Source: an uncultured Clostridia bacterium
GTDB lineage: Bacteria > Bacillota > Clostridia > Oscillospirales > CAG-272
Assembly: GCA_944391805.1 (NCBI GenBank)
Contig: CALXUY010000014.1
Span: forward strand, 32,222-96,221
DNA: 64,000 nucleotides
Reading direction: 5' to 3'
Part shown: positions 1 through 64,000 of the stretch, one piece after another
Layout of the letters: each line of letters starts with the position of its first letter
How positions within the stretch are numbered: the stretch's first letter is position 1
The notes under the pieces: generated by a model
What the model was told of the DNA's origin: nothing
The model's input: the letters and a program-made list of their open reading frames with translations, nothing else
Database searches by the model: none
Program-made: the position numbers and the translations under genes

Positions 1-1
1 C

Positions 2-397
2 GTCAGCATAAGAAAAATAGTGAACTACACCCCAGCACACGCCATACAGCACCGCGCTGACCAGTCCCAGCAGCAGATTTGCCACCGGTCCGGCCAAGGC
101 CGAGAGCGCCATCCCACGCTTGGGATTGCGGAAATTGCGGGTGTTGATGGGAACCGGCTTGGCCCACCCGAAGCCGAAGATCAGCAGGCAGAGAAAGCCG
201 ACCGGATCGAGATGCTTCAGCGGATTGAGCGAAAGCCGACCGAGATTGTAGGCCGTGTTGTCGCCGCACTTCCACGCCACAAAGCCGTGCGCGGTCTCGT
301 GGACCGAGAGCGCCAGCATCATGATGGGCAGGGTAAGCAGCAGAACGGCCAGAATCGACAGAGGATCTCCGCCGGAAAACAGCAGGGATAGGATCAT
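2..397 (-). CDS. Site-2 protease family (peptidase M50) membrane zinc metalloprotease, N-terminal part; gene continues past the window start
   Basis: Own translation of the minus strand from ATG 397-395 gives MILSLLFSGGDPLSILAVLLLTLPIMMLALSVHETAHGFVAWKCGDNTAYNLGRLSLNPLKHLDPVGF... An HExxH motif (HETAH) sits inside a hydrophobic helix. The frame is open to position 2, so it is missing from the complete-ORF track. Confidence 0.75.
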   Translation of the reverse strand, partial: MILSLLFSGGDPLSILAVLLLTLPIMMLALSVHETAHGFVAWKCGDNTAYNLGRLSLNPLKHLDPVGFLCLLIFGFGWAKPVPINTRNFRNPKRGMALSALAGPVANLLLGLVSAVLYGVCWGVVHYFSYAD

Positions 398-482
398 GGT
401 AAAAACTCCTGTTTTACGCCGCGTGGGCGAGAAATCAACCGGCGGCGAGGATGACGTGGGGGTCGGATGAGAACGGAGCGCG

Positions 483-863
483 TCAAAGCCCCTCGTCCTC
501 CGAGCCGTGTGCGTCGGCGCGCATCATCAAAAGGCAGTCCTCTACCGCGAGCCGCTGCGTGGGGGAGGTGAGCCGCTGAAGCTGTGTGACGGGAAGCTCC
601 GTGAACCGGTGGACCTGCCCGCTGATCGCTTCGATCAGGCTGCCGCCGTAGTAGTATTCCACGGTGGTTTCGGTTCGCTGCTCGCATACAAAGTCCTCCA
701 CGGAAATCACATAGCCGTCGAGATCCATGCAATGCCGCATCAAAAAGATTTCATGCGGCTCGCCGGCGGCGCATTCGCCGCCCGGAAGCACACAGCCCGA
801 TTCGGTTTGCAGCACGTTCAGGCAGCCGTTTGTCACGGCAATCAGATAAACAGCCTGTTTCAT
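483..863 (-). CDS. Small NUDIX-fold-like protein with a degenerate Nudix box
   Basis: 126-aa ORF with ATG at 863 preceded by GGAGGAGG. The segment GECAAGEPHEIFLMRHCMDLDG fits GX5EX7R, but the REUXEE acidic residues are replaced (RHCMDL). Confidence 0.5.
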   Translation of the reverse strand: MKQAVYLIAVTNGCLNVLQTESGCVLPGGECAAGEPHEIFLMRHCMDLDGYVISVEDFVCEQRTETTVEYYYGGSLIEAISGQVHRFTELPVTQLQRLTSPTQRLAVEDCLLMMRADAHGSEDEGL

Positions 864-875
864 GGTCCTCCTCCT

Positions 876-1484
876 TTAAGGTCGAATGCCTGTCGCTTCG
901 GCAATCTGCCGCCAAAGCTCGGTTCTTCCTTCCCCCTTGAGTGCGGAATAAAAGATCACCGGACATCCGTTCGGAATGAGCGGGTGGGCGGACAGACGGG
1001 CCTCGGCCTCCCGGCGTTCGGTGGCGTTGAGCTTGTCGCACTTGGTTGCCACGACCAGATAGGGGAGCCCGGACTCCGAAAGGAAATGCAGCATGGTTTC
1101 ATCGTCCGCTGTGGGGCCGACGCGGCTGTCGATGAGCTGCACGACCGGACGGATCCGGTCGACATTGCGGTTTTTGGTAAAATATCCGTCGGTCAGTGCC
1201 GACCATGCCGCCTGCTCCTCGGCCCGGCGCTTGGCAAAGCCGTACCCCGGCAGGTCGACAAAAAACAGCTTTCCATCCACCTCGTAGAAATTGACCGTGA
1301 TGGTTTTTCCAGGAGACGAGCTGACCCGGGCCAGCGATTTGCGGCCGAGCAGTGAGTTGATCAGCGAGCTTTTCCCCACATTGGAGCGGCCGGAAAAGGC
1401 CACCTGCGGAATGGGGTCGGCGGGGAACTGGTCCGGCCGGCCCGCACTGATCCGCAGTTGAAGATGGTTCAGATTGAGTGCCAT
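876..1484 (-). CDS. engB: Ribosome biogenesis GTP-binding protein EngB/YsxC
   Basis: P-loop GRSNVGKSSLINSLLG, DLPGYG and ATKCDK GTPase motifs. I chose the internal ATG at 1484 (MALNLNHL...) over the track start at 1556. lon-engB adjacency is typical of Firmicutes. Confidence 0.9.
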   Translation of the reverse strand: MALNLNHLQLRISAGRPDQFPADPIPQVAFSGRSNVGKSSLINSLLGRKSLARVSSSPGKTITVNFYEVDGKLFFVDLPGYGFAKRRAEEQAAWSALTDGYFTKNRNVDRIRPVVQLIDSRVGPTADDETMLHFLSESGLPYLVVATKCDKLNATERREAEARLSAHPLIPNGCPVIFYSALKGEGRTELWRQIAEATGIRP

Positions 1485-1611
1485 GGCGTCCCTTTCTATG
1501 GATGATTTGGCCGTTCGGAAAAGGCGCGTGCCTGTGTGTATGCCGCTCTCCCGCAAGCCGCGCCTTCCGCGGCCGGAGGAATCCGGAGCGCTGCGCGGTG
1601 CGAGGGGCGGA

Positions 1612-4059
1612 CTATATCCGCAGCTGTGTTGCGGGGTTCGGTGTGGAAACCGGCGCCGGCGTCGGCATCAGCTCGGGTACCGGAACAAAGACCGACGCCG
1701 CAACCGTTTGTGTCATGTCTGCCGGCGGCAGAGCCGGGAGCAGCGCCTGTTCGAGGACCTCCTCGGCGCGGCGGCAGGGCACAAAGGTCAGCCCCTCCCG
1801 TGCCATCGGATCAATTTCCTCGAGATCGCGCTGGTTGGCCTCGGGAATCAGAACGGTTTTCACTCCGGCCGTATAAGCGGCCATGGTTTTTTCCTTCAGT
1901 CCGCCGATCGGTAGGACGTTCCCGCGCAGGCTGAGCTCGCCGGTCATGGCCACGTCCCGGCGCACCGGACGGTTGGTCAGCGCGCTCACCAGCGCCGTGA
2001 CCATCGTGACGCCGGCAGAAGGGCCGTCCTTGGGCGTGGCCCCCTCCGGGAAGTGAATGTGAATGTCCTTGTTTTTGTAAAAATCGCCCGGAATGCCGTA
2101 CCGGGAGGCAATTGAACGCACAAAGCTGACCGCAATCTGCGCCGATTCCTTCATCACGTCGCCCAGCGAGCCGGTGGTTTCAATCTTTCCGGTGCCGTCC
2201 AGCACCGCTGCCTCCACCCGCAAAAGGGCACCTCCCAGCTCGGTGTAGGCCAGGCCGTTCACACAGCCCACCTCGTCCTCGCCTGCAATCGTTTCGGGGA
2301 GCTGCTTGCGCACGCCGAGATAGGCGGCAACGTCGGGCTGATCGATGACCAGATGCTTTTTTTCCTCTGTCAGCAGCTTTTTGCCGGCCTTGCGGCAGAG
2401 TGAGGCAATCGCGCGCTCGAGCTGCCGCACACCCGCCTCATGGGTGTAATAATCGATGACCTCCATAACGGCCTCATCGGTGATTTTCAGCATCCGCCGG
2501 TTCAGCCCATGCCGGAGGAGCTGCTTCGGAATCAGATGATCCCGCGCGATGTTCCGCTTCTCGCGCCGGGTATAAATTCCCATTTCAATGATCTCCATGC
2601 GGTCGATCAGCGGGCGGGGAATGCCCTCAAGGGAGTTGGCGGTGGCGAGGAACATGCAGTCCGAAAGATCAACCGGCAGCTCCACAAAATGGTCGCGGAA
2701 GGCCTTGTTCTGCTCCCCGTCCAGCACCTCGAGCAGCGCCGAGGTCGGGTCTCCGTGGCCGTCTCTGCTCATTTTGTCAATCTCATCCAGCAGAATCAGC
2801 GGGTTGCGCACACCGGCCTGCGAGAGCGCGGTGATGATGCGCCCCGGCATCGCGCCGATATAGGTTTTGCGGTGACCGCGGATGTCGGCCTCATCCCGCA
2901 CGCCGCCCAGAGAAATACGCACGTATTTGCGGTTCATCGCCTTGGCGATCGATGCGGCCACCGAGGTTTTGCCCACGCCGGGAGGCCCGACCAGGCAGAG
3001 GATCTGATTGCGCAGGGAGGGGCTGAGCTGCTTGGCCGCAATGTATTCGACAATGCGCTCCTTGACCTTCTCCATGCCGTCATGATCGGCGTCCAGCACC
3101 TTTTGCACGGCCGCGAAATTGAGCCGGTCCCGCGTCGCCTTTTTCCACGGAATGCTCAGGCAGATGTCCAGATAGTTGGCGATGACCGTTGCCTCTGCCG
3201 AGCCGAAGGGGGCTCTTTGGAGCCTTTCGGTTTCCTTGAGCAGCTTGGCTTCCATTTCCTGCGGCAGCCCCAGGCGGCGGATGCGGTCGGCAAATTCCTC
3301 CGCCTCCGAGCCTTCGCCCAGCTCCTCCTGAATCACCTTGATCTGCTCCCGCAGGTAGTATTCCTGCTGGTTGCGGTTCATGCGCGCGTTTACCTTCCCG
3401 CGGATCTGCGCCTCCTCCTGCAAAACCGCCGATTCCTGCTCCATCAGATACAGCAGCGTTTCGACTCTGCGGAAGGGCTCAAAGCATTCCAGCACGGCCT
3501 GCTTATCCTGCACCCGCACCAGAATGTTGGCCGCAATGAAGTCTGCCAGCATCCCCGGGTTGTCGATCAGTCCGGCGGAGCTGATCAGGTCTGAGGAGCC
3601 TGTGGGGATAAAGCGGAGATTTTTTTCCAGCGTTGCAAGCATCTCACGGATGCATGCGGCCCCGCGCACGCCGCCGTTGTCGGGAATCGATACGGTTTTG
3701 CAGATGAGGTCGGCCTCAAGGTGATCTCCGACGGTGCGGTAGTCGGTCACCATTGCGCGGGAAAAACCTTCGGCGATGACCCTCACGCTGCCGTCCGGCG
3801 AGCGGAGCATCTGTTTGATTTTGGCAACCGTGCCCACCCGGTAGAGCTGGGAGGCCTGCGGTATCGCGCTGGCGGGAATGGCTTCGGCCGCGGATACCAG
3901 GAACAGGAATGCGTTTGCAGACCCGGCAGCTTTCAGGGCGGCCGCCGAGGCGTCGTCGGCGGCTTCAAAATTGATCGGAACCAAGGGGAACGCGACCGCT
4001 CCGTGCAGCACCGCAACAGGGAGGGTCAACTGCTCGGCTTTTTCAATGTAAGAGGGCAT
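1612..4059 (-). CDS. lon: ATP-dependent Lon protease (LonA)
   Basis: 815-aa ORF with a Lon N-domain, AAA+ Walker [10 protein letters not shown] and the protease serine motif [11 protein letters not shown] at 4059. Confidence 0.97.
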
Positions 4060-4110
4060 TTTGTGTCCTTTCGTAGGAGGTGACTTTCATGAAGCTATAA
4101 TTATTACAAT

Positions 4111-4139
4111 ATTATAGCACATTTTCCTTCGGATTTCCA
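4111..4139 (-). promoter_or_regulatory. Likely lon promoter (TGGAAA - 17 bp - TGcTATAAT, extended -10)
   Basis: The minus strand reads tggaaa tccgaaggaaaatgtgc tataat about 45 nt upstream of the lon ATG. It overlaps the palindrome GCTATAAT-N9-ATTATAGC (4094-4118). Confidence 0.5.
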
Positions 4140-4344
4140 TAGGTTTCTCAAAAAAAGTTGTCCGAAACGGCTGAAATCTTCTCAAAACCCGGAATCCGGC
4201 GTCTGTACTGAGCGATTTTTTCGATTTCAGGTACCGCGGCGCCCAAAATCCGTCCCGTTCAGGGAGCCTACGGAGGGCCGGCAGCCTGCGCCCGTGATAC
4301 CGGCGGCAGGGGAGCGCTCTGCCCGGCGCCGTCCGGTGGGAGAC

Positions 4345-4462
4345 AAAAATAAAATTGCACACCGACTTGCCGTTTCTGCGCAGAGATGTCATGAGCTTGG
4401 CATTTCGCAGAACGAACCTTGCAGTGTGCAACAGAGGGAACCTGCCAGCGATTGCCGACAGC
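4345..4462 (-). ncRNA. Candidate small RNA or lon-leader attenuator (promoter to intrinsic terminator unit)
   Basis: The minus strand has TTTACA (4497-4492), 17 bp, TATAAT (4474-4469). This is followed by a long imperfect hairpin closed by TTGCACAC/GTGTGCAA, then TTTTATTTTT (4354-4345). No coding-like ORF spans it. Confidence 0.3.
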
Positions 4463-4711
4463 ATAAATATTATACCGCACCAGGCACGATTTGTAAATAT
4501 TCAATTGTGACGAAAATCCACGAATATTTTTGTGGAAAAGCATACGAGTTAGAAAATTTTCGGCTCTGAACCCGGTTTTTTGTGAGCTTTTCCAATGGAC
4601 ACTCTTGTCGTACCGAATGCTGCTGCGGCCGTTTCCCCGATCGGTGGGGGACCGGGATCCGCCGGCAGAAAAAAATAATGGCAGGTATGGCAAAAAAATT
4701 GAGGAAAGCCC

Positions 4712-4740
4712 TTGACACACGGGAGAAAATATGGTATAAT
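4712..4740 (+). promoter_or_regulatory. Consensus sigma-A-type promoter of the infC-rpmI-rplT operon
   Basis: TTGACA (4712-4717), 17-bp spacer, TGgTATAAT (TG 4732-4733, TATAAT 4735-4740). Confidence 0.75.
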
Positions 4741-4892
4741 ACGATGAAAACAAAGCAGAGCCTCCGCTCTCACCCCGGCGCAAGTGCGCGACCGCGGTTG
4801 ATAATGTTTTGCCCGCTTGGCAGCGGGCCGGAACCGTGCGGAGACTGTGTCTTTGTACGGCAATTTTTATTTTATTCTGGAGGTGTTGAACG
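4741..4892 (+). promoter_or_regulatory. Structured 5' leader of infC, possible L20-leader-type attenuator
   Basis: A leader of about 145 nt lies between the consensus promoter and infC. It contains the hairpin GCCCGCT-TGGC-AGCGGGC (4811-4828) and a terminator-like hairpin with a T-run directly before the infC SD. Firmicutes regulate this operon through an L20-binding leader. Identity with that RNA family is not verifiable by eye. Confidence 0.35.
4834..4873 (+). terminator. Intrinsic terminator/attenuator inside the infC leader
   Basis: 12-bp stem CCGTGCGGAGAC / GTCTTTGTACGG (three G-U pairs, loop TGT) followed by CAATTTTTATTTT. Confidence 0.6.
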
Positions 4893-5417
4893 ATTAGCGC
4901 AAAAGACAAAGAGACCCTGCTGAACGAGGAAATTACCGCCAAGGAGATCCGGCTGATCGGCTCCAATGGAGAAACCCTCGGCATTATGAGCGCAGCAAAA
5001 GCTCTGGAACAGGCATACGAACGGGGAATGGATCTGGTGATGATGTCGGCCCAGGCAAATCCGCCGGTCTGCAAGATTATGGATTATGGCAAATACCGCT
5101 TTGAACGCGACAAGCGCGAAAAGGAAGCCAGAAAAAAGCAGCAGACCGTTGAGCTCAAGGAAATTCAGTTGTCCTGTCGGATCGACACGCACGACTTTGA
5201 AACCAAGGTCAGGCACGCACAGCGCTTTCTGGGCGAAGGGAATAAGGTTCGCGTGGTAATGAAGTTCAAGGGACGGGAAATGAGCCATACAAACATCGGC
5301 CGTGAGGTGCTGGACAGATTTGTCGAAGCCTGCGCGGGCGCCGGTGTTGTGGAGAAGCGCCCGGTGCTGGACGGTAGATTTATGAGTATGGTCATTTCAC
5401 CTGTCAAAGCGAAATAA
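4893..5417 (+). CDS. infC: Translation initiation factor IF-3, initiating at a non-canonical ATT codon
   Basis: The track ORF (4986) lacks the conserved N-terminus. The in-frame upstream sequence reads ISAKDKETLLNEEITAKEIRLIGSNGETLGIMSAAKAL..., matching the IF-3 N-domain. The frame opens after TGA at 4887-4889. ATT at 4893 lies 7 nt after GGAGGTG. Confidence 0.93.
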   Translation: MSAKDKETLLNEEITAKEIRLIGSNGETLGIMSAAKALEQAYERGMDLVMMSAQANPPVCKIMDYGKYRFERDKREKEARKKQQTVELKEIQLSCRIDTHDFETKVRHAQRFLGEGNKVRVVMKFKGREMSHTNIGREVLDRFVEACAGAGVVEKRPVLDGRFMSMVISPVKAK

Positions 5418-5491
5418 TTCAAGACCCGGAAAAAATTGCACGGTTCCGGCGGCACACCGCCGCAGGAAATCAGAGAAAGGGAGTTTTCAAA

Positions 5492-5683
5492 ATGGGAAAA
5501 ATCAAGACACATAAGGCTTCGGCCAAGCGATTCTCCGTTACCGCAAACGGCAAGGTGAAGATGTTTCACAGCTCTCACCGCCACAACACCGGCTGGAAGA
5601 GCGCGAAGCGGATCCGGCATCTGCGCTCCAGCACAATGGTGCAGGGCAAGATGGCAGAAAACATCAAGGCAATGGTGAAGTAA
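5492..5683 (+). CDS. rpmI: 50S ribosomal protein L35
   Basis: 63 aa, MGKIKTHKASAKRFSVTANGKVK...; infC-rpmI-rplT order. Confidence 0.97.
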   Translation: MGKIKTHKASAKRFSVTANGKVKMFHSSHRHNTGWKSAKRIRHLRSSTMVQGKMAENIKAMVK

Positions 5684-5706
5684 GTCGAAACGGAGGAATT
5701 TGAGAA

Positions 5707-6060
5707 ATGGCGAGAATTAAAGGCGCGGTGACAACCCGCAGGAGAAGAAAGGCTACACTGAAGGCGGCAAAGGGCTACTGGGGCGCAAAATCCAAGCATT
5801 TCAAGATGGCCAAAGAAGCCGTCATGAAAAGCGGTAACTATGCCTTTGCCGGCAGAAAGATGAGAAAAAGAGATTTCCGGTCGCTCTGGATCACCCGGAT
5901 TTCGGCGCAGGCCAAGGTGAACGGAATGAACTATTCCACGATGATGCACGGTCTGAAGAAGGCGGGCGTCAACCTGAACCGCAAGATGCTGGCGGAAATT
6001 GCCGTGTCCGATAAGGAGGCGTTCGCAGCGCTGGCGGCACAGGCAAAGGCCGCTCTTTGA
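5707..6060 (+). CDS. rplT: 50S ribosomal protein L20
   Basis: 117 aa, [29 protein letters not shown]... Confidence 0.97.
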
Positions 6061-6076
6061 TCTGAAAAATCGAAAA

Positions 6077-6099
6077 CCCGATGGTTTCATCGGGTTTTT
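6077..6099 (+). terminator. Rho-independent terminator after rplT
   Basis: CCCGATG-GTTT-CATCGGG followed by TTTTT. Confidence 0.85.
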
Positions 6100-6168
6100 G
6101 TCATACATGGAGTCCCTCCGCAGGGCCGCAAAACCGGGGGCGGAGGGGGGATAACGGAGACGGAAAGC

Positions 6169-7008
6169 ATGGAACAAAGCACGGAAATCATCCGTTCCCG
6201 TCAGAACCGGATCGTGTCGGAGGCTGCGAAGCTGACCGACCGCAAAGCGCGCGAGCGCAGCCGCTGCTTCCGGTTTGACGGCTACAAGCTGCTGGAGGAG
6301 GCCGTGAGGAGCGGGCTGGCGCTGGAGGCGGTTCTGCTGCGGGAATCCAGCCGGGAGGCGCTGCTGGACCGCCTGTCTGCACGCTGCGGAAGCAGCGCTT
6401 TGCGGGGCGCGGAGCGGGTATTGACGGTTTCGGACGGGATTTTTGACAGAATTTCTGAAGAAAAATCGCCCGAAGGCGTGATATGTATCGCAAAATATAT
6501 TGACAAATTCCAAAAAATCGTTACAATATATAATGACGCCGATTTTCCGGCGGCGGGGGAGCGCATTGTGCTGCTCGAATCGGTCCGGGACCCTTTGAAT
6601 GTGGGGGCTGTGATCCGCAGTGCCGCCGCCTTGGGCGTCGATCGACTGATTCTGAGCGCGGACTGCGCCGACATTTATCACCCGCGTGCGGTGCGCGCAT
6701 CCATGGGCACGCTGTTCAGCCAGCGGATTGACCGGACCGAGTCGCTGACCGGGGCCATCGCCTGCCTGCGCAGGAGCGGCAGACGGGTATATGCCGCGGC
6801 GCTGGACCCGGATGCGGTCCGGCTTGGCTCCTTCCGCGCCGCGCCGGGTGACTGCGTGGTCATCGGAAACGAGGGGCACGGTCTCTCCCCGGAGGTGCTG
6901 CAGGCCTGCGACCGCAGGGTGTTCATCCCTATCGGCGCGCGCGCCGAGTCGCTGAATGCCGCGGTTGCCGCCGGCATCCTGATGTGGGAGTTTTCCCGCA
7001 CGGATTGA
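6169..7008 (+). CDS. TrmH/SpoU family RNA 2'-O-methyltransferase
   Basis: 279 aa. C-terminal SpoU knot motifs: LLESVRDPLNVGAVIRSAAALG, IGNEGHGLS, ESLNAAVAAGILM. Confidence 0.9.
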   Translation: MEQSTEIIRSRQNRIVSEAAKLTDRKARERSRCFRFDGYKLLEEAVRSGLALEAVLLRESSREALLDRLSARCGSSALRGAERVLTVSDGIFDRISEEKSPEGVICIAKYIDKFQKIVTIYNDADFPAAGERIVLLESVRDPLNVGAVIRSAAALGVDRLILSADCADIYHPRAVRASMGTLFSQRIDRTESLTGAIACLRRSGRRVYAAALDPDAVRLGSFRAAPGDCVVIGNEGHGLSPEVLQACDRRVFIPIGARAESLNAAVAAGILMWEFSRTD

Positions 7009-7065
7009 CGGCTGCGCAGCGCGATTATCTGACCTCATGTCCTGACCCGGAAAGGAGAACCCAGC

Positions 7066-8589
7066 ATGAAGTACGACGATTTGTTGTTTTGGATCTGGCT
7101 TGCCGAGGCGCTTGGCCCCGACAGCCCGGATTTCCGGTATCTGATTGACCTGTATCAAACGCCGTACGACGTGTTTTGCGCGGAGTCGGCCGAGCTGGAG
7201 CGGATTGAGGGGCTGTCGCCCCGTGCGGCGCAGGCGCTGTCCGACAAAAATCTGCAAAATGCGGAAGAGATTCTCGGAGCCTGTCAAAGGCTGGGGATCG
7301 GTGTGATGACCTATCCGTCGCCGCTGTATCCCAAGCTGCTCCGGGAGATCAAACGGCCGCCTGTGCTGCTCTATTATGCGGGAGCGGTTCCGGATTGGGA
7401 GCACCGGCTCTGTATCGGTATGGTTGGCACCCGAAAAATGAGTGCATACGGAATGGAAGCCGCGTATAAAATATCCTATGAGCTGGCCCGCGCCAATGCG
7501 GTTGTGGTCAGCGGTATGGCGGCCGGCATCGACGGAGTGTGCGCCGCGGCGGCACTTCTGGCAAACGGGAGCACGGTGGCGGTGCTGGGATGCGGATTGG
7601 ATCGTGCATACCCCCGTCACCACGGGCTGCTGATGAAGGAAATCGGCGCGCACGGTCTGCTGCTTTCCGAGTATCCGCCCGGAACCCGGCCGCTGTACTA
7701 TCATTTTCCGGTGCGCAACCGCATCATCAGCGGGATCTCTCACGGGGTTGTGGTGGTGGAGGCCGGAGTCGGCAGCGGATCGCTGATTACCGCGGGCGAG
7801 GCGATTGCGCAGGGGCGGGATGTGTTTGCCGTCCCTTCGGGCAGCGGCGCGAACGATGCGGGCGGAGCCAACGGCCTGCTGCGCGACGGCGCGATTTTTA
7901 CCACCAATGCGGACGACATCTGCCGTCGATATGCGTATCTGTTTGCCGAAACCCTCCGCAGAGAGCCGAATGAGGCGCCGCCCGAAGTGGACCGTGCATA
8001 CCTCAAACGCATCGGTGTGCTGGAGCTGTTCGGGGATGTGCCGGGAAATTGCCGGAATGTCGCTCCGGATGCTCCCGATGCCGGGAGCGCGGAGGCATGC
8101 CGGGATGCATCCGCCGCGCGCGCCAAGGGGACAACCTCTGCGGCGCGCAGACGGGCAAAGACGGTTGCCCGTGGAGCCGACAGCGGCGCATCGGACGCGC
8201 CCGAGGCTGTAGCCTGCCGTCCCACACCGGTTCTGCCGCACGCACTCGCGTCAACAAACCGGGAGACTGTGACCGATGCAGCGATGTCGGGGCGATCCGG
8301 CGGCGGGGCCGCGGAGCATTCGGCGTCTTGCAGGGCCGTCTCTCCGACGGGGAGCGCAAACGCTGCGCAACCGTCCGGGAGCACTGCTGCCGGACGGCCC
8401 TTGCCAGCGCTGAGTCCGGTGCAGTCGGCGGTGCTGCAGGCGATGGCGGACGGCTGCCCGGTCACGGTGGACCGTCTGACAGGGCTGGGCTTTTCGGCAG
8501 GCGAGCTGCAGACCGCCCTGCTGATGCTGGAGCTGGACGGGCTGGTCGTCAAGCTCCCCGGAGCAAATTATCAGATTGCATCACGGTGA
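7066..8589 (+). CDS. dprA: DNA-processing protein DprA (Smf) with a long low-complexity linker
   Basis: GMVGTRKMSAYG, SGMAAGIDG and FPVRNRIISG Rossmann-like DprA core. C-terminal winged-helix-like LSPVQSAVLQAMADG...LELDGLVVKLPG. 507 aa because of an Ala/Ser/Arg-rich insert of about 150 aa. Confidence 0.9.
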   Translation: MKYDDLLFWIWLAEALGPDSPDFRYLIDLYQTPYDVFCAESAELERIEGLSPRAAQALSDKNLQNAEEILGACQRLGIGVMTYPSPLYPKLLREIKRPPVLLYYAGAVPDWEHRLCIGMVGTRKMSAYGMEAAYKISYELARANAVVVSGMAAGIDGVCAAAALLANGSTVAVLGCGLDRAYPRHHGLLMKEIGAHGLLLSEYPPGTRPLYYHFPVRNRIISGISHGVVVVEAGVGSGSLITAGEAIAQGRDVFAVPSGSGANDAGGANGLLRDGAIFTTNADDICRRYAYLFAETLRREPNEAPPEVDRAYLKRIGVLELFGDVPGNCRNVAPDAPDAGSAEACRDASAARAKGTTSAARRRAKTVARGADSGASDAPEAVACRPTPVLPHALASTNRETVTDAAMSGRSGGGAAEHSASCRAVSPTGSANAAQPSGSTAAGRPLPALSPVQSAVLQAMADGCPVTVDRLTGLGFSAGELQTALLMLELDGLVVKLPGANYQIASR

Positions 8590-8764
8590 ACGATGGCTCC
8601 GCCGGCGGTGCGCTGCGGCTTTTCCGAGCCGCAGCCGCCGGGCGGGGGAATATTCGGGAGCCGTTCTCATATGATATAGAAGGAACCGGTTTTGCACCGC
8701 GGATTGCCTTCGTAATTTTAGCAGATATTGCCGCCGCGGCGGCAGAATGGAGATTGATATTGAT

Positions 8765-11095
8765 ATGGCAAATAATCTGGTCATCATGGAGTCCCCCTCC
8801 AAAGCGCTGACGGTCAAGGGCTACCTTGGCAGCAATTATAAGGTCATCGGCTCGATGGGACACGTCCGCGATCTTCCCAAAAGCTCGCTCGGCGTGGATA
8901 TTGAGCACAATTTCGACGCACATTATATCAGCATCCGGGGGAAGGGCGATCTCATCAAGGAGATCCGGAAGGAGGCCAAGGCGGCCAACAAAATTTATCT
9001 TGCAACCGACCCTGACCGCGAGGGTGAGGCGATTGCATGGCATCTGGCCGCAACGCTCGGTATTCCGGTGGAGGAAACCCAGCGGGTCTGCTTCAACGAG
9101 GTGACCAAAAACGTGGTGCGCGCCGCCATCAAGTCCCCCCGGAAAATTGACATGAATCTGGTCAATTCCCAGCAGACCCGCCGGATCATGGACCGGATTG
9201 TGGGCTACAAAATCAGCCCGCTGCTCTGGAAGAACATCAAGAGCGGTCTGAGCGCCGGACGGGTGCAGTCGGTGGCAACCCGCATCATTGTGGAGCGGGA
9301 GGAGGAAATCCGCGCGTTTGTCCCGGTGGAATACTGGACGATTGAAGCGCTGCTCCACGGGGAGAACGGAAGGAACATCCCGGTGCATTTCTGGGGAAAT
9401 GCCGACGGAAAAATGAAGCTGAACAACGAGCAGGAGGCCATGCAGGTTGTGGATGCGGTGCGGGGGAAGGAATACACCGTGTCGTCCATCAAGCGAGCCA
9501 CCCGCCGCAAGGCGCCGGCTCCCCCCTTTACCACCTCCACCATGCAGCAGGAGGCCTCCCGCAAGCTGGGCTTTCAGTCCCAGAAGATTATGAAGGTGGC
9601 GCAGGAGCTGTACGAGGGCGTCAACCTCGGGCCGGAGTTCGGGGGCACGCAGGGTCTGATCACCTATATGCGTACCGACTCGCTGCGCATCTCCTCCGAG
9701 GCGCAGAATGCGGCAAAAGAGTTTATCTGCGCGAAATACGGGGAAAAATACTATCCGGAAACGGCGCGTGTCTACAAGACCAAGAGCGGCGCGCAGGATG
9801 CGCACGAGGCCATTCGCCCGGCGCGGGTGGATCTCGAGCCGCAGAAGATCAAAAAGCTGCTCTCGGGCGAGCAGTTCAAGCTCTACAAGCTGATCTGGGA
9901 GCGCTTCATCGCCAGCCAGATGGAATCCGCCGCGCTGGACACGGTTTCGGTGGATTTCTCGTGCGAAGGGTATCTGTTCCGCACCAGCGGTTATTCGGTG
10001 ACCTTTCAGGGCTATATGGCGGTTTATGAGGAGAGCGAGGAGGAATCCCGCGATGCGGCCGATCACCCGGGCGAGGTCAAAAACATCCGTCTGCCCGAGC
10101 TGAACGAGGGGCAGAAGCTGACGGCCGACGACGCTGTGCCCTCCCGACATTTCACCGAGCCACCCTTCCGCTACAACGACGGCTCGCTGGTCAAAACGCT
10201 GGAGGAGCAGGGGCTGGGTCGGCCGAGCACCTATGGCGCCATCATCTCCACGATTCTCGCGCGCAATTATGTCAAGCGGGAGGGCAAGGCATTTGTGCCT
10301 ACGCCGCTGGGCGAGCTGACCACAAAGCTGATGAAGGAGTATTTTACGGATATTGTGGACTACCGCTTCACGGCCGATATGGAGAACGCGCTCGACGAGA
10401 TCGAAAACGGAAAGGCCACCATGCTTGAGGTGCTCAACCGCTTCTGGGCGGACTTTTCCAAGGAGCTGGAGAGCGCCGAGAAAACCATTGCGCAAAGCAA
10501 TATCGAGGTGCCGCCAGAGGAGACGGACATCATCTGCGACAAATGCGGCAGCCGCATGGTGGTGCGCAACGGAAGGTTCGGCAAATTTGCCGCCTGTCCC
10601 AATTACCCCACCTGCCGCAACACCAAGCCGCTGACTGCGGTGGAGGATCCGGTTGACCCGGATGCGGACGGAGAGGGCGAGGCGAAAAAGGCGCAGGTGC
10701 CCGTGGATATGAAGTGTGAAAAATGCGGAGCGGACATGGTTCTGCGCACCGGAAAGTTCGGCAGCTTTTATGCCTGCAGCCGCTATCCCGAGTGCAAGTT
10801 CACCAAGGCGCGTATGCGGGACACCGGCGTGACCTGCCCCAAGTGTGGCGCCAAGATCGTCACCAAATTCGGACGGAGCCATACCGTGTTTTACAGCTGT
10901 GAGCGGTACCCCGACTGCGATTTTTCCTCTTGGGATATGCCGACCAAGGAGCTGTGCCCACAGTGCGGCAAAATGCTGTTCCGCAAAAAAGGGAAAAACC
11001 TGCTGGTGTGTCACGATGCGGCGTGCGGGTATTCCCGCGAGCTTCCGGAGGCGCCCGAAGCCAAGGCCGATCAGACGCAGAATGACGGAGAGTGA
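8765..11095 (+). CDS. topA: DNA topoisomerase I
   Basis: Toprim N-terminus MANNLVIMESPSKA, a type IA core, and several C-terminal CxxC...CxxC zinc ribbons. ATG 8765 (GGAG 11 nt upstream) is preferred over the track ATG at 8747. dprA-topA-trmFO synteny. Confidence 0.95.
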   Translation: MANNLVIMESPSKALTVKGYLGSNYKVIGSMGHVRDLPKSSLGVDIEHNFDAHYISIRGKGDLIKEIRKEAKAANKIYLATDPDREGEAIAWHLAATLGIPVEETQRVCFNEVTKNVVRAAIKSPRKIDMNLVNSQQTRRIMDRIVGYKISPLLWKNIKSGLSAGRVQSVATRIIVEREEEIRAFVPVEYWTIEALLHGENGRNIPVHFWGNADGKMKLNNEQEAMQVVDAVRGKEYTVSSIKRATRRKAPAPPFTTSTMQQEASRKLGFQSQKIMKVAQELYEGVNLGPEFGGTQGLITYMRTDSLRISSEAQNAAKEFICAKYGEKYYPETARVYKTKSGAQDAHEAIRPARVDLEPQKIKKLLSGEQFKLYKLIWERFIASQMESAALDTVSVDFSCEGYLFRTSGYSVTFQGYMAVYEESEEESRDAADHPGEVKNIRLPELNEGQKLTADDAVPSRHFTEPPFRYNDGSLVKTLEEQGLGRPSTYGAIISTILARNYVKREGKAFVPTPLGELTTKLMKEYFTDIVDYRFTADMENALDEIENGKATMLEVLNRFWADFSKELESAEKTIAQSNIEVPPEETDIICDKCGSRMVVRNGRFGKFAACPNYPTCRNTKPLTAVEDPVDPDADGEGEAKKAQVPVDMKCEKCGADMVLRTGKFGSFYACSRYPECKFTKARMRDTGVTCPKCGAKIVTKFGRSHTVFYSCERYPDCDFSSWDMPTKELCPQCGKMLFRKKGKNLLVCHDAACGYSRELPEAPEAKADQTQNDGE

Positions 11096-11103
11096 CCTGC
11101 GGC

Positions 11104-12438
11104 ATGAATCCCTACATTCATATATGCGGAGCGGGCTTGGCCGGATGTGAGGCGGCATGGCAGGCAGCGCGTGCGGGCGTGCGGGTGCGGCTTTCGGAAA
11201 TGAAGCCGAAAGCGTACACCCCAGCGCATCACTCGCCGGATTTTGCCGAGCTGGTCTGCTCCAACTCTCTGCGCTCGGATCAGACGACCAACGCCGTGGG
11301 GCTGCTCAAGGAGGAGCTGCGGCGCATGCATTCGCTGATTCTCGAGGCAGCCGACGCCACGCGGGTTCCCGCAGGCTCGGCGCTGGCGGTTGACCGTTCG
11401 CTGTTTTCCGGGTATATCACGGAGCGCATCCGCTCCTGCCCGAACATCGAAGTGACCGAGGAGGAGGTGACCGGCACAGAGCCGGATACCGTCACCGTCA
11501 TTGCAACGGGGCCGCTGACCTCCGACCGCATGGCCGATTTCATCAGCCGTGAGCTGGGCTGCGGCAGCCTGCACTTTTTCGACGCTGCCGCACCGATTGT
11601 CGATTTTTCCACCGTCAATATGGAGGTCGCCTATTTCGCCTCCCGCTATGACAAGGGAGAGGCGGATTATCTCAACTGCCCCATGACGCGGGAGCAATAT
11701 GACGTGTTTTACAAGGCGCTGATTGCGGCGGAGGAGGCCGTGCTGAAGGACTTTGACCGCGAGAGCCAGAAGGAGCTCCGGGTGTTTGAGGGCTGTATGC
11801 CGGTGGAGGTGATGGCGCGCAGAGGGTACGATACCCTGCGCTTCGGCCCGCTCAAGCCGGTGGGACTGCGGGATCCCCGCACCGGGGAGGAGGCCTATGC
11901 CGTGGTGCAGCTCCGCAAGGAGAACCGCGAGGGAAGCATGTTCAATCTGGTCGGCTTTCAGACACATCTGACCTTTCCCGAGCAGCGCCGGGTGTTCCGA
12001 CTGATTCCCGGGCTGGAGAACGCCGAATTTCTGCGGTATGGCGTGATGCATCGCAATACCTATCTCCAGTCGCCGGGGCTGCTTCTGCCAACCTATGCCA
12101 TGCAGACGCATCCGCAGATCTTCTTTGCAGGGCAGATGACCGGAGTGGAAGGGTATGTCGAGTCGGCGGGGAGCGGCCTTGTAGCCGGGCTCAATGCCGT
12201 CCGCACGCTGCGGGGTGAGCCGCCGCTGGTTTTCCCGGAGGAAACCATGCTGGGCGCTATGGCTGCCTATGTCAGTCAGGGCGGCGCGGGGGATTTTACA
12301 CCCATGAACGCGAATTTCGGGCTGTTGAAGCCGCTGGGCTTCCGGGTCAGGGGCGGCAAAGCCGCACGGTATGAGAAGCTGGCCGAGCGCGCGCTGGAGG
12401 CGCTGCGCACGGTTCCTGACGGTACCCAAACCCAATAA
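11104..12438 (+). CDS. trmFO: Methylenetetrahydrofolate--tRNA-(uracil-5-)-methyltransferase TrmFO (Gid)
   Basis: N-terminal FAD motif ICGAGLAGCEAAWQ, about 445 aa, downstream of topA. An alternative GTG start at 11092 overlaps the topA stop. Confidence 0.94.
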   Translation: MNPYIHICGAGLAGCEAAWQAARAGVRVRLSEMKPKAYTPAHHSPDFAELVCSNSLRSDQTTNAVGLLKEELRRMHSLILEAADATRVPAGSALAVDRSLFSGYITERIRSCPNIEVTEEEVTGTEPDTVTVIATGPLTSDRMADFISRELGCGSLHFFDAAAPIVDFSTVNMEVAYFASRYDKGEADYLNCPMTREQYDVFYKALIAAEEAVLKDFDRESQKELRVFEGCMPVEVMARRGYDTLRFGPLKPVGLRDPRTGEEAYAVVQLRKENREGSMFNLVGFQTHLTFPEQRRVFRLIPGLENAEFLRYGVMHRNTYLQSPGLLLPTYAMQTHPQIFFAGQMTGVEGYVESAGSGLVAGLNAVRTLRGEPPLVFPEETMLGAMAAYVSQGGAGDFTPMNANFGLLKPLGFRVRGGKAARYEKLAERALEALRTVPDGTQTQ

Positions 12439-12489
12439 ACTGAGTAAAGGAAACCACTCGGCGCTCTGCCGCCGGGATTTGGATGCTAT

Positions 12490-13530
12490 ATGAAAATCAT
12501 TGTGGATATGATGGGCGGAGACCGGGCGCCGGAGGAGACCGTAAAAGGGATCTGTCAGGCTGCTCAGGAGTTCAACGCCAGCTATATATTGGTGGGGAAC
12601 CAGCAGGAGATTGAGCGGGCTGCCGCCGAAAACCAGCTGGATATCCGGCGGTTTGATATTGTGCATACCGAGCAGGCGATCTCCATGGAGGATGACCCGC
12701 TGTGCGTGGTGCGCACGAAAACCGAATCCTCCATGGCCGTCGGCATGAAGCTGCTGGCCGAAGGGAAGGGGGACGCCTTTGTCAGCGCCGGAAATACCGG
12801 TGCGCTCTTTACCGGAGCCACGCTGATCGTGCGGAAGATCAAGGGGGTCTCCCGCGCGGGAATCGGAACGATTCTCCCCTTCCAGAATCCGGTTCTGCTG
12901 CTGGACACCGGAGCGAATGTGACGGTCACCGAGGAGAACCTCGAGCAGTTCGGGGTGATGGGAGCCGCCTATATGCGGGGAATGTACGGCATTGACCGCC
13001 CGCGCGTGGGGCTGCTCAATAACGGTGCCGAATCCTGCAAGGGGACGGCTCTGCAGCAGGCCGCCTTCCGGCTGCTCTCCGAGAACCCGGAAATCAACTT
13101 CGTGGGGAACATTGAGGGCAGCACGGCTCCGTTCGGCACCTGCGATGTGCTGGTGGCCGACGGGTTTTCGGGAAATATCTTCCTCAAATGCGTCGAAGGG
13201 GTCGGAAAGCTGCTGCTCGGCAAGCTCAAGCGGGTGCTTTACAGCACACCCGCCACCAAGCTGGCCGCGCTGACCATGAAAAAACCGCTGATGCTGATGA
13301 AAAAGGAGATGGATCCCTCCGAGCACGGCGGCGCGCCGATCCTCGGTATCTCCAGGCCGGTCATCAAGGCGCACGGCTCGTCCGATGCCAAGGCGTTCAA
13401 AAATGCGATCCGGCAGGCTATCGCTTATGCCGATTCGGACGCGATTTACGATCTGGCGCTTTGTATTCAGCGCTTCAACGAGCAGAAAAAGTCGGAGCAC
13501 GAGAGCCGGCCGGAGGAGCCGCAGGCCTGA
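12490..13530 (+). CDS. plsX: Phosphate acyltransferase PlsX
   Basis: 346 aa, MKIIVDMMGGDRAPEETVKG..., GNTGAL motif. Confidence 0.95.
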   Translation: MKIIVDMMGGDRAPEETVKGICQAAQEFNASYILVGNQQEIERAAAENQLDIRRFDIVHTEQAISMEDDPLCVVRTKTESSMAVGMKLLAEGKGDAFVSAGNTGALFTGATLIVRKIKGVSRAGIGTILPFQNPVLLLDTGANVTVTEENLEQFGVMGAAYMRGMYGIDRPRVGLLNNGAESCKGTALQQAAFRLLSENPEINFVGNIEGSTAPFGTCDVLVADGFSGNIFLKCVEGVGKLLLGKLKRVLYSTPATKLAALTMKKPLMLMKKEMDPSEHGGAPILGISRPVIKAHGSSDAKAFKNAIRQAIAYADSDAIYDLALCIQRFNEQKKSEHESRPEEPQA

Positions 13531-13610
13531 CGGGCCCGGTCCGTCGTATGGAATCGCGCCCCCCCGTAGGGTCGCAGAAAAACAAAGCGGATGAAAACAG
13601 GAAAGACACG

Positions 13611-14225
13611 ATGGAACGAAATGCCGAAAGAACCAAAGCCAATATTTTAACTGCGGCAGTGGCCGAATTCTCTGAAAAGGGATATGCCGGGGCGCGTGTG
13701 GACGCCATTGCAAAAATGGCAGGCTGTAATAAGGGAATGATTTACCAGTATTATGAGTCCAAGGAACGGCTGTATGAATCGGTGATTGCGTATGAATATC
13801 AAACGCTCTCCAAGCTGGAGGCCGAGATTATCCAGCAATATACCGATCCCGGCGAGCTGATAGACGCCATTGTGGACAAATATTTCGATTTTCTGCTCGC
13901 ACATCCGGATTTTGTGAAGATCATCATGTGGGAAAATCTCAATGAAGGACGTTCGGTCAAAGCCAGCTCGACTCTGCAGAATGTGAAAGCTCCCATTCTG
14001 GAGTGTATCCGGGAGGCAGTTCGCAAAGGCAGAGCGGACGGGATATTCAAAGAAACCGCGTCCAGCAAGGCGGTGGCTTTTGCGCTGATCACCGGGGCGT
14101 TTTCCTACTTTTCCAATTGTCACACCCTGCCTGTGATACTGAACGTCGATTTGCGGGACTCCGATTTTCTGGTTTCGCATAAGGAGATTGTCAAATCGGG
14201 GATCCGGAGCTATCTGAAAAAATAA
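13611..14225 (+). CDS. TetR/AcrR family transcriptional regulator
   Basis: ATG at 13611 gives MERNAERTKANILTAAVAEFSEKGYAGARVDAIAKMAGCNKGMIYQYYESKERLY, a TetR HTH. The track ORF from 13188 is an over-extension overlapping plsX. Confidence 0.85.
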   Translation: MERNAERTKANILTAAVAEFSEKGYAGARVDAIAKMAGCNKGMIYQYYESKERLYESVIAYEYQTLSKLEAEIIQQYTDPGELIDAIVDKYFDFLLAHPDFVKIIMWENLNEGRSVKASSTLQNVKAPILECIREAVRKGRADGIFKETASSKAVAFALITGAFSYFSNCHTLPVILNVDLRDSDFLVSHKEIVKSGIRSYLKK

Positions 14226-14246
14226 GTGATGTGAAAGGATGGGCAC

Positions 14247-14954
14247 ATGGCAGAATCACTTGACGAGCTGCAAGGCCGGATCGGCTACCGGTTCCGGGAC
14301 GTCCGGTACCTTGAGCAGGCGGTGACGCACTCCTCCTATGCGAACGAAACCGTTGAAAAAAACCGCCATCTGCACTGCAACGAGCGGCTGGAATTTTTAG
14401 GCGACTCGGTGCTCTCGCTCACGGTCAGCGAATATCTTTACAGCAGCTTTCCGTCCTCTCCCGAGGGAGACCTGACCCGTATGCGGGCCGCGTTGGTCTG
14501 CGAGGAGACGCTGGCGGGCTATGCCGCCGGGCTGGGGCTGGGGGAATTCCTGCGCTTCGGAAAGGGAGAGCGTGCCGGCGGAGGGGCGAAAAAGCCGGCG
14601 ATTCTGGCAGATGCCTTTGAGGCTCTGCTCGCCGCGATCTATCTGGATGCGAAGGAGGGGGGCAGGCAGGCGGTATCGGACTTTCTGCTGCCCCGTATCC
14701 GGCAGACCGCCGAGGGGCTTCCCGCGTGGGGAGGCGACAGCAAATCGCAGCTGCAGGTCTTTCTGCAAAAGGACGGCTCCCGGCTGCCGGAATACCGGGT
14801 TGTGAGCGAAACCGGGCCGGATCACGCCAAATGGTTTGCCGTGGAGGTTTATCTCGATTCCAATTGCATCGGCAAGGGCGAGGGGACGACCAAGCGGCAT
14901 GCCGAGCAGGAGGCCGCGGCCGATGCGCTCCGGCTGTTCGGCGTCGGGTCGTGA
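14247..14954 (+). CDS. rnc: Ribonuclease III
   Basis: 235 aa with the signature NERLEFLGDSVL and a C-terminal dsRBD. Confidence 0.95.
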   Translation: MAESLDELQGRIGYRFRDVRYLEQAVTHSSYANETVEKNRHLHCNERLEFLGDSVLSLTVSEYLYSSFPSSPEGDLTRMRAALVCEETLAGYAAGLGLGEFLRFGKGERAGGGAKKPAILADAFEALLAAIYLDAKEGGRQAVSDFLLPRIRQTAEGLPAWGGDSKSQLQVFLQKDGSRLPEYRVVSETGPDHAKWFAVEVYLDSNCIGKGEGTTKRHAEQEAAADALRLFGVGS

Positions 14955-15118
14955 GCGCACATGCTGCCCGGGGCGCGCGCGGTCGTGCGCCGGAGCCTGC
15001 GGGCTGCAATCCCGCGGCCCCGCGCAGTGAGGAATCGTGCGGTGCCGAAAAAAGCGGTGCCGCAATCCGGTGCGGTGCCGGAAGGCAGGAATCTGAAAGG
15101 CACGGCGCTGTGGAGCAG

Positions 15119-16150
15119 ATGCGCTGCGTCCCGGTGCGTCCTCACCGCAACATCGCGGTGTTCATTCCGCACATGGGCTGCCCGCACCGCTGCGTGTTCT
15201 GCGATCAGCATTCCATATCGGGCAGCGGCGGCTTCGACGAGAGCCGGGTGCCGGAACAGATTGAGACCGCCCTGCAAACCATCCCCACCGGAACCGATGT
15301 GGAAATCGCCTATTTCGGCGGCTCCTTCACCGGCATTGACCGGGGGCTGATGCTCCGTCTGCTGGAGCTGGCCGCCGGATATGTGCGGGCGGGCAGGGTG
15401 AGCGGCATCCGCCTCTCCACCAGGCCGGATCTGATCGACAGCGAGGTGCTCGGCATCCTGCGGCAATACCCGGTCCGTGCCGTGGAGCTGGGGCTGCAGA
15501 GCATGGATGACCGGGTGCTGGAGGCCAGCCGGCGCGGGCACACCGCGGCGCAGGGAGAGGACGCCTGCCGGGCTGTGACCGGGGCGGGCTTTGCGCTGGT
15601 GGGGCAGATGATGATCGGTCTGCCGTGCTCCACGCCCGAGAGCGAACGCCGCACGGCCGAGCGGATCTGCCGTCTCGGCGCGTGCGCGGCGCGCATCTAT
15701 CCCACGGTGGTCTTTCGCGGCACGCCGCTGGCCGGTATGATGCGCAGCGGTGTATACCGCCCGCTGACGACCGGGGAGGCCGTTTGGCGGTCGGCTGATG
15801 TGCTGGAAATTCTGAAGGCCCATGGCGTCGCCTGCCTGCGCATCGGGCTTTGCGCCTCCGAGTCGCTGACCTCCCCCGAGGAGGCGCTGGCCGGAGCCAA
15901 CCATCCGGCCTTGGGCGAGCTGGTCTGGGGCGAGCTGTATTACCGCAGGCTGCGGGCCATGCTTGGTGAGGATGAGCTGCTCGGGCAAAAAATTGAATTG
16001 ATTCTGCCTGCGCGGGAGATCTCCAAGTGGGTCGGTCAGCGCCGGCGCAATCTGGACCGGCTCCGGCTGGAGAGCGGCACCGAGGTGCGCAGAGTGGCGG
16101 GGGATTGGAACGCATCGGAGCCGCGCGCGATCCCATGGAAGGCATATTGA
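15119..16150 (+). CDS. Radical SAM protein (Elp3/MiaB/NifB-like family commonly found between rnc and smc in Clostridia)
   Basis: ATG 15119 gives MRCVPVRPHRNIAVFIPHMGCPHRCVFCDQ, a CxxxCxxC cluster motif. The track ORF from 14726 overlaps rnc and is over-extended. Confidence 0.85.
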   Translation: MRCVPVRPHRNIAVFIPHMGCPHRCVFCDQHSISGSGGFDESRVPEQIETALQTIPTGTDVEIAYFGGSFTGIDRGLMLRLLELAAGYVRAGRVSGIRLSTRPDLIDSEVLGILRQYPVRAVELGLQSMDDRVLEASRRGHTAAQGEDACRAVTGAGFALVGQMMIGLPCSTPESERRTAERICRLGACAARIYPTVVFRGTPLAGMMRSGVYRPLTTGEAVWRSADVLEILKAHGVACLRIGLCASESLTSPEEALAGANHPALGELVWGELYYRRLRAMLGEDELLGQKIELILPAREISKWVGQRRRNLDRLRLESGTEVRRVAGDWNASEPRAIPWKAY

Positions 16151-16304
16151 CGGCCGATTGTAAAAAGCCTTGAGACTCTGATCAAGCCGACCGCATACCA
16201 AGGCATACGCTTTTATGGTGATTGGTGACGGTTTTGATCAACATGCCTGCACGTTTTACATTACAATCGGCTATGAGCATACTGAACGAAGGAGAACATC
16301 TGTT

Positions 16305-19300
16305 GTGTATCTGAAATCACTGGAAATGCAGGGCTTCAAATCCTTTCCGGACAAGACCCGCCTGCTGTTTGATAGGGGCGGGGAGGAGACGGCGGAGGAC
16401 GGAGCCTCGCAGGGCGTCACGGTCATCGTCGGGCCGAACGGCTCGGGCAAATCCAACATCGCCGATGCGATGCGCTGGGTGCTGGGTGAAATTTCATCCA
16501 AAAGCCTGCGCGGCAGCAAGATGGAGGACGTCATTTTCGGAGGGGCGGACAGCCGGCGGCCGATGGGCTATGCCGAGGTGTCGGTGACCTTTGACAACCG
16601 CGGCGATTTTGCCAAGCTGGATTGCCCATACGACGAGGTCACCGTGACCCGCCGTTACTACCGCGCCGGGGACAGCGAATATTTCATCAACCGCAAGGCG
16701 GTGCGCCTGCGGGATATTTACGAGCTGTTTATGAACACCGGCATCGGGCGGGACGGCTATTCCATCATCGGGCAGGGGCGCATTGCCGAGATGGTCTCCC
16801 GGAAGAGCGAGGATCGCAGAAGCACCTTTGAGGACGCCTCGGGCATCGCGAAATACCGCCACCGCAAAACCGAGTCCGAGCGCAAGCTGGCCGAGACCGA
16901 GGACAATATGAACCGGCTGAACGACATTTTCTCCGAGGTTTCCGCGCAGGTCGGGCCGCTGCAGAAGGAGGCCGAAAAGGCCAAACGGGCGATCGAGCTG
17001 CTCGAAAACAAGAAGCGCGCCGATGTAAGCCTGTGGCTCTATGACACCGAAAAGCTGCGCGGAGAGCTGACCGCTGCCGAGGAGGCCATGCAGCATGCGT
17101 CGTTCGATCTGCAAACCGCCGAGGACAGCCTGCAATCGCTCGAGGCGCAGAACACCAGACTGTTCGACGCCTCCCAAAGCAGCCGGCAGGAGAGCGAGCA
17201 GCTTCTCGCCCGCATTCAGGAGCAGACCGAACGCTGCCATGAGCTGGAGAGCCGGCAGCGCGTGGCCGAAAACAGCATTTCGCACGCAAAGGAGCTGATC
17301 GAAGCCACAAGGGTCAGCGCGGAGGGGACCGAAGCCTCGGTCCGCGCCGAGCAGGAGGCCGTTGCGGCACATACGCAAAAGCTCGCCGGACTGGCGGAGC
17401 AGTCTGCCGGGCTGAACGCCGAGCGGGAGAAGCTGTCCGCCGAGCAGGCGTCGCTTGAGAGCAGGGAGGCCGGACTGGAGGAGAAGATTGCGCAGGCTCT
17501 CGACGACATCCGCTCTCTGGAGACCGAGCAGATGGATGTGCGCGTGCGCATCTCGGTCCTGGAAAATGCAAGAACCAGCGATTCGGACAAGAACAGCTCG
17601 GCGCTGCAGGAGCTGGACGGCTACCAACGGGTGTCCGACGAGCTGGGAGCGCAGTGCGCCTCCAAAAAGCAGACCGTTGACGGCTATGACGCCGAAATCG
17701 CCGGCATTGACCGGGAGCTGACCGAGCTTGGAGAGCGGTTGGAGACTGCCGCCGCCGAGCTGCGCGCGGGCACCGATTCCTGCAACAACGCCCGTTTCCG
17801 CAGGGATTCGGTCGCCCAGCGCATTGCAACCATCCGCTCGATGGAAGAGCATTTCGAGGGCTATTCCGGCGCGGTCAGATATGTGATGAAACAGTATGAC
17901 GAAGGCCGCATCACCGACGCGACCGGTGCGCGCTGCGGTGTGATCTATGGCCCGCTCTCCAAGGTGATTGCGGTGGACGACCCGTATATCACCGCACTCG
18001 AGATTGCGCTGGGAGCCAATCTCCAGAACATCGTGGTGCAGGACGAGGCCACCGCCAAAGCGGCCATGTATGCGCTCAAGCGGGGCGAGGCCGGACGGGC
18101 CACCTTCTTTCCGCTCACCTCCATGCGCGCTTCAGCCCCAAGCCGCGAGCTGACCGAAGCGGCGGGCTTTCGCGGCTACATCGGCGTGGCCGACAGTCTG
18201 GTCAGCGCCGACGATAAATTCCGCAGCGTGCTTTCCTCTCTGCTCGGCAGAACCGTGGTGTTCGACAGCATCAATCACGCCACGGCCATGGCCAAGGCGC
18301 TGCATTACCGGGTTCGCGCGGTCACGCTGGACGGCCAGCTCATCAATGTGGGCGGCTCGTTCACCGGCGGCTCGGTGCGCACAGGCAGCGGCATTCTCTC
18401 CCGCGCGGGCGAGATCAAGCGGCTGGAGGGCGAGCTGGAGCAGTGTAAGCGAACCGTTTCCGAAATGGAAAAGCGATTGTCCGATCTGCAGGAGCAGATC
18501 GAGGAGACGGAGCAGCAGCGAAAAGCGGCCGAGGATCGCCGCGAGCTGATTGCGGTGCTCCGCAATACCGAAAACGGACAGCTCGAGCAGCTTCGCGCCA
18601 AGCTGGACGCCAACAACACGCTGCTCGAAAGGCTGATGGATGATACCCGGCAGCTGCAGGAGGCAAAGCAGCGATACGAGGAGGATCTCGGCCGCCTGAC
18701 GGTTGAGGAGAAGGAGCTGAAGCGCCGCATCGGCGAGATGCAGGCCTTTCGCGCGGAAAAGGATGCCGAACGGGGGGAGACCGTCCTGCAAAAGGAGGAG
18801 ATTTCCCGCAGGCTGACCGATCTGCACATCCGCATCAGCGAAGCACAGAAGGATATGGAAACCGAGTGCACGCTCCGGCAAAATGCCGAGGCGCGCATCG
18901 CCTCCTTCTCACAGGAGCTGGAGACGCTGCATGCGCGCATCCGGGCACAGGAGGAGCAGATTGCGGCCACGCTCGCCTCGATCGAGACCGACCGTGCCGA
19001 GCTGAAGTCAGGCAGCGAGCTGCTCGGGCAGCTCAACGCGCGGCGCACCGAGGTGGAGAAGGGAAATCAGGAGTTTGAAAAAAAGCTCAATGATCTGAAC
19101 GCCCGTATGCGGGACAAGATGAATCAGAAGGAGCTGATTTTCCGGGAGTATACCAAGTGCGAGAGCAAGCTGGCCAGCCTGCGGGAAACGCAGGATAAGC
19201 TGGCGGGCAAGCTCTGGGAGGAATACGAGATGACCCGCAACGATGCGGTCGCGCTCGGCTATCCGCCTCTGACAAAGGAGACCCGCCCGGAAATGCTTGC

Positions 19301-19973
19301 CCTGCAAACCGAGTGTAAGAACAAGCTGCGTGTCATCGGGCATGTGGATCTCGACGCTGTGAACAAGTATGAGGAGGTCCGCGTGCGCTATGAAAAGATG
19401 AAGGAGCAATTGGAGGATCTCGAAAAGGCCAAGCGGGAGCTGAACGACATCATCGGTCAGCTTGAGGGCGAGATGAAGACCGCCTTTGTGGATTCCTTCA
19501 ATAAAATCAACGAGAATTTTGGAAAGGTGTTCGCCGAGCTGTTCGGCGGCGGATCGGCCGAGCTTTCGCTGACCGATCCCGAGAACGTTCTCGAAAGCGG
19601 CATCGAGATCCGGGCCGCTCCTCCCGGTAAAATCATCAAAAGCCTCATGCAGCTCTCGGGCGGCGAGCAGGCGTTCATCGGTGTGGCGCTCTTCTTTGCC
19701 ATTCTGCAGGTCAATCCCACGCCGTTCTGTATTCTCGACGAGATTGAGGCCGCACTGGACGAGGTCAATGTGGAGCGTCTGGCGCAGTACATCAAGCGCT
19801 ATTCACACGGCACCCAGTTTATTATGATTACGCACCGCCGCGGAACCATGGCGGCGGCGGACCGGCTCTACGGCGTCACCATGCCGGAGCATGGCATTTC
19901 CAAGGTGCTGATGCTGAATATCAACGATATTTCCAAGAAGAAAGGAGAGGACTGGGATGGGATTTTTGGATAA
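16305..19973 (+). CDS. smc: Chromosome partition protein Smc
   Basis: GTG 16305, 9 nt after GGAGA, gives [17 protein letters not shown]... Walker [10 protein letters not shown], long coiled coils, hinge, C-terminal LSGGEQ signature and Walker [11 protein letters not shown]. Confidence 0.95.
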
Positions 19974-21603
19974 ACTGTTCGGCAGAAAGAAGCGGGAAAA
20001 GGAAGAAGCCGCCCGATTGGCGGAGGAACAGGCCCGCGCCGAAGCAGAAGCCAAAGCTTGTGCCGAGGCAGAAGCGAAAGCCAGAGCCGAGGCAGAAGCC
20101 AAGGCCGAGGCAGAAGCAAAAGCCAAAGCCGAGGCAGAAGCGAAAGCCAAGGCTGAAGCGGAAGCAAAGGCCAAAGGTGAGGCAGAAGCGAAAGCCAAAG
20201 CCGAAGCAGAGGCGAAAGCCAAGGCCGAGGCAGAAGCAAAAGCCAAGGCCGAGGCAGAGGCGAAAGCCAAAGCGGAAGCAAAGGCCAAAGCCGAGGCAGA
20301 GGCGAAAGCCAAAGCTGAGGCGGAAGCAAAAGCCAAAGCTGAGGCGGAAGCAAAAGCCAAAGCCGAGGCAGAGGCGAAAGCCAAGGCCGAGGCAGAGGCG
20401 AAAGCCAGAGCCGAAGCAGAGGCGAAAGCCAAAGCCGAAGCAGAGGCAAAGGCCAAAGCTGAGGCAGAAGCGAAAGCCAAAGCCGAGGCGGAAGCAAAGG
20501 CCAAAGCGGAAGCGGAAGCAAAGGCCAAAGCTGAGGCGGAGGCAAAAGCCAAGGCCGAAGCGGAGGCGAAAGCCAGAGCTGAAGCGGAAGCAAAGGCCAA
20601 AGCGGAAGCGGAAGCGAAGGCCAAGGCCGAGGCAGAAGAAAAAGCCCGTGCCGAAGCAGAAGCGGACAGTCCGGAAACCCGCAAAAAGGAGAAAAAATCC
20701 TTCTGGGGACGGGTGAAGGAAGGGCTGACCAAGACCAAAAACGCGTTGTTCGGTCAGATTGACGATCTGCTCAAATCCTTTGTCAAGGTAGACGAGGAGC
20801 TGCTCGAGGAGCTGGAGGAGCTGCTGATCTGCGCCGATGTAGGCGTCAATTCCGCCGAGCAGATCATCGGGGAGCTGCGCGAGCAGGTCAAGGACGGCAG
20901 ACTCAAGGAGAAGGAACAGGTCATGTCGGCTCTGCGCGGCATTCTCGAGGGAATGATCGGCCCCGGGGAGCCCTTGAAGCTGGAAACACAGCCGTCGGTG
21001 ATCCTGATCATCGGCGTCAACGGAGTGGGAAAGACCACCTCCATCGGCAAAATCTCCAACCAACTGCGCAAGCAGGGCAAAAAGGTCATTGTGGCCGCTG
21101 CCGATACCTTCCGCGCCGCCGCCATCGATCAGCTTGCCGTCTGGTGCGAGCGCGCAAAGGTCGAGCTGGTGCGCCAGAATGAGGGGAGCGACCCCGCCGC
21201 CGTGGTATTTGACGCCTGCCATGCCGCAAAGAAAAAGAACGCCGATGTGCTCATCATCGATACGGCCGGCCGGCTGCACAACAAAACCAATCTGATGAAC
21301 GAGCTGGCAAAAATCAACCGCATCATCGACCGCGAGCTGCCCGGCGCTTCCCGGGAAAATCTGCTCGTGCTGGACGCCACAACCGGGCAGAACGCCATCA
21401 TTCAGGCGAAGGAGTTCAAAAACGCCGCGGCATTGACCGGACTGATTCTGAACAAGCTGGACGGAACCGCAAAGGGCGGAATTGTCATCTCCATCCGTCA
21501 GGAGCTGAATATTCCGGTCAAGTTCATCGGCGTGGGAGAGAAAATCGACGATATGCAGGAGTTCGATCAGGCAGAGTTTGTCAAAGCACTGTTTGAGAAC
21601 TGA
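19957..21603 (+). CDS. ftsY: Signal recognition particle receptor FtsY with a repeat-expanded N-terminal domain
   Basis: C-terminal NG domain ([31 protein letters not shown]). N-terminal [12 protein letters not shown], then about 211 aa of AEAEAKAK repeats. SD AAAGGAGAGG. Overlaps the smc end by 17 nt. rnc-smc-ftsY synteny. Confidence 0.93.
20032..20664 (+). repeat. In-frame tandem repeat, about 26 units of 24 bp, encoding (AEAEAKAK)n within ftsY
   Basis: 633 bp of GCN-GAR-GCN-GAR-GCN-AAR-GCN-AAR units. Units differ mostly at synonymous third positions. Two 18-bp units and rare R/C/G substitutions occur. Confidence 0.95.
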
Positions 21604-21615
21604 GGGGATATTAGG

Positions 21616-22224
21616 ATGAAACTGGTATTGGCGTCCCGGAACGCAAAAAAGATCAACGAACTGAAGGGCATTCTCCGGGAATGCTTCCCGGATGTCGAAA
21701 TTCTTTCACTGGATGATGTGGGAGTGACCGGCGAAATTGAAGAAACCGGCTCGACCTTTGAGGAAAACGCGCTGCTCAAGGCGCGCGCTGCCTCGATGGG
21801 GCGGTATATCGGCGTGGGGGACGACTCCGGCCTGACGGTGGATGCGCTGGGGGGTGAGCCGGGAATCTGGTCCGCCCGCTACGCCGAACGCCATCACTAT
21901 GCCGGCGGGCATGACGACGAGGCCAACAACCGCCTGCTGCTGGAACGGCTTGGATCGGTGCCGCAGGAGGAGCGCGGGGCAGCGTTTGTCTGCTGCATTG
22001 CCTGCGTTCTGCCGGACGGCCGCAGCTTTACCGTGCGGGGAGAGGTGCGGGGCAGCATCCTGCAGAGCTACCGGGGCAGTGGAGGCTTTGGCTATGATCC
22101 GCTGTTCTGGTATGAGCCGCTGGGCCGCAGCTTTGCTGAGCTGACCCCGGCGGAGAAGAACGCGGTATCCCACCGCGGCGTGGCGCTGCGGAAGTTTGCC
22201 GCACGGCTGCGGGAGGAGCTATGA
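21616..22224 (+). CDS. rdgB: Non-canonical purine NTP (dITP/XTP) pyrophosphatase RdgB/HAM1 family
   Basis: 202 aa, MKLVLASRNAKKINELKGIL, FGYDPLF and SHRG motifs. Confidence 0.92.
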   Translation: MKLVLASRNAKKINELKGILRECFPDVEILSLDDVGVTGEIEETGSTFEENALLKARAASMGRYIGVGDDSGLTVDALGGEPGIWSARYAERHHYAGGHDDEANNRLLLERLGSVPQEERGAAFVCCIACVLPDGRSFTVRGEVRGSILQSYRGSGGFGYDPLFWYEPLGRSFAELTPAEKNAVSHRGVALRKFAARLREEL

Positions 22225-22709
22225 GAGAGATGAAATTTTCGGATTATTTTTTCGCACCCGGCGTCCGGCCGCTCTCCACCATTCTCGGGGTTCTGCTGGG
22301 CTGCGTGGTCGGGCTGTTTGGCGGCTGGCAGATCGGTGTGCTGGTCGGCGCATCGGCGGCTGTTCTGCTCTCTGTGATCATTCCGATTGCCATATATCGG
22401 GAGGATGCGCCGTATGCCAAGCTGAAAAAGACGCTGCAGCGCCCCTTTCTCTTCGACGAACGTGTGCGGTTCACGGTGCGTGACGGCAGTGTCAGCGGAT
22501 ACTTCATTCTGACCGAGCACAGCATGGTGTTTCTCTCGCTGGATCGGGGTGTTCACCGGATGGAGCTGGTGCGGGAGGACGTGAAGTCGGTCATTCTCGG
22601 GGAGGATTCCAGCCTGAGCATTTTTCTGAGCAATACCCAGTTCATCCGGGTGCTGTCCGCCGCCTGCACAGAGATGTTCCGCGTGCTGCGGGAGAACGGC
22701 TGGGCATAG
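22221..22709 (+). CDS. Hypothetical membrane protein (two TM helices plus a PH/GRAM-like C-terminal domain)
   Basis: 162 aa. ATGA overlap with the rdgB stop. Hydrophobic segments LSTILGVLLGCVVGLFGGW and VLVGASAAVLLSVIIPIAI. Confidence 0.6.
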   Translation: MREMKFSDYFFAPGVRPLSTILGVLLGCVVGLFGGWQIGVLVGASAAVLLSVIIPIAIYREDAPYAKLKKTLQRPFLFDERVRFTVRDGSVSGYFILTEHSMVFLSLDRGVHRMELVREDVKSVILGEDSSLSIFLSNTQFIRVLSAACTEMFRVLRENGWA

Positions 22710-22735
22710 CTTTGAATCGGAAACGGAGAGGATAG

Positions 22736-23038
22736 ATGATGATGACATCCAAGCAAAGAGCGTATTTGCGCGGGCTTGCGAACGACATTCCCGCGATCAT
22801 GCAGGTGGGCAAGGGGGGCATTTCGGAACCGCTTGTCAAAACCTGCTCCGACGCGCTGGAGGCGCGCGAGCTGATCAAGCTGCACATTCTGGACAACAGC
22901 GGTCAGCCTCCACGGGCGGTTGCCGATGCACTGGCAGAGCGCCTGCATGCCGAGGTGGTGGCTGTGACCGGCAAAAAGGCCGTGTTTTACCGCCGCTCTG
23001 CCGGCAAACCGGTCATCGAGCTGCCGGAGCGGACATGA
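22736..23038 (+). CDS. yhbY: Ribosome assembly RNA-binding protein YhbY (CRM domain)
   Basis: 100 aa, TSKQRAYLRGLANDIPAIMQVGKGGISEPLVKTCSDALEARELIKL. Confidence 0.88.
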   Translation: MMMTSKQRAYLRGLANDIPAIMQVGKGGISEPLVKTCSDALEARELIKLHILDNSGQPPRAVADALAERLHAEVVAVTGKKAVFYRRSAGKPVIELPERT

Positions 23039-23652
23039 CCCGCATCGGCATTTACGGAGGGACCTTCTCCCCGCCGCACAACGGCCATCTGGCTGCGGCC
23101 AAGGCGTTTATGGAGCAGATGTGGCTGGATCTGCTGTACGTGATTCCCACTGCGCTTCCGCCGCACAAGGAGATGGAGTGCCCGGTTTCGGCTGCCCACC
23201 GGCTGGAGATGTGCCGCCTGGCCTTTTCCGGCGTCGATGGCGTGTATGTGAGCGATATGGAGATCCGGCGGGGCGGGCGGAGCTACACCGTGGACACCCT
23301 GCGGGAGCTTTCGGGGGATGACCGGCGGCTGTTTCTGCTCTGCGGAACCGACATGATGCTCACGCTGGATGAATGGCGCGCGCCCGAGGAAATTTTCCGG
23401 CTCTGCTACCCGGTCTATATCCGCCGTGACAGAGACGCTTCGCTTGACGCGCAGATTGTGCGGAAAATTGCGGAATATCAGGCAAAGTACGGCAAGGTGG
23501 TGCGCCGGATCGTGGCCGAACCGGTGGTGCTTTCGTCAAGCGAAATCCGGGATGCCATCCGCGCCGGCCGTCCTGTGAGCGGTAAACTGCCGCCTGCGGT
23601 AGAAAGATACATTTCAGACAATCATTTATACGTTTCAAACATCGGAAGGTGA
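23035..23652 (+). CDS. nadD: Nicotinate-nucleotide adenylyltransferase
   Basis: IGIYGGTFSPPHNGHL (H/TxGH motif), 205 aa, ATGA overlap with yhbY. Confidence 0.93.
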   Translation: MTRIGIYGGTFSPPHNGHLAAAKAFMEQMWLDLLYVIPTALPPHKEMECPVSAAHRLEMCRLAFSGVDGVYVSDMEIRRGGRSYTVDTLRELSGDDRRLFLLCGTDMMLTLDEWRAPEEIFRLCYPVYIRRDRDASLDAQIVRKIAEYQAKYGKVVRRIVAEPVVLSSSEIRDAIRAGRPVSGKLPPAVERYISDNHLYVSNIGR

Positions 23653-24294
23653 GTGATAATGATAGAGATTACCGAACCAATGCTGGACGGGCTGCGGGAG
23701 TCTGTCCTGTCCCGGCTTTCCGCCAAGCGGTTCCGCCATACGGTGGCGGTGGAGCAGATGGTAGTCCGGCTGTGCGAGCTGTACTGTCCCGACCAGACCG
23801 CACGCCTGCGCGCGGCGGCATTGCTGCACGACCTGACCAAGGAGCTGACCCCTGCGGAGCAGGAGTCGCTCTGCGCTTCGCTGGGACTGCCGGTCTCTCC
23901 GCAGGACCGGCTCGCCCCCAAGACCTTTCATGCCCGAACCGCAGCAGCGCTGATACCGGAGGAATTTCCGGAATTTGCCGATCATGTCATTGTCTCGGCG
24001 GTGCGCTGGCACACCACCGGCCGCAGGGAGATGACCCTGACCGAAAAGCTGCTGTATCTGGCCGATTATATCGACGAATCCCGCAGCTTTGAAAACTGCG
24101 TGCTCCTCCGGCGCTATTTCTGGGGAGCCGGGCCGCAGGAGCTGACGCCCGAGAGGCGGGAGGCGCTGCTGCGGGACACGCTGATCCTCTCCTATGACAT
24201 GACCATCCGCGATCTGCTGTCCGAGCATGCCCCGGTGGCCGAGGAGACGATCGAAGCCCGCAATGAGCTGCTCTTGGAGGCGGCGCAGGCCTGA
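23653..24294 (+). CDS. yqeK: HD-domain bis(5'-nucleosyl)-tetraphosphatase YqeK
   Basis: RFRHTVAVE...LLHDLTKE...VRWHTTG...LLYLADYIDESR HD motifs, immediately after nadD. Confidence 0.88.
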   Translation: MIMIEITEPMLDGLRESVLSRLSAKRFRHTVAVEQMVVRLCELYCPDQTARLRAAALLHDLTKELTPAEQESLCASLGLPVSPQDRLAPKTFHARTAAALIPEEFPEFADHVIVSAVRWHTTGRREMTLTEKLLYLADYIDESRSFENCVLLRRYFWGAGPQELTPERREALLRDTLILSYDMTIRDLLSEHAPVAEETIEARNELLLEAAQA

Positions 24295-24339
24295 TTTTGT
24301 TTCGGATTCCTTACATATCCAATTTGCGAGGTACCCGAT

Positions 24340-25347
24340 ATGAAAAAATTCCGGATTTGTTATCTGATCATCACCGCCGCCGTGCTGGCCGGCAGCATCT
24401 TCTGCCTGCACCCAAGCGTACCCGCGCAGGCCTCCGTGTCCGAGCCGGACGCGCAGGCGGCGGGCCAGACGGCAGGCACCACACGCATTCTGGTGCTGGG
24501 CTGCGACCGGGCCGCGGCACTGACCGACAGCATTCTGCTGGTTTCTCTGGAGGCGCCGTCCGGTGCGCTGCGTATTCTGCAATTGCCGCGGGACACCTAT
24601 GCCGTGTATACCGACCGGGACTATAAAAAGCTGAACGGGGCCTATGCGGTGCTGGGGCTGGACGGGATGAAGCAGTTTCTGTCACAGTCGCTCGGCGTTT
24701 CCATCGATTATGCCGCGGCGCTGGATCTCGACTGTGTCTCTTCGCTGGTCGACGCGGTGGGCGGCGTGGATGTGGAAATTACCCAGCCCATGCAGTATAC
24801 CGATCCGTCGCAGAACCTGCTCATCGATCTGCAGCCCGGCATGCAGCATCTGGACGGCCGGCAGGCCGAGCATTTTCTGCGCTACCGGTCCGGCTATGCC
24901 AATGCGGATCTGGGCAGAATGGATGCGCAAAAGCGCTTTTTGCAGGCATATCTGCAAAAATGCCAGAGCATGGGGACCGGAGGGCTTGTGCGCATGATGC
25001 TCGCCGTGCTGCCCAAAATGCAGACCGACCTGCCGGTGCAGGAGGCGGTGCGGCTGGTGCAGCTTCTGCCGCAGGCCGATATTGCGGAGGTACCCATGAC
25101 CACCGCGCCGGGAGAGGCTGTGCGGGGGAGCAGCGGCGCGTGGTATTACAGCCTCAACCGCGCGGATATGATCTGCGCCGTCAACGCCTATCTTTTGCCG
25201 CAGGTGCCGGTAACCGACGCATCCTTTGACCCCAACCGGGTGTATGACCGGCAGGATTTTCCGGAATTTCACCGGATCTACACCGCTCCCGGAACATGGG
25301 AGGGAGCGGAACCCCAATCAACCGTCAAATCAGAAGAAAGGACATGA
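24340..25347 (+). CDS. LCP (LytR-CpsA-Psr) family cell-envelope phosphotransferase
   Basis: N-terminal TM anchor, then ILVLGCDR...TDSILLVSL...LQLPRDTY...LDGRQAEHFLRYR. Confidence 0.9.
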   Translation: MKKFRICYLIITAAVLAGSIFCLHPSVPAQASVSEPDAQAAGQTAGTTRILVLGCDRAAALTDSILLVSLEAPSGALRILQLPRDTYAVYTDRDYKKLNGAYAVLGLDGMKQFLSQSLGVSIDYAAALDLDCVSSLVDAVGGVDVEITQPMQYTDPSQNLLIDLQPGMQHLDGRQAEHFLRYRSGYANADLGRMDAQKRFLQAYLQKCQSMGTGGLVRMMLAVLPKMQTDLPVQEAVRLVQLLPQADIAEVPMTTAPGEAVRGSSGAWYYSLNRADMICAVNAYLLPQVPVTDASFDPNRVYDRQDFPEFHRIYTAPGTWEGAEPQSTVKSEERT

Positions 25348-25350
25348 TAT

Positions 25351-25782
25351 ATGAACGAAACACCCAACAGCCAGGTGGCACTGCCTGCGCTCACCGGCGC
25401 TTCGCCGGAGGAGCTGGCACACGCGATTTTTGACGTGCTGGACGAAAAGAAGGCCGAGGACATCAAGGTGCTGCACGTCAGGGATCAGACCGTCATCACA
25501 GATTATTTTGTCATCTGCTCGGGCCGCTCCAGCACGCAGGTCAAATCGCTTGGCGGAGAGGTCGAATTCAAAATCGGGCAGCGCGGCGTCAGTCCGGCTC
25601 ATTTTGAGGGCAGGGACAACAACAACTGGATCGTGCTGGACTACAGCTCGGTCATTCTCCACATTTTCAGCCGGGACTCCCGGGAATTCTACAATCTCGA
25701 AAAGCTGTACGGAGACGCTGAGGAGATTCATTTCCTCAGTGTGGACGAACGGACGCAAGCGAGGGAAAGCGAAAACTTATGA
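25351..25782 (+). CDS. rsfS: Ribosome silencing factor RsfS
   Basis: DKKAEDIKVLHVRDQTVITDYFVICSGRSSTQV...WIVLDYSSVILHIF. Confidence 0.92.
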   Translation: MNETPNSQVALPALTGASPEELAHAIFDVLDEKKAEDIKVLHVRDQTVITDYFVICSGRSSTQVKSLGGEVEFKIGQRGVSPAHFEGRDNNNWIVLDYSSVILHIFSRDSREFYNLEKLYGDAEEIHFLSVDERTQARESENL

Positions 25783-28181
25783 AATACGATTTCAAAACCA
25801 TTGAACCCAAATGGCAGGAGCGGTGGGAGCAGGCCGGCGCCTTCCGCGCCGAGGATCACAGCTCCAAGCCTAAGTATTACACATTGGTGGAGTTTCCATA
25901 CCCCAGCGGCGCGGGGATGCATGTCGGACATATCAAGGCCTATTCCGGGCTGGAGGTGGTCTCTCGCAAGCGGAGAATGCAGGGCTACAACGTGCTGTTC
26001 CCGATCGGCTTTGACGCATTCGGCCTGCCGACCGAGAACTATGCCATCAAAACCGGCATTCATCCGCGCGAGGTGACCGACCGCAACATCCGGAAATTCA
26101 CGTCGCAGCTGCGCCGCGTCGGCTTTTCGTTCGATTGGAGCCGCGTGGTGGACACCACCGAGGAGGGCTACTATCACTGGACGCAGTGGATCTTCCTGAA
26201 AATGTTCGAGAAGGGACTGGTGTTCCGCGACACCGCGCTGGTCAACTATTGCCCGAGCTGCAAGGTGGTGCTCTCAAACGAGGATTCGCAGGGCGGACAT
26301 TGCGACATCTGCAAGAGCGAGATTGTGCAGAAATCCAAAACCGTTTGGTATCTGCGCATTACCGATTATGCCGACCGGCTGCTGCAGGGGCTGGATGAGG
26401 TGGACTATCTCCCCAACATCCGCCAGCAGCAGGTCAACTGGATCGGCAAGTCCACCGGCGCGTTTGTCAATTTTCCGCTCAAGGACTGCGGCGAGTCGCT
26501 CCGCATCTACACCACCCGCTGCGATACGCTCTTCGGCGTCACCTTCATGGTCATCGCGCCGGAGCATCCCATTCTTGACAAATACCGCGACCGCATCGTC
26601 AATACGGCCGCCATGGACGCTTACCGCGAGGAATGCGCCAAAAAGACCGAATTTGAGCGCACCCAACTGGTCAAGCAGAAGACCGGTGTGCGCATCGAGG
26701 GGCTGACGGCCGTCAACCCGGTGTCGGGCAAGGAAATTCCCATCTACATCTCGGATTACGTGATGATGGGCTACGGAACCGGCGCGATTATGGCGGTGCC
26801 TGCGCACGATGAGCGGGACTATGAATTTGCCAAAAAATTCGGCATCGACATTGTGGAGGTCATCAAGGGCGGGGATATCTCCCGGGAGGCCTATACCGGC
26901 GACGGGGAGATGGTCAATTCGGATTTTCTCAACGGCCTGACCAACAAAAAGGATTCCATCGCCCGGATGCTCGCATACCTGGAAGAAAAGGGCATCGGCG
27001 AGAAGGGCGTGCAGTACAAAATGAAGGACTGGGCCTTTAACCGCCAGAGATACTGGGGCGAGCCGATTCCGATTGTGCACTGCCCGCACTGCGGCATGGT
27101 GCCGGTTCCCTATGAGGAGCTGCCCCTGAAGCTGCCGCAGATCAGCAATTTTGAGCCGGGAGAGGGCGGGGAAAGCCCGCTGGCGAAAATCGACAGCTTT
27201 GTGAACTGTCAATGCCCGCGCTGCGGCGGGGACGCGAAGCGTGAAACCGATACGATGCCCCAGTGGGCCGGCTCCTCGTGGTACTATCTGCGCTATGTGG
27301 ATCCGCACAACCCCGACTGCATTGCCGATCCCGAGAAGCTGAAATACTGGATGCCCGTGGATTGGTACAACGGCGGCATGGAGCATGTGACCAGACACAT
27401 GATCTATTCGCGCTTCTGGCACAAGTTCCTGTACGACATCGGCGTGGTGCCCTGCTCGGAGCCATATGCCAAGCGGACGGCGCAGGGGCTGATTCTCGGG
27501 CCGGACGGCGAGAAGATGTCCAAATCCAAGGGCAACGTGGTGGATCCCAACGACGTGGTGGACGCATACGGCGCCGACGTGCTGCGCACCTATGTGCTGT
27601 TTATGGGGGATTATGCCAGCGCCGCGCCCTGGAACGAAAGCTCGATGAAGGGCTGCAAGCGCTTCCTCGAGCGTGTGGCGGATCTCTTTGAGCTGATTCG
27701 TCCGGACGGCGGCAGCCCGAAGCTCGAAACCGCGTTCCACAAAACCATCAAAAAGGTGTCGCTGGACATTGAGGAGCTGAAATTCAACACCGCCATCGCG
27801 GCTATGATGGCATTGCTCAACGACATCTATGAGGTGGGGAGCCTGACCGGAGAGCAGTTCTCGGCACTCATCCGTCTGCTCTGTCCCTTTGCGCCGCATC
27901 TCTGCGAGGAGCTGTGGGAGGCCACCGGCGGAGAGGGGCTTTGCTCGCTGGCCGCCTGGCCGGAGTGGGACGAGAGCAAAACCGTGGACAGCACGGTGGA
28001 GGTTGCGGTGCAGATCAACGGAAAGCTGCGCGCCACAGTGGAGCTGCCCCTCAACTGCGCAAAGGAGGAGGCCATTGCGCTGGCAAAGGCCGATTCCCGC
28101 ATCGCACCCCAGCTCGAGGGCAAAACCATCGTCAAGGAGATCAGCGTTCCGAATAAAATTGTCAATCTCGTTGTGCGCTGA
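25779..28181 (+). CDS. leuS: Leucine--tRNA ligase
   Basis: 800 aa with HVGH (HIGH) and KMSKSKGN motifs and a CP1 editing domain. ATGA overlap with rsfS. Confidence 0.97.
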   Translation: MKYDFKTIEPKWQERWEQAGAFRAEDHSSKPKYYTLVEFPYPSGAGMHVGHIKAYSGLEVVSRKRRMQGYNVLFPIGFDAFGLPTENYAIKTGIHPREVTDRNIRKFTSQLRRVGFSFDWSRVVDTTEEGYYHWTQWIFLKMFEKGLVFRDTALVNYCPSCKVVLSNEDSQGGHCDICKSEIVQKSKTVWYLRITDYADRLLQGLDEVDYLPNIRQQQVNWIGKSTGAFVNFPLKDCGESLRIYTTRCDTLFGVTFMVIAPEHPILDKYRDRIVNTAAMDAYREECAKKTEFERTQLVKQKTGVRIEGLTAVNPVSGKEIPIYISDYVMMGYGTGAIMAVPAHDERDYEFAKKFGIDIVEVIKGGDISREAYTGDGEMVNSDFLNGLTNKKDSIARMLAYLEEKGIGEKGVQYKMKDWAFNRQRYWGEPIPIVHCPHCGMVPVPYEELPLKLPQISNFEPGEGGESPLAKIDSFVNCQCPRCGGDAKRETDTMPQWAGSSWYYLRYVDPHNPDCIADPEKLKYWMPVDWYNGGMEHVTRHMIYSRFWHKFLYDIGVVPCSEPYAKRTAQGLILGPDGEKMSKSKGNVVDPNDVVDAYGADVLRTYVLFMGDYASAAPWNESSMKGCKRFLERVADLFELIRPDGGSPKLETAFHKTIKKVSLDIEELKFNTAIAAMMALLNDIYEVGSLTGEQFSALIRLLCPFAPHLCEELWEATGGEGLCSLAAWPEWDESKTVDSTVEVAVQINGKLRATVELPLNCAKEEAIALAKADSRIAPQLEGKTIVKEISVPNKIVNLVVR

Positions 28182-28182
28182 T

Positions 28183-28836
28183 ATGCATTATCAGGTTGTC
28201 ATTCTTTCGGAGGACGCGGTGTTCGCGCGGATGCTGGAGCTGGAATTTGCACACCGGGGCATGTCTGTGCTCACCGCGTCCGCACTGGACGAGCCGGACA
28301 GCGCCGATGTGCTGATTCTGGATCTCGACAGCGCGTACGCACCGCCGCCCGGCAGGTATCGCAAGATGATCGGCTTCAGCCGCCGTCCGGCCATCACCGC
28401 CAAGGACGCACGGAGCTGTACCATGATTCTGCGCCGCCCCTTCCGCCTGAGCCTTTTGCGCAGGGAGGTTCTGGCGCAGACCGGTTATCCGGCGCCGCAA
28501 CTCGGCTATCCGGTACCGCAGACCGAGGCAGCGCCGTTGCCGCCTCGTCCGGCGCGGCAGCCCGAGCGGCGTCGGATCACCCTCAATGAAGCAGACCGGA
28601 CGCTGCGCTGCGACGGGCAGACCGTTTCGCTCAGCCCGCAGGAGTTCAGACTCCTGCGGCTTCTGCTCGAGCAGCGCGGCAAGACCGTATCCCGCGCTGC
28701 GCTGGCAGAGGCCATCGGAGCCGCTGCGGGCAATAAAACCGAGGTTTATATCTGTTATCTGCGGCGCAAAACCGACGGGCTCCCATCCGGCCGCCTGATC
28801 CGTACCGTGCGGGGAGAGGGGTATTGCGTGGATTGA
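28183..28836 (+). CDS. OmpR/PhoB-type winged-helix regulator with a degenerate receiver domain (no adjacent kinase)
   Basis: ATG 28183 is 1 nt after the leuS stop. The C-terminus LSPQEFRLLRLLLEQRGKTVSRAAL...EVYICYLRRK...IRTVRGEGYCV is an OmpR-type wHTH. The N-terminal receiver-like fold has SED instead of DD and RPF instead of KPF. A Pro-rich linker joins them. Confidence 0.75.
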   Translation: MHYQVVILSEDAVFARMLELEFAHRGMSVLTASALDEPDSADVLILDLDSAYAPPPGRYRKMIGFSRRPAITAKDARSCTMILRRPFRLSLLRREVLAQTGYPAPQLGYPVPQTEAAPLPPRPARQPERRRITLNEADRTLRCDGQTVSLSPQEFRLLRLLLEQRGKTVSRAALAEAIGAAAGNKTEVYICYLRRKTDGLPSGRLIRTVRGEGYCVD

Positions 28837-28894
28837 CGGACGCGCCCGGCGCGCGCCTGCCCGGGAGGGGCAGGCGGAAACAGGAGAGTCATAT

Positions 28895-29404
28895 ATGGCC
28901 AACGAAACAAAAAAAGATTTTCAAGCGATGCTGCTGGACAACCGGGATATGCCCAGAATTCAGATCGTCACCGACCCTGCGGTCATCAGAAAATACGGTG
29001 GAAGCAGAATGTATTTTGCACCGCCGATCGAATATGACCGGGTCATGAGGCAGGTTCCCCGGGGGCAGGTCGTTACCGTTGGGGATATCCGGCAGCTTTT
29101 GGCAAAGCAGAACGGCGCGGATTTTACCGACCCGTTGACCGCGGGCATCTTTGTTCAGATTGCCGCATGGGCCTGTGAGCAGCGCGGAGACCGGGAAACG
29201 CCGTATTGGAGGACGCTCAAAACAAACGGGGAGCTGAATCCGAAATATCCGGGCGGCACAGAGGCGCAGAAAGCGCTGCTGGAATGCGAGGGGCACACCG
29301 TAATTCGGAAGGGGCGCAGTCAGATCCGGTATTTTGTAAAGAACTTTGAGGCCGTGCGCTTTGCATGGGGTGACGGGACCGAGAGCGGACCCCGCAAGGC
29401 CTGA
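28895..29404 (+). CDS. MGMT-family / alkyltransferase-like (ATL) DNA-binding protein lacking the acceptor cysteine
   Basis: VPRGQVVTVGDIRQLLAKQNG...TPYWRTLKTNGELNPKYPGG...ALLECEGHTV follows the MGMT C-terminal domain pattern, but PCHR is replaced by PYWR. Confidence 0.6.
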   Translation: MANETKKDFQAMLLDNRDMPRIQIVTDPAVIRKYGGSRMYFAPPIEYDRVMRQVPRGQVVTVGDIRQLLAKQNGADFTDPLTAGIFVQIAAWACEQRGDRETPYWRTLKTNGELNPKYPGGTEAQKALLECEGHTVIRKGRSQIRYFVKNFEAVRFAWGDGTESGPRKA

Positions 29405-29545
29405 GGGCGGCATACAGATACGCGCCCGCCGGGGAATACCCCGCAGGCGTTTTGCTGTTTTGCGGCTGCACGCCGGATGTATTTGCGGAACAACCGGGGG
29501 CCGGAGGTTCTGCGCAATCGATCAGTGAACGAAAGGGATAGAGAT

Positions 29546-31324
29546 ATGGCATTTGATGCTGGGATGCTTGCCTGCACGCTGTCCGAGCTCCGGCAGGCCG
29601 CGCTGGGCGCCAGGGTGGAAAAGGTCTTTCAGCCCGAACGGGACGAAATCATATTGCAGATGCGCAGCTTTGAGGGGGGACGGCGGCTGCTCATCAATGC
29701 CGGCTCCAACAGCCCGCGCATCGGCTTCAGCGGGATGCAGAAGGAAAATCCCGCCGCCCCGCCCATGTTCTGTATGCTGCTGCGCAAACGTCTGCAGGGA
29801 GCCAAGCTCGTCGAGGTCCGCCAGGAGGGCTTTGAGCGGGTGGCGGTGCTGACCTTTGAGGGGCGGGACGAGATGGGCTTTGAATGCCGCTGCCATCTCA
29901 TCGCCGAGGTGATGGGGAAGTACAGCAACCTGATTTTTACCAATGCGGATCAGCGGATCGTCGCCGTGCTGCACCCGGTGGATTTCACCACCTCCAGCCG
30001 CCGGCAGGTGCTGCCGGGAATGCTCTATGAGCTGCCCCCGAAGCAGGAAAAGCAGAACCCGACCGAGCAGTCCCCCGAACGGTTTGCGGCGCTGCTGCAG
30101 GCCGCACTGGCCGGGCCTGCCGGGAGGGAGACGCTCTGCGACCGTTGGATCACCGGAACCTTTCTCGGCATTTCGGCCTGCGTGGCACGGGAGATCGCCT
30201 TCCGCGCGTCGGGCATCACGGGAGCCGTTCTGGGGCAGTGCAGCCCCGAGCGGCTGTCCGCGGCTTTTTTTGAGGTGATGGACTGCATCCGGGAGGAGCG
30301 CTACTCCCCCTGTATGGTGCTGGACGGAGAAAAGCCGGTGGAATATGCGTTCTGCACGCTGACGCATTACGGAAATCTCACAGTCAGGCCGTTCGACAGC
30401 GCCGGCGCGCTGCTGGATTGCTTTTACGGCAGCCGGGATCGGGAATACCATATCCGCCAGCGGGCATCGGATGTGCTGCATATTCTGACCTCCGCCGACG
30501 CGCGCATCCGCAAAAAGCTGGAGCTCCAGCGCCGGGAGCTGGCCGATTGTGAAAAAGGAGCCGACTACAAAAAGGCCGCGGATCTGATTACATCCAATCT
30601 GCATCTGCTCAAAAAGGGAATGACGCGCGTCGAGCTGACCGACTATGAGGATTACCGGGAGGACGGCAGCTTCGGCACACGGGTGCTGGAGCTGGACGCT
30701 CGGCTGTCGCCTGCGGCAAACGCCCAGCGTTACTACAAAAAGTACAACAAGTCCAAGAACGCCAAGGTCGAGCTGACCCGGCAGATCGCGCTGGGGGAGG
30801 CCGAGCTGCACTATCTGGATTCGGTGTTCGACGCGCTGACCCATGCCGAAACGGCAGCCGACCTGACCGAGATCCGGGATGAGCTGTACCGCTCCGGCTA
30901 TGCCTCGCGTATGAAGCAGTATACCGCTTCCCGCAAGCCGTCCAACCCCACGGTCGCGCAATTCCGCACAACCGGAGGCTTCCGGGTGCTGTGCGGAAAG
31001 AACAATCTGCAAAACGAGTATATCACCCACCGTCTGGCCGGCAAAAACGACTATTGGTTCCATGTCAAAAATCTGCCCGGCTCGCATACCGTGATGCTTT
31101 GCGAGGGGAGAGAACCGGGCGAGCGCGACTTCACCGAGGCCGCCGAAATCGCCGCGTATTTTTCCAAGGCTGCCGGCGGACAGAACGTGGAGGTGGATTA
31201 TACGCTGGTGCGGAACGTGAAAAAGCCGGCAGGGAGCAAGCCCGGGTTTGTGATTTATCATACCAACTGGTCCTGCGTGGTCACTCCGTCCGCCGGGGAG
31301 ATCGCACGGCTGCGGGAAAAGTGA
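29546..31324 (+). CDS. rqcH: Ribosome quality control factor RqcH (NFACT / FbpA family)
   Basis: ATG 29546 gives MAFDAGMLACTLSELRQAALGARVEKVFQPERDEIILQMRS...SNSPRIGF...HLIAEVMGKYSNLIF. C-terminal NFACT-R region with WFHVKNLPGSH. Confidence 0.88.
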   Translation: MAFDAGMLACTLSELRQAALGARVEKVFQPERDEIILQMRSFEGGRRLLINAGSNSPRIGFSGMQKENPAAPPMFCMLLRKRLQGAKLVEVRQEGFERVAVLTFEGRDEMGFECRCHLIAEVMGKYSNLIFTNADQRIVAVLHPVDFTTSSRRQVLPGMLYELPPKQEKQNPTEQSPERFAALLQAALAGPAGRETLCDRWITGTFLGISACVAREIAFRASGITGAVLGQCSPERLSAAFFEVMDCIREERYSPCMVLDGEKPVEYAFCTLTHYGNLTVRPFDSAGALLDCFYGSRDREYHIRQRASDVLHILTSADARIRKKLELQRRELADCEKGADYKKAADLITSNLHLLKKGMTRVELTDYEDYREDGSFGTRVLELDARLSPAANAQRYYKKYNKSKNAKVELTRQIALGEAELHYLDSVFDALTHAETAADLTEIRDELYRSGYASRMKQYTASRKPSNPTVAQFRTTGGFRVLCGKNNLQNEYITHRLAGKNDYWFHVKNLPGSHTVMLCEGREPGERDFTEAAEIAAYFSKAAGGQNVEVDYTLVRNVKKPAGSKPGFVIYHTNWSCVVTPSAGEIARLREK

Positions 31325-31486
31325 CGACCCGACCGCCCTGCCCGAAAACGAACGGTCCCAATTGTGCGGACGGTAATCCCCCAATGCCGCGCGCGGCAGC
31401 CCCTGCCGGGCACAGGGTGGCACAGGCCCCGGCACATTCTGCCTGCGCGGCACAGCCTTGCCCCAATCAAAGAAAGGAGCGAAACC

Positions 31487-32446
31487 GTGATTCAAGATGA
31501 ATTCGATTTTGACCGTTACAACTGGAGCATTGAAGACGTCAGCTTGGATCTTCTGACGCACTCCGAGAGCTTTTACCAGGGGCGCAGCGCGAATGATGAA
31601 AAGCCCCCGCATTCCCATGTATACTATGAGCTTTTGTTTTCCGCTTCGGATGGAAGCGCCGAGTTCCTGTATGAGGATCAGCGCGTGACGCTTTCCCGCA
31701 ACGCGTTTGTCATTACATCTCCGTATTATACGCACCGCGCGGTGGTCAACCGCTGTGAGGATCTGTTCAGCCTGGGCTTTCTGTACAAGCCGAATCACCA
31801 AAAGGAAGCGTCGCGGCAGGATCTGCACCGTCTGTTCTGTCAGGTTTTTGCCGGCAACAACTGCATCATCGGGCAGGGGGATGAGACGCTGGCCGGGTTG
31901 TGCCGTCAGCTCAAGCGCTATTCGGTCGTGTCCGATTCCCTGGCAGAGGGGAGCCTTGTCGCATCCTTTCTGCTGGTGCTGTTTCATGTGATGACCTTGC
32001 TCAGAGACGGGGAACGCACGGGAGAGATCATTCTGGTCAAGCAGCAGAGCGAGGCAAACCGGAGGCAGGGGTCGCGCATCCCGAGCGACATTGCAAGCAA
32101 AATCAACAACATTCTTTCGGAATCCTTTATGACCGACGTCACCCCGGAGGAGCTGTCCGGCAGGTATTATCTCAGCGCCAAGCAGATCAACCGGTATATC
32201 TGCAAGCAATACGGGCAGACCTTTATGCAGCGCAAGCATGAGCTTCGCATGTCTTACGCGCAGAAGCTGCTGCGTGAGAGCGATTGCTCCATCCGCGAAA
32301 TTTCCGAAAAGGTGGGCTTTCACTCGATCAACAGCTTCTATTCAGCCTTCAAGGCCCGCTTCGGGGTCACGCCCAATCAGTACCGCACCATGGGGGAGCC
32401 GGCCGGCGATGCGCAGCCGGCCAAGCCGGAGGAGTTGATACACTGA
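31487..32446 (+). CDS. AraC family transcriptional regulator
   Basis: GTG 31487 is 7 nt after AAAGGAG. N-terminal cupin-like domain. C-terminal HTH YAQKLLRESDCSIREISEKVGFHSINSFYSAFKARFGVTPNQYR. Confidence 0.85.
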   Translation: MIQDEFDFDRYNWSIEDVSLDLLTHSESFYQGRSANDEKPPHSHVYYELLFSASDGSAEFLYEDQRVTLSRNAFVITSPYYTHRAVVNRCEDLFSLGFLYKPNHQKEASRQDLHRLFCQVFAGNNCIIGQGDETLAGLCRQLKRYSVVSDSLAEGSLVASFLLVLFHVMTLLRDGERTGEIILVKQQSEANRRQGSRIPSDIASKINNILSESFMTDVTPEELSGRYYLSAKQINRYICKQYGQTFMQRKHELRMSYAQKLLRESDCSIREISEKVGFHSINSFYSAFKARFGVTPNQYRTMGEPAGDAQPAKPEELIH

Positions 32447-32523
32447 TGCATCGGGCGGTTCTTCATAGAGAAAAGAAACCGGCGGGCAAAGGCGAGCCCG
32501 CCCGGTTCTGACAGGAGGCAATC

Positions 32524-33675
32524 ATGATCGAATATATCAAGGCAACAACAGAGGATCTGGAGGACCTGATTGATTTTATCAACATGGTTTTCAGCCAGGA
32601 CCATCGGCCGCACGATTTCAAGGCTCTGCTGCCAAAGCTGTACGGCGACCACAAAGATACCGCGGGCTGCCATTACATTGTCAGGGAAAACGGAAAGATC
32701 CGGGCGGCGGTCGGCGTATTTCCGACCACCATGCACGTCGGAGATACCGAGCTGCGCCTGGGGCAGCTCGGGTCGGTCAGCGTTCACCCCTATGCAAGGG
32801 GAAAGGGATATATGAAGGCGCTGATGCAGGAGGCCGTCAGGGACTCCAGAGAAAAGGGAATGGATGCGTTGGTTTTGGGGGGACTCAAAAACAGGTATCA
32901 GTATTTTGGCTTTATGCCAACCGAATCGGCTGTGCGGTTTACCTTTTTGCCCGAAAATATCCGGCATCTGTTGTCCGGAACCGACAGCCGAGCGCTTTCG
33001 TTTGAACGGGTGTCTCCCGGCAGCTCCTGTCTGGCGGAGATGATGGCGCTCTATCAATCCTGCCCGGTTTATACCGACAGAGTGAGTCCGGAATATTTTT
33101 ACGATGTGCTCTGTTCCTGGAACGGTGAGGTTTATGCCGTCAGGAGGAACGGCGCTTTTGCCGGTTATCTCTCGGCCTCCAGGGATCACAGAGAAATCCA
33201 TGAATATATGCTGCGCGATCTGTCCGATTTCGCTCCTATGCTCAAGGCATGGTTTGAGAGGCAAGCCCCGTCCAGCCTGCGCACGCGGTGCGGTATGTAC
33301 GAGCGGGAAAAGTGCGAGGTGATGGGGCGGTATTGTGAGAGCTTTGAGAGCGGCATTGGACATAGCTGGAATATTTTCCATATGGAAAAGGTGCTGTTGG
33401 CATGGATGAAGATCAAGGATCGCTATGAGCCGCTGGCGCCGGGAGTGCTCACGCTGAACATCAAAAACGCGGACGGCACGGAGGAAACATGCAGGCTTTG
33501 CTGGAATTCCTCGGGTACGGAGTGTGAAAAAAGCGTCGAAATCTGCCGGCTTGATCTGATTGAGGCCGCTTTTTCGGGAGCGGTGGAATTCCGGAGCTAT
33601 GGGGAATGCGGCACGATGAAGTACCAAAATTGGTTTCCGCTCCCGTTGTTTATCGCCGCGCCCGACGCCTGCTGA
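32524..33675 (+). CDS. GNAT family N-acetyltransferase (Eis-like, with C-terminal SCP2-like domain)
   Basis: 383 aa. The acetyl-CoA motif LGSVSVHPYARGKGYMKALM lies in the N-terminal GNAT fold. Confidence 0.82.
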   Translation: MIEYIKATTEDLEDLIDFINMVFSQDHRPHDFKALLPKLYGDHKDTAGCHYIVRENGKIRAAVGVFPTTMHVGDTELRLGQLGSVSVHPYARGKGYMKALMQEAVRDSREKGMDALVLGGLKNRYQYFGFMPTESAVRFTFLPENIRHLLSGTDSRALSFERVSPGSSCLAEMMALYQSCPVYTDRVSPEYFYDVLCSWNGEVYAVRRNGAFAGYLSASRDHREIHEYMLRDLSDFAPMLKAWFERQAPSSLRTRCGMYEREKCEVMGRYCESFESGIGHSWNIFHMEKVLLAWMKIKDRYEPLAPGVLTLNIKNADGTEETCRLCWNSSGTECEKSVEICRLDLIEAAFSGAVEFRSYGECGTMKYQNWFPLPLFIAAPDAC

Positions 33676-33691
33676 GGTCATCAGATATGAT

Positions 33692-33724
33692 GCGGAGGGG
33701 CATTCCACCGGAATGCCCCTCCGC
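33692..33724. terminator. Shared hairpin between the convergent GNAT and trxA genes
   Basis: GCGGAGGGGCATTCC-ACC-GGAATGCCCCTCCGC, a 15-bp perfect stem. No strong T-run on either side. Confidence 0.5.
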
Positions 33725-33772
33725 ACAGATTTGCCTTGGCGGGAACAGTTGTTTTGCGCCGGGGCTTCGGCA

Positions 33773-34081
33773 TCAGCTTTGCAGCATGGAGAGAAGCTCC
33801 TGCTTGGAAATCACCCCGACCGAGCGCTTGACGGCCTTGCCGTTCTGAAACAGAATCAGTGTGGGAATGCTCATTACCCCATATTCGGCGGCGAGCTGAT
33901 TCTGCTCGTCCACATTCACCTTGCCAATCTTTGCGCCGGGGGCTTCGGCGGCCACTTCGTCTACAATCGGTCCCAGCTTCTGGCAGGGGCCGCACCAGCT
34001 TGCCCAGAAGTCCACCAGAACCGGCTGCCCGGACTGCAGCACCTCCTCCCGGAAATTGCCGGATGTCAGCGTGAGCACCAT
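33773..34081 (-). CDS. trxA: Thioredoxin
   Basis: WCGPC active site. ATG 34081 (7 nt after GGAGGG) is preferred over the track TTG at 34087. Confidence 0.95.
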   Translation of the reverse strand: MVLTLTSGNFREEVLQSGQPVLVDFWASWCGPCQKLGPIVDEVAAEAPGAKIGKVNVDEQNQLAAEYGVMSIPTLILFQNGKAVKRSVGVISKQELLSMLQS

Positions 34082-34133
34082 TCTCAAACCCTCCTTCGGT
34101 GTTTTTGAATAGTATGCCCGGCTCCGGCAAGGG

Positions 34134-34886
34134 TTATTCGGTTCCGCCCAGCGTAATCATCACCAGCTCTGTCTCGTTGAACAGGCGGGGAATTGAGGTG
34201 TGGTCGCCAAGCCCCCGGCTGATGACGCAAACGCCATCCACCACCCCCGAGGTGTATTTTGGCAGCAGCCCCTGCCCGGGCGCGTAAATCCCTCTGCCAA
34301 ACAGGCGCCAGTGGCCGCCGTGCGCGTGCCCGCAGACCACCAGATCCATTCCCAGTTCACGCAGGTAGGGCATAAAATACTCCGGGTGATGCGAGAGCAG
34401 AATTTTTGGCGTTCCGCCCAGCTTGCGGAAGCGCTCCAGCGTCGGCAGGTCCGGCACATTTTGCTCCTTGCAGATTCCGGAGCTCAGTCCGCAAACCGTC
34501 ATTCCGTTCAGAAAGGCAAAATCGTTGTCGAGAAAGCAGGCGCCGGTTTCCCGGACCGCGCGGCGATAGGCGTCAGGGATCGGGACAGGAGTCGGATGCC
34601 GGAACGGGTTTCCGCCATGGTAGCAGCGCACCTCATGGTTGCCGGGAGAATAAAAGGTGGGAGCCATGGCGGCGCATTCCCGCAGGAAGGCCAGCGCGGC
34701 CGCGGCGCCACGGCGGATTGTGCTGTCGTCGGTCAGATCTCCCGGCACCAGAATCAGATCGGGCTTTTCCTGCCGGAGCAGCCGCACCACCGGTTCATAG
34801 GGATTGTCGTGCAGGTCCGAGGCAAGCGCAATGCGCAGGGGGGAAGCGAGCCTTTGACACGGCACGTGATAATGTGTTGTTTTCAT
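34134..34886 (-). CDS. Calcineurin-like metallophosphoesterase
   Basis: IALASDLHD, VPGDLTD, GNHE, LSHHP and CGHAHGG motifs. Confidence 0.88.
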   Translation of the reverse strand: MKTTHYHVPCQRLASPLRIALASDLHDNPYEPVVRLLRQEKPDLILVPGDLTDDSTIRRGAAAALAFLRECAAMAPTFYSPGNHEVRCYHGGNPFRHPTPVPIPDAYRRAVRETGACFLDNDFAFLNGMTVCGLSSGICKEQNVPDLPTLERFRKLGGTPKILLSHHPEYFMPYLRELGMDLVVCGHAHGGHWRLFGRGIYAPGQGLLPKYTSGVVDGVCVISRGLGDHTSIPRLFNETELVMITLGGTE

Positions 34887-35383
34887 GCGGATTTCTGTTT
34901 CCTTTTTTGAATATACTTCACCAACATCAGTATGCCGGATACCGCGAGGCAGCCGATGAGTGCGCCGGCACAGTCGATCAGAACGTCGGTGAACCGGCCG
35001 GAGCGCCCTTCCTTTGCCAGAAACTGATGCAGCTCATCCGCCGAAGCACAGATCAGCACCGCCAGCATCGACCACAGCCCGCAGTGGAGCAGCGGCAGCT
35101 TCCATGTGCGCAGCAGCAGAAGGATGAGAATGCCCAGCATTCCGAACTCGGTCATATGTGCCAGCTTCCGCACGGGAAGCTGCAGGCTTGAAATGATGTT
35201 TTCCTGCTCTTGCTGCGGCTTGCTTTCAAAATCCTTTACAATCACCTGTGCCACCGGCCGGATGACCTTTTCGCTGGTTTTGCCGGAATCCTCAGCCGAC
35301 TGGCTGGAAAAACCGCAGATCATCCAAAGGTTGAGCAGAATCAGGATTCCGAGAATGCATCGCAATAGGGTAATTTTTTTCAT
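34883..35383 (-). CDS. VanZ family membrane protein
   Basis: 166 aa and 4 TM segments, with RKLAHMTEFGMLGILI and DELHQFL motifs. 4-nt overlap with the downstream phosphoesterase. Confidence 0.85.
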   Translation of the reverse strand: MKKITLLRCILGILILLNLWMICGFSSQSAEDSGKTSEKVIRPVAQVIVKDFESKPQQEQENIISSLQLPVRKLAHMTEFGMLGILILLLLRTWKLPLLHCGLWSMLAVLICASADELHQFLAKEGRSGRFTDVLIDCAGALIGCLAVSGILMLVKYIQKRKQKSA

Positions 35384-35472
35384 CGAGCTCTGTATCCGTC
35401 CCTTTCACCGGCCTTTGCCGGTTGTATTCCTTTGTATTATACTACATTTCGGGCCGCTTTGCAAGTACTTTT

Positions 35473-35916
35473 TTATTTGCAGAACAGGAGAAGCGCCAGC
35501 CAGAGAATCACGTCCGATTGCTGGTCGTTGTGTGAGAGCAGGAGGATCAGACCGAGCAGCAGCAGCTCGTCAAACGCCATTCCTCCCGGAAAGGCAGGGA
35601 GCCTGCCGCCGAACAGCGAGCGCAGCCCCTCTGGCAGCACGGACGGGACGAATGGCGGGTGCTCGTCTTTTTTTCGCTCCGCCTCCGGGGCAGGGCCGGA
35701 GCCTCCCGGCGGAGGGGGCACTGCTTTGTTCTCCTCTTCCGCGATGTCGTCGTCGCGCCTCTCCTCCGGCTCCGGAGAGGCCGGACTGAAGGGAACCGGA
35801 ATGGGCGGACGCTCGGAGGGAGGCATGGATGGCGGGGATGCGGAAAACGCACAGCCGCTGTAATGCTCCGGCAGTCGGATGGGACGGTCGGAGGAGCGTG
35901 GAAAGCGGGAATACAT
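35473..35916 (-). CDS. Hypothetical Pro/Glu-rich protein with a C-terminal hydrophobic anchor
   Basis: ATG 35916 (7 nt after AAGGAGG) is preferred over the track start at 35922. The sequence is MYSRFPRSSDRPIRLPEHY..PPSMPPSERPPIPVPF...DELLLLGLILLLSHNDQQSDVILWLALLLFCK. It is tightly packed behind the upstream ORF. Confidence 0.55.
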   Translation of the reverse strand: MYSRFPRSSDRPIRLPEHYSGCAFSASPPSMPPSERPPIPVPFSPASPEPEERRDDDIAEEENKAVPPPPGGSGPAPEAERKKDEHPPFVPSVLPEGLRSLFGGRLPAFPGGMAFDELLLLGLILLLSHNDQQSDVILWLALLLFCK

Positions 35917-35929
35917 AGCCATACCTCCT

Positions 35930-36571
35930 TTATTTCATTTGTCGGAGCACGCTGCCCAGCTTGGAAATGCGCATGATGGCGTCCACCGCATTCCGGCGCT
36001 CCGGCGATAAAAACGGCTTGAGCGCAAGCAGCAGATCGTTTCGGCATTCCTCGGGTGAGCGTTCATGATGATGGTGCGGAGCCGGAGGCTTTGCTTCGTT
36101 TCCCCCGAGCATCGGCCCCAGCATCGCCATCACCTGTGGCAGCTTTGCCATCAGCTCCGGGTTGGCAAGCACTGCGGAGAGGCCGTCCGCGGGGATTCCG
36201 CCCGTCCGAACGCTGTCGCTTCCGTCGCCGGACGACGGCGGAGCGCCTGCCGAAAGACCGGCCAGCAGGCTGCCAAGCGCACCGGTCAGATTACCGTCTG
36301 CGGTGCTCCCCTCCGCAGAGCCGTTCGCATCGTTTTCCGCGCCGCCTTCTGTCCCGCTGCCGGATGGGGTCCCGGATGCAGCCGTTGCTCCGGCCATGTC
36401 CGTTGCTCCGGCCGTGCCCATCGCTCCGGCCGTGCCGGCGGAGGACGCGGTATTTCCGAACACTGCCTGAATCTGACGCAGCATTTCGGGATTGGAAAGC
36501 AGGGCAGACAGCATTCCGGAAAGCGGAGAAGCCGCACCGGCTTGGCTCGCCGGCGTTTTTTCGGGTTCCAT
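35930..36571 (-). CDS. Hypothetical low-complexity (Ala/Gly/Ser/Thr-rich) protein with a duplicated LSxLLxNPEL motif
   Basis: 213 aa with SD AAGGAG 9 nt upstream. It contains LSALLSNPEML and LSAVLANPELM motifs, an HHHH run, and the C-terminus LLLALKPFLSPERRNAVDAIMRISKLGSVLRQMK. Confidence 0.6.
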   Translation of the reverse strand: MEPEKTPASQAGAASPLSGMLSALLSNPEMLRQIQAVFGNTASSAGTAGAMGTAGATDMAGATAASGTPSGSGTEGGAENDANGSAEGSTADGNLTGALGSLLAGLSAGAPPSSGDGSDSVRTGGIPADGLSAVLANPELMAKLPQVMAMLGPMLGGNEAKPPAPHHHHERSPEECRNDLLLALKPFLSPERRNAVDAIMRISKLGSVLRQMK

Positions 36572-36620
36572 GGTTCAAATTCTCCTTTCTCTCTCCGGTG
36601 TGCTTGGAGAGGGGATGCAG

Positions 36621-36851
36621 TTATTTTTTGCGGCGGTTCTGGCGGTAATCCTCATATACGCGGTTCAGCTTTTCCAGATCGGCATCGGTTGCGTTTCCCA
36701 GCGCCTGCCGGATGCTGGCAATGTTCTGCGGCTGGAGTCCCAGCTCAGCCGGATCAATTCCCGCCTCCGAGGCGATCTGCCCAATCAGGGCGCCCAATTG
36801 CTCATCATTCATGGCGAGCAGGCGGTTCAGCATTTTCTGATCAAGTTGCAT
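36621..36851 (-). CDS. Small hypothetical helical protein (76 aa)
   Basis: ATG 36851 (9 nt after AAGGAG) is preferred over the track TTG at 36857. MQLDQKMLNRLLAMNDEQLGALIGQIASEAGIDPAELG... It is first in a three-gene minus-strand cluster. Confidence 0.6.
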   Translation of the reverse strand: MQLDQKMLNRLLAMNDEQLGALIGQIASEAGIDPAELGLQPQNIASIRQALGNATDADLEKLNRVYEDYRQNRRKK

Positions 36852-36943
36852 TTTCAAACACTCCTTTCGGGTTCTTTCAGGAGCAGTATATGGCAGCGGG
36901 AGGGAAAGGGTTATGGGAATTTTTCAAAATTTCCGTCACCCGG

Positions 36944-36972
36944 TAGACAAAAGCCCGAAAAAGTAGTATAAT
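36944..36972 (+). promoter_or_regulatory. Probable promoter of the YfcE-type phosphodiesterase gene
   Basis: TAGACA, 17 bp, TATAAT, about 165 nt upstream of ATG 37137. Confidence 0.45.
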
Positions 36973-37136
36973 TAATATATCGATATGTGCGCTGTCCTGT
37001 GTTCTGCCGGCGGCAGGCGCGGTTTTCTCCCTCCGGGGCTTCTCTTTGCCCTGCGGCGGCTTTCGGGGCGTTATACGGGGGCCGGGCGCCTGCACGGATA
37101 CTCGCAGGCAGACAAAGGAAGCAAAAGGAACGGTTT

Positions 37137-37652
37137 ATGGAAATTCTCATTTTTTCGGACTCTCACGGAAGAACCGAAGGCATGCGCGCGGTGCTGTCCC
37201 GTCAGGTCAGTCCGCCCTCGGCTGTGATGCATCTGGGGGACGGCGTTCGGGACACGGGCGCGCTTGCGCTGGGCGAGATTCCGTTGTATATGGTTCGCGG
37301 CAATTGCGACGGCTTTTTGTACGGCGTGGAGGGACCGGTGCCGGAGGAATGCCTGACCTCCATTGGCGGGCATCTGTTTTTTCTGACGCATGGAGCGCGC
37401 TATGGCGTGAAGGGCGGATTGGGCGGGCTGCTGCGCGCAGCTCTGCAAAAGGGGGCGGACATCGTGCTGTTCGGGCACACCCATCGCCCGTATCTGGAGA
37501 TCCTGCCCGCGGGCACCGAGGCAGAAGGGCAAACCCTGACCCGCCCGGTGTATCTGTTCAATCCCGGCAGCATCGGGCAGGGAGGGGAGCGAACCTTTGG
37601 CATGCTGACGCTGAAGGATGGCGCGGTGCTGTTTTCGCACGGCGTGCTTTGA
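37137..37652 (+). CDS. YfcE/MJ0936-family metallophosphoesterase
   Basis: ATG 37137 gives MEILIFSDSHGR...HLGDG...RGNCD...LTHG...GHTHRP. The track ORF from 36987 is over-extended. Confidence 0.88.
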   Translation: MEILIFSDSHGRTEGMRAVLSRQVSPPSAVMHLGDGVRDTGALALGEIPLYMVRGNCDGFLYGVEGPVPEECLTSIGGHLFFLTHGARYGVKGGLGGLLRAALQKGADIVLFGHTHRPYLEILPAGTEAEGQTLTRPVYLFNPGSIGQGGERTFGMLTLKDGAVLFSHGVL

Positions 37653-37804
37653 GACGACACCGCGCAATTCACGGCGGCTTTCTTGTCAATAGGTCCACGA
37701 TTGCCTGCTGTCAAAAAATTCTTTCAGAATTGGTTTGCCCCACGAAAAATCTGCGTGCAGAGAGCCGCAAGAGGCGCACAGTCAGAATTGTGCGGTGTTG
37801 CCTT

Positions 37805-37836
37805 AAAAAAGGCATGGAGCCATCATGGTCCATGCC
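37805..37836 (-). terminator. Rho-independent terminator downstream of spoVG
   Basis: The minus strand reads GGCATGGA-CCATGATGGC-TCCATGCC followed by TTTTTT. Confidence 0.7.
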
Positions 37837-37958
37837 TGTCTGCTGTTTCCCGCCCCGAAAAGCTGCGGCGGGAGATTCCTGCGAATCTCCCGCCGTGTGT
37901 GCGGAGGTTTGCTGTCTGCCCCGCTGATGTGCGCGGCAGGGCAACGCTCCGCTTGCGG

Positions 37959-38270
37959 TTATACCGTTGTGGGCGCGTGAACGGTTTCGGCCTCGGCGCG
38001 CTCAGCCGCTTCCTGTGCCAATGCCGCCTCGTAAGCCTCGATCACCGCGGATTCCAGCATCCCTCTGAACTGTGCGTTGATGGGATGTACGATATCCCGA
38101 TAGGTGTCGTCCGGATTTTTGCGGCTGGGCATCACAATGAAGAACTTGTCCCGGGCGTTGATGATTTTGATGTCGTGGACAGCAAGCTGACCATCAAAGG
38201 TTACCGAAACAATTGCTTTCATCGGGCCTTCGCTAAACAGTTTTCTCACTTTAATATCGGTAATTTGCAT
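37959..38270 (-). CDS. spoVG: Septation protein SpoVG
   Basis: ATG 38270 after GGAGGT gives MQITDIKVRKLFSEGPMKAIVSVTFDGQLAVHDIKIINARDKFFIVMPSRK. The track ORF start at 38438 is over-extended. Confidence 0.95.
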   Translation of the reverse strand: MQITDIKVRKLFSEGPMKAIVSVTFDGQLAVHDIKIINARDKFFIVMPSRKNPDDTYRDIVHPINAQFRGMLESAVIEAYEAALAQEAAERAEAETVHAPTTV

Positions 38271-38414
38271 GATGTGATACCTCCATATCGTATTCGTCTT
38301 GGTTGGCTGGTTATGTATATAGTATAAAGGTCTTTTGTGATAATTATTCAATGGAACTTGGATTTTTTGGTGAATTTCTCGATTGTTTTTTGACATCTGT
38401 GTTGTGCTTTTTCG

Positions 38415-38443
38415 TTGCAATCGGTCATTTTTCCGCATAAAAT
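38415..38443 (+). promoter_or_regulatory. Probable murC promoter
   Basis: TTGCAA, 17 bp, TAAAAT, about 37 nt upstream of ATG 38480. Confidence 0.45.
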
Positions 38444-38479
38444 GGGAATGATTTCATCAAAAAACGGGAGGAATGCAAA

Positions 38480-39901
38480 ATGTCTCTGTCAAATACGCAC
38501 TGGGGTGCGGAGAGGATCGGTGCCATGCTGCGGTCATGCCGCACGATCCATTTTATCGGCGTGGGCGGGGTGAGCATGTGCTCGCTGGCCGAAATCACGC
38601 TGCACGACGGTATGCATGTGTCCGGGTCGGACCGGACCGACAGCGAGCGTCTCGACCGTCTGCGCCGGCTGGGCGCCGACATCTGCATCGGGCACAACAC
38701 CGCCTGTGTACAGGGGGCGGACGCTGTGGTTTACACCGTGGCCATCGGAGAGGAAAATCCGGAGTATCAGGCTGCCCTGCATGCGGGCAAGCCTCTGATC
38801 TCCCGCGCCGATTATCTCGGATACCTGATGATGCGCTACCGCACCCGCATCGGTGTGGCAGGGATGAACGGCAAGAGCACCACCACCGCCATGTGCGCGC
38901 AGATCCTTCAGAACGCGGGGGACCCCACCGTGTTCTGCGGCGCGGAGCTGACGGCGCTGGGAGGCGCCCCCTGCCGCATCGGGCAGGGGCGGGAGCAGAT
39001 GGTGTTTGAGGCCTGCGAATATATGGATTCCTTTCTCGATTTCAACCCGACCATGGCAGTGCTGCTCAATATCGGAATGGATCACGTTGATTATTTTCAC
39101 AGCATGGAGCAGATCCGCGGCTCATTTCTGCGGTTTGCGCAGCGGACGGGGGAGGACGGCTGCATTGTGGCCAATGCCGACGACCCGGAGCTGATGCGGG
39201 CTATGGAGCCGTACCGGGGAAGAACATATACCTTCGGCCTGAGGCGGCCGGCGGATTTTCAGGCTGCGGATTTGACGGCGGTACATGGTTGCAGGCGCTT
39301 TACGTTCTGTCATCGCGGTGAGCCGGTCTGCCGGATCGCGCTCAGGCAGCCCGGGGAATTTCAGGTGGTCAACGCGCTTGCCGCCGCCTCGGCGGCCTTT
39401 CTCTGCGGAGCCTTCCCCGAGCAAATTGCGGACGGTCTGAATGCGTTCCCGGGCGTCCACCGCCGCATGGAATACCGGGGAACGCTGAACGGCGCGGCGG
39501 TATACGACGATTACGCACACCACCCGTCTGCCATTGAGGTGACGCTGGCCGGCGCGCGGGAGATGGGCTACCGCCGGGTTCTCTGCGCCTATCAGCCCCA
39601 TACATACAGCCGGACGGCGGGCCTGTTCCGGGAATTCACCCATGCCTTTGACCGCTGCGACCGGGTGTATTTTGCCGACATCTACGCCGCCCGGGAGCGG
39701 AACGAGAGCGGCGTCAGCTCCCGCCGGCTGGCGGAGGCCGTCGGCGCGCGCGCGGTTTACTGCGGAGACCTGCAAACACTTGCCGACACGCTCTGCCGCG
39801 AGGCCGGGGAAGGGGATCTGCTGATCATTATGGGGGCCGGGGATATTGAGAATGTGTTCGGGCTTCTCCCGCTGCAGCCGTCGCCGAATCCGGCCCACTG
39901 A
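38480..39901 (+). CDS. murC: UDP-N-acetylmuramate--L-alanine ligase
   Basis: 473 aa with IHFIGVGGVSMCSLAE and GVAGMNGKSTTTAM (Mur ligase P-loop). Confidence 0.95.
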   Translation: MSLSNTHWGAERIGAMLRSCRTIHFIGVGGVSMCSLAEITLHDGMHVSGSDRTDSERLDRLRRLGADICIGHNTACVQGADAVVYTVAIGEENPEYQAALHAGKPLISRADYLGYLMMRYRTRIGVAGMNGKSTTTAMCAQILQNAGDPTVFCGAELTALGGAPCRIGQGREQMVFEACEYMDSFLDFNPTMAVLLNIGMDHVDYFHSMEQIRGSFLRFAQRTGEDGCIVANADDPELMRAMEPYRGRTYTFGLRRPADFQAADLTAVHGCRRFTFCHRGEPVCRIALRQPGEFQVVNALAAASAAFLCGAFPEQIADGLNAFPGVHRRMEYRGTLNGAAVYDDYAHHPSAIEVTLAGAREMGYRRVLCAYQPHTYSRTAGLFREFTHAFDRCDRVYFADIYAARERNESGVSSRRLAEAVGARAVYCGDLQTLADTLCREAGEGDLLIIMGAGDIENVFGLLPLQPSPNPAH

Positions 39902-39930
39902 GGCGGGGGCAGTGCCCGCCTCCCAAAAAA

Positions 39931-39977
39931 ACGGGGAATGCGCGGCAATGTGCCGGACTGCATTCTCCGTTGTTTTT
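39931..39977 (+). terminator. Rho-independent terminator of murC
   Basis: ACGGGGAATGC...GCATTCTCCGT (11-bp stem, one G-U) followed by TGTTTTT. Confidence 0.8.
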
Positions 39978-39987
39978 GTATCCTGAA

Positions 39988-40233
39988 AACCACCAGCAGT
40001 GCTGGTGGTTCCAAAAAGCTTAAGCTTTGCCAAGTTTATTTATCCGAGCGAAGTGAGGAACCCGCCCCTATGCAAATAATAAAATTTAAGCTATCAAAGC
40101 GGCTATAGATATTTACTATTTCAATAGTGGTGGGGCAATTATCGCGATTGGCGTATCATTCGACGAGCCTATAGTCTCATCGAGTGGAATGCCCCAAGGG
40201 GGCTATCGCAAGCCACCAGCTCGGCTGGTGGTC
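39988..40233. other. Low-GC non-coding island bounded by two near-identical palindromic hairpins
   Basis: AACCACCAGC-AGTG-GCTGGTGGTT (39988-40010) and GCCACCAGC-TCGG-GCTGGTGGTC (40212-40233) flank about 200 bp of about 44% G+C (hand count). The interior has internal palindromes (AAAGCTTAAGCTTT, ATCGCGAT, GCCCC-AAG-GGGGC) and no credible ORF. Confidence 0.5.
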
Positions 40234-40285
40234 ATGACTATTGGAGATGAGGCGATTTTCCGATCCGGCCGGTCAGCCCTTCCGG

Positions 40286-41599
40286 TCAGTCCCCGCCACG
40301 CAGCACGTGGGCGGCACAGGCAGCCACGCGCCCGGCGCATTCCCGAAGCTGCTGCCCGGCGCCCTCGCTGCCGCAGGCAAATTCCCGCATCAGCCGGCCC
40401 TCCTCCACGCAGAGCTCATCGTGAATCGGGAAATAATAATTCAGCAGGAACCGGGTATACGCCACCAGCCGGTAGGGGCCGTGTACCCGGGCTTCTTCGC
40501 CGTAGGGCTCCTCCACCGCCACGCTGTACCCGTCGCGGATTGCTGCGCAGATCGAATCAAAGCCGCAGTCTGGCGCGAACAGAACGGTTTTGGACATGTT
40601 GAAGTAGGATGCGGGGTCGGTCCCGTGCGAATCGCTGGAGCCGACAATCGGAATCTTCCGCCCCATGGCGCGCTGCTCCTGGTAAAAGGCCAGCTGCAGG
40701 TTGTTCTCATGCACGGTCTGCCCGCAGGTCAGCTCAAACGCATCATAGGTCCCCTGCTCCAGCACATAGTTCAGCATCCGTGTGTTCATATTGTAAATAC
40801 CGGGTTTGTGAATCCAATAAGGGTGGGGGACGATCGCCATGCCGCCGGCGCGCCGGATCTGTTCCACCATCCACAGGCGCAGGGCGTATTCCTGCCGGTT
40901 TACACCCTGCGGCGTCGGGTGTCGGTCCGCCAGTTCGCGGATTTCGGCCCGGCACTGCTCCTGATTGCTGCGGTAATGGTCGGTGATGCTGTACCGGCTA
41001 CCGAAATTGACCATGTGAATGATGGTGTCCAGGTGTACCTCCTCGCCGTGGAACAGGCGGATGCCCAGCGGCAGGTCGCCATAGGCCTGAAGCATCTGTT
41101 CGGAGGAGTGCCAGTTATTGTGGTCGGTCAGGGCAAGAAAGTCAAAGCCCTCCCGGCGGTAGTTGGCGGCCACAACCGCGGGGTCCTCGCGCCCGTCCGA
41201 CCCGGTGGAGTGGGAGTGCAGGTCCCCCCGGTAGGGGTTCCGGCGGTACAGATCCTCCCGCAGCGCGTAAATGTGAAATTCCACGGGCTGTCTGCCCCGT
41301 TTGCGGTTTTCCTCCCAGTCCACCGACAGAACCCACTCCTGCTCGTCGGCAAAGCGGCAGGTGACCGTCAGCGTCCCGTCCACCGGGCGCACGGTGAGCG
41401 TATCGGGCTTCATGGAGCCGTCAACATAGCTGTCGCTGTAATAGGACATGGGAACCAGACTGACCGTGTAATCGGTCTGGTCGTCAAACCGCTTGGATGG
41501 TCCGCAGGGAATGATCGAGACACGCGTCGGCGTGTCGCAAAGCACTGTGCGCGGGATGATCCGATAATCCGAAACTGATTTTTCTTTTTTGAAATTCAT
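40286..41599 (-). CDS. PHP-domain metal-dependent phosphoesterase with an N-terminal beta-rich domain
   Basis: ATG 41599 after AGGAGG gives MNFKKEKSVSDYRIIPR... PHP motifs GDLHSHSTGSDG, LALTDHN, IVPHP and GSSDSHG. The track start at 41785 is over-extended. Confidence 0.8.
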   Translation of the reverse strand: MNFKKEKSVSDYRIIPRTVLCDTPTRVSIIPCGPSKRFDDQTDYTVSLVPMSYYSDSYVDGSMKPDTLTVRPVDGTLTVTCRFADEQEWVLSVDWEENRKRGRQPVEFHIYALREDLYRRNPYRGDLHSHSTGSDGREDPAVVAANYRREGFDFLALTDHNNWHSSEQMLQAYGDLPLGIRLFHGEEVHLDTIIHMVNFGSRYSITDHYRSNQEQCRAEIRELADRHPTPQGVNRQEYALRLWMVEQIRRAGGMAIVPHPYWIHKPGIYNMNTRMLNYVLEQGTYDAFELTCGQTVHENNLQLAFYQEQRAMGRKIPIVGSSDSHGTDPASYFNMSKTVLFAPDCGFDSICAAIRDGYSVAVEEPYGEEARVHGPYRLVAYTRFLLNYYFPIHDELCVEEGRLMREFACGSEGAGQQLRECAGRVAACAAHVLRGGD

Positions 41600-41731
41600 G
41601 GCTATCCTCCTGCCGTCCGGGGCGGCAATCTGTATGAAATGGTTCCGCGGAAAGTCCCGCGGGACAAAAAGCGGAGATCGTTTGCGGGGCAATCCGTCCG
41701 GCTTTTCCGACGTCCTGCTTTTTGCAGGCTC

Positions 41732-41760
41732 ATTATACCACAAATTCGGGCAAATGTCAA
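41732..41760 (-). promoter_or_regulatory. Consensus promoter of the PHP phosphoesterase gene
   Basis: The minus strand reads TTGACA, 17 bp, TGgTATAAT. Confidence 0.7.
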
Positions 41761-41778
41761 CAGAAATCAAAAAATATA

Positions 41779-41807
41779 TTGACAAATATGTGGTTTTGTG
41801 ATATACT
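41779..41807 (+). promoter_or_regulatory. Consensus promoter of the DeoR-MFS operon
   Basis: TTGACA, 17 bp, TGaTATACT. It lies 18 bp from the divergent PHP promoter. Confidence 0.7.
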
Positions 41808-41880
41808 GAATGGGATGGACGGACGGGATTCCCCCGGACGGCCTAAATCGGCCGCTTTTGCGGCAGATGGAGGAAGACGG

Positions 41881-42705
41881 ATGTTATCAGATGAAAGAAG
41901 ACAGGAAATGGCGGATTGGATCTGCCGAGAGGGCAAGGCGGACATTGCCGAGCTGGCGGCACATTTCAGGGTTTCCGGGGAGACGGTACGCCGGGATCTG
42001 GCGCAGATTGCCGACGGCATGCGGATCCGCAAGGTGCACGGCGGCGCCATTGCCGTGCGCCAGTCGGTGCGGGATGAAAGCTATGCGGAGCGTCGGACGC
42101 ACAACATGCTGCTCAAGCAGAAAATCGGGGCCTATGCGGTGCGCTTTCTGGAGGACAATGATGTAATTGCCATCGATTCGGGCACCAATGCGGAAAGTTT
42201 CGCGCAGGCGATTTACCGGATCCGGAATCTGAAAATCATCACCGGCTCCATTCCGGTTGCCCTGATTCTGGCCCGCAAAATTGCCGCCGGAGATTTTACC
42301 GGCAGCGTCATTCTGCTCAGCGGGACCGTCAATCCCGAAACACAGACCGTCTCTGGGGTTCTGACGCTTTCCCAGATGCAGTCTCTGCGGGTAGACAAGG
42401 CCTTTCTTGCGGTTACGGCAGTCGACGAGAGCGGGATGATGACCTGGCAGGAGCAGGAAGCAATGCTCACGGGCGCCTTTCTGCAGCGGGCCGACCGCTC
42501 CTATCTGCTGGCCGAAAGCGAAAAATTCGGCAGGCAGAGCTTTTTCCGTGTTGCCGGTTTCCGGGAGCTGAGCGACATTGTGACCGACAGCCGGAGCCCC
42601 ATTCCGGAGGAAATCCGCGCCGCCGTTCTAGCGGCGGGCGCCGTGCTGCACGTGGTGCCGGTTCCGGCGGAAGGAGCGGAAGAGGGAGGGGATGTATGCC
42701 GGTAG
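41881..42705 (+). CDS. DeoR/GlpR family transcriptional repressor
   Basis: ATG 41881 after GGAGGAAG gives MLSDERRQEMADWICREGKADIAELAAHFRVSGETVRRDL, followed by a DeoR C-terminal sugar-phosphate sensor domain. Confidence 0.88.
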   Translation: MLSDERRQEMADWICREGKADIAELAAHFRVSGETVRRDLAQIADGMRIRKVHGGAIAVRQSVRDESYAERRTHNMLLKQKIGAYAVRFLEDNDVIAIDSGTNAESFAQAIYRIRNLKIITGSIPVALILARKIAAGDFTGSVILLSGTVNPETQTVSGVLTLSQMQSLRVDKAFLAVTAVDESGMMTWQEQEAMLTGAFLQRADRSYLLAESEKFGRQSFFRVAGFRELSDIVTDSRSPIPEEIRAAVLAAGAVLHVVPVPAEGAEEGGDVCR

Positions 42706-43964
42706 CCGTGAATGCCGCCGGTCAGGCGCGCCGTGCAGCACTTTGGATTGGCGGGAGCTGCTTTGCGGCCTATGCCGCATGTTACATCGGCAGGAACGTG
42801 TTCAGCGCCCTGCTGCCGCAGCTGCTGCAGGAGCAGACCTTCGCGCAGGAGGAGCTGGGGCGGATGGGGAGCGTTTTTCTGCTGGCCTACGGCGTCGGAC
42901 AGCTGGTTAACGGGGTGCTGGGCAACCGGGTGCATCCACGGTATATGGTATTCTTCGGCCTGTTTCTCCCGGGTGTACTTCTGGCGCTGTTCCCGTTTTG
43001 CGGCAGTGCTCTGGCCGGGACTCTGCTGTGGGCGGTGTGCGGCTTTCTCAGCTCCATGCTGTGGGGACCTCTTTCCCGCATGGTGGGGGAGAACACCTCA
43101 CCGAGGACCGCACGGCTGCTGCTCACGCTTCTGACGGTGGCCTCCATGCTGGGCACGCTGCTGGCCTATTTGCTGGCCGCATTCGCCTCGCTGTGCGGCG
43201 CCACGCGCCCCGCGTTCTGGATGGGGGGCGGGTGCATGGCTGCGGTGGCTTTGCTGTGGCTGCTTGCCTGCCGGCGGATGGAGAGCGGCGCGGCATTGTC
43301 CGGCAGTGGGAAGGGAAGCCTCCTGTCCGCCGCAGGCGGCGGAAGGCAAACCATAAGGGCGCTGCTGCACAACCGCGTGTTTCTTTGCGTGGTGGTTGTG
43401 ACCATGCTCAACGGCGTCATCCGGAACGCGGTTTCCTTCTGGATTCCCACATTTCTCTCGCAGCATCTGGAGCTACGCCCTGAGTGGGTTTCGGTCGCAT
43501 CCTCCTCACTCCCCTTTGTCAACATCGGGGGAACCTTCCTTTCGCTGTGGGGGCTGCGCTTGGTGCGGCAGAACGAAAAAACCATGTGCGTCCTGCTGTT
43601 CGTCTTTGCAGCGGTCTGCTTCGGCGCGGTGTGGCTTTGCCCGGCCGGGCTTCCGCTGCTCTCCATAGCCGCGCTGTTTGCAGCAAGCGCCGCAATGACC
43701 GGCGTCTGCAATATGATTTTCAGCGTGTACATTCTGGATTTTCGCTCCACGGGCATGATTTCCGGCATTACGGGTTTTCTGGATTTCTCCTCCTATCTGT
43801 CGGCCTCCGCGGCCAGTCTGCTGTTCTCTGACATGATGGCACAGGGGTGGGATACCGTGATTCTGTTCTGGATTGCGACCACGGTCCTGGGCGCGCTGGT
43901 CTCGCTCCTTGTCCGCCTGCTTCCCGGCAGCCGGACAGAGCAGCCAGACGGGGGGAAGGACTGA
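42696..43964 (+). CDS. MFS transporter
   Basis: 422 aa with about 12 predicted TM helices. It overlaps the DeoR gene end by 10 nt. Confidence 0.85.
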   Translation: MPVAVNAAGQARRAALWIGGSCFAAYAACYIGRNVFSALLPQLLQEQTFAQEELGRMGSVFLLAYGVGQLVNGVLGNRVHPRYMVFFGLFLPGVLLALFPFCGSALAGTLLWAVCGFLSSMLWGPLSRMVGENTSPRTARLLLTLLTVASMLGTLLAYLLAAFASLCGATRPAFWMGGGCMAAVALLWLLACRRMESGAALSGSGKGSLLSAAGGGRQTIRALLHNRVFLCVVVVTMLNGVIRNAVSFWIPTFLSQHLELRPEWVSVASSSLPFVNIGGTFLSLWGLRLVRQNEKTMCVLLFVFAAVCFGAVWLCPAGLPLLSIAALFAASAAMTGVCNMIFSVYILDFRSTGMISGITGFLDFSSYLSASAASLLFSDMMAQGWDTVILFWIATTVLGALVSLLVRLLPGSRTEQPDGGKD

Positions 43965-43985
43965 CCCCGGGGCACCCCGACAGAC

Positions 43986-44025
43986 AAAAAGCACCTGCCG
44001 CCGTATGGAGGGGCAGGTGCTTTTT
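43986..44025. terminator. Bidirectional rho-independent terminator (MFS gene / methyltransferase gene)
   Basis: AAAAA-GCACCTGCC-GCCGTATGGAGG-GGCAGGTGC-TTTTT. Confidence 0.85.
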
Positions 44026-44035
44026 GCACGGTCGC

Positions 44036-45262
44036 TCAGACAATCTGAAAGATGAAAAACTTCAGGTAATCGGTCTCGGGCACATTCCAGAGAATCGGGT
44101 GGTCGGGGGCTTGCTGACGCGCTTCGATCTGCCGCAGGCCCACGCCGGCGTCTGCCGCCGCGTTGTGCAGCATCTGCTTGAAATAGGATTCGGTCATGAA
44201 GTGAGAGCAGGAGCAGGTGGCCAGATAGCCGCCGCGGCGCAAAAGCTGCATGGTGCGGCGATTGATTTCCCGGTATCCCTTGATGGCATTGCGCAGCGTA
44301 TCCCTGCTTTTGGTGAACGCCGGCGGATCCAGAATGACAAGGTCGTAGGGAAAGTCGCGCGATTGCGCGGCCTCGGTCAGATAATCGAACACATCCGCAC
44401 AGACAAACTCCATGCGCCCGGCAAGCCGGTTGCGTTCGGCGTTGCCGCGTGCCAGCCGGAGCGCATCGGCCGAGACGTCCACCGCCGTGACATGTGCCGC
44501 GCCGGCCTGCGCGGCATTGAGCGCAAAGGAGCCGGTGTGCGTAAAGCAATCCAGCACCCGTTTTCCGGCGGCAATTCTGCGGATCGCCGCGCGGTTGTAT
44601 TTCTGATCGAGAAAGAAGCCGGTTTTCTGACCGTTGATGTAATCCACCGCATACACAATGCCGTTTTCGGTGATTTCGGTGACGCCTCCGGTGTCTGTCA
44701 GCAGTCCCTCTCCCTGCCAGAAGCCCTTTTCCTGCCGCAATCCCTCCAGCTCGCGGATGGCGGCGTCATTGCGCTCGTACAGCACCCGGATCTCCTGGCC
44801 GAACTCCTCCCGCAGCAGGCGCAGCAGGGCAGGGTAGAGCAGATGCTTGTTCACCTCGATGCCGAGCGAGAGCACCTGAGAAACCAGCACGTCTCCGAAG
44901 CGGTCCACGGTCCAGCCCGGAAAGGCGTCGGCCTCTCCGAAGATCAGGCGGCAGCAGGAAAAATCCGTCTCTCCCATCACCGACCTTCTGTATTCCAGCG
45001 CCCAGCGCAGCTTGCGCTCCCAGAACGCGGGGTCAAAGCGGTCGTTCGCGTTTTTGGTGACAATGCGGACCTGAATTTTGGAGTGCGGATTCCAGAAGCC
45101 GCTGCCGAGATATTTGCCCTTTTCCGAATATACGCCGGCAATGTCTCCCGCCGTACCGGTTCCCGCGTGGGCGATAATTTCGTCCGCAAATACCCAGACA
45201 TGCCCGCCGCGCAGAAACTCCTCTCCTTTTTTGGTAACGGTCACCTGTATTTGATGTTCCAT
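44036..45262 (-). CDS. Class I SAM-dependent rRNA methyltransferase, RlmI/YwbD-like (PUA + MTase)
   Basis: ATG 45262 gives MEHQIQVTVTKKGEEFLRGGHVWVF (PUA-like). It also has FLDQKYNR, VLDCFTHTGSFAL and the LVILDPPAF motif. Confidence 0.88.
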   Translation of the reverse strand: MEHQIQVTVTKKGEEFLRGGHVWVFADEIIAHAGTGTAGDIAGVYSEKGKYLGSGFWNPHSKIQVRIVTKNANDRFDPAFWERKLRWALEYRRSVMGETDFSCCRLIFGEADAFPGWTVDRFGDVLVSQVLSLGIEVNKHLLYPALLRLLREEFGQEIRVLYERNDAAIRELEGLRQEKGFWQGEGLLTDTGGVTEITENGIVYAVDYINGQKTGFFLDQKYNRAAIRRIAAGKRVLDCFTHTGSFALNAAQAGAAHVTAVDVSADALRLARGNAERNRLAGRMEFVCADVFDYLTEAAQSRDFPYDLVILDPPAFTKSRDTLRNAIKGYREINRRTMQLLRRGGYLATCSCSHFMTESYFKQMLHNAAADAGVGLRQIEARQQAPDHPILWNVPETDYLKFFIFQIV

Positions 45263-45406
45263 TGACGCCTTGGTCCTTTCCTGAATACCGGCAAACAGGC
45301 CGGTTGCGCGCAATGCACGCTTTGTATGATTATATCATTATAGCACAAATACGGACGGAAGCGCAAGCCTTCATAAAAAGTTAACAAACCCAAAGCGAAA
45401 TATTTC

Positions 45407-45435
45407 TTGCATTCCATGCCGAAAAAAGGTACAAT
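45407..45435 (+). promoter_or_regulatory. Probable promoter of the sufC/sufBD-like operon
   Basis: TTGCAT, 17 bp, TACAAT, about 170 nt upstream of ATG 45609. Confidence 0.55.
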
Positions 45436-45608
45436 ATAGTGGGTAAAACGGTTCCGGCTTCGGCCGGATTTTCCCTGTGCACAGCAGGTCCCGCATCGGA
45501 GCCTGCCGCGCCAAGCTGTGTTCATAACGGGCAAGTCCCGGGTGAAACCATATATTCAAGCAGTACGGGGACGGAAACAGCATCCGGTCCCGGAAAGGAG
45601 GACAGCAT

Positions 45609-46328
45609 ATGCTGGAGCTGAAAAACGTTTCCTATACCGTTCCGGAAGGGAAGGAGATCCTCCGGAACGTCAGCCTGTGCATCGACGACCGGTTTGTAGC
45701 GATTACGGGACCGAACGGGAGCGGCAAGTCCACACTGGCCAAAATTATTGCAGGCATCTATCAGCCCACATCCGGGCAGATTCTTCTGGACGGGGAGGAT
45801 ATTACCGCCCTGTCGGTTACCGAGCGCGCCAGACGGGGGATCAGCTATGCGTTTCAGCAGCCCGTGCGCTTCAAGGGCATTACGGTCAAGGATATGATCT
45901 CGCTGGCCGCCGGAAAAAGCATGACGGTTGCACAGGTCTGCGAGTATCTCGCGGAAGTCGGTCTGTGCGCCAAGAACTATGTCAATCGCGAAGTGGACGG
46001 CTCGCTTTCGGGCGGGGAGCTGAAGCGGATCGAAATTGCCATGGTCAACGCCAGAGGAACCAAGCTCTCTGTGTTCGATGAGCCGGAGGCCGGGATTGAT
46101 CTCTGGAGCTTCAACAATCTCATTCAGGTGTTCCGCGGCATGTACGAGCGCACCAAGGGGAGCATTCTCATCATTTCGCATCAGGAGCGCATTCTGGATA
46201 TTGCCGACAAGGTGATTGTAATTGCAGACGGAGAGGTGAACGCCTGCGGAACCAAAGCGGAGATTTTGCCCAAGCTGCTCAATGTGCAGATCGGATGCCG
46301 CTATACAAAGGAGGCGACCGGGGCATGA
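45609..46328 (+). CDS. sufC: SufC-like Fe-S cluster assembly ABC ATPase
   Basis: GPNGSGKST Walker A, the LSGGELKRIEIA signature, and Walker B LSVFDEPEAGID. No transmembrane partner; it is followed by a SufB/D-family gene. Confidence 0.82.
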   Translation: MLELKNVSYTVPEGKEILRNVSLCIDDRFVAITGPNGSGKSTLAKIIAGIYQPTSGQILLDGEDITALSVTERARRGISYAFQQPVRFKGITVKDMISLAAGKSMTVAQVCEYLAEVGLCAKNYVNREVDGSLSGGELKRIEIAMVNARGTKLSVFDEPEAGIDLWSFNNLIQVFRGMYERTKGSILIISHQERILDIADKVIVIADGEVNACGTKAEILPKLLNVQIGCRYTKEATGA

Positions 46329-47245
46329 TGGACGCGATTCAGAAGAATTTACTCGAGCAGGTTGCGGGCATTCACGAGGTGCCGCAGGGGGCATATTCCT
46401 TCCGTGTGGACGGCAGTCTTTACGATAAGCATGATTCCGAGAACATCACGATTGTCAAAAAAGAGGACAAGCCCGGCATCGATATTTATATCCGCCCCGG
46501 CACAAAGCACGAGAGCGTGCATATCCCGGTGCTGCTCTCCAAAACCGGCCTGAAGGAGCTGGTTTATAACGATTTTCACATCGGGGCCGACTGTGATGTG
46601 ACCATTGTGGCGGGCTGCGGCATTCACAACAGCGGGAGCGCCGAGAGTGAGCACAGCGGCATTCATTCTTTTTATGTCGGTAAAAACGCGAGGCTCAAGT
46701 ATATCGAGAAGCACTATGCCGAGGGAGACGGAAACGGCAGGAACATTATGAATCCCGCCACCATTGTGGTGATGGAGGAGGGGAGCTATATGGAAATGGA
46801 GACCTCCCAGATCAAGGGGGTGGACTCCACCCGCCGCTCCACCACGGCCACGCTGGGCGACCGCGCAACGCTGGTGGTACATGAAAAGATCATGACGCAC
46901 GGCGAGCAGTTTGCCGAGACCAATTTTACCGTCGAGCTGAACGGGGAGGGCTGCGGTGCGCATGTGGTGTCCCGCTCGGTGGCAAAGGACCGGAGCCGGC
47001 AGAGCTTTCTTTCCAACATCAAGGGCAACAACCGCTGCTCGGGGCATACCGAGTGCGACGCGATTATCATGGATGACGCCAGCGTCACCGCCATTCCGGA
47101 GATTGTTGCCAACCATGTGGACGCATCCCTGATTCATGAGGCGGCCATCGGAAAAATTGCCGGTGAGCAGCTCATCAAGCTGATGACGCTGGGCCTGACC
47201 GAGGAAGAGGCTGTGGAGGCCATCATCAACGGATTCCTCAAGTAA
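46325..47245 (+). CDS. SufB/SufD family Fe-S cluster assembly scaffold protein (short form)
   Basis: ATGA overlap with sufC. Beta-helix-type repeats and the C-terminus SLIHEAAIGKIAGEQLIKLMTLGLTEEEAVEAIINGFL, typical of SufB/D. Confidence 0.82.
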   Translation: MMDAIQKNLLEQVAGIHEVPQGAYSFRVDGSLYDKHDSENITIVKKEDKPGIDIYIRPGTKHESVHIPVLLSKTGLKELVYNDFHIGADCDVTIVAGCGIHNSGSAESEHSGIHSFYVGKNARLKYIEKHYAEGDGNGRNIMNPATIVVMEEGSYMEMETSQIKGVDSTRRSTTATLGDRATLVVHEKIMTHGEQFAETNFTVELNGEGCGAHVVSRSVAKDRSRQSFLSNIKGNNRCSGHTECDAIIMDDASVTAIPEIVANHVDASLIHEAAIGKIAGEQLIKLMTLGLTEEEAVEAIINGFLK

Positions 47246-47254
47246 TATGCTGTA

Positions 47255-47302
47255 TCTACAGTCTGAGGGTGGCAGAAAAATCTGCCACCCTCAGACTGTA
47301 GA
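47255..47302 (+). terminator. 22-bp perfect-stem hairpin after the sufB/D gene (terminator-like, no T-run)
   Basis: TCTACAGTCTGAGGGTGGCAGA-AAAA-TCTGCCACCCTCAGACTGTAGA. The 3' arm is continuous with the left module of the repeat family. Confidence 0.55.
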
Positions 47303-47345
47303 CCAAAGCAACGGCTTTCGTCAATTTAACTAAAGTTTTGGCCAT
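47292..47345 (+). repeat. Repeat family copy 1: solo left module
   Basis: CAGACTGTAGACCAAAGCAACGGCTTT is identical to 49208-49234 and 57065-57091. Similarity continues to about 47345 and is then lost. Confidence 0.8.
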
Positions 47346-55697: not shown

Positions 55698-56996
55698 ATG
55701 ATTTGTAAGAATCTATCGGTCAATTCGGACGGCCATCTTTGCTTTGCGGGAGCGGATACCGTCAGGCTGGCGGCCAAGTACGGAACCCCGCTCTATGTGA
55801 TGGATGAGGACCGCATCCGGGAGCGCTGCCGCACCTATCTTGGAGCCATGCGGGAGGCCTTCGGAGAAGCGGCGCTGCCGCTTTACGCCGGCAAGGCGGC
55901 GGCCTTCCGGCAGATTTACCGCGTGATGCGGGAGGAGGGAATGGGCATCGACGTCGTTTCCCCCGGGGAAATCTACGCCGCCGCTTCTGTCGGGTTCCCG
56001 ATGGAGCGCGCCTATTTTCACGGCAACAACAAAACCGACGCGGACATCGCCTATGCCATCGAGCAGGGAGTGGGTCGCTTTGTGGTGGATAACCGCGAGG
56101 AGCTGGACGCCCTGAACCGCATCGCAGGAGAAAAGCGGATCCGCCAGAAGATCCTGCTTCGGCTGACCCCTGGCATCGATCCGCACACCTATGCCGCCGT
56201 GGCCACCGGAATGGTGGATTCCAAATTCGGCGTTGCGATTGAGACCGGGCAGGCGGCCGCGCTGACCGCCTATGCGCTGGCGCTGCCGAACCTCTCTCTG
56301 GAGGGCTTCCACTGCCATGTCGGCTCGCAGGTATTCGATTCGGATGTCTACCTGCGCGCCTGTGCCATCATGCTGGAGTTTGCCGCGGCGATGAAGGCCG
56401 AGCACGGCTATGTGATGCGGGAGCTGGATCTGGGCGGCGGCTACGGCGTGCGCTATCTGGATTCCGACCCGGAGATCGACATTGCCGCCAATATCCGGCA
56501 GGTAGGGGAAGCGCTGCGCGCGCATTGTGCCGCGCTGGGGCTGCCGGTTCCGGCCGTGCGGATGGAGCCGGGGCGGAGCATTGTCGCCGACGCGGGACTG
56601 ACGCTTTACACCGTGGGCACCTTCAAGCAGATCCTGGGCTATAAAAACTATGTTTCGGTGGACGGCGGCATGACCGACAATCCGCGGTTTGCCCTCTATC
56701 GCTCCCCCTATACCGTTTATATCGCCAACCGCATGAACGAAAAGGCAGCTCTGCGCGCGTCGGTCGTCGGCAGATGCTGTGAGAGCGGGGATATTCTGCA
56801 GGAGAACGTTCCGGTTCCAGATACCGTCACGCGCGGGGATATTGCCGCCGTGCTCACCACCGGTGCGTATAACTATGCCATGTCCTCGACCTACAACCGC
56901 ATTCCGCGCCCGGCGATGGTGATGCTGCGGGATGGGGAGGACAAGCTGGTCGTCCGTCGGGAATCCTATGAGGATCTCTGCCGGAACGAACTGTAA
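55698..56996 (+). CDS. lysA: Diaminopimelate decarboxylase
   Basis: ATG 55698 is 6 nt after AAGGAG. It has YAGKAAAF (PLP Lys), DLGGGYG and CCESGD motifs. The track TTG start at 55662 overlaps dapL. Confidence 0.94.
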   Translation: MICKNLSVNSDGHLCFAGADTVRLAAKYGTPLYVMDEDRIRERCRTYLGAMREAFGEAALPLYAGKAAAFRQIYRVMREEGMGIDVVSPGEIYAAASVGFPMERAYFHGNNKTDADIAYAIEQGVGRFVVDNREELDALNRIAGEKRIRQKILLRLTPGIDPHTYAAVATGMVDSKFGVAIETGQAAALTAYALALPNLSLEGFHCHVGSQVFDSDVYLRACAIMLEFAAAMKAEHGYVMRELDLGGGYGVRYLDSDPEIDIAANIRQVGEALRAHCAALGLPVPAVRMEPGRSIVADAGLTLYTVGTFKQILGYKNYVSVDGGMTDNPRFALYRSPYTVYIANRMNEKAALRASVVGRCCESGDILQENVPVPDTVTRGDIAAVLTTGAYNYAMSSTYNRIPRPAMVMLRDGEDKLVVRRESYEDLCRNEL

Positions 56997-57023
56997 CGGC
57001 AGGCCGTTTGATACTTTGCGCCA

Positions 57024-57405
57024 GAACGCCCCTGCGCGGCAAATTGCCGCGCAGGGGCGTTCCACAGACTGTAGACCAAAGCAACGGCTTTCGTCAGTTT
57101 GATGAAAGTTTTGATCAACGTGCTGCGCACGTTTCACTTTCTTCAAAGAGTTTGAGGCGGCAAGCCGCCGGAAATTTTTGCTCCGCAAAAAGTTTCCCGG
57201 GGTCGAGGGCGCGGAGCCCTCGTCGCCCTCCGCAGAGGACGAAAATCCTATACGGCGCTTTCTTTTTGCCAAGCTTTTTCTTTGCGCCTATATGCTCAAA
57301 GAAAAAGCGGATAAACGCTTTTGTGCAATTTTGATTGAATGCGCCTTTTGTCTACAACCTGACCGAAACGCCCCTGTGCGGCAATTTGCCGCGCAGGGGC
57401 GTTCC
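57024..57405 (+). repeat. Repeat family copy 3: short complete form bracketed by a duplicated ~38-nt hairpin
   Basis: Hairpin GAACGCCCCTGCGCGGCAAATTGCCGCGCAGGGGCGTTC (57024-57062) recurs at 57365-57405 with 2 mismatches. Left module 57065-57118, right module 57278-57361 (76/84 identical to 49575-49658). Confidence 0.8.
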
Positions 57406-57428
57406 GGTGTATGTATCTGTCTGAAGGG

Positions 57429-60400
57429 TCAGTCCTCGGTCTGCCCGATCCATTCCAGCCGCGGCGCGTTCAGAACGCCTTCGTCGGCCAGCGTATAGCC
57501 GTAGGTCCAGCGGTCGCCCTCGGTGCGCCACAGAGCCGGACCGTAATAAATCGCATTGCGGTCGGCGTTGTGCACCGTGCCGAAGGTGTTGGTGCGGTTG
57601 AGGTAGGCGGTCAGCTTTATGGTGTGCTCCCCGGCGGCCAGCGCTTTTGTCTCTGCCGTATAGGGTGAGAACGCGATGAGACTGCCGTCCTCCTCCCGGT
57701 CGGCCGAAAGCTCCAGCACGGCCGCGCGGAACTGCGGCACATGCAGCCGCACGCATCCGTCGGCCGGGAGACTGACCGGCAGCAGATAGGTCAGCGTTCC
57801 GCTGTAAAAGGGCAGTCCCTGCGAGGTGATGCTGCCAAAGCCCAGCGTGCGGGGCATGGCGACAACCGTTTTTTCGCTTCCCTTGAGCCTTACGCCGAAT
57901 TCTCCGAGCAGATGACACCATTCCAGTGTGACCCGCTTTTCAAACGGCATTTCCAGCTCGAGCAGATTGTCTCCCTGCTTCAGCGGGGGCAGGGGAACGC
58001 GCGGAATCTCACGGTCCACATACCAGCCGTCGGCAATGCCCGGCACGCGCTCCCCGTTCCAGCGGATGGATACGGTTTCGGGATGCTCGATGGCCAGCGC
58101 AATGCCTGCGCATTCGCTCTCGCTTTTTACGGTCATCCGCAGTGCCAGCCTGTGGGCTGCCGGCTCCTCGGGAATGCAGTAGGGCTGTGCCGCCCGTCCG
58201 CCGCTCTCCTGCCAGCCGAGCCGGCCGCGCAGGATGTTGTCCAGACGCAATAGCTCCTCCTCCGGCTCCCACTCCCCGCCGTCGAGACAGAATTCGGCTT
58301 TGTCGAGCAGCAGTACATTGGGGTCGCCCAGCCGGAACGGCACCTCGGCGGGAACCGGGAGCGACAGGGCCTTTTTCGTTCCGGTGGCCTTCGGAGGCTG
58401 TCCGGGCGATTCTGTTTCCGCCGCGGGTGTGAGCCGGAGCAGCAGGCTGTCGTGCTCGTAGAGCTCCGCCGTACAGGATGTAAAACCGTTCCGGACAGCG
58501 GCGGAGAGCGGAGACACCGTGCCTGTCACAGTATCGTAAAGCTGTATGGTGTAGCTTCCCTTAACGTCGATGCGCAGGGAGTCTGCCTGCGGCACATCCA
58601 TACCTGCCGGAAGCACTCCCCGTGCCAGAAACAGCCACCTGTCGCCGTCAATGTCCCGCAGCTGGGTCAGAAAGCCCTCGGCCGGCGTGCCGTTCCGGTT
58701 GGAGATGCGCAGCTCACGCAGCGGCTCGAGCGCGTGAAGCAGCGCCGCGCGCGAAAAGGAGAGACTGACCGACCGGCCCGCAAGCGCCGCGGGGCGGCTG
58801 TCCGGCCGGGCGTTGACGCAGAGCGGGGCCGCACCCAGAAAGATCAGCAAGCCGCCCTGCGCGCGGAAGGCCTCCAGACGCTCCAGCGTGCTCTCGCGCA
58901 GCGTTTCGCACTCGGGAACAATCACCGCATCGTAGCGCTGACAGCCGACCGGCAGCGGATTGGCGCCGGAGGGGCAGAGGTCGGGCAGCAGCGATTCGCT
59001 GATGAAATCGAAATCGATTCCGCCGAAGGCCAGCCACGCGGTGACGTCGGCAAAATTGCGCTCGAGCTGTTCGCAGGCCACGGCATTGCGGTCGAGCGCG
59101 CCGAGGTGCAGCCAATAGCTCTCAATCGGGTGAATCACGCCCACCCGCACACAGGCCTTTCCACGGGTCAGCACGGTGTTCAGGCGCGCAAAGTGGTTTT
59201 CCACCAGAGGGTATTTCCGATACCAGCAGGACTGATACTGAATGGTCTGCGGATAGTCCCGCTTGGCCTCGCCCTTCATGGTGTAGAGCGAGAGATGAGG
59301 AACCCGCACGGTTACACCCATGGCCGCCTGCCAGTCTCCGTGGTGCTTATGCCCGCGGAAGTCGAGGTCCCACCCCAGCACGCCGTACAGCTCGCTGAGC
59401 ATTCCGCAGCGCCCATATTGGCGCACGGCTGACTGCGTCTGCTTGGCGGTGGTCAGCTCATGGTAGCCGCACAGCATGTCAATGCCGGGCAGGGTCATGC
59501 TGCGGTAAAAGCGCATGGCCTCACCAACCGTCGCCGACTGGCTTTTCAGGGTCGGCTCCTCATAGAGGTGCCCGGTAAAGAGAATGCCCGCCTCCCGGCA
59601 CCAGTTGCCGATGGTGTCCGAATAGGCAGCAACAAAGCGCTCGCACACATGGTCGTGGAAATGGTAGCGGATGACAGAGGGCCGGTCGTCCGGCAGATTC
59701 CAGAACAGCTCGGGCAGGCAGGCCACCAGATCTTCTCCGGGGTAGGCGGCGGCATAGGTGGCGGGCAGATCATCGGTCCATACCACCCGCGCGTCAGTCC
59801 GGGAGAGAGAGTAGGGAAGCGGCGCGATTTTGGCAAACTGCGGCTCGTCCGTGAAGATGGCCGGAACACTGCCCCCGAAGCGGTCGCCCAGCCGCTTTCG
59901 GTACGCTTCGTATGTACAGGCCACAAAGCACTCGACCGCGCGGGGATTGAGGGTGTCCAGATAGGCGGCGTTGTTGAAGCGCGGGCTTGGCTGCTCGACC
60001 AGCACCTGCGCGAACCACTCGTCTCCCGTCGCCGCCTCACCGCCCGAAAGCAGGCGATAGGACGCCAACGTGCCGTCGGCATGGAGCGAGACGTCATAGC
60101 GCCCCACCTCATATGCGCGCCCGGGCACGGGAGCGGCCGAGAGCACCAGCCAGCGCCGGCGGTATTCGGGGTGCTCCCGTGTGACCAGCCCCCCGGCAAA
60201 GCCGGAGGGCCAGCGGTCCTCGTCATACAGCCACGCCAGCATGTCCCGCCGCTCGGCCTCATCGGCGCAGGCTTCAACCAGATCGAGAAATTCTTCGCTC
60301 ATATAGGGGGTGGAAAGCCCCGAGCGAACGTGCATGTGAAAGCCTCCAAAGCCCATTTCCCGAAAGCAGCCGATCTGCCGGAGCAGCTCCTCGCGGTCGA

Positions 60401-60497
60401 GCGCTCCGTTCCATGCCCAGAAGGGAGCGCCGCGGTACTCCTTGCCCGGGCTTCGGAATTCTTCGTCGGTAAACGGCTTGGTCTGATCGTACAGCAT
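57429..60497 (-). CDS. Large glycoside-hydrolase-like protein without a signal peptide (family not assignable by eye)
   Basis: 1022-aa ORF with SD GGAGG 5 nt upstream. The N-terminus RGAPFWAWNGALDREELLRQIGCFREMGFGGFHMHVRSGL is typical of a large family annotated as glycosyl hydrolases. The C-terminal part is beta-rich. Confidence 0.6.
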   Translation of the reverse strand: MLYDQTKPFTDEEFRSPGKEYRGAPFWAWNGALDREELLRQIGCFREMGFGGFHMHVRSGLSTPYMSEEFLDLVEACADEAERRDMLAWLYDEDRWPSGFAGGLVTREHPEYRRRWLVLSAAPVPGRAYEVGRYDVSLHADGTLASYRLLSGGEAATGDEWFAQVLVEQPSPRFNNAAYLDTLNPRAVECFVACTYEAYRKRLGDRFGGSVPAIFTDEPQFAKIAPLPYSLSRTDARVVWTDDLPATYAAAYPGEDLVACLPELFWNLPDDRPSVIRYHFHDHVCERFVAAYSDTIGNWCREAGILFTGHLYEEPTLKSQSATVGEAMRFYRSMTLPGIDMLCGYHELTTAKQTQSAVRQYGRCGMLSELYGVLGWDLDFRGHKHHGDWQAAMGVTVRVPHLSLYTMKGEAKRDYPQTIQYQSCWYRKYPLVENHFARLNTVLTRGKACVRVGVIHPIESYWLHLGALDRNAVACEQLERNFADVTAWLAFGGIDFDFISESLLPDLCPSGANPLPVGCQRYDAVIVPECETLRESTLERLEAFRAQGGLLIFLGAAPLCVNARPDSRPAALAGRSVSLSFSRAALLHALEPLRELRISNRNGTPAEGFLTQLRDIDGDRWLFLARGVLPAGMDVPQADSLRIDVKGSYTIQLYDTVTGTVSPLSAAVRNGFTSCTAELYEHDSLLLRLTPAAETESPGQPPKATGTKKALSLPVPAEVPFRLGDPNVLLLDKAEFCLDGGEWEPEEELLRLDNILRGRLGWQESGGRAAQPYCIPEEPAAHRLALRMTVKSESECAGIALAIEHPETVSIRWNGERVPGIADGWYVDREIPRVPLPPLKQGDNLLELEMPFEKRVTLEWCHLLGEFGVRLKGSEKTVVAMPRTLGFGSITSQGLPFYSGTLTYLLPVSLPADGCVRLHVPQFRAAVLELSADREEDGSLIAFSPYTAETKALAAGEHTIKLTAYLNRTNTFGTVHNADRNAIYYGPALWRTEGDRWTYGYTLADEGVLNAPRLEWIGQTED

Positions 60498-60763
60498 GGG
60501 TTACCTCCTGAAAAAATGGATTCGGTTGGAATGGTAATATCCTACCATAAAAAAGAGCTTTTGTCAATCCGCAGCACAAAATCCGATAAAAACGACCGTG
60601 ATTTGCGCAACATTGACCGGATTCCCCTGCGCCCCGTCGCATGCCCAGATACCGAACCGACAAACCGTCTGTTCCTTTTCCGGCTGATTCTTGACCACCT
60701 CGCACATTCCTTGACTTGCAGCCAACGGTTGTCGAAATTTAGCAAAACAAAATTCAAAAATTG

Positions 60764-60792
60764 TTGACAAAAACATAAAAATATGATATACT
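60764..60792 (+). promoter_or_regulatory. Consensus promoter of the ABC exporter pair
   Basis: TTGACA, 17 bp, TGaTATACT, about 70 nt upstream of ATG 60862. Confidence 0.7.
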
Positions 60793-60861
60793 GGATTTGT
60801 TCAGTATAGCAGATGAAGCCATGCTTTGCAATCCGATTTTTCCGATTCCGTGGGAGGCAAT

Positions 60862-62715
60862 ATGAGGCGCAAACAGAAACCGACCGAAAAAAAGAAGAAA
60901 AAAATTCCGTTCCGGCGCAGGGTGGTCAACAACCTGTTCGCGCTGCGCTGTATCTGGGAGGCCGCGCCCCTGCATCTGATCATCTACGTCGGTTCGGGCG
61001 TGGTTTACGGCATTCTGAACTTTTTGAGCGGGAGCTATCTGCTGCGCCGGATTGTGGACGGCGTGGAGGCCGGGGAGCCGATTTCCTCGATTCTGCGCTA
61101 TGTGTGCATTCTGGGTGTGGTAACACTGGTGATTGAAACAGCACTTCAGTGGTATTGGCGGGTGATTTCTCCCGTGCTGAACTGCAGAATCCTTGCATAT
61201 ATCGAAAAAAAGCTGTTCCGGCAGGCGGCCCGCGTGGAGCTGGCCTGCTATGAGGACCCGGAATTTTATAACCGGTATGTCAAAGCGATGGATGAGGCTT
61301 ACAACCGGATAAGGAAGGTGATGTACACGCTGGACGATCTGATTTCCGGTCTGGTGACGCTTTCGGCCAATTCGCTGCTGCTCTTTCTGATAGATCCGTG
61401 GCTGATGCTGTTCGGGCTGTTTCCGCTGGTGCTGGGGGTGTTTCGGCGGCTGGAGAACATTGCCAAGCACGATATGGAGACCGAAAAAAAACCGGTCAAC
61501 CGCCGCAAAACCTATGTCCGCCGCACCTTTTATCTCGGTGAATACGCAAAGGAAATGCGCATCGGCGGCATGTACGGCCGGATGCTGCGCGACCTGCGGG
61601 AGAGCTTTTCGGATTACCGCCGCATCATCAAAAAGTACGGCTTGCGGCAGGCGGTTTACGGGTATCTGCAAAAAATCGGGCTGGAGGTGGTCACAATTCT
61701 GGGTGCCACGCTCTATGCCGTATGGAGCGCAATGGTGGTGGGCAGCGCCAACGGCGGCATGAGCGTGGGAGACTGTCTGGTGGTGCTCTCCTCCATCAGC
61801 TCCATCTCCTACGAGCTGAACCGGTTGGTGCAGTATTTTGCCGAGTTCGGGGAGCACGCGCTGTTCCTTGAGGATGTGCGTTTCTTTCTGGATTACATCC
61901 CCGCCATTCAGGACGGGCCGGAGACTGCGCCGAAGGAGGGCGGAGAGCTGGAGCTGCGCAACGTCACCTTCCGGTATCACGGCAGCGAGCGAGACGCGAT
62001 CCGGAATGTCAGCTTCACCCTGCACCCCGGAGAGCGTGTGGCGCTGGTTGGCAGCAACGGTTCGGGAAAAAGCACGCTGGTCAAGCTGCTGCTGCGGCTC
62101 TATGACCCCACGGAGGGCGAGATTCGGCTGAGGGGCACCGACATCCGCGCGTATACGCTGGACTCCTACCGGGGGGATTTCAGCACGGTGTTTCAGGATT
62201 TCAAGCTCTTTTCGATGACCGTGAAGGAGAACGTGCTGCTCCGCCCCACCTGCGAGGGGGACGATGAGCTGGTGGCACAGGCCCTGAAGGAGAGCGGCGC
62301 CTATGAGCGGGTCAGCCGCATGGAACACGGGATGGACAGCATTCTCACCCGCGAATTTGACGACCACGGCGAGAACCTTTCGGTCGGGGAGCAGCAAAAG
62401 ATGCTGCTGGCGCGGGTATTTGCCGAGCGGCGCCCGTTTGTTCTGCTCGACGAGCCCTCCAGCGCGCTCGACCCGATTGCCGAATACCGCATGTTTGGGA
62501 ACATGATGCGCGCCACGGCCGGGCGCAGCGTCATCTTCATTTCGCATCGGCTTTCCTCCGCCGTTCTGGCCGACCGCGTGCTGCTGATGGAGAACGGGGA
62601 GCTGGCCGAGTGCGGCACCCATGCCGAGCTGATGGCAAAAAACGGGAAGTACGCGACCATGTTCCGCCGGCAGGCCGAAAACTATCTGGGGAGTGAGGTG
62701 AGCGAAGATGCGTAA
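60862..62715 (+). CDS. ABC exporter, fused permease/ATPase subunit (first of a heterodimeric pair)
   Basis: ATG 60862 after GGGAGG. N-terminal 6-TM domain, Walker A GSNGSGKST, signature LSVGEQQ and Walker B LLDEPSSALD. Confidence 0.9.
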   Translation: MRRKQKPTEKKKKKIPFRRRVVNNLFALRCIWEAAPLHLIIYVGSGVVYGILNFLSGSYLLRRIVDGVEAGEPISSILRYVCILGVVTLVIETALQWYWRVISPVLNCRILAYIEKKLFRQAARVELACYEDPEFYNRYVKAMDEAYNRIRKVMYTLDDLISGLVTLSANSLLLFLIDPWLMLFGLFPLVLGVFRRLENIAKHDMETEKKPVNRRKTYVRRTFYLGEYAKEMRIGGMYGRMLRDLRESFSDYRRIIKKYGLRQAVYGYLQKIGLEVVTILGATLYAVWSAMVVGSANGGMSVGDCLVVLSSISSISYELNRLVQYFAEFGEHALFLEDVRFFLDYIPAIQDGPETAPKEGGELELRNVTFRYHGSERDAIRNVSFTLHPGERVALVGSNGSGKSTLVKLLLRLYDPTEGEIRLRGTDIRAYTLDSYRGDFSTVFQDFKLFSMTVKENVLLRPTCEGDDELVAQALKESGAYERVSRMEHGMDSILTREFDDHGENLSVGEQQKMLLARVFAERRPFVLLDEPSSALDPIAEYRMFGNMMRATAGRSVIFISHRLSSAVLADRVLLMENGELAECGTHAELMAKNGKYATMFRRQAENYLGSEVSEDA

Positions 62716-64000
62716 AGTGAAAAAAGAGCGCCAGAAGCTCTCCTCCATCCTCCGCAACAACTGGCTGATGCTACGCAAAATCGCGGCGTACACCCCGGAG
62801 TATTTTGCCCTGATGATTGTCGAGGGCGTGGTGTGGGGGTGCATCAACTCGGTTTCGGCATGGTTCATCTACACCCTGCTCAACGCGGTGCAGGATGGGG
62901 GCGATTTCCTCTATGCCGCATCGATCATCGCGGTGATGGCTGCCTTTTATCTCGTGGCCTATGTGTTTGACAAATGGTACTGGAACATCAAAAACCCGCT
63001 GATGCGCCAGAAGCTGCACCTGCGGATGCACGAGGAGCTGTTTGCCAAGGCGCGCTCGCTCGACCTCTCCTGCTTCGATGACCCCGCCTTCTACAACGAT
63101 TTTGTATGGGCGATGAACCAATCCGACAGCCGCGCGATAGAGGTGATCGAGGACACCGGCAAGCTCATCAACCGGCTGATCGCCTCAGCGTCGCTGTTTA
63201 CCCTGCTGCTGACCGTGGATCCCGTCATCGCGCTGGTGCTCTTTCTTTCGTCTTGCGTCACGGTTGTCTGTAACCTGGTCGGCAACAGAATCAGCTTCCG
63301 GCATGATCGGGAGAGAAACCCGCTCCGGCGCAAAAGGGACTACATCAACAGGGTATATCACCTCGCAGACTATGCCAAGGAGCTACGCACCGGGCGAGCC
63401 GATGAGCTGCTGACCCGGGAATACGATGAGAACAACGAACGCTTGGTTCAGACCGATGTGAAATACGGCAGGCGCTATTTTCTGCTGTACGGTCTTGGCT
63501 GGAATGGGCTCGGAAATGTAACCTTATTTGCGCTGCTGCTGTATATGATCACGCAGCTGGCAAACGGCCGCATTGCGGTGGGCGGGTTTGCCGCCACCGT
63601 GCAGGTGATCTGGGATATCCGCTGGACGCTGAACAACCTGATCGAGCGGATCACCAAATACGCCAAGCACTCGCTGTACATCGAAAAATACCGCGAGTTC
63701 ATGAGCTATGAGCCTCGGGTGAAGGGAGAGAAGCACGAAATCCCGCCGTTCGAGCGCCTGGAGCTGCGGAATGTCAGCTTTGCCTACACGTTCGATCACC
63801 CGGAGTACCGCTTCCGCGAGGATCAGGATGACAAACCGGCCGACCGTCAGCCGCCGCAGGAGGCACTGCGCAACGTCAGTCTGACGATTCACGCCGGCGA
63901 AAAGGTGGCGATTGTCGGCTACAACGGCGCCGGAAAGACCACGCTGATCAAGCTGATCATGCGGTTTTATGACCCCACCGAGGGCGAGATTCTCTACAAC
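62708..64000 (+). CDS. ABC exporter, fused permease/ATPase subunit (second of the pair), truncated by the window end
   Basis: Own translation from ATG 62708 (8-nt overlap with the upstream gene) gives MRKVKKERQKLSSILRNNWLMLRKIAAYTPEYFALMIVEG... The frame is open to 64000 and reaches Walker A GYNGAGKTT. It is absent from the complete-ORF track. Confidence 0.88.
   Translation, partial: MRKVKKERQKLSSILRNNWLMLRKIAAYTPEYFALMIVEGVVWGCINSVSAWFIYTLLNAVQDGGDFLYAASIIAVMAAFYLVAYVFDKWYWNIKNPLMRQKLHLRMHEELFAKARSLDLSCFDDPAFYNDFVWAMNQSDSRAIEVIEDTGKLINRLIASASLFTLLLTVDPVIALVLFLSSCVTVVCNLVGNRISFRHDRERNPLRRKRDYINRVYHLADYAKELRTGRADELLTREYDENNERLVQTDVKYGRRYFLLYGLGWNGLGNVTLFALLLYMITQLANGRIAVGGFAATVQVIWDIRWTLNNLIERITKYAKHSLYIEKYREFMSYEPRVKGEKHEIPPFERLELRNVSFAYTFDHPEYRFREDQDDKPADRQPPQEALRNVSLTIHAGEKVAIVGYNGAGKTTLIKLIMRFYDPTEGEILYN

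Follow-up and report, generated by a model that had tools for sequence, protein, structure and literature searches.

A rapidly evolving AEAEAKAK repeat tract as a probable helical spacer between a putative lipid-binding motif and the NG GTPase of a clostridial FtsY

The 64-kb stretch of clostridial DNA that was analysed, referred to here as the window, contains an open reading frame of 548 codons that matches the TIGR00064 ftsY profile with 353.5 bits (cutoff 260.7) and the FtsY structures of E. coli and T. maritima with E values of about 1e-87. Judged from its NG domain, in which an SRP54_N helical bundle is followed by an SRP54-type GTPase with the G1-G5 motifs (GVNGVGKT at residue 353, DTFR at 383, DTAGR at 435, NKLD at 499 and GVGE at 525), the gene is ftsY, encoding the bacterial SRP receptor. 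Its Shine-Dalgarno-like sequence sits within the 3′ end of smc (16215-19973, stop codon at 19971-19973), whose reading frame shares 17 nt with the start of ftsY. The order smc-ftsY was also found on contigs of the same species, and the two genes are neighbours in Bacillus subtilis too. Other open reading frames overlapping the region, at 19803-20738 (-), 19868-20593 (-), 19921-21279 (-) and 20060-20716 (+), were rejected as genes because the repeat described below is free of stop codons in five of six frames and relatives conserve the FtsY frame alone. An internal start giving an NG-only isoform was also ruled out, the first methionine 3′ of the repeat falling within the N domain, and a search of Rfam gave no match in the ftsY region. 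The features of the gene are collected in the table.

Table. Features of the ftsY locus, in window coordinates
Feature	Position	Strand	Residues	Basis or remark
Shine-Dalgarno-like AAAGGAGAGG	19941..19950	+		read from sequence; 6 nt before ftsY ATG
ftsY CDS	19957..21603	+	548 aa plus stop	ORF call, domain profiles, FtsY structures
N-terminal motif (MTS1)	19957..19992	+	1-12	predicted cationic amphipathic lipid-binding helix
Charged lead-in	19993..20037	+	13-27	part of predicted continuous helix
(AEAEAKAK)n tandem array	20038..20664	+	28-236	Tandem Repeats Finder, segmentation, AlphaFold helix
Six-residue unit AEAEAK	20086..20103	+	44-49	segmentation
Six-residue unit AEAKAK	20272..20289	+	106-111	segmentation
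Helix-breaking hinge DSPETRK	20665..20685	+	237-243	single-sequence AlphaFold, sole helix break at residues 237-238
Essential-type FtsY membrane-targeting helix (MTS2)	20686..20742	+	244-262	alignment with E. coli FtsY
N domain (SRP54_N helical bundle, PF02881)	20746..20937	+	264-327	Pfam
G domain (SRP54 GTPase, PF00448)	20992..21594	+	346-546	Pfam

The array comprises 24 units of eight residues and two of six, together with the start of a degenerate last unit, AEAEADSP. Among the octapeptides, 18 read AEAEAKAK and three AEAEAKAR, with AEAEAKAC, GEAEAKAK and AEAEEKAR each occurring once. Tandem Repeats Finder reports it at 20038-20663 with a period of 24, 26.6 copies, 80% matches and a score of 636, and it is the sole tandem repeat in the window to score 80 or more. 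Residues 28-236 consist of 103 Ala, 54 Glu, 46 Lys, 4 Arg, 1 Cys and 1 Gly, so that half of the tract is charged and 49% of it is alanine, with a net charge of -4 over 209 residues (54 Glu against 46 Lys and 4 Arg). The tract contains 13 in-register copies of the exact EAK16-II 16-mer. In nucleotide sequence, 21 of its 24 octapeptide units are distinct, and the longest exact repeat within the tract is 35 nt. A sequence-only reading of the window had already named the gene as ftsY, placed the tract between a short N-terminal amphipathic segment and the NG domain, and described its length (211 residues), unit count, two short units and R, C and G substitutions; profile matches, segmentation and Tandem Repeats Finder bear all of this out. 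Its start for the tract, 20032, lies 6 nt upstream of the first unit, and it missed the Glu substitution in AEAEEKAR.

Two segments that may both contact the membrane flank this tract. Within a set of 80 related species-level genomes, every one of the 63 loci that are complete at the 5′ end has the N-terminal motif in the form M[GA]FLDKLFGKKK, and among strains of the same species it is 100% identical at the nucleotide level. As read from the sequence, F3, L4, L7 and F8 share one helical face. Its GFLDKLFG(RKK) core resembles the membrane-targeting KGFLKRLFGG of E. coli MinD in a common GF(L/F)xxLFG pattern (PMC5471200). The MinD sequence is C-terminal and the motif here N-terminal; in related FtsYs a motif of the same type forms the very C terminus, preceded by a low-complexity linker. 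MinD-type sequences bind anionic phospholipid reversibly, and the motif may do the same. On the other side, the acidic, proline-containing junction between linker and NG is kept in relatives, and the amphipathic helix just before the N domain, which in the alignment with E. coli FtsY pairs with KPTKEGFFARLKRSLLKTKENL and KEGFFARLKRSLLKTKENL, is invariant in 40 relatives. This is the A/N interface, which in FtsY carries an essential lipid-binding helix (PMC3128533).

Single-sequence AlphaFold drew residues 3-236 as one helix with pLDDT values of 70-87. The MSA-based model gave three helices separated by low-pLDDT gaps at 73-86 and 171-178, which we attribute to the indel-ridden alignment of the repeats, since the single-sequence run gave one helix. 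Neither run amounts to proof, as AlphaFold tends to draw helices for low-complexity sequence rich in E, K and A. The charge pattern of the tract is regular: residues at i and i+4 are of opposite charge in 98 pairs and of the same charge in 2, and at a spacing of 8 the count is 95 same to 4 opposite. The hydrophobic moment is about 0.05 (range 0.04-0.09) for a helix and 0.6 for a beta-strand. A coiled coil was ruled out on inspection, the period being 8 rather than 7 and Ala the sole apolar residue. The tract is a net-neutral Ala/Glu/Lys polyampholyte with each charge opposed at a distance of four residues, and therefore most likely forms one extended alpha-helix, non-amphipathic and highly soluble, which would measure about 31 nm if fully helical; a helical E/K spacer had been among the earlier suggestions, and both models predict helices.

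Pairwise comparison of the units counts 891 synonymous against 145 non-synonymous codon differences, about 6:1, and the peptide persists across species that differ in the codons fixed in their units. For example, the seventh residue, Ala, is encoded by GCC in 22 of 22 window units and by GCA in 27 of 27 units of the L047 array. By this codon evidence the AEAEAKAK peptide is under strong purifying selection, and the arrays themselves, rather than being old and static, turn over fast and evolve in concert, every unit carrying the codons fixed in its species. Indeed, segmentation divides the arrays of same-species assemblies into 32-33 units and, done in the same way, that of the window into 27, unit order differs among strains, and two near-identical strains from independent assemblies differ by a clean 72-nt (three-unit) duplication. 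Same-species identity is 87-89% in the tract against 98-99% in NG. The best reading of the sequences is that the composition of the tract is selected and its length is not. These results support the sequence-only reading in its view that the peptide is selected and that the tract is a hotspot of length polymorphism and of assembly breaks, with contigs ending inside it; the comparison of repeat number that it had proposed gives 32-33 against 27 units within the species and 3-33 among relatives. Its argument that synonymous diversity speaks against slippage fails, given concerted evolution, an unconserved unit order and the clean duplication.

Across the 80 related genomes the N-terminal motif and the NG core are conserved and the linker between them changes class, being made of AEAEAKAK repeats (3-33 units), other A/E/K repeats, acidic repeats or P/E-rich sequence, or missing altogether. 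An AEAEAKAK-type tract occurs in 23 of the 80, and is thus no peculiarity of the window genome. Nor does the generalization that a long A-domain is usually missing from Firmicute FtsYs hold here, a long N-terminal linker being the rule in this clade. In all 63 complete loci a single open frame joins the N-terminal motif and NG. The net charge of complete linkers runs from 0 down to -48, the acidic linkers of sister species accounting for -10 to -48, and the sole positive value, +1, belongs to a truncated fragment (L020). In sister FtsYs of 301 residues the motif is fused directly to the membrane-targeting helix, and the linker is a product of insertion or duplication. In other FtsY lineages the same kind of module, a low-complexity linker with a terminal GFFxxLFGRK-type motif, is C-terminal, and one of these lineages has EAK/EAR repeats. 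Because copy number ranges from 3 to 33 and the tract is wholly absent in sister species, the comparison shows that its function, whatever it may be, is neither essential nor length-critical. The sequence-only reading had set dispensability and lack of conservation against itself: sister species do replace or lack the tract and its copy number varies, while selection on the peptide stands. The neighbour-joining tree of NG domains, which has no support values, served for ordering only and says nothing on the number of origins of AEAEAKAK-type tracts. The comparative sequences are all metagenome assemblies, apparently short-read by their contig names (a judgement on all but the window and L081). 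Metagenome contigs scanned with a 29-mer from the tract edge and a 38-mer from the conserved 5′ end gave 0 matches each, and hence no further same-species arrays, and an exact look-up of the window FtsY protein found no identical record.

Several known systems resemble parts of this arrangement. ER/K single alpha-helix domains are charged at roughly three quarters or more of their residues, and (EAAAK)n sequences are designed helical linkers. The window tract resembles these in its charge pattern of period 8, which is that of (E4K4)n if every second residue were Ala, in its i/i+4 ladder of opposite charges without a hydrophobic seam, and in its predicted isolated long helix; it differs in being just 50% charged and half Ala, and its stiffness as a monomer is a prediction. 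An idealised (AEAEAKAK)16 query matched TolA, SecG, IF-2 and the tails of S16 and L19, all proteins under 225 aa with FtsY absent; it shows recurrence of the tract and is of no use as a census of SRP receptors. TolA domain II similarly consists of Ala/Lys/Glu(Asp) repeats that form a long extended helix, a spacer between membrane anchor and functional domain (PMC10666116), and some TolA proteins (P0177, P0123) have literal AEAEAKAK runs. The copy number of tolA repeats varies among strains, from 8 to 16 in E. coli, with RecA-dependent contraction at about 7e-5 (PMC3477136). TolA, however, is a force-transducing periplasmic protein with a transmembrane helix as its anchor. The window protein is not a member of that family: it is without domain I (the SHLS transmembrane anchor) or domain III, TIGR02794 and PRK09510 match the repeat alone, the rest being FtsY NG, and the TIGR02794 score of 76 bits, above cutoff, is purely compositional. 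As had been pointed out from the sequence, the octapeptide is identical to that of EAK16-II, which as a free 16-mer forms beta-sheet fibrils and hydrogels (PMC7889856), unlike the window tract, which runs for about 210 residues within a cytosolic enzyme and is predicted here to be helical. That short EAK16 peptides form beta-sheets in vitro counts against the helix prediction for the window tract. There is no evolutionary relation between the tract and yeast zuotin, from which the earlier reading had derived the peptide.

How far the tract is a spacer at all depends on what else could generate such a pattern. A neutral, self-propagating low-complexity expansion, functionless and tolerated in a dispensable region of FtsY where in-frame gain or loss is harmless, would fit the 301-residue orthologues without any linker, the spread in copy number among close relatives, the unrelated low-complexity sequences that fill the same position in sister species and a tract that turns over much faster than its flanks. 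We consider it unlikely nonetheless, since synonymous variation is in strong excess, the peptide is retained across species with changed codons, every complete locus holds one open frame from motif to NG, and the net charge is positive in none of the complete linkers; moreover, an N-terminal motif unconnected to NG would serve no purpose, and other lineages have the same module at the C terminus. At the other extreme, the tract could be a tunable ruler or contingency locus, a stiff single alpha-helix of ~30-40 nm whose copy number tunes the distance of NG from the membrane for SRP-ribosome capture. The continuous predicted helix with its perfect i/i+4 salt-bridge register suits such a role, real unit-level indels separate near-identical strains from independent samples, and variation in tolA repeats has been proposed as adaptive (PMC3477136). 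A defined distance is nevertheless hard to reconcile with the enormous range in length and with the predicted disordered acidic linkers of sister species, and a charged fraction of 50% is below that of canonical ER/K helices, leaving this reading distinctly improbable.

It is very improbable that the tract undergoes EAK16-like, ionic self-complementary beta-sheet assembly and so drives FtsY clustering or a membrane-proximal meshwork. The 13 exact copies of the 16-mer, the high beta-strand hydrophobic moment (0.6 vs 0.05 for a helix) and the self-assembly of EAK16 in vitro (PMC7889856, PMC2387071) would all agree with it, but AlphaFold gives helix and no strands, the same tracts occur in TolA domain II, an extended helix, and form the tails of soluble ribosomal proteins, of IF-2 and of SecG, and the acidic repeats of sister species cannot self-complement; an aggregating tract would probably also be deleterious in an essential cytosolic GTPase. 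That the tract, or its length in the window, results from repeat mis-assembly is scarcely credible, even though 13 of the 23 AEAEAKAK-type loci in related metagenome-assembled genomes (MAGs) end the contig within the tract, no identical protein is on record, and one strain with 99.5% identical flanks has an array that fails to line up collinearly with the window array. The tract is found in dozens of independent assemblies, always in frame, arrays from two independent samples are 99.7% identical apart from clean unit indels, one exact 570-aa allele occurs on 9 contigs, and the longest exact internal repeat is shorter than usual reads and the top k-mers. On these grounds the existence of the tract in the window is secure, and its exact copy number and unit order are given as assembled.

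We therefore favour as probable the reading in which the tract is a helical spacer that tethers NG to the MinD-like lipid-binding motif, as part of a clade-specific, A-domain-like module. In this FtsY spacer we most likely see a local, fast-evolving version of the E. coli-type 'A domain' rather than a system of a novel type. In E. coli the A domain serves as a tether whose ends bind lipid (PMC5094494, PMC3128533). This N-terminal region is hydrophilic, not conserved and about 200 residues long, and it has a non-essential lipid-binding helix on its N-terminal side and the essential A/N-junction helix on the other (PMC3128533, PMC5094494); the window tract would have the same position if its N-terminal motif binds lipid, its MTS2 is homologous to the junction helix, and both regions are dispensable in some lineages. 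In contrast to the window tract, with its perfect 8-residue repeat, net charge of about -4 and predicted continuous helix, the E. coli domain is strongly acidic, non-repetitive, disordered by NMR and bound electrostatically to SecY loops. This electrostatic part of the mechanism cannot simply be carried over to the window tract, given its net charge of -4 and its predicted order. A phmmer search over the A region found no homology to the enterobacterial A domain beyond composition, giving low-confidence compositional matching.

In the proposed order, the MinD-like amphipathic motif would be followed by a spacer of ~210 residues, the Pro-containing hinge, the canonical membrane-targeting helix and the NG GTPase. 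The spacer would stick neither to an anionic membrane nor to itself, and the extra N-terminal lipid anchor would hold FtsY near the membrane while leaving the NG domain a long reach; nothing points to the ribosome-proximal role that had also been suggested. Selection would keep the reading frame, a hydrophilic and non-cationic composition and, in this subclade, the AEAEAKAK pattern, and not length, with copy number changing quickly by slippage or by unequal recombination and gene conversion between units.

These results bear on the handling of such genes as well as on FtsY itself. The tract breaks short-read assemblies, making copy numbers from MAGs unreliable, and compositional matches can mislabel such proteins, as the above-cutoff score of the TolA equivalog model illustrates. 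That a long EAK16-II polymer occurs within a cytosolic protein that is essential suggests that it behaves in vivo as a soluble helix, a point of interest for the design of peptide materials and the engineering of rigid linkers. If copy number did prove to act as a tunable ruler, the arrays would be evidence of a long EAK16 polymer staying soluble in vivo, and would offer a naturally adjustable reach for co-translational targeting, strain by strain. For the FtsY family, the linkers constitute a natural allelic series for the A-domain tether model, so far studied almost only in E. coli, which spans A/E/K repeats of 3-33 units, acidic and P/E-rich linkers, proteins with no linker and a C-terminal version.

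The ORF that carries the repeat encodes FtsY: its product scores 353.5 bits against the NCBIfam equivalog TIGR00064 (cutoff 260.7), matches solved FtsY structures at E ~1e-87, and has all of the FtsY G1-G5 motifs intact when the sequence is read. The gene begins within a 17-nt overlap with the end of smc, 6 nt after a GGAG-type ribosome-binding site, and is followed by an rdgB/Ham1-like gene, a smc-ftsY-rdgB/Ham1 order shared with same-species contigs. The conserved order 3′ of ftsY, also found in the same-species contig L081, runs through Ham1/RdgB, a 162-aa protein that gave no match in a Pfam search, YhbY (CRS1), a NadD-like nucleotidyltransferase, an HD-domain protein, LytR_cpsA_psr, RsfS and a class I tRNA synthetase. 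Since the SMC product called on a same-species contig has 1222 aa, the true smc start probably lies ~30 codons downstream of 16215. At the Rfam gathering threshold, a lysine riboswitch and a tRNA gene were the only matches in the whole window.

Features of the window, in window nucleotides or FtsY residues unless stated
Feature	Location	Strand	Remarks
SMC ORF	16215-19973	+	1252 aa counted from first ATG
ftsY	19957-21603	+	ORF, 548 residues
Tandem array	20038-20663		Tandem Repeats Finder; period 24 nt, 26.6 copies, score 636
Six-residue units in tract	aa 44-49; aa 106-111		codon-by-codon reading
SRP54_N	residues 264-327		Pfam
SRP54 GTPase	residues 346-546		Pfam
Long ORFs across tract	19803-20738	-	218-452 aa (all four)
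	19868-20593	-
	19921-21279	-
	20060-20716	+
Conserved order 3′ of ftsY	21616-24294; L081 6797-10964
tRNA gene	47534-47606	-	Rfam
Lysine riboswitch	51685-51855	+	Rfam, 75 bits

The array is the sole strong tandem repeat within the 64-kb window, and the sequence-only reading had described it accurately to within 6 nt. Codon by codon it resolves into 24 eight-residue units (AEAEAKAK, n=18; AEAEAKAR, n=3; AEAEEKAR, AEAEAKAC and GEAEAKAK, n=1 each), two six-residue units and a degenerate last unit. At the nucleotide level 21 of the 24 full units are distinct, and pairwise codon differences between units are synonymous in 891 cases versus 145 non-synonymous. The units belong to two linked haplotype families at codons 3 and 5 (GCA..GCG and GCG..GCA), with few recombinants. 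Codon choice in the tract departs from that in the rest of ftsY and smc (GAA, 54% versus 14-21%; AAA, 70% versus 24-42%), and T is nearly absent from its coding strand (11/627 bases). This unit variation fits selection on the peptide, as first proposed; the accompanying claim against recent slippage does not follow, as synonymous diversity is no proof of an old or static array. The cysteine at residue 35 (TGT, 20059-20061, unit 1) is arginine (CGT/CGC) in same-species L081 and L082, a one-base C-to-T change that only the window shows among the same-species strains compared. The long ORFs crossing the tract were rejected as genes, since they are owed only to a repeat free of stop codons in five of six frames. 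Over 20038-20664 the NCBIfam TolA equivalog TIGR02794 scores 76.2 bits (curated cutoff 59.45), and MSCRAMM adhesin models likewise match; we rejected a TolA identity as a compositional false positive on the repeat, one that could lead to misannotation.

A one-genome-per-species scan with the NG domain (the GTPase core) as query found 80 loci, with NG identities of 73-95%; every one is from an uncultured gut Clostridia/Oscillospiraceae MAG, and Eubacterium sp. CAG:180 is among them. All 63 loci with an intact 5′ end start with M[GA]FLDKLFGKKK and keep the junction helix, the membrane-targeting helix directly before the N domain, unchanged. The segment between them is hypervariable in kind, with net charges of ~0 to -48; none of the complete linkers is positive, the only positive value being +1 for the truncated fragment L020. 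In the 301-302 aa proteins the N-terminal motif is the start of the membrane-targeting helix itself, so that the long forms look like a duplication of this helix start with low-complexity sequence grown between.

Linker types among related FtsY loci, with example loci (L-numbers)
Linker	Loci
(AEAEAKAK)n	23 loci
of these, contig (5′) end in repeat	L001-L004, L007, L008, L011, L015, L020, L023, L024, L038, L049
AEAEAKAQ	L019
AEAEAKEK	L006
AAKKAAEE	L009, L018, L039
EEKAKAEAAKAAA	L014
REAEEQAK	L027, L032
Acidic EETVEEAV / EEPVV / EEPAA / TEEE repeats	L017, L045, L056, L059, L048, L033, L071
P/E-rich, non-repetitive	L026, L029, L034, L036, L040, L041
None (proteins of 301-302 aa)	L062, L066, L067, L069, L072

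Three contigs, L081 (GCA_964318585.1), L082 and L083, are from the window's species, with flank identities to it of ~96-99.5%. The strains do not differ in the first 81 nt of ftsY (100% identity), and their NG identity is 97.9-99.6%; the window tract reaches only 87-89% against the same-species tracts in the best gapped alignment, barely above background, as it already aligns with itself out of register at 76-83%. The order of unit variants differs among strains, and exact blocks common to the window and same-species arrays are ≤53 nt and non-collinear. This holds for L083, whose array (3082-3843) differs from the window's by 135 nt. The L083 downstream flank and NG are 99.5% and 99.2% identical to the window's; the array mismatch may stem from scrambling at a very high rate, from an exchange of alleles, or from a wrong assembly path in one of the two contigs. 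L082 (663-1400) and L083, from different samples, have arrays that are 99.7% identical apart from indels. Exact blocks of 239 and 449 nt are collinear between the two, and a tandem duplication of 72 nt (three units) and a smaller deletion set them apart. Arrays of this type can thus be assembled in a reproducible way, and indels at the level of units do occur. Between species, synonymous codons are fixed array-wide but differ from array to array: residue-7 alanine is GCC in 22/22 window units and GCA in 27/27 units of L047, and residue-1 alanine is GCA in 17/17 units of L005, the mark of concerted evolution.

Complete FtsYs (90%-identity protein clusters) have 73-262 residues before a constant NG of 300 residues, and one exact 570-aa allele is present on 9 contigs. 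Contigs end inside the linker at 13 of the 23 AEAEAKAK-type loci versus 3 of 57 others; in L007, 16 unrelated residues precede the repeat, and this contig end may be chimeric. The tract is therefore a recombination/slippage hotspot and an assembly breakpoint, as the sequence-only reading anticipated, with FtsY spanning 548-593 aa within the species (L081, L082 and L083: 593, 585 and 593 aa). Comparison across strains and species, which that reading proposed, found the peptide in 23 of the 80 loci; its length varies, and the 301-302 aa relatives have no linker at all. Assembly artefact is ruled out as the source of the tract's existence, and, as no exact internal repeat is longer than 35 nt, the precise copy number given by the window is plausible. 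An exact look-up found no identical copy of the window protein on record, and two metagenome contig scans (tract-edge 29-mer; conserved 5′ 38-mer) gave 0 matches to further same-species arrays.

Structure prediction, proposed earlier for this tract, gave helix both with and without an alignment. AlphaFold2 without alignment placed residues 3-236 in a single unbroken helix (pLDDT mostly 70-87, 56-62 around residues 121-140, <50 at 129-131), broken only at D237-S238-P239 and resuming over 239-274 through the membrane-targeting helix; a 40-sequence alignment again gave helices, with low-confidence gaps. Charged pairs are opposite at i/i+4 in 98/100 cases and alike at i/i+8 in 95/99. The hydrophobic moment is ~0.05 as helix and 0.6 as strand, and a fully helical tract would measure ~31 nm. 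Similar K/A/E repeats make up domain II of TolA, which is described as extended and alpha-helical (PMC10666116).

The peptide also occurs elsewhere. Literal AEAEAKAK runs were found in TolA proteins, a SecG tail, IF-2 N-terminal regions, S16/L19 tails and phage proteins, and thus it is a recurrent bacterial spacer module, not specific to FtsY. Very large non-FtsY proteins (P0285, 1495 aa; P0286, 3954 aa; P0317; P0380) contain [AD/AE]AEAKAKA tracts of several hundred residues; over 200 residues, the P0285 tract shares 81% identity with that of the window. A wider search of 1.84 billion representatives covered other SRP receptors. A/E/K(R) repeat linkers are present in the unrelated FtsY lineages P0288, P0290, P0326 and P0311: P0288 has 13 repeats, and its terminal and junction motifs resemble those of E. 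coli FtsY, which suggests a proteobacterial origin, and P0290 has (EARAREEA)20; within this set one linker is (AAEKAAAEKAEAERI)n, and in one protein an A/E/K region comes after an N-terminal transmembrane anchor. Other FtsYs begin at the junction helix (P0287, P0294, P0298, P0309, P0316, P0331, P0368) and carry a low-complexity C-terminal extension, made of EAK/EAR repeats in P0287 and acidic otherwise, that ends in KKKRGFFSRLFGRK-type basic amphipathic motifs, e.g. KKKERKGFFGLFGRKS or KKKKRGFFSRLFGRK. By sequence, this extension is the window's N-terminal module placed at the opposite protein end. A spacer with a terminal cationic amphipathic peptide would thus function at either end, as expected of an auxiliary membrane tether.

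Of the two lipid-binding helices in E. coli FtsY, the extreme N-terminal one is non-essential and the A/N-junction one essential (PMC3128533); thanks to the A domain between them, a disordered and acidic tether, NG can search the volume around the translocon (PMC5094494, PMC9099147). This three-part layout recurs in the window FtsY, which has a homologous junction helix and whose GFLDKLFG start resembles the MinD membrane-targeting sequence KGFLKRLFGG. The tract probably serves as spacer in an auxiliary membrane tether, lying between the predicted lipid-binding N-terminal motif and NG; the motif would bind lipid, the tract would be helical, and targeting may be affected. Such a spacer would be selected for solubility, non-cationic charge and helix formation, with length free to vary.

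Neutral expansion would account for the dispensability and length range of the tract, but the strongly constrained peptide, a reading frame kept in every case and the conserved terminal motif do not fit it, and we regard it as doubtful. That tract length sets a distance, as a tunable ruler or contingency locus, has a precedent in tolA (PMC3477136); sister species with acidic, probably disordered linkers argue against a distance requirement, making this quite improbable. The identity of the octapeptide with the self-assembling EAK16-II is real, and the beta-sheet behaviour of that peptide is the main caveat on the helix prediction. EAK16-like beta assembly is unlikely given the contrary structure predictions, the TolA precedent and the presence of AEAEAKAK on soluble ribosomal proteins.

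Variable FtsY N-terminal regions were already known (PMC9425974, PMC6821194), as were helical A/E/K repeat spacers with strain-variable copy number, in tolA; we found no description of AEAEAKAK-type repeats in FtsY in the literature. What is new here is a regular, net-neutral, predicted-helical analogue of the A domain that evolves in concert. Besides a caution for assembly and annotation, its main value lies in a natural linker series and in the connection to EAK16.

Follow-up and report, generated by a model that had tools for sequence, protein, structure and literature searches.

The window (the whole 64,000-nt stretch of DNA analysed here) holds, in the spacer between lysA and a convergent gene for a glycoside hydrolase (GH)-like protein, the same palindrome twice, with a short element between the two copies (order: palindrome, element, palindrome). 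The question raised by this locus is whether the element came to lie between two hairpins or whether its insertion made two hairpins out of one. A repeat search aligned positions 57025–57063 with 57367–57405 as a direct repeat of 39 nt with two mismatches (95% identity), one of them a C/T difference that creates a G-T pair and the other an A/T difference at the loop centre. A sequence-only reading of this DNA had pointed out a repeated hairpin around a 297-bp element, and this is borne out, the nature of the two mismatches included, the element coordinates being exact and those of the hairpins off by 1–2 nt. The left palindrome (57020–57064; core 57025–57063, AACGCCCCTGCGCGGCAAATTGCCGCGCAGGGGCGTTCC; arms 57024–57042 and 57044–57062, 100% complementary) begins 24 nt past the lysA stop codon (56994–56996), and the right one (57362–57406; core 57367–57405; arms 57362–57384 and 57386–57408, 91% complementary) ends 22 nt short of the end of the GH ORF at 57429. 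Each palindrome is near-perfect, 19-nt arms being 100% and 23-nt arms 91% complementary.

Extended to the element ends (57020–57064 versus 57362–57406), the duplication covers 45 nt with six mismatches and matches poorly in the outer 3–5 nt. With six of 45 positions differing at an old insertion, the exact edges of the duplication, and the positions of the cuts, are uncertain. The palindrome centre (57043 and 57385) flips between A and T, reading AAATT on the left and AATTT on the right in the window and the reverse in a related strain (L164, described below), in which the C/T stem variant is on the opposite arm of the left palindrome. The pattern points to inversion of the loop or to conversion between the two palindromes. 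When the stretch 57018–57410 was folded as single-stranded DNA, the flanking palindromes paired with each other into a stem of about 40 bp enclosing the element (z = −12.5); as modelled, the two could in principle serve as inverted repeats besides direct repeats.

The hairpin had also been described as terminator-like. At this locus there is no T-run on either strand, and a terminator scan of 56900–57500 called neither palindrome. T-runs are present at several other targets of the family to which the element belongs. That each of the convergent genes has its own copy of the hairpin is correct; as a terminator that hairpin is putative. Two features of the neighbouring genes may be recorded here. 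A lysine riboswitch (75 bits; 51685–51855, + strand) lies ahead of the dapA-dapB-dapF-aminotransferase-lysA operon, which runs up to the hairpin. The GH-like protein (57429–60497, − strand; 1022 aa) is without a precomputed Pfam match of its own, PF17132 being found on about half of its listed homologs, and no homolog on record falls between 76% and 97% identity.

The element (57065–57361, + strand; 297 bp) is the third copy of its family in the window and will be called copy 3. Of the 11 left junctions that read AGACTG, 10 have a C in front of it, and the element ends were accordingly placed at CAG...CTG. The left terminal inverted repeat CAGACTGTAGACCAAAG (57065–57081, + strand) is identical in copies 1–3 of the window, and the right one, CAGGTTGTAGACAAAAG as read on the minus strand (57345–57361), is common to copy 2 (49642–49658); the right end of copy 3 reads CTTTTGTCTACAACCTG on the top strand. 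The two terminal repeats are identical at 14 of 17 positions (three mismatches) and are kept in all copies, and any full-length relative would be bounded by the family end sequences CAGACTGTAGAC...GTCTACAACCTG. The internal hairpins reported earlier for copy 3 are all present, namely AACGTGC-TGC-GCACGTT at 57117–57133 and, within 57156–57223, GGCGGC-AA-GCCGCC (57156–57169), TTTTTGC-TCC-GCAAAAA (57175–57191) and CGAGGGC-GCGGA-GCCCTCG (57205–57223). They are followed by the hairpin of the conserved right module (57273–57308; 18-nt arms, 89% complementary), the module as a whole showing 91% identity to that of copy 2. More generally, the element interior consists of short hairpins in an array, and copies differ in how many they have.

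A search with the family left end (30-mer, at most three mismatches) gave three occurrences in the window, starting at 47292, 49208 and 57065, against none expected from 100 shuffles; the right end of copy 3 was also found at 49658. Copy 2 (49208–49658, + strand; 451 bp) is complete. Copy 1 is a truncated, solo left end of 53 nt (47292–47344, + strand) at a synteny breakpoint beside tRNA-Pro, and is adjoined by the hairpin CTGAGGGTGGCAGA-AAAA-TCTGCCACCCTC(AG) at 47263–47291, 17 nt past the stop codon of the upstream gene. Element lengths in the family range from 297 to 489 bp, with three copies in the 64 kb and further copies in more than ten gut metagenome contigs. The 155-aa ORF of copy 2, a spurious translation, matched only other copies of the element and yielded ten more of them, all on short contigs; with this one ORF searched, no homolog-bearing ORF was found in the element family. 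Copy 3 is a non-autonomous transposon (MITE), in agreement with its earlier description as a complete short mobile element. Rfam gave no match over the elements, which rules out a known structured RNA or group II intron, and over 46500–58000 it returned nothing beyond the lysine riboswitch, a tRNA and sub-threshold noise. End-motif matches at window position 36942 and in another locus (L027) were attributed to chance.

Several side observations concern the family and the window at large. In a roe-deer Clostridia MAG (L020, 9790–9915), a stretch just upstream of its lysA is 79% identical to the element core; no element ends are recognisable in it, and it could represent a diverged relative or a shared hairpin module. 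Copies also occur at synteny breakpoints: copy 1 lies beside tRNA-Pro in a stretch (47246–48184) not shared with L164 (reverse strand, 1–1045), and the locus L178 (11590–11700) breaks within the element at the equivalent of window position 57317, after which an unrelated gene of 287 aa follows. Elsewhere in the window, a tandem array with a 12-nt period (19924–20655; 35 overlapping 300-nt copies) lies within the ORF 19957–21603.

Whether the second hairpin is a product of insertion can be judged most directly where the same site is available with and without the element. One such site is that of copy 2. L164 is a related strain (GCA_964318585.1) whose GH protein differs at 21 of 1022 residues, and it aligns with the window at 95–98% identity on both sides of copy 2, the element itself being absent. 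At this empty site the two megablast blocks overlap by 24 nt, and a single 22-nt sequence, CAAAAAGCCTGCTTGGCCTTTG, is present, whereas in the window the repeat is found on both sides of copy 2: on the right (49659–49680) as CAAAAAGCCTGCTTGGCCTTTG, identical to the single copy of L164, and on the left (49187–49207) in a decayed form, CAAAAAACTGCTTGGCTTTTG. The claim that copy 2 is bracketed by a duplicated repeat of its own, different from that of copy 3, is thus confirmed (copies of 21 and 22 nt), although what this repeat forms is only a weak, imperfect and bulged hairpin. Judged from the two aligned assemblies, copy 2 is a strain-level insertion polymorphism, and the comparison shows that at least one copy has moved recently enough to differ between strains.

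The second case is a nested insertion. On a human-gut contig (L006), a 321-bp copy lies within another copy of the family and has the same 19-nt sequence, CAACGTGCTGCGCACGTTT, exactly repeated on both flanks. This sequence corresponds to the stem-loop AACGTGC-TGC-GCACGTT plus one base on each side, that is, to the counterpart of one of the internal hairpins of copy 3. It is single in the uninterrupted copy 3 (57116–57134), and a near-identical version is single in a further contig (L090). Taken together, the two cases show that one existing stem-loop becomes two on insertion, one on each side of the element. Larger hairpins go with longer duplications, and these measure 19, 22 and about 40–45 bp, each being the local stem-loop plus 0–3 nt. 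Copies inserted into internal hairpins of other copies, in nested or mosaic arrangements, are seen in L006 (minus strand, 1152–1560), L091 (180–500) and L092 (540–610).

For copy 3 itself the comparison has to be indirect. The complete locus is found again in independent assemblies (L001/L158 and L159) and, as a longer version, in L164. Five shorter contigs, from additional samples, agree with it along their whole length and stop inside the element. As it recurs in independent assemblies, the arrangement cannot be put down to faulty assembly. For copy 3 no empty site turned up: wherever the GH protein is 97% identical or more, the strain has the element or a remnant of it, and all contigs with an identical LysA or GH protein have the element or end inside it. 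The remnant in L178 consists of only the last ~45 nt of the element and the right hairpin, followed by an unrelated gene. In the closest species genome (LysA 87% identical) the lysA–GH region is not syntenic and offers no empty-site comparator, and a sister species, whose GH protein is 76% identical, differs in the neighbouring gene and in the hairpin and is not comparable. With no empty site among the sampled strains, the insertion of copy 3 is old and fixed. The L164 orthologue of copy 3 (13155–13645, within the locus 13040–13720) has both hairpins and measures ~489 bp, against 297 bp in the window, so that there has been gain or loss of internal hairpin modules after the insertion. The hairpin pair around copy 3 would likewise have arisen by duplication, on the basis of family behaviour rather than of direct comparison.

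It could be argued instead that the two hairpins pre-existed, or arose by recombination between terminators, and that the element merely sits between them. For copy 3 the lack of an empty-site comparator is compatible with this, as are the differences between its hairpin copies (2 of 39 or 6 of 45 positions). The empty site of copy 2, however, has one copy of the repeat, and the hairpin that L006 has twice occurs once in uninterrupted copies. Moreover, hairpins abut both types of junction (left and right) across unrelated loci. To quantify this, junctions were scored for a perfect stem with a 3–8-nt loop ending 0–3 nt from the element, a count that was used because a minimum-free-energy hairpin statistic is too permissive in G+C-rich DNA. 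The count covered 21 junctions, taken from the window and from nine other loci. Such a stem of at least 5 bp was present at 15 of them, compared with 3.6% of 20,000 random window positions, and a stem of at least 8 bp at nine, compared with 0.24% of the random positions. We therefore regard pre-existing hairpins as very improbable. Of the two mechanisms put forward by the sequence-only reading, hairpin-directed insertion is supported by the L164 empty site, the L006 nesting and the junction counts, whereas recombination between terminators is refuted by an empty site that has one copy.

The junction hairpins have no sequence in common. Both their sequence and their length change between loci; the element ends, in contrast, are conserved. 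The family chooses DNA stem-loops irrespective of their sequence, mostly hairpins that follow genes. The same pattern bears on a further explanation, in which the hairpins belong to the element or represent the core of a site-specific recombinase (Xer/dif-like, integron attC-like or phage att-like, attL and attR sharing a palindromic core). Palindromic flanks in direct repeat do resemble recombination sites, and the single-strand fold pairs the two flanking palindromes of copy 3 into one long stem. But flanking hairpins that differ fully between loci while the element ends stay the same are not what a recombination core would give; in addition, the empty site retains its hairpin and there is no recombinase nearby. 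A recombinase core is, in our judgement, no more credible than hairpins that were there beforehand.

Not every full copy has matching flanks. The proposal that each of them is bracketed by a duplicated hairpin fails for four short metagenome contigs (L089, L090, L091 and L092) that span the whole element and in which the left and right hairpins are unrelated. One flank of L091 and one of L092 are formed by another copy's interior, and the other flank of L091 resembles the outer flank of L006. These contigs may be assembly chimeras or recombinants: mismatched flanks fit nested insertion followed by recombination between copies, and they fit equally well de Bruijn-graph assembly hopping between repeat copies. 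Every mismatched flank still has a hairpin against the element. A hairpin at both types of junction is predicted by the duplication model and not by insertion next to one hairpin.

Overall, the explanation that best accounts for the data, and in which we have good confidence, is the insertion of a MITE that duplicates a target stem-loop and is mobilised in trans. In this model, a transposase encoded elsewhere in the genome would move the MITE. The target palindrome would be extruded as a cruciform, or be otherwise recognised as a dyad, and a transposase presumed to be of the DDE type would join both 3′ ends of the element to the two strands at the 5′ feet of the cruciform. In linear sequence the phosphates at the 5′ feet are a whole hairpin apart, but at the four-way junction they would be close, so that an ordinary short stagger at the junction would allow a duplication of any length. 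Host gap repair would then copy the stem-loop on each side. As lysA and the convergent hydrolase gene each retain a hairpin, 3′-end formation would likely be little disturbed.

The transposase was sought through its expected ends and by protein similarity. The window, ~180 fetched loci, plasmid and phage collections and viral contigs yielded no transposase with matching ends. An exact 21-mer of the left end had no match in 185,579 species genomes, and blastn against plasmids and phages found no element. In viral contigs a degenerate end pattern gave 64 single matches, about the chance estimate, none with a second end or extended similarity. By tblastn, an IS30 transposase gave nothing in the window or the loci, and an IS1272 transposase matched only in plasmid loci that had been fetched as references; IS30-like transposases of gut phages had no matching ends. 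A DDE transposase of either the IS1182 or the IS30 (IS1630-like) type is the probable enzyme, with a slight lean towards IS1182. The tips of five IS1182-family members (TGAGTCTGGGACATAAA, GAGGCTGTGACATAAG, GGGACTGTGACATAAG, GGGGCTGTCGCAC and GAGGCTGTCTCAAAAT) resemble CAGACTGTAGACCAAAG by eye, the motif common to them and to the MITE being (G)AG.CTGT..AC (also AG.CTGT..AC..AA). IS30 has TGTAGATTCAAT at its tip and ISLpl1 has GGTAGATTG, whereas the TGTAGAC of the MITE sits 5 nt in from the tip. In a shuffle test, 200–290 of 2000 shuffles were at least as good as the observed similarity to IS1182 ends, which is not significant; neither is the similarity to IS30 ends.

The duplication may also be real and its agent a transposase family not yet tied to such behaviour, neither IS30 nor IS1182, or a new family altogether. 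No partner has been found, the end similarity to both candidate families is not significant, and the CAG...CTG tips, lying 5 nt outside the TGTAGA motif, do not fit IS30 tips. On the other hand, sequence-independent targeting of hairpins has been reported for no families other than IS30 and IS1182, and the MITE tips look like the AG.CTGT..AC..AA of the IS1182 family, which makes an agent outside both families unlikely, if still worth bearing in mind. A related conjecture, to which we give a similarly low weight, is that the enzyme reads DNA shape alone, i.e. the base of an extruded cruciform, and belongs either to a family not so far linked with such activity or to a lineage of the IS1182 type in which duplication of the stem-loop has replaced its deletion. 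If so, it would be a natural, sequence-independent finder of terminators and hairpins; its miniature derivatives would spread while sparing the 3′ hairpins of both neighbouring genes, and the elements would build their own landing pads, the interior hairpin array capturing further copies.

An enzyme of quite another kind could be imagined as well, the MITE then being a derivative of IS200/IS605 or a REP/RAYT-type element that recognises single-strand hairpins and is moved by a Y1/HUH transposase. Such enzymes do recognise DNA hairpins, and in L089 (144–605) an IS200-like Y1_Tnp gene lies ~100 nt from a copy. This gene has its own end hairpins, however, and the association is seen at one locus only; the proximity is probably a coincidence. 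The MITE, moreover, has terminal inverted repeats and target duplications, and its flanking hairpins come from the target. IS200/IS605 elements are without inverted-repeat ends or target duplication and insert beside a fixed sequence of 4–5 nt. A Y1/HUH enzyme as the agent thus seems scarcely more plausible than a recombinase, and we retain trans-mobilisation by a DDE transposase as the preferred reading.

To our knowledge, the mechanism of whole-stem-loop duplication has never been worked out. The MITE family provides natural evidence for the model of attack at the feet of a cruciform, in which the duplication outcome had earlier been only a hypothetical pathway. Very few elements are on record as duplicating a whole stem-loop; in the literature that we reached it is essentially IS1630 (1999). 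To this the family adds a non-autonomous example outside the Mollicutes, with duplications that track hairpin size from 19 to ~45 bp, strain polymorphism and repeated self-nesting. In practice, elements of this sort interrupt short-read assemblies at the ends of genes, are located at rearrangement breakpoints in the species and can be mistaken for paired terminators.

The sequence-only reading had regarded the insertion mechanism as not described; this cannot be upheld, since IS1630, IS1272/TnSha1 and the cruciform model precede it. The insertion mode is already known, though rare, and what is new is the miniature, non-autonomous form in an uncultured gut Clostridia bacterium. Some of the better-known systems share single features with the MITE. 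CRISPR Cas1–Cas2 and casposons make two strand transfers that flank an often palindromic repeat, which gap repair then duplicates, but Cas1–Cas2 relies on a Cas1 integrase, on a repeat and leader that are sequence-specific and on a duplication of fixed length, none of which applies to the MITE. Bacterial class C group II introns home just after the stem-loops of intrinsic terminators; unlike the MITE, which has no Rfam match, they are ~2-kb ribozyme retroelements without inverted-repeat ends or target duplication. Unusually long target duplications are also made by the IS4-type elements IS1549 and IS1634 and by the IS1202 family, and these are not tied to a stem-loop; groups of IS1202 have fixed duplication lengths, and the dif-targeting sub-group duplicates only ~5 bp. 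In a 2024 review of prokaryotic MITEs, a term search found no passage on a stem-loop-duplicating MITE.

The closest precedent is IS1630, an IS30-family element of Mycoplasma fermentans, which, going by the title of its description, uses inverted repeats as targets and duplicates them (Calcutt, Lavrrar & Wise, J Bacteriol 1999). Its duplications are long and variable, given as 19–26 bp (PMC2853133) and 16–26 bp (PMC3317919) in two later papers. ISMhom-1 of M. hominis has been reported to behave like IS1630. The targets of IS1630 are reportedly the terminators of neighbouring genes. As in the MITE (19, 22 and ~40–45 bp), the whole inverted repeat is duplicated and the length varies. In contrast, IS1630 is autonomous and occurs in Mollicutes, with 1.4 kb, an IS30-type transposase and 27-bp inverted repeats, whereas the MITE measures 0.3–0.5 kb, has no transposase, resides in an uncultured gut Clostridia bacterium and makes duplications of up to ~45 bp, the longest of this type in the literature that we reached. 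Its ends share with IS30 only TGTAGA, set 5 nt in from the tip.

The second precedent is the IS1182 family. IS1272 and TnSha1 of staphylococci target hairpins, often confirmed terminators, without primary-sequence specificity (PMC4923244, PMC5678879), and the MITE shares with them stem-loop targets without sequence specificity. The tips look similar (TGAGTCTGGGACATAAA and GAGGCTGTGACATAAG next to CAGACTGTAGACCAAAG), a likeness that is not statistically significant. A further variation was seen in an IS1182-family element on a Phocaeicola plasmid (OY726042.1; L185, 448–2271), which has on each side one arm of a 15-nt palindrome (ATAAAAATATGAAAA and TTTTCATATTTTTAT); it looks as if the element had inserted in the middle of a stem-loop, giving a third outcome next to deletion and duplication. 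IS1272 attacks the 3′ feet, deletes the stem-loop and leaves no duplication, and a hypothetical attack at the 5′ feet of the cruciform, leading to the entire stem-loop being duplicated, was drawn alongside it as pathway b (Wan et al., 2017, PMC5678879, Fig. 13). Thus, where IS1272 deletes the stem-loop that it targets, the MITE duplicates it, which is the outcome of pathway b.
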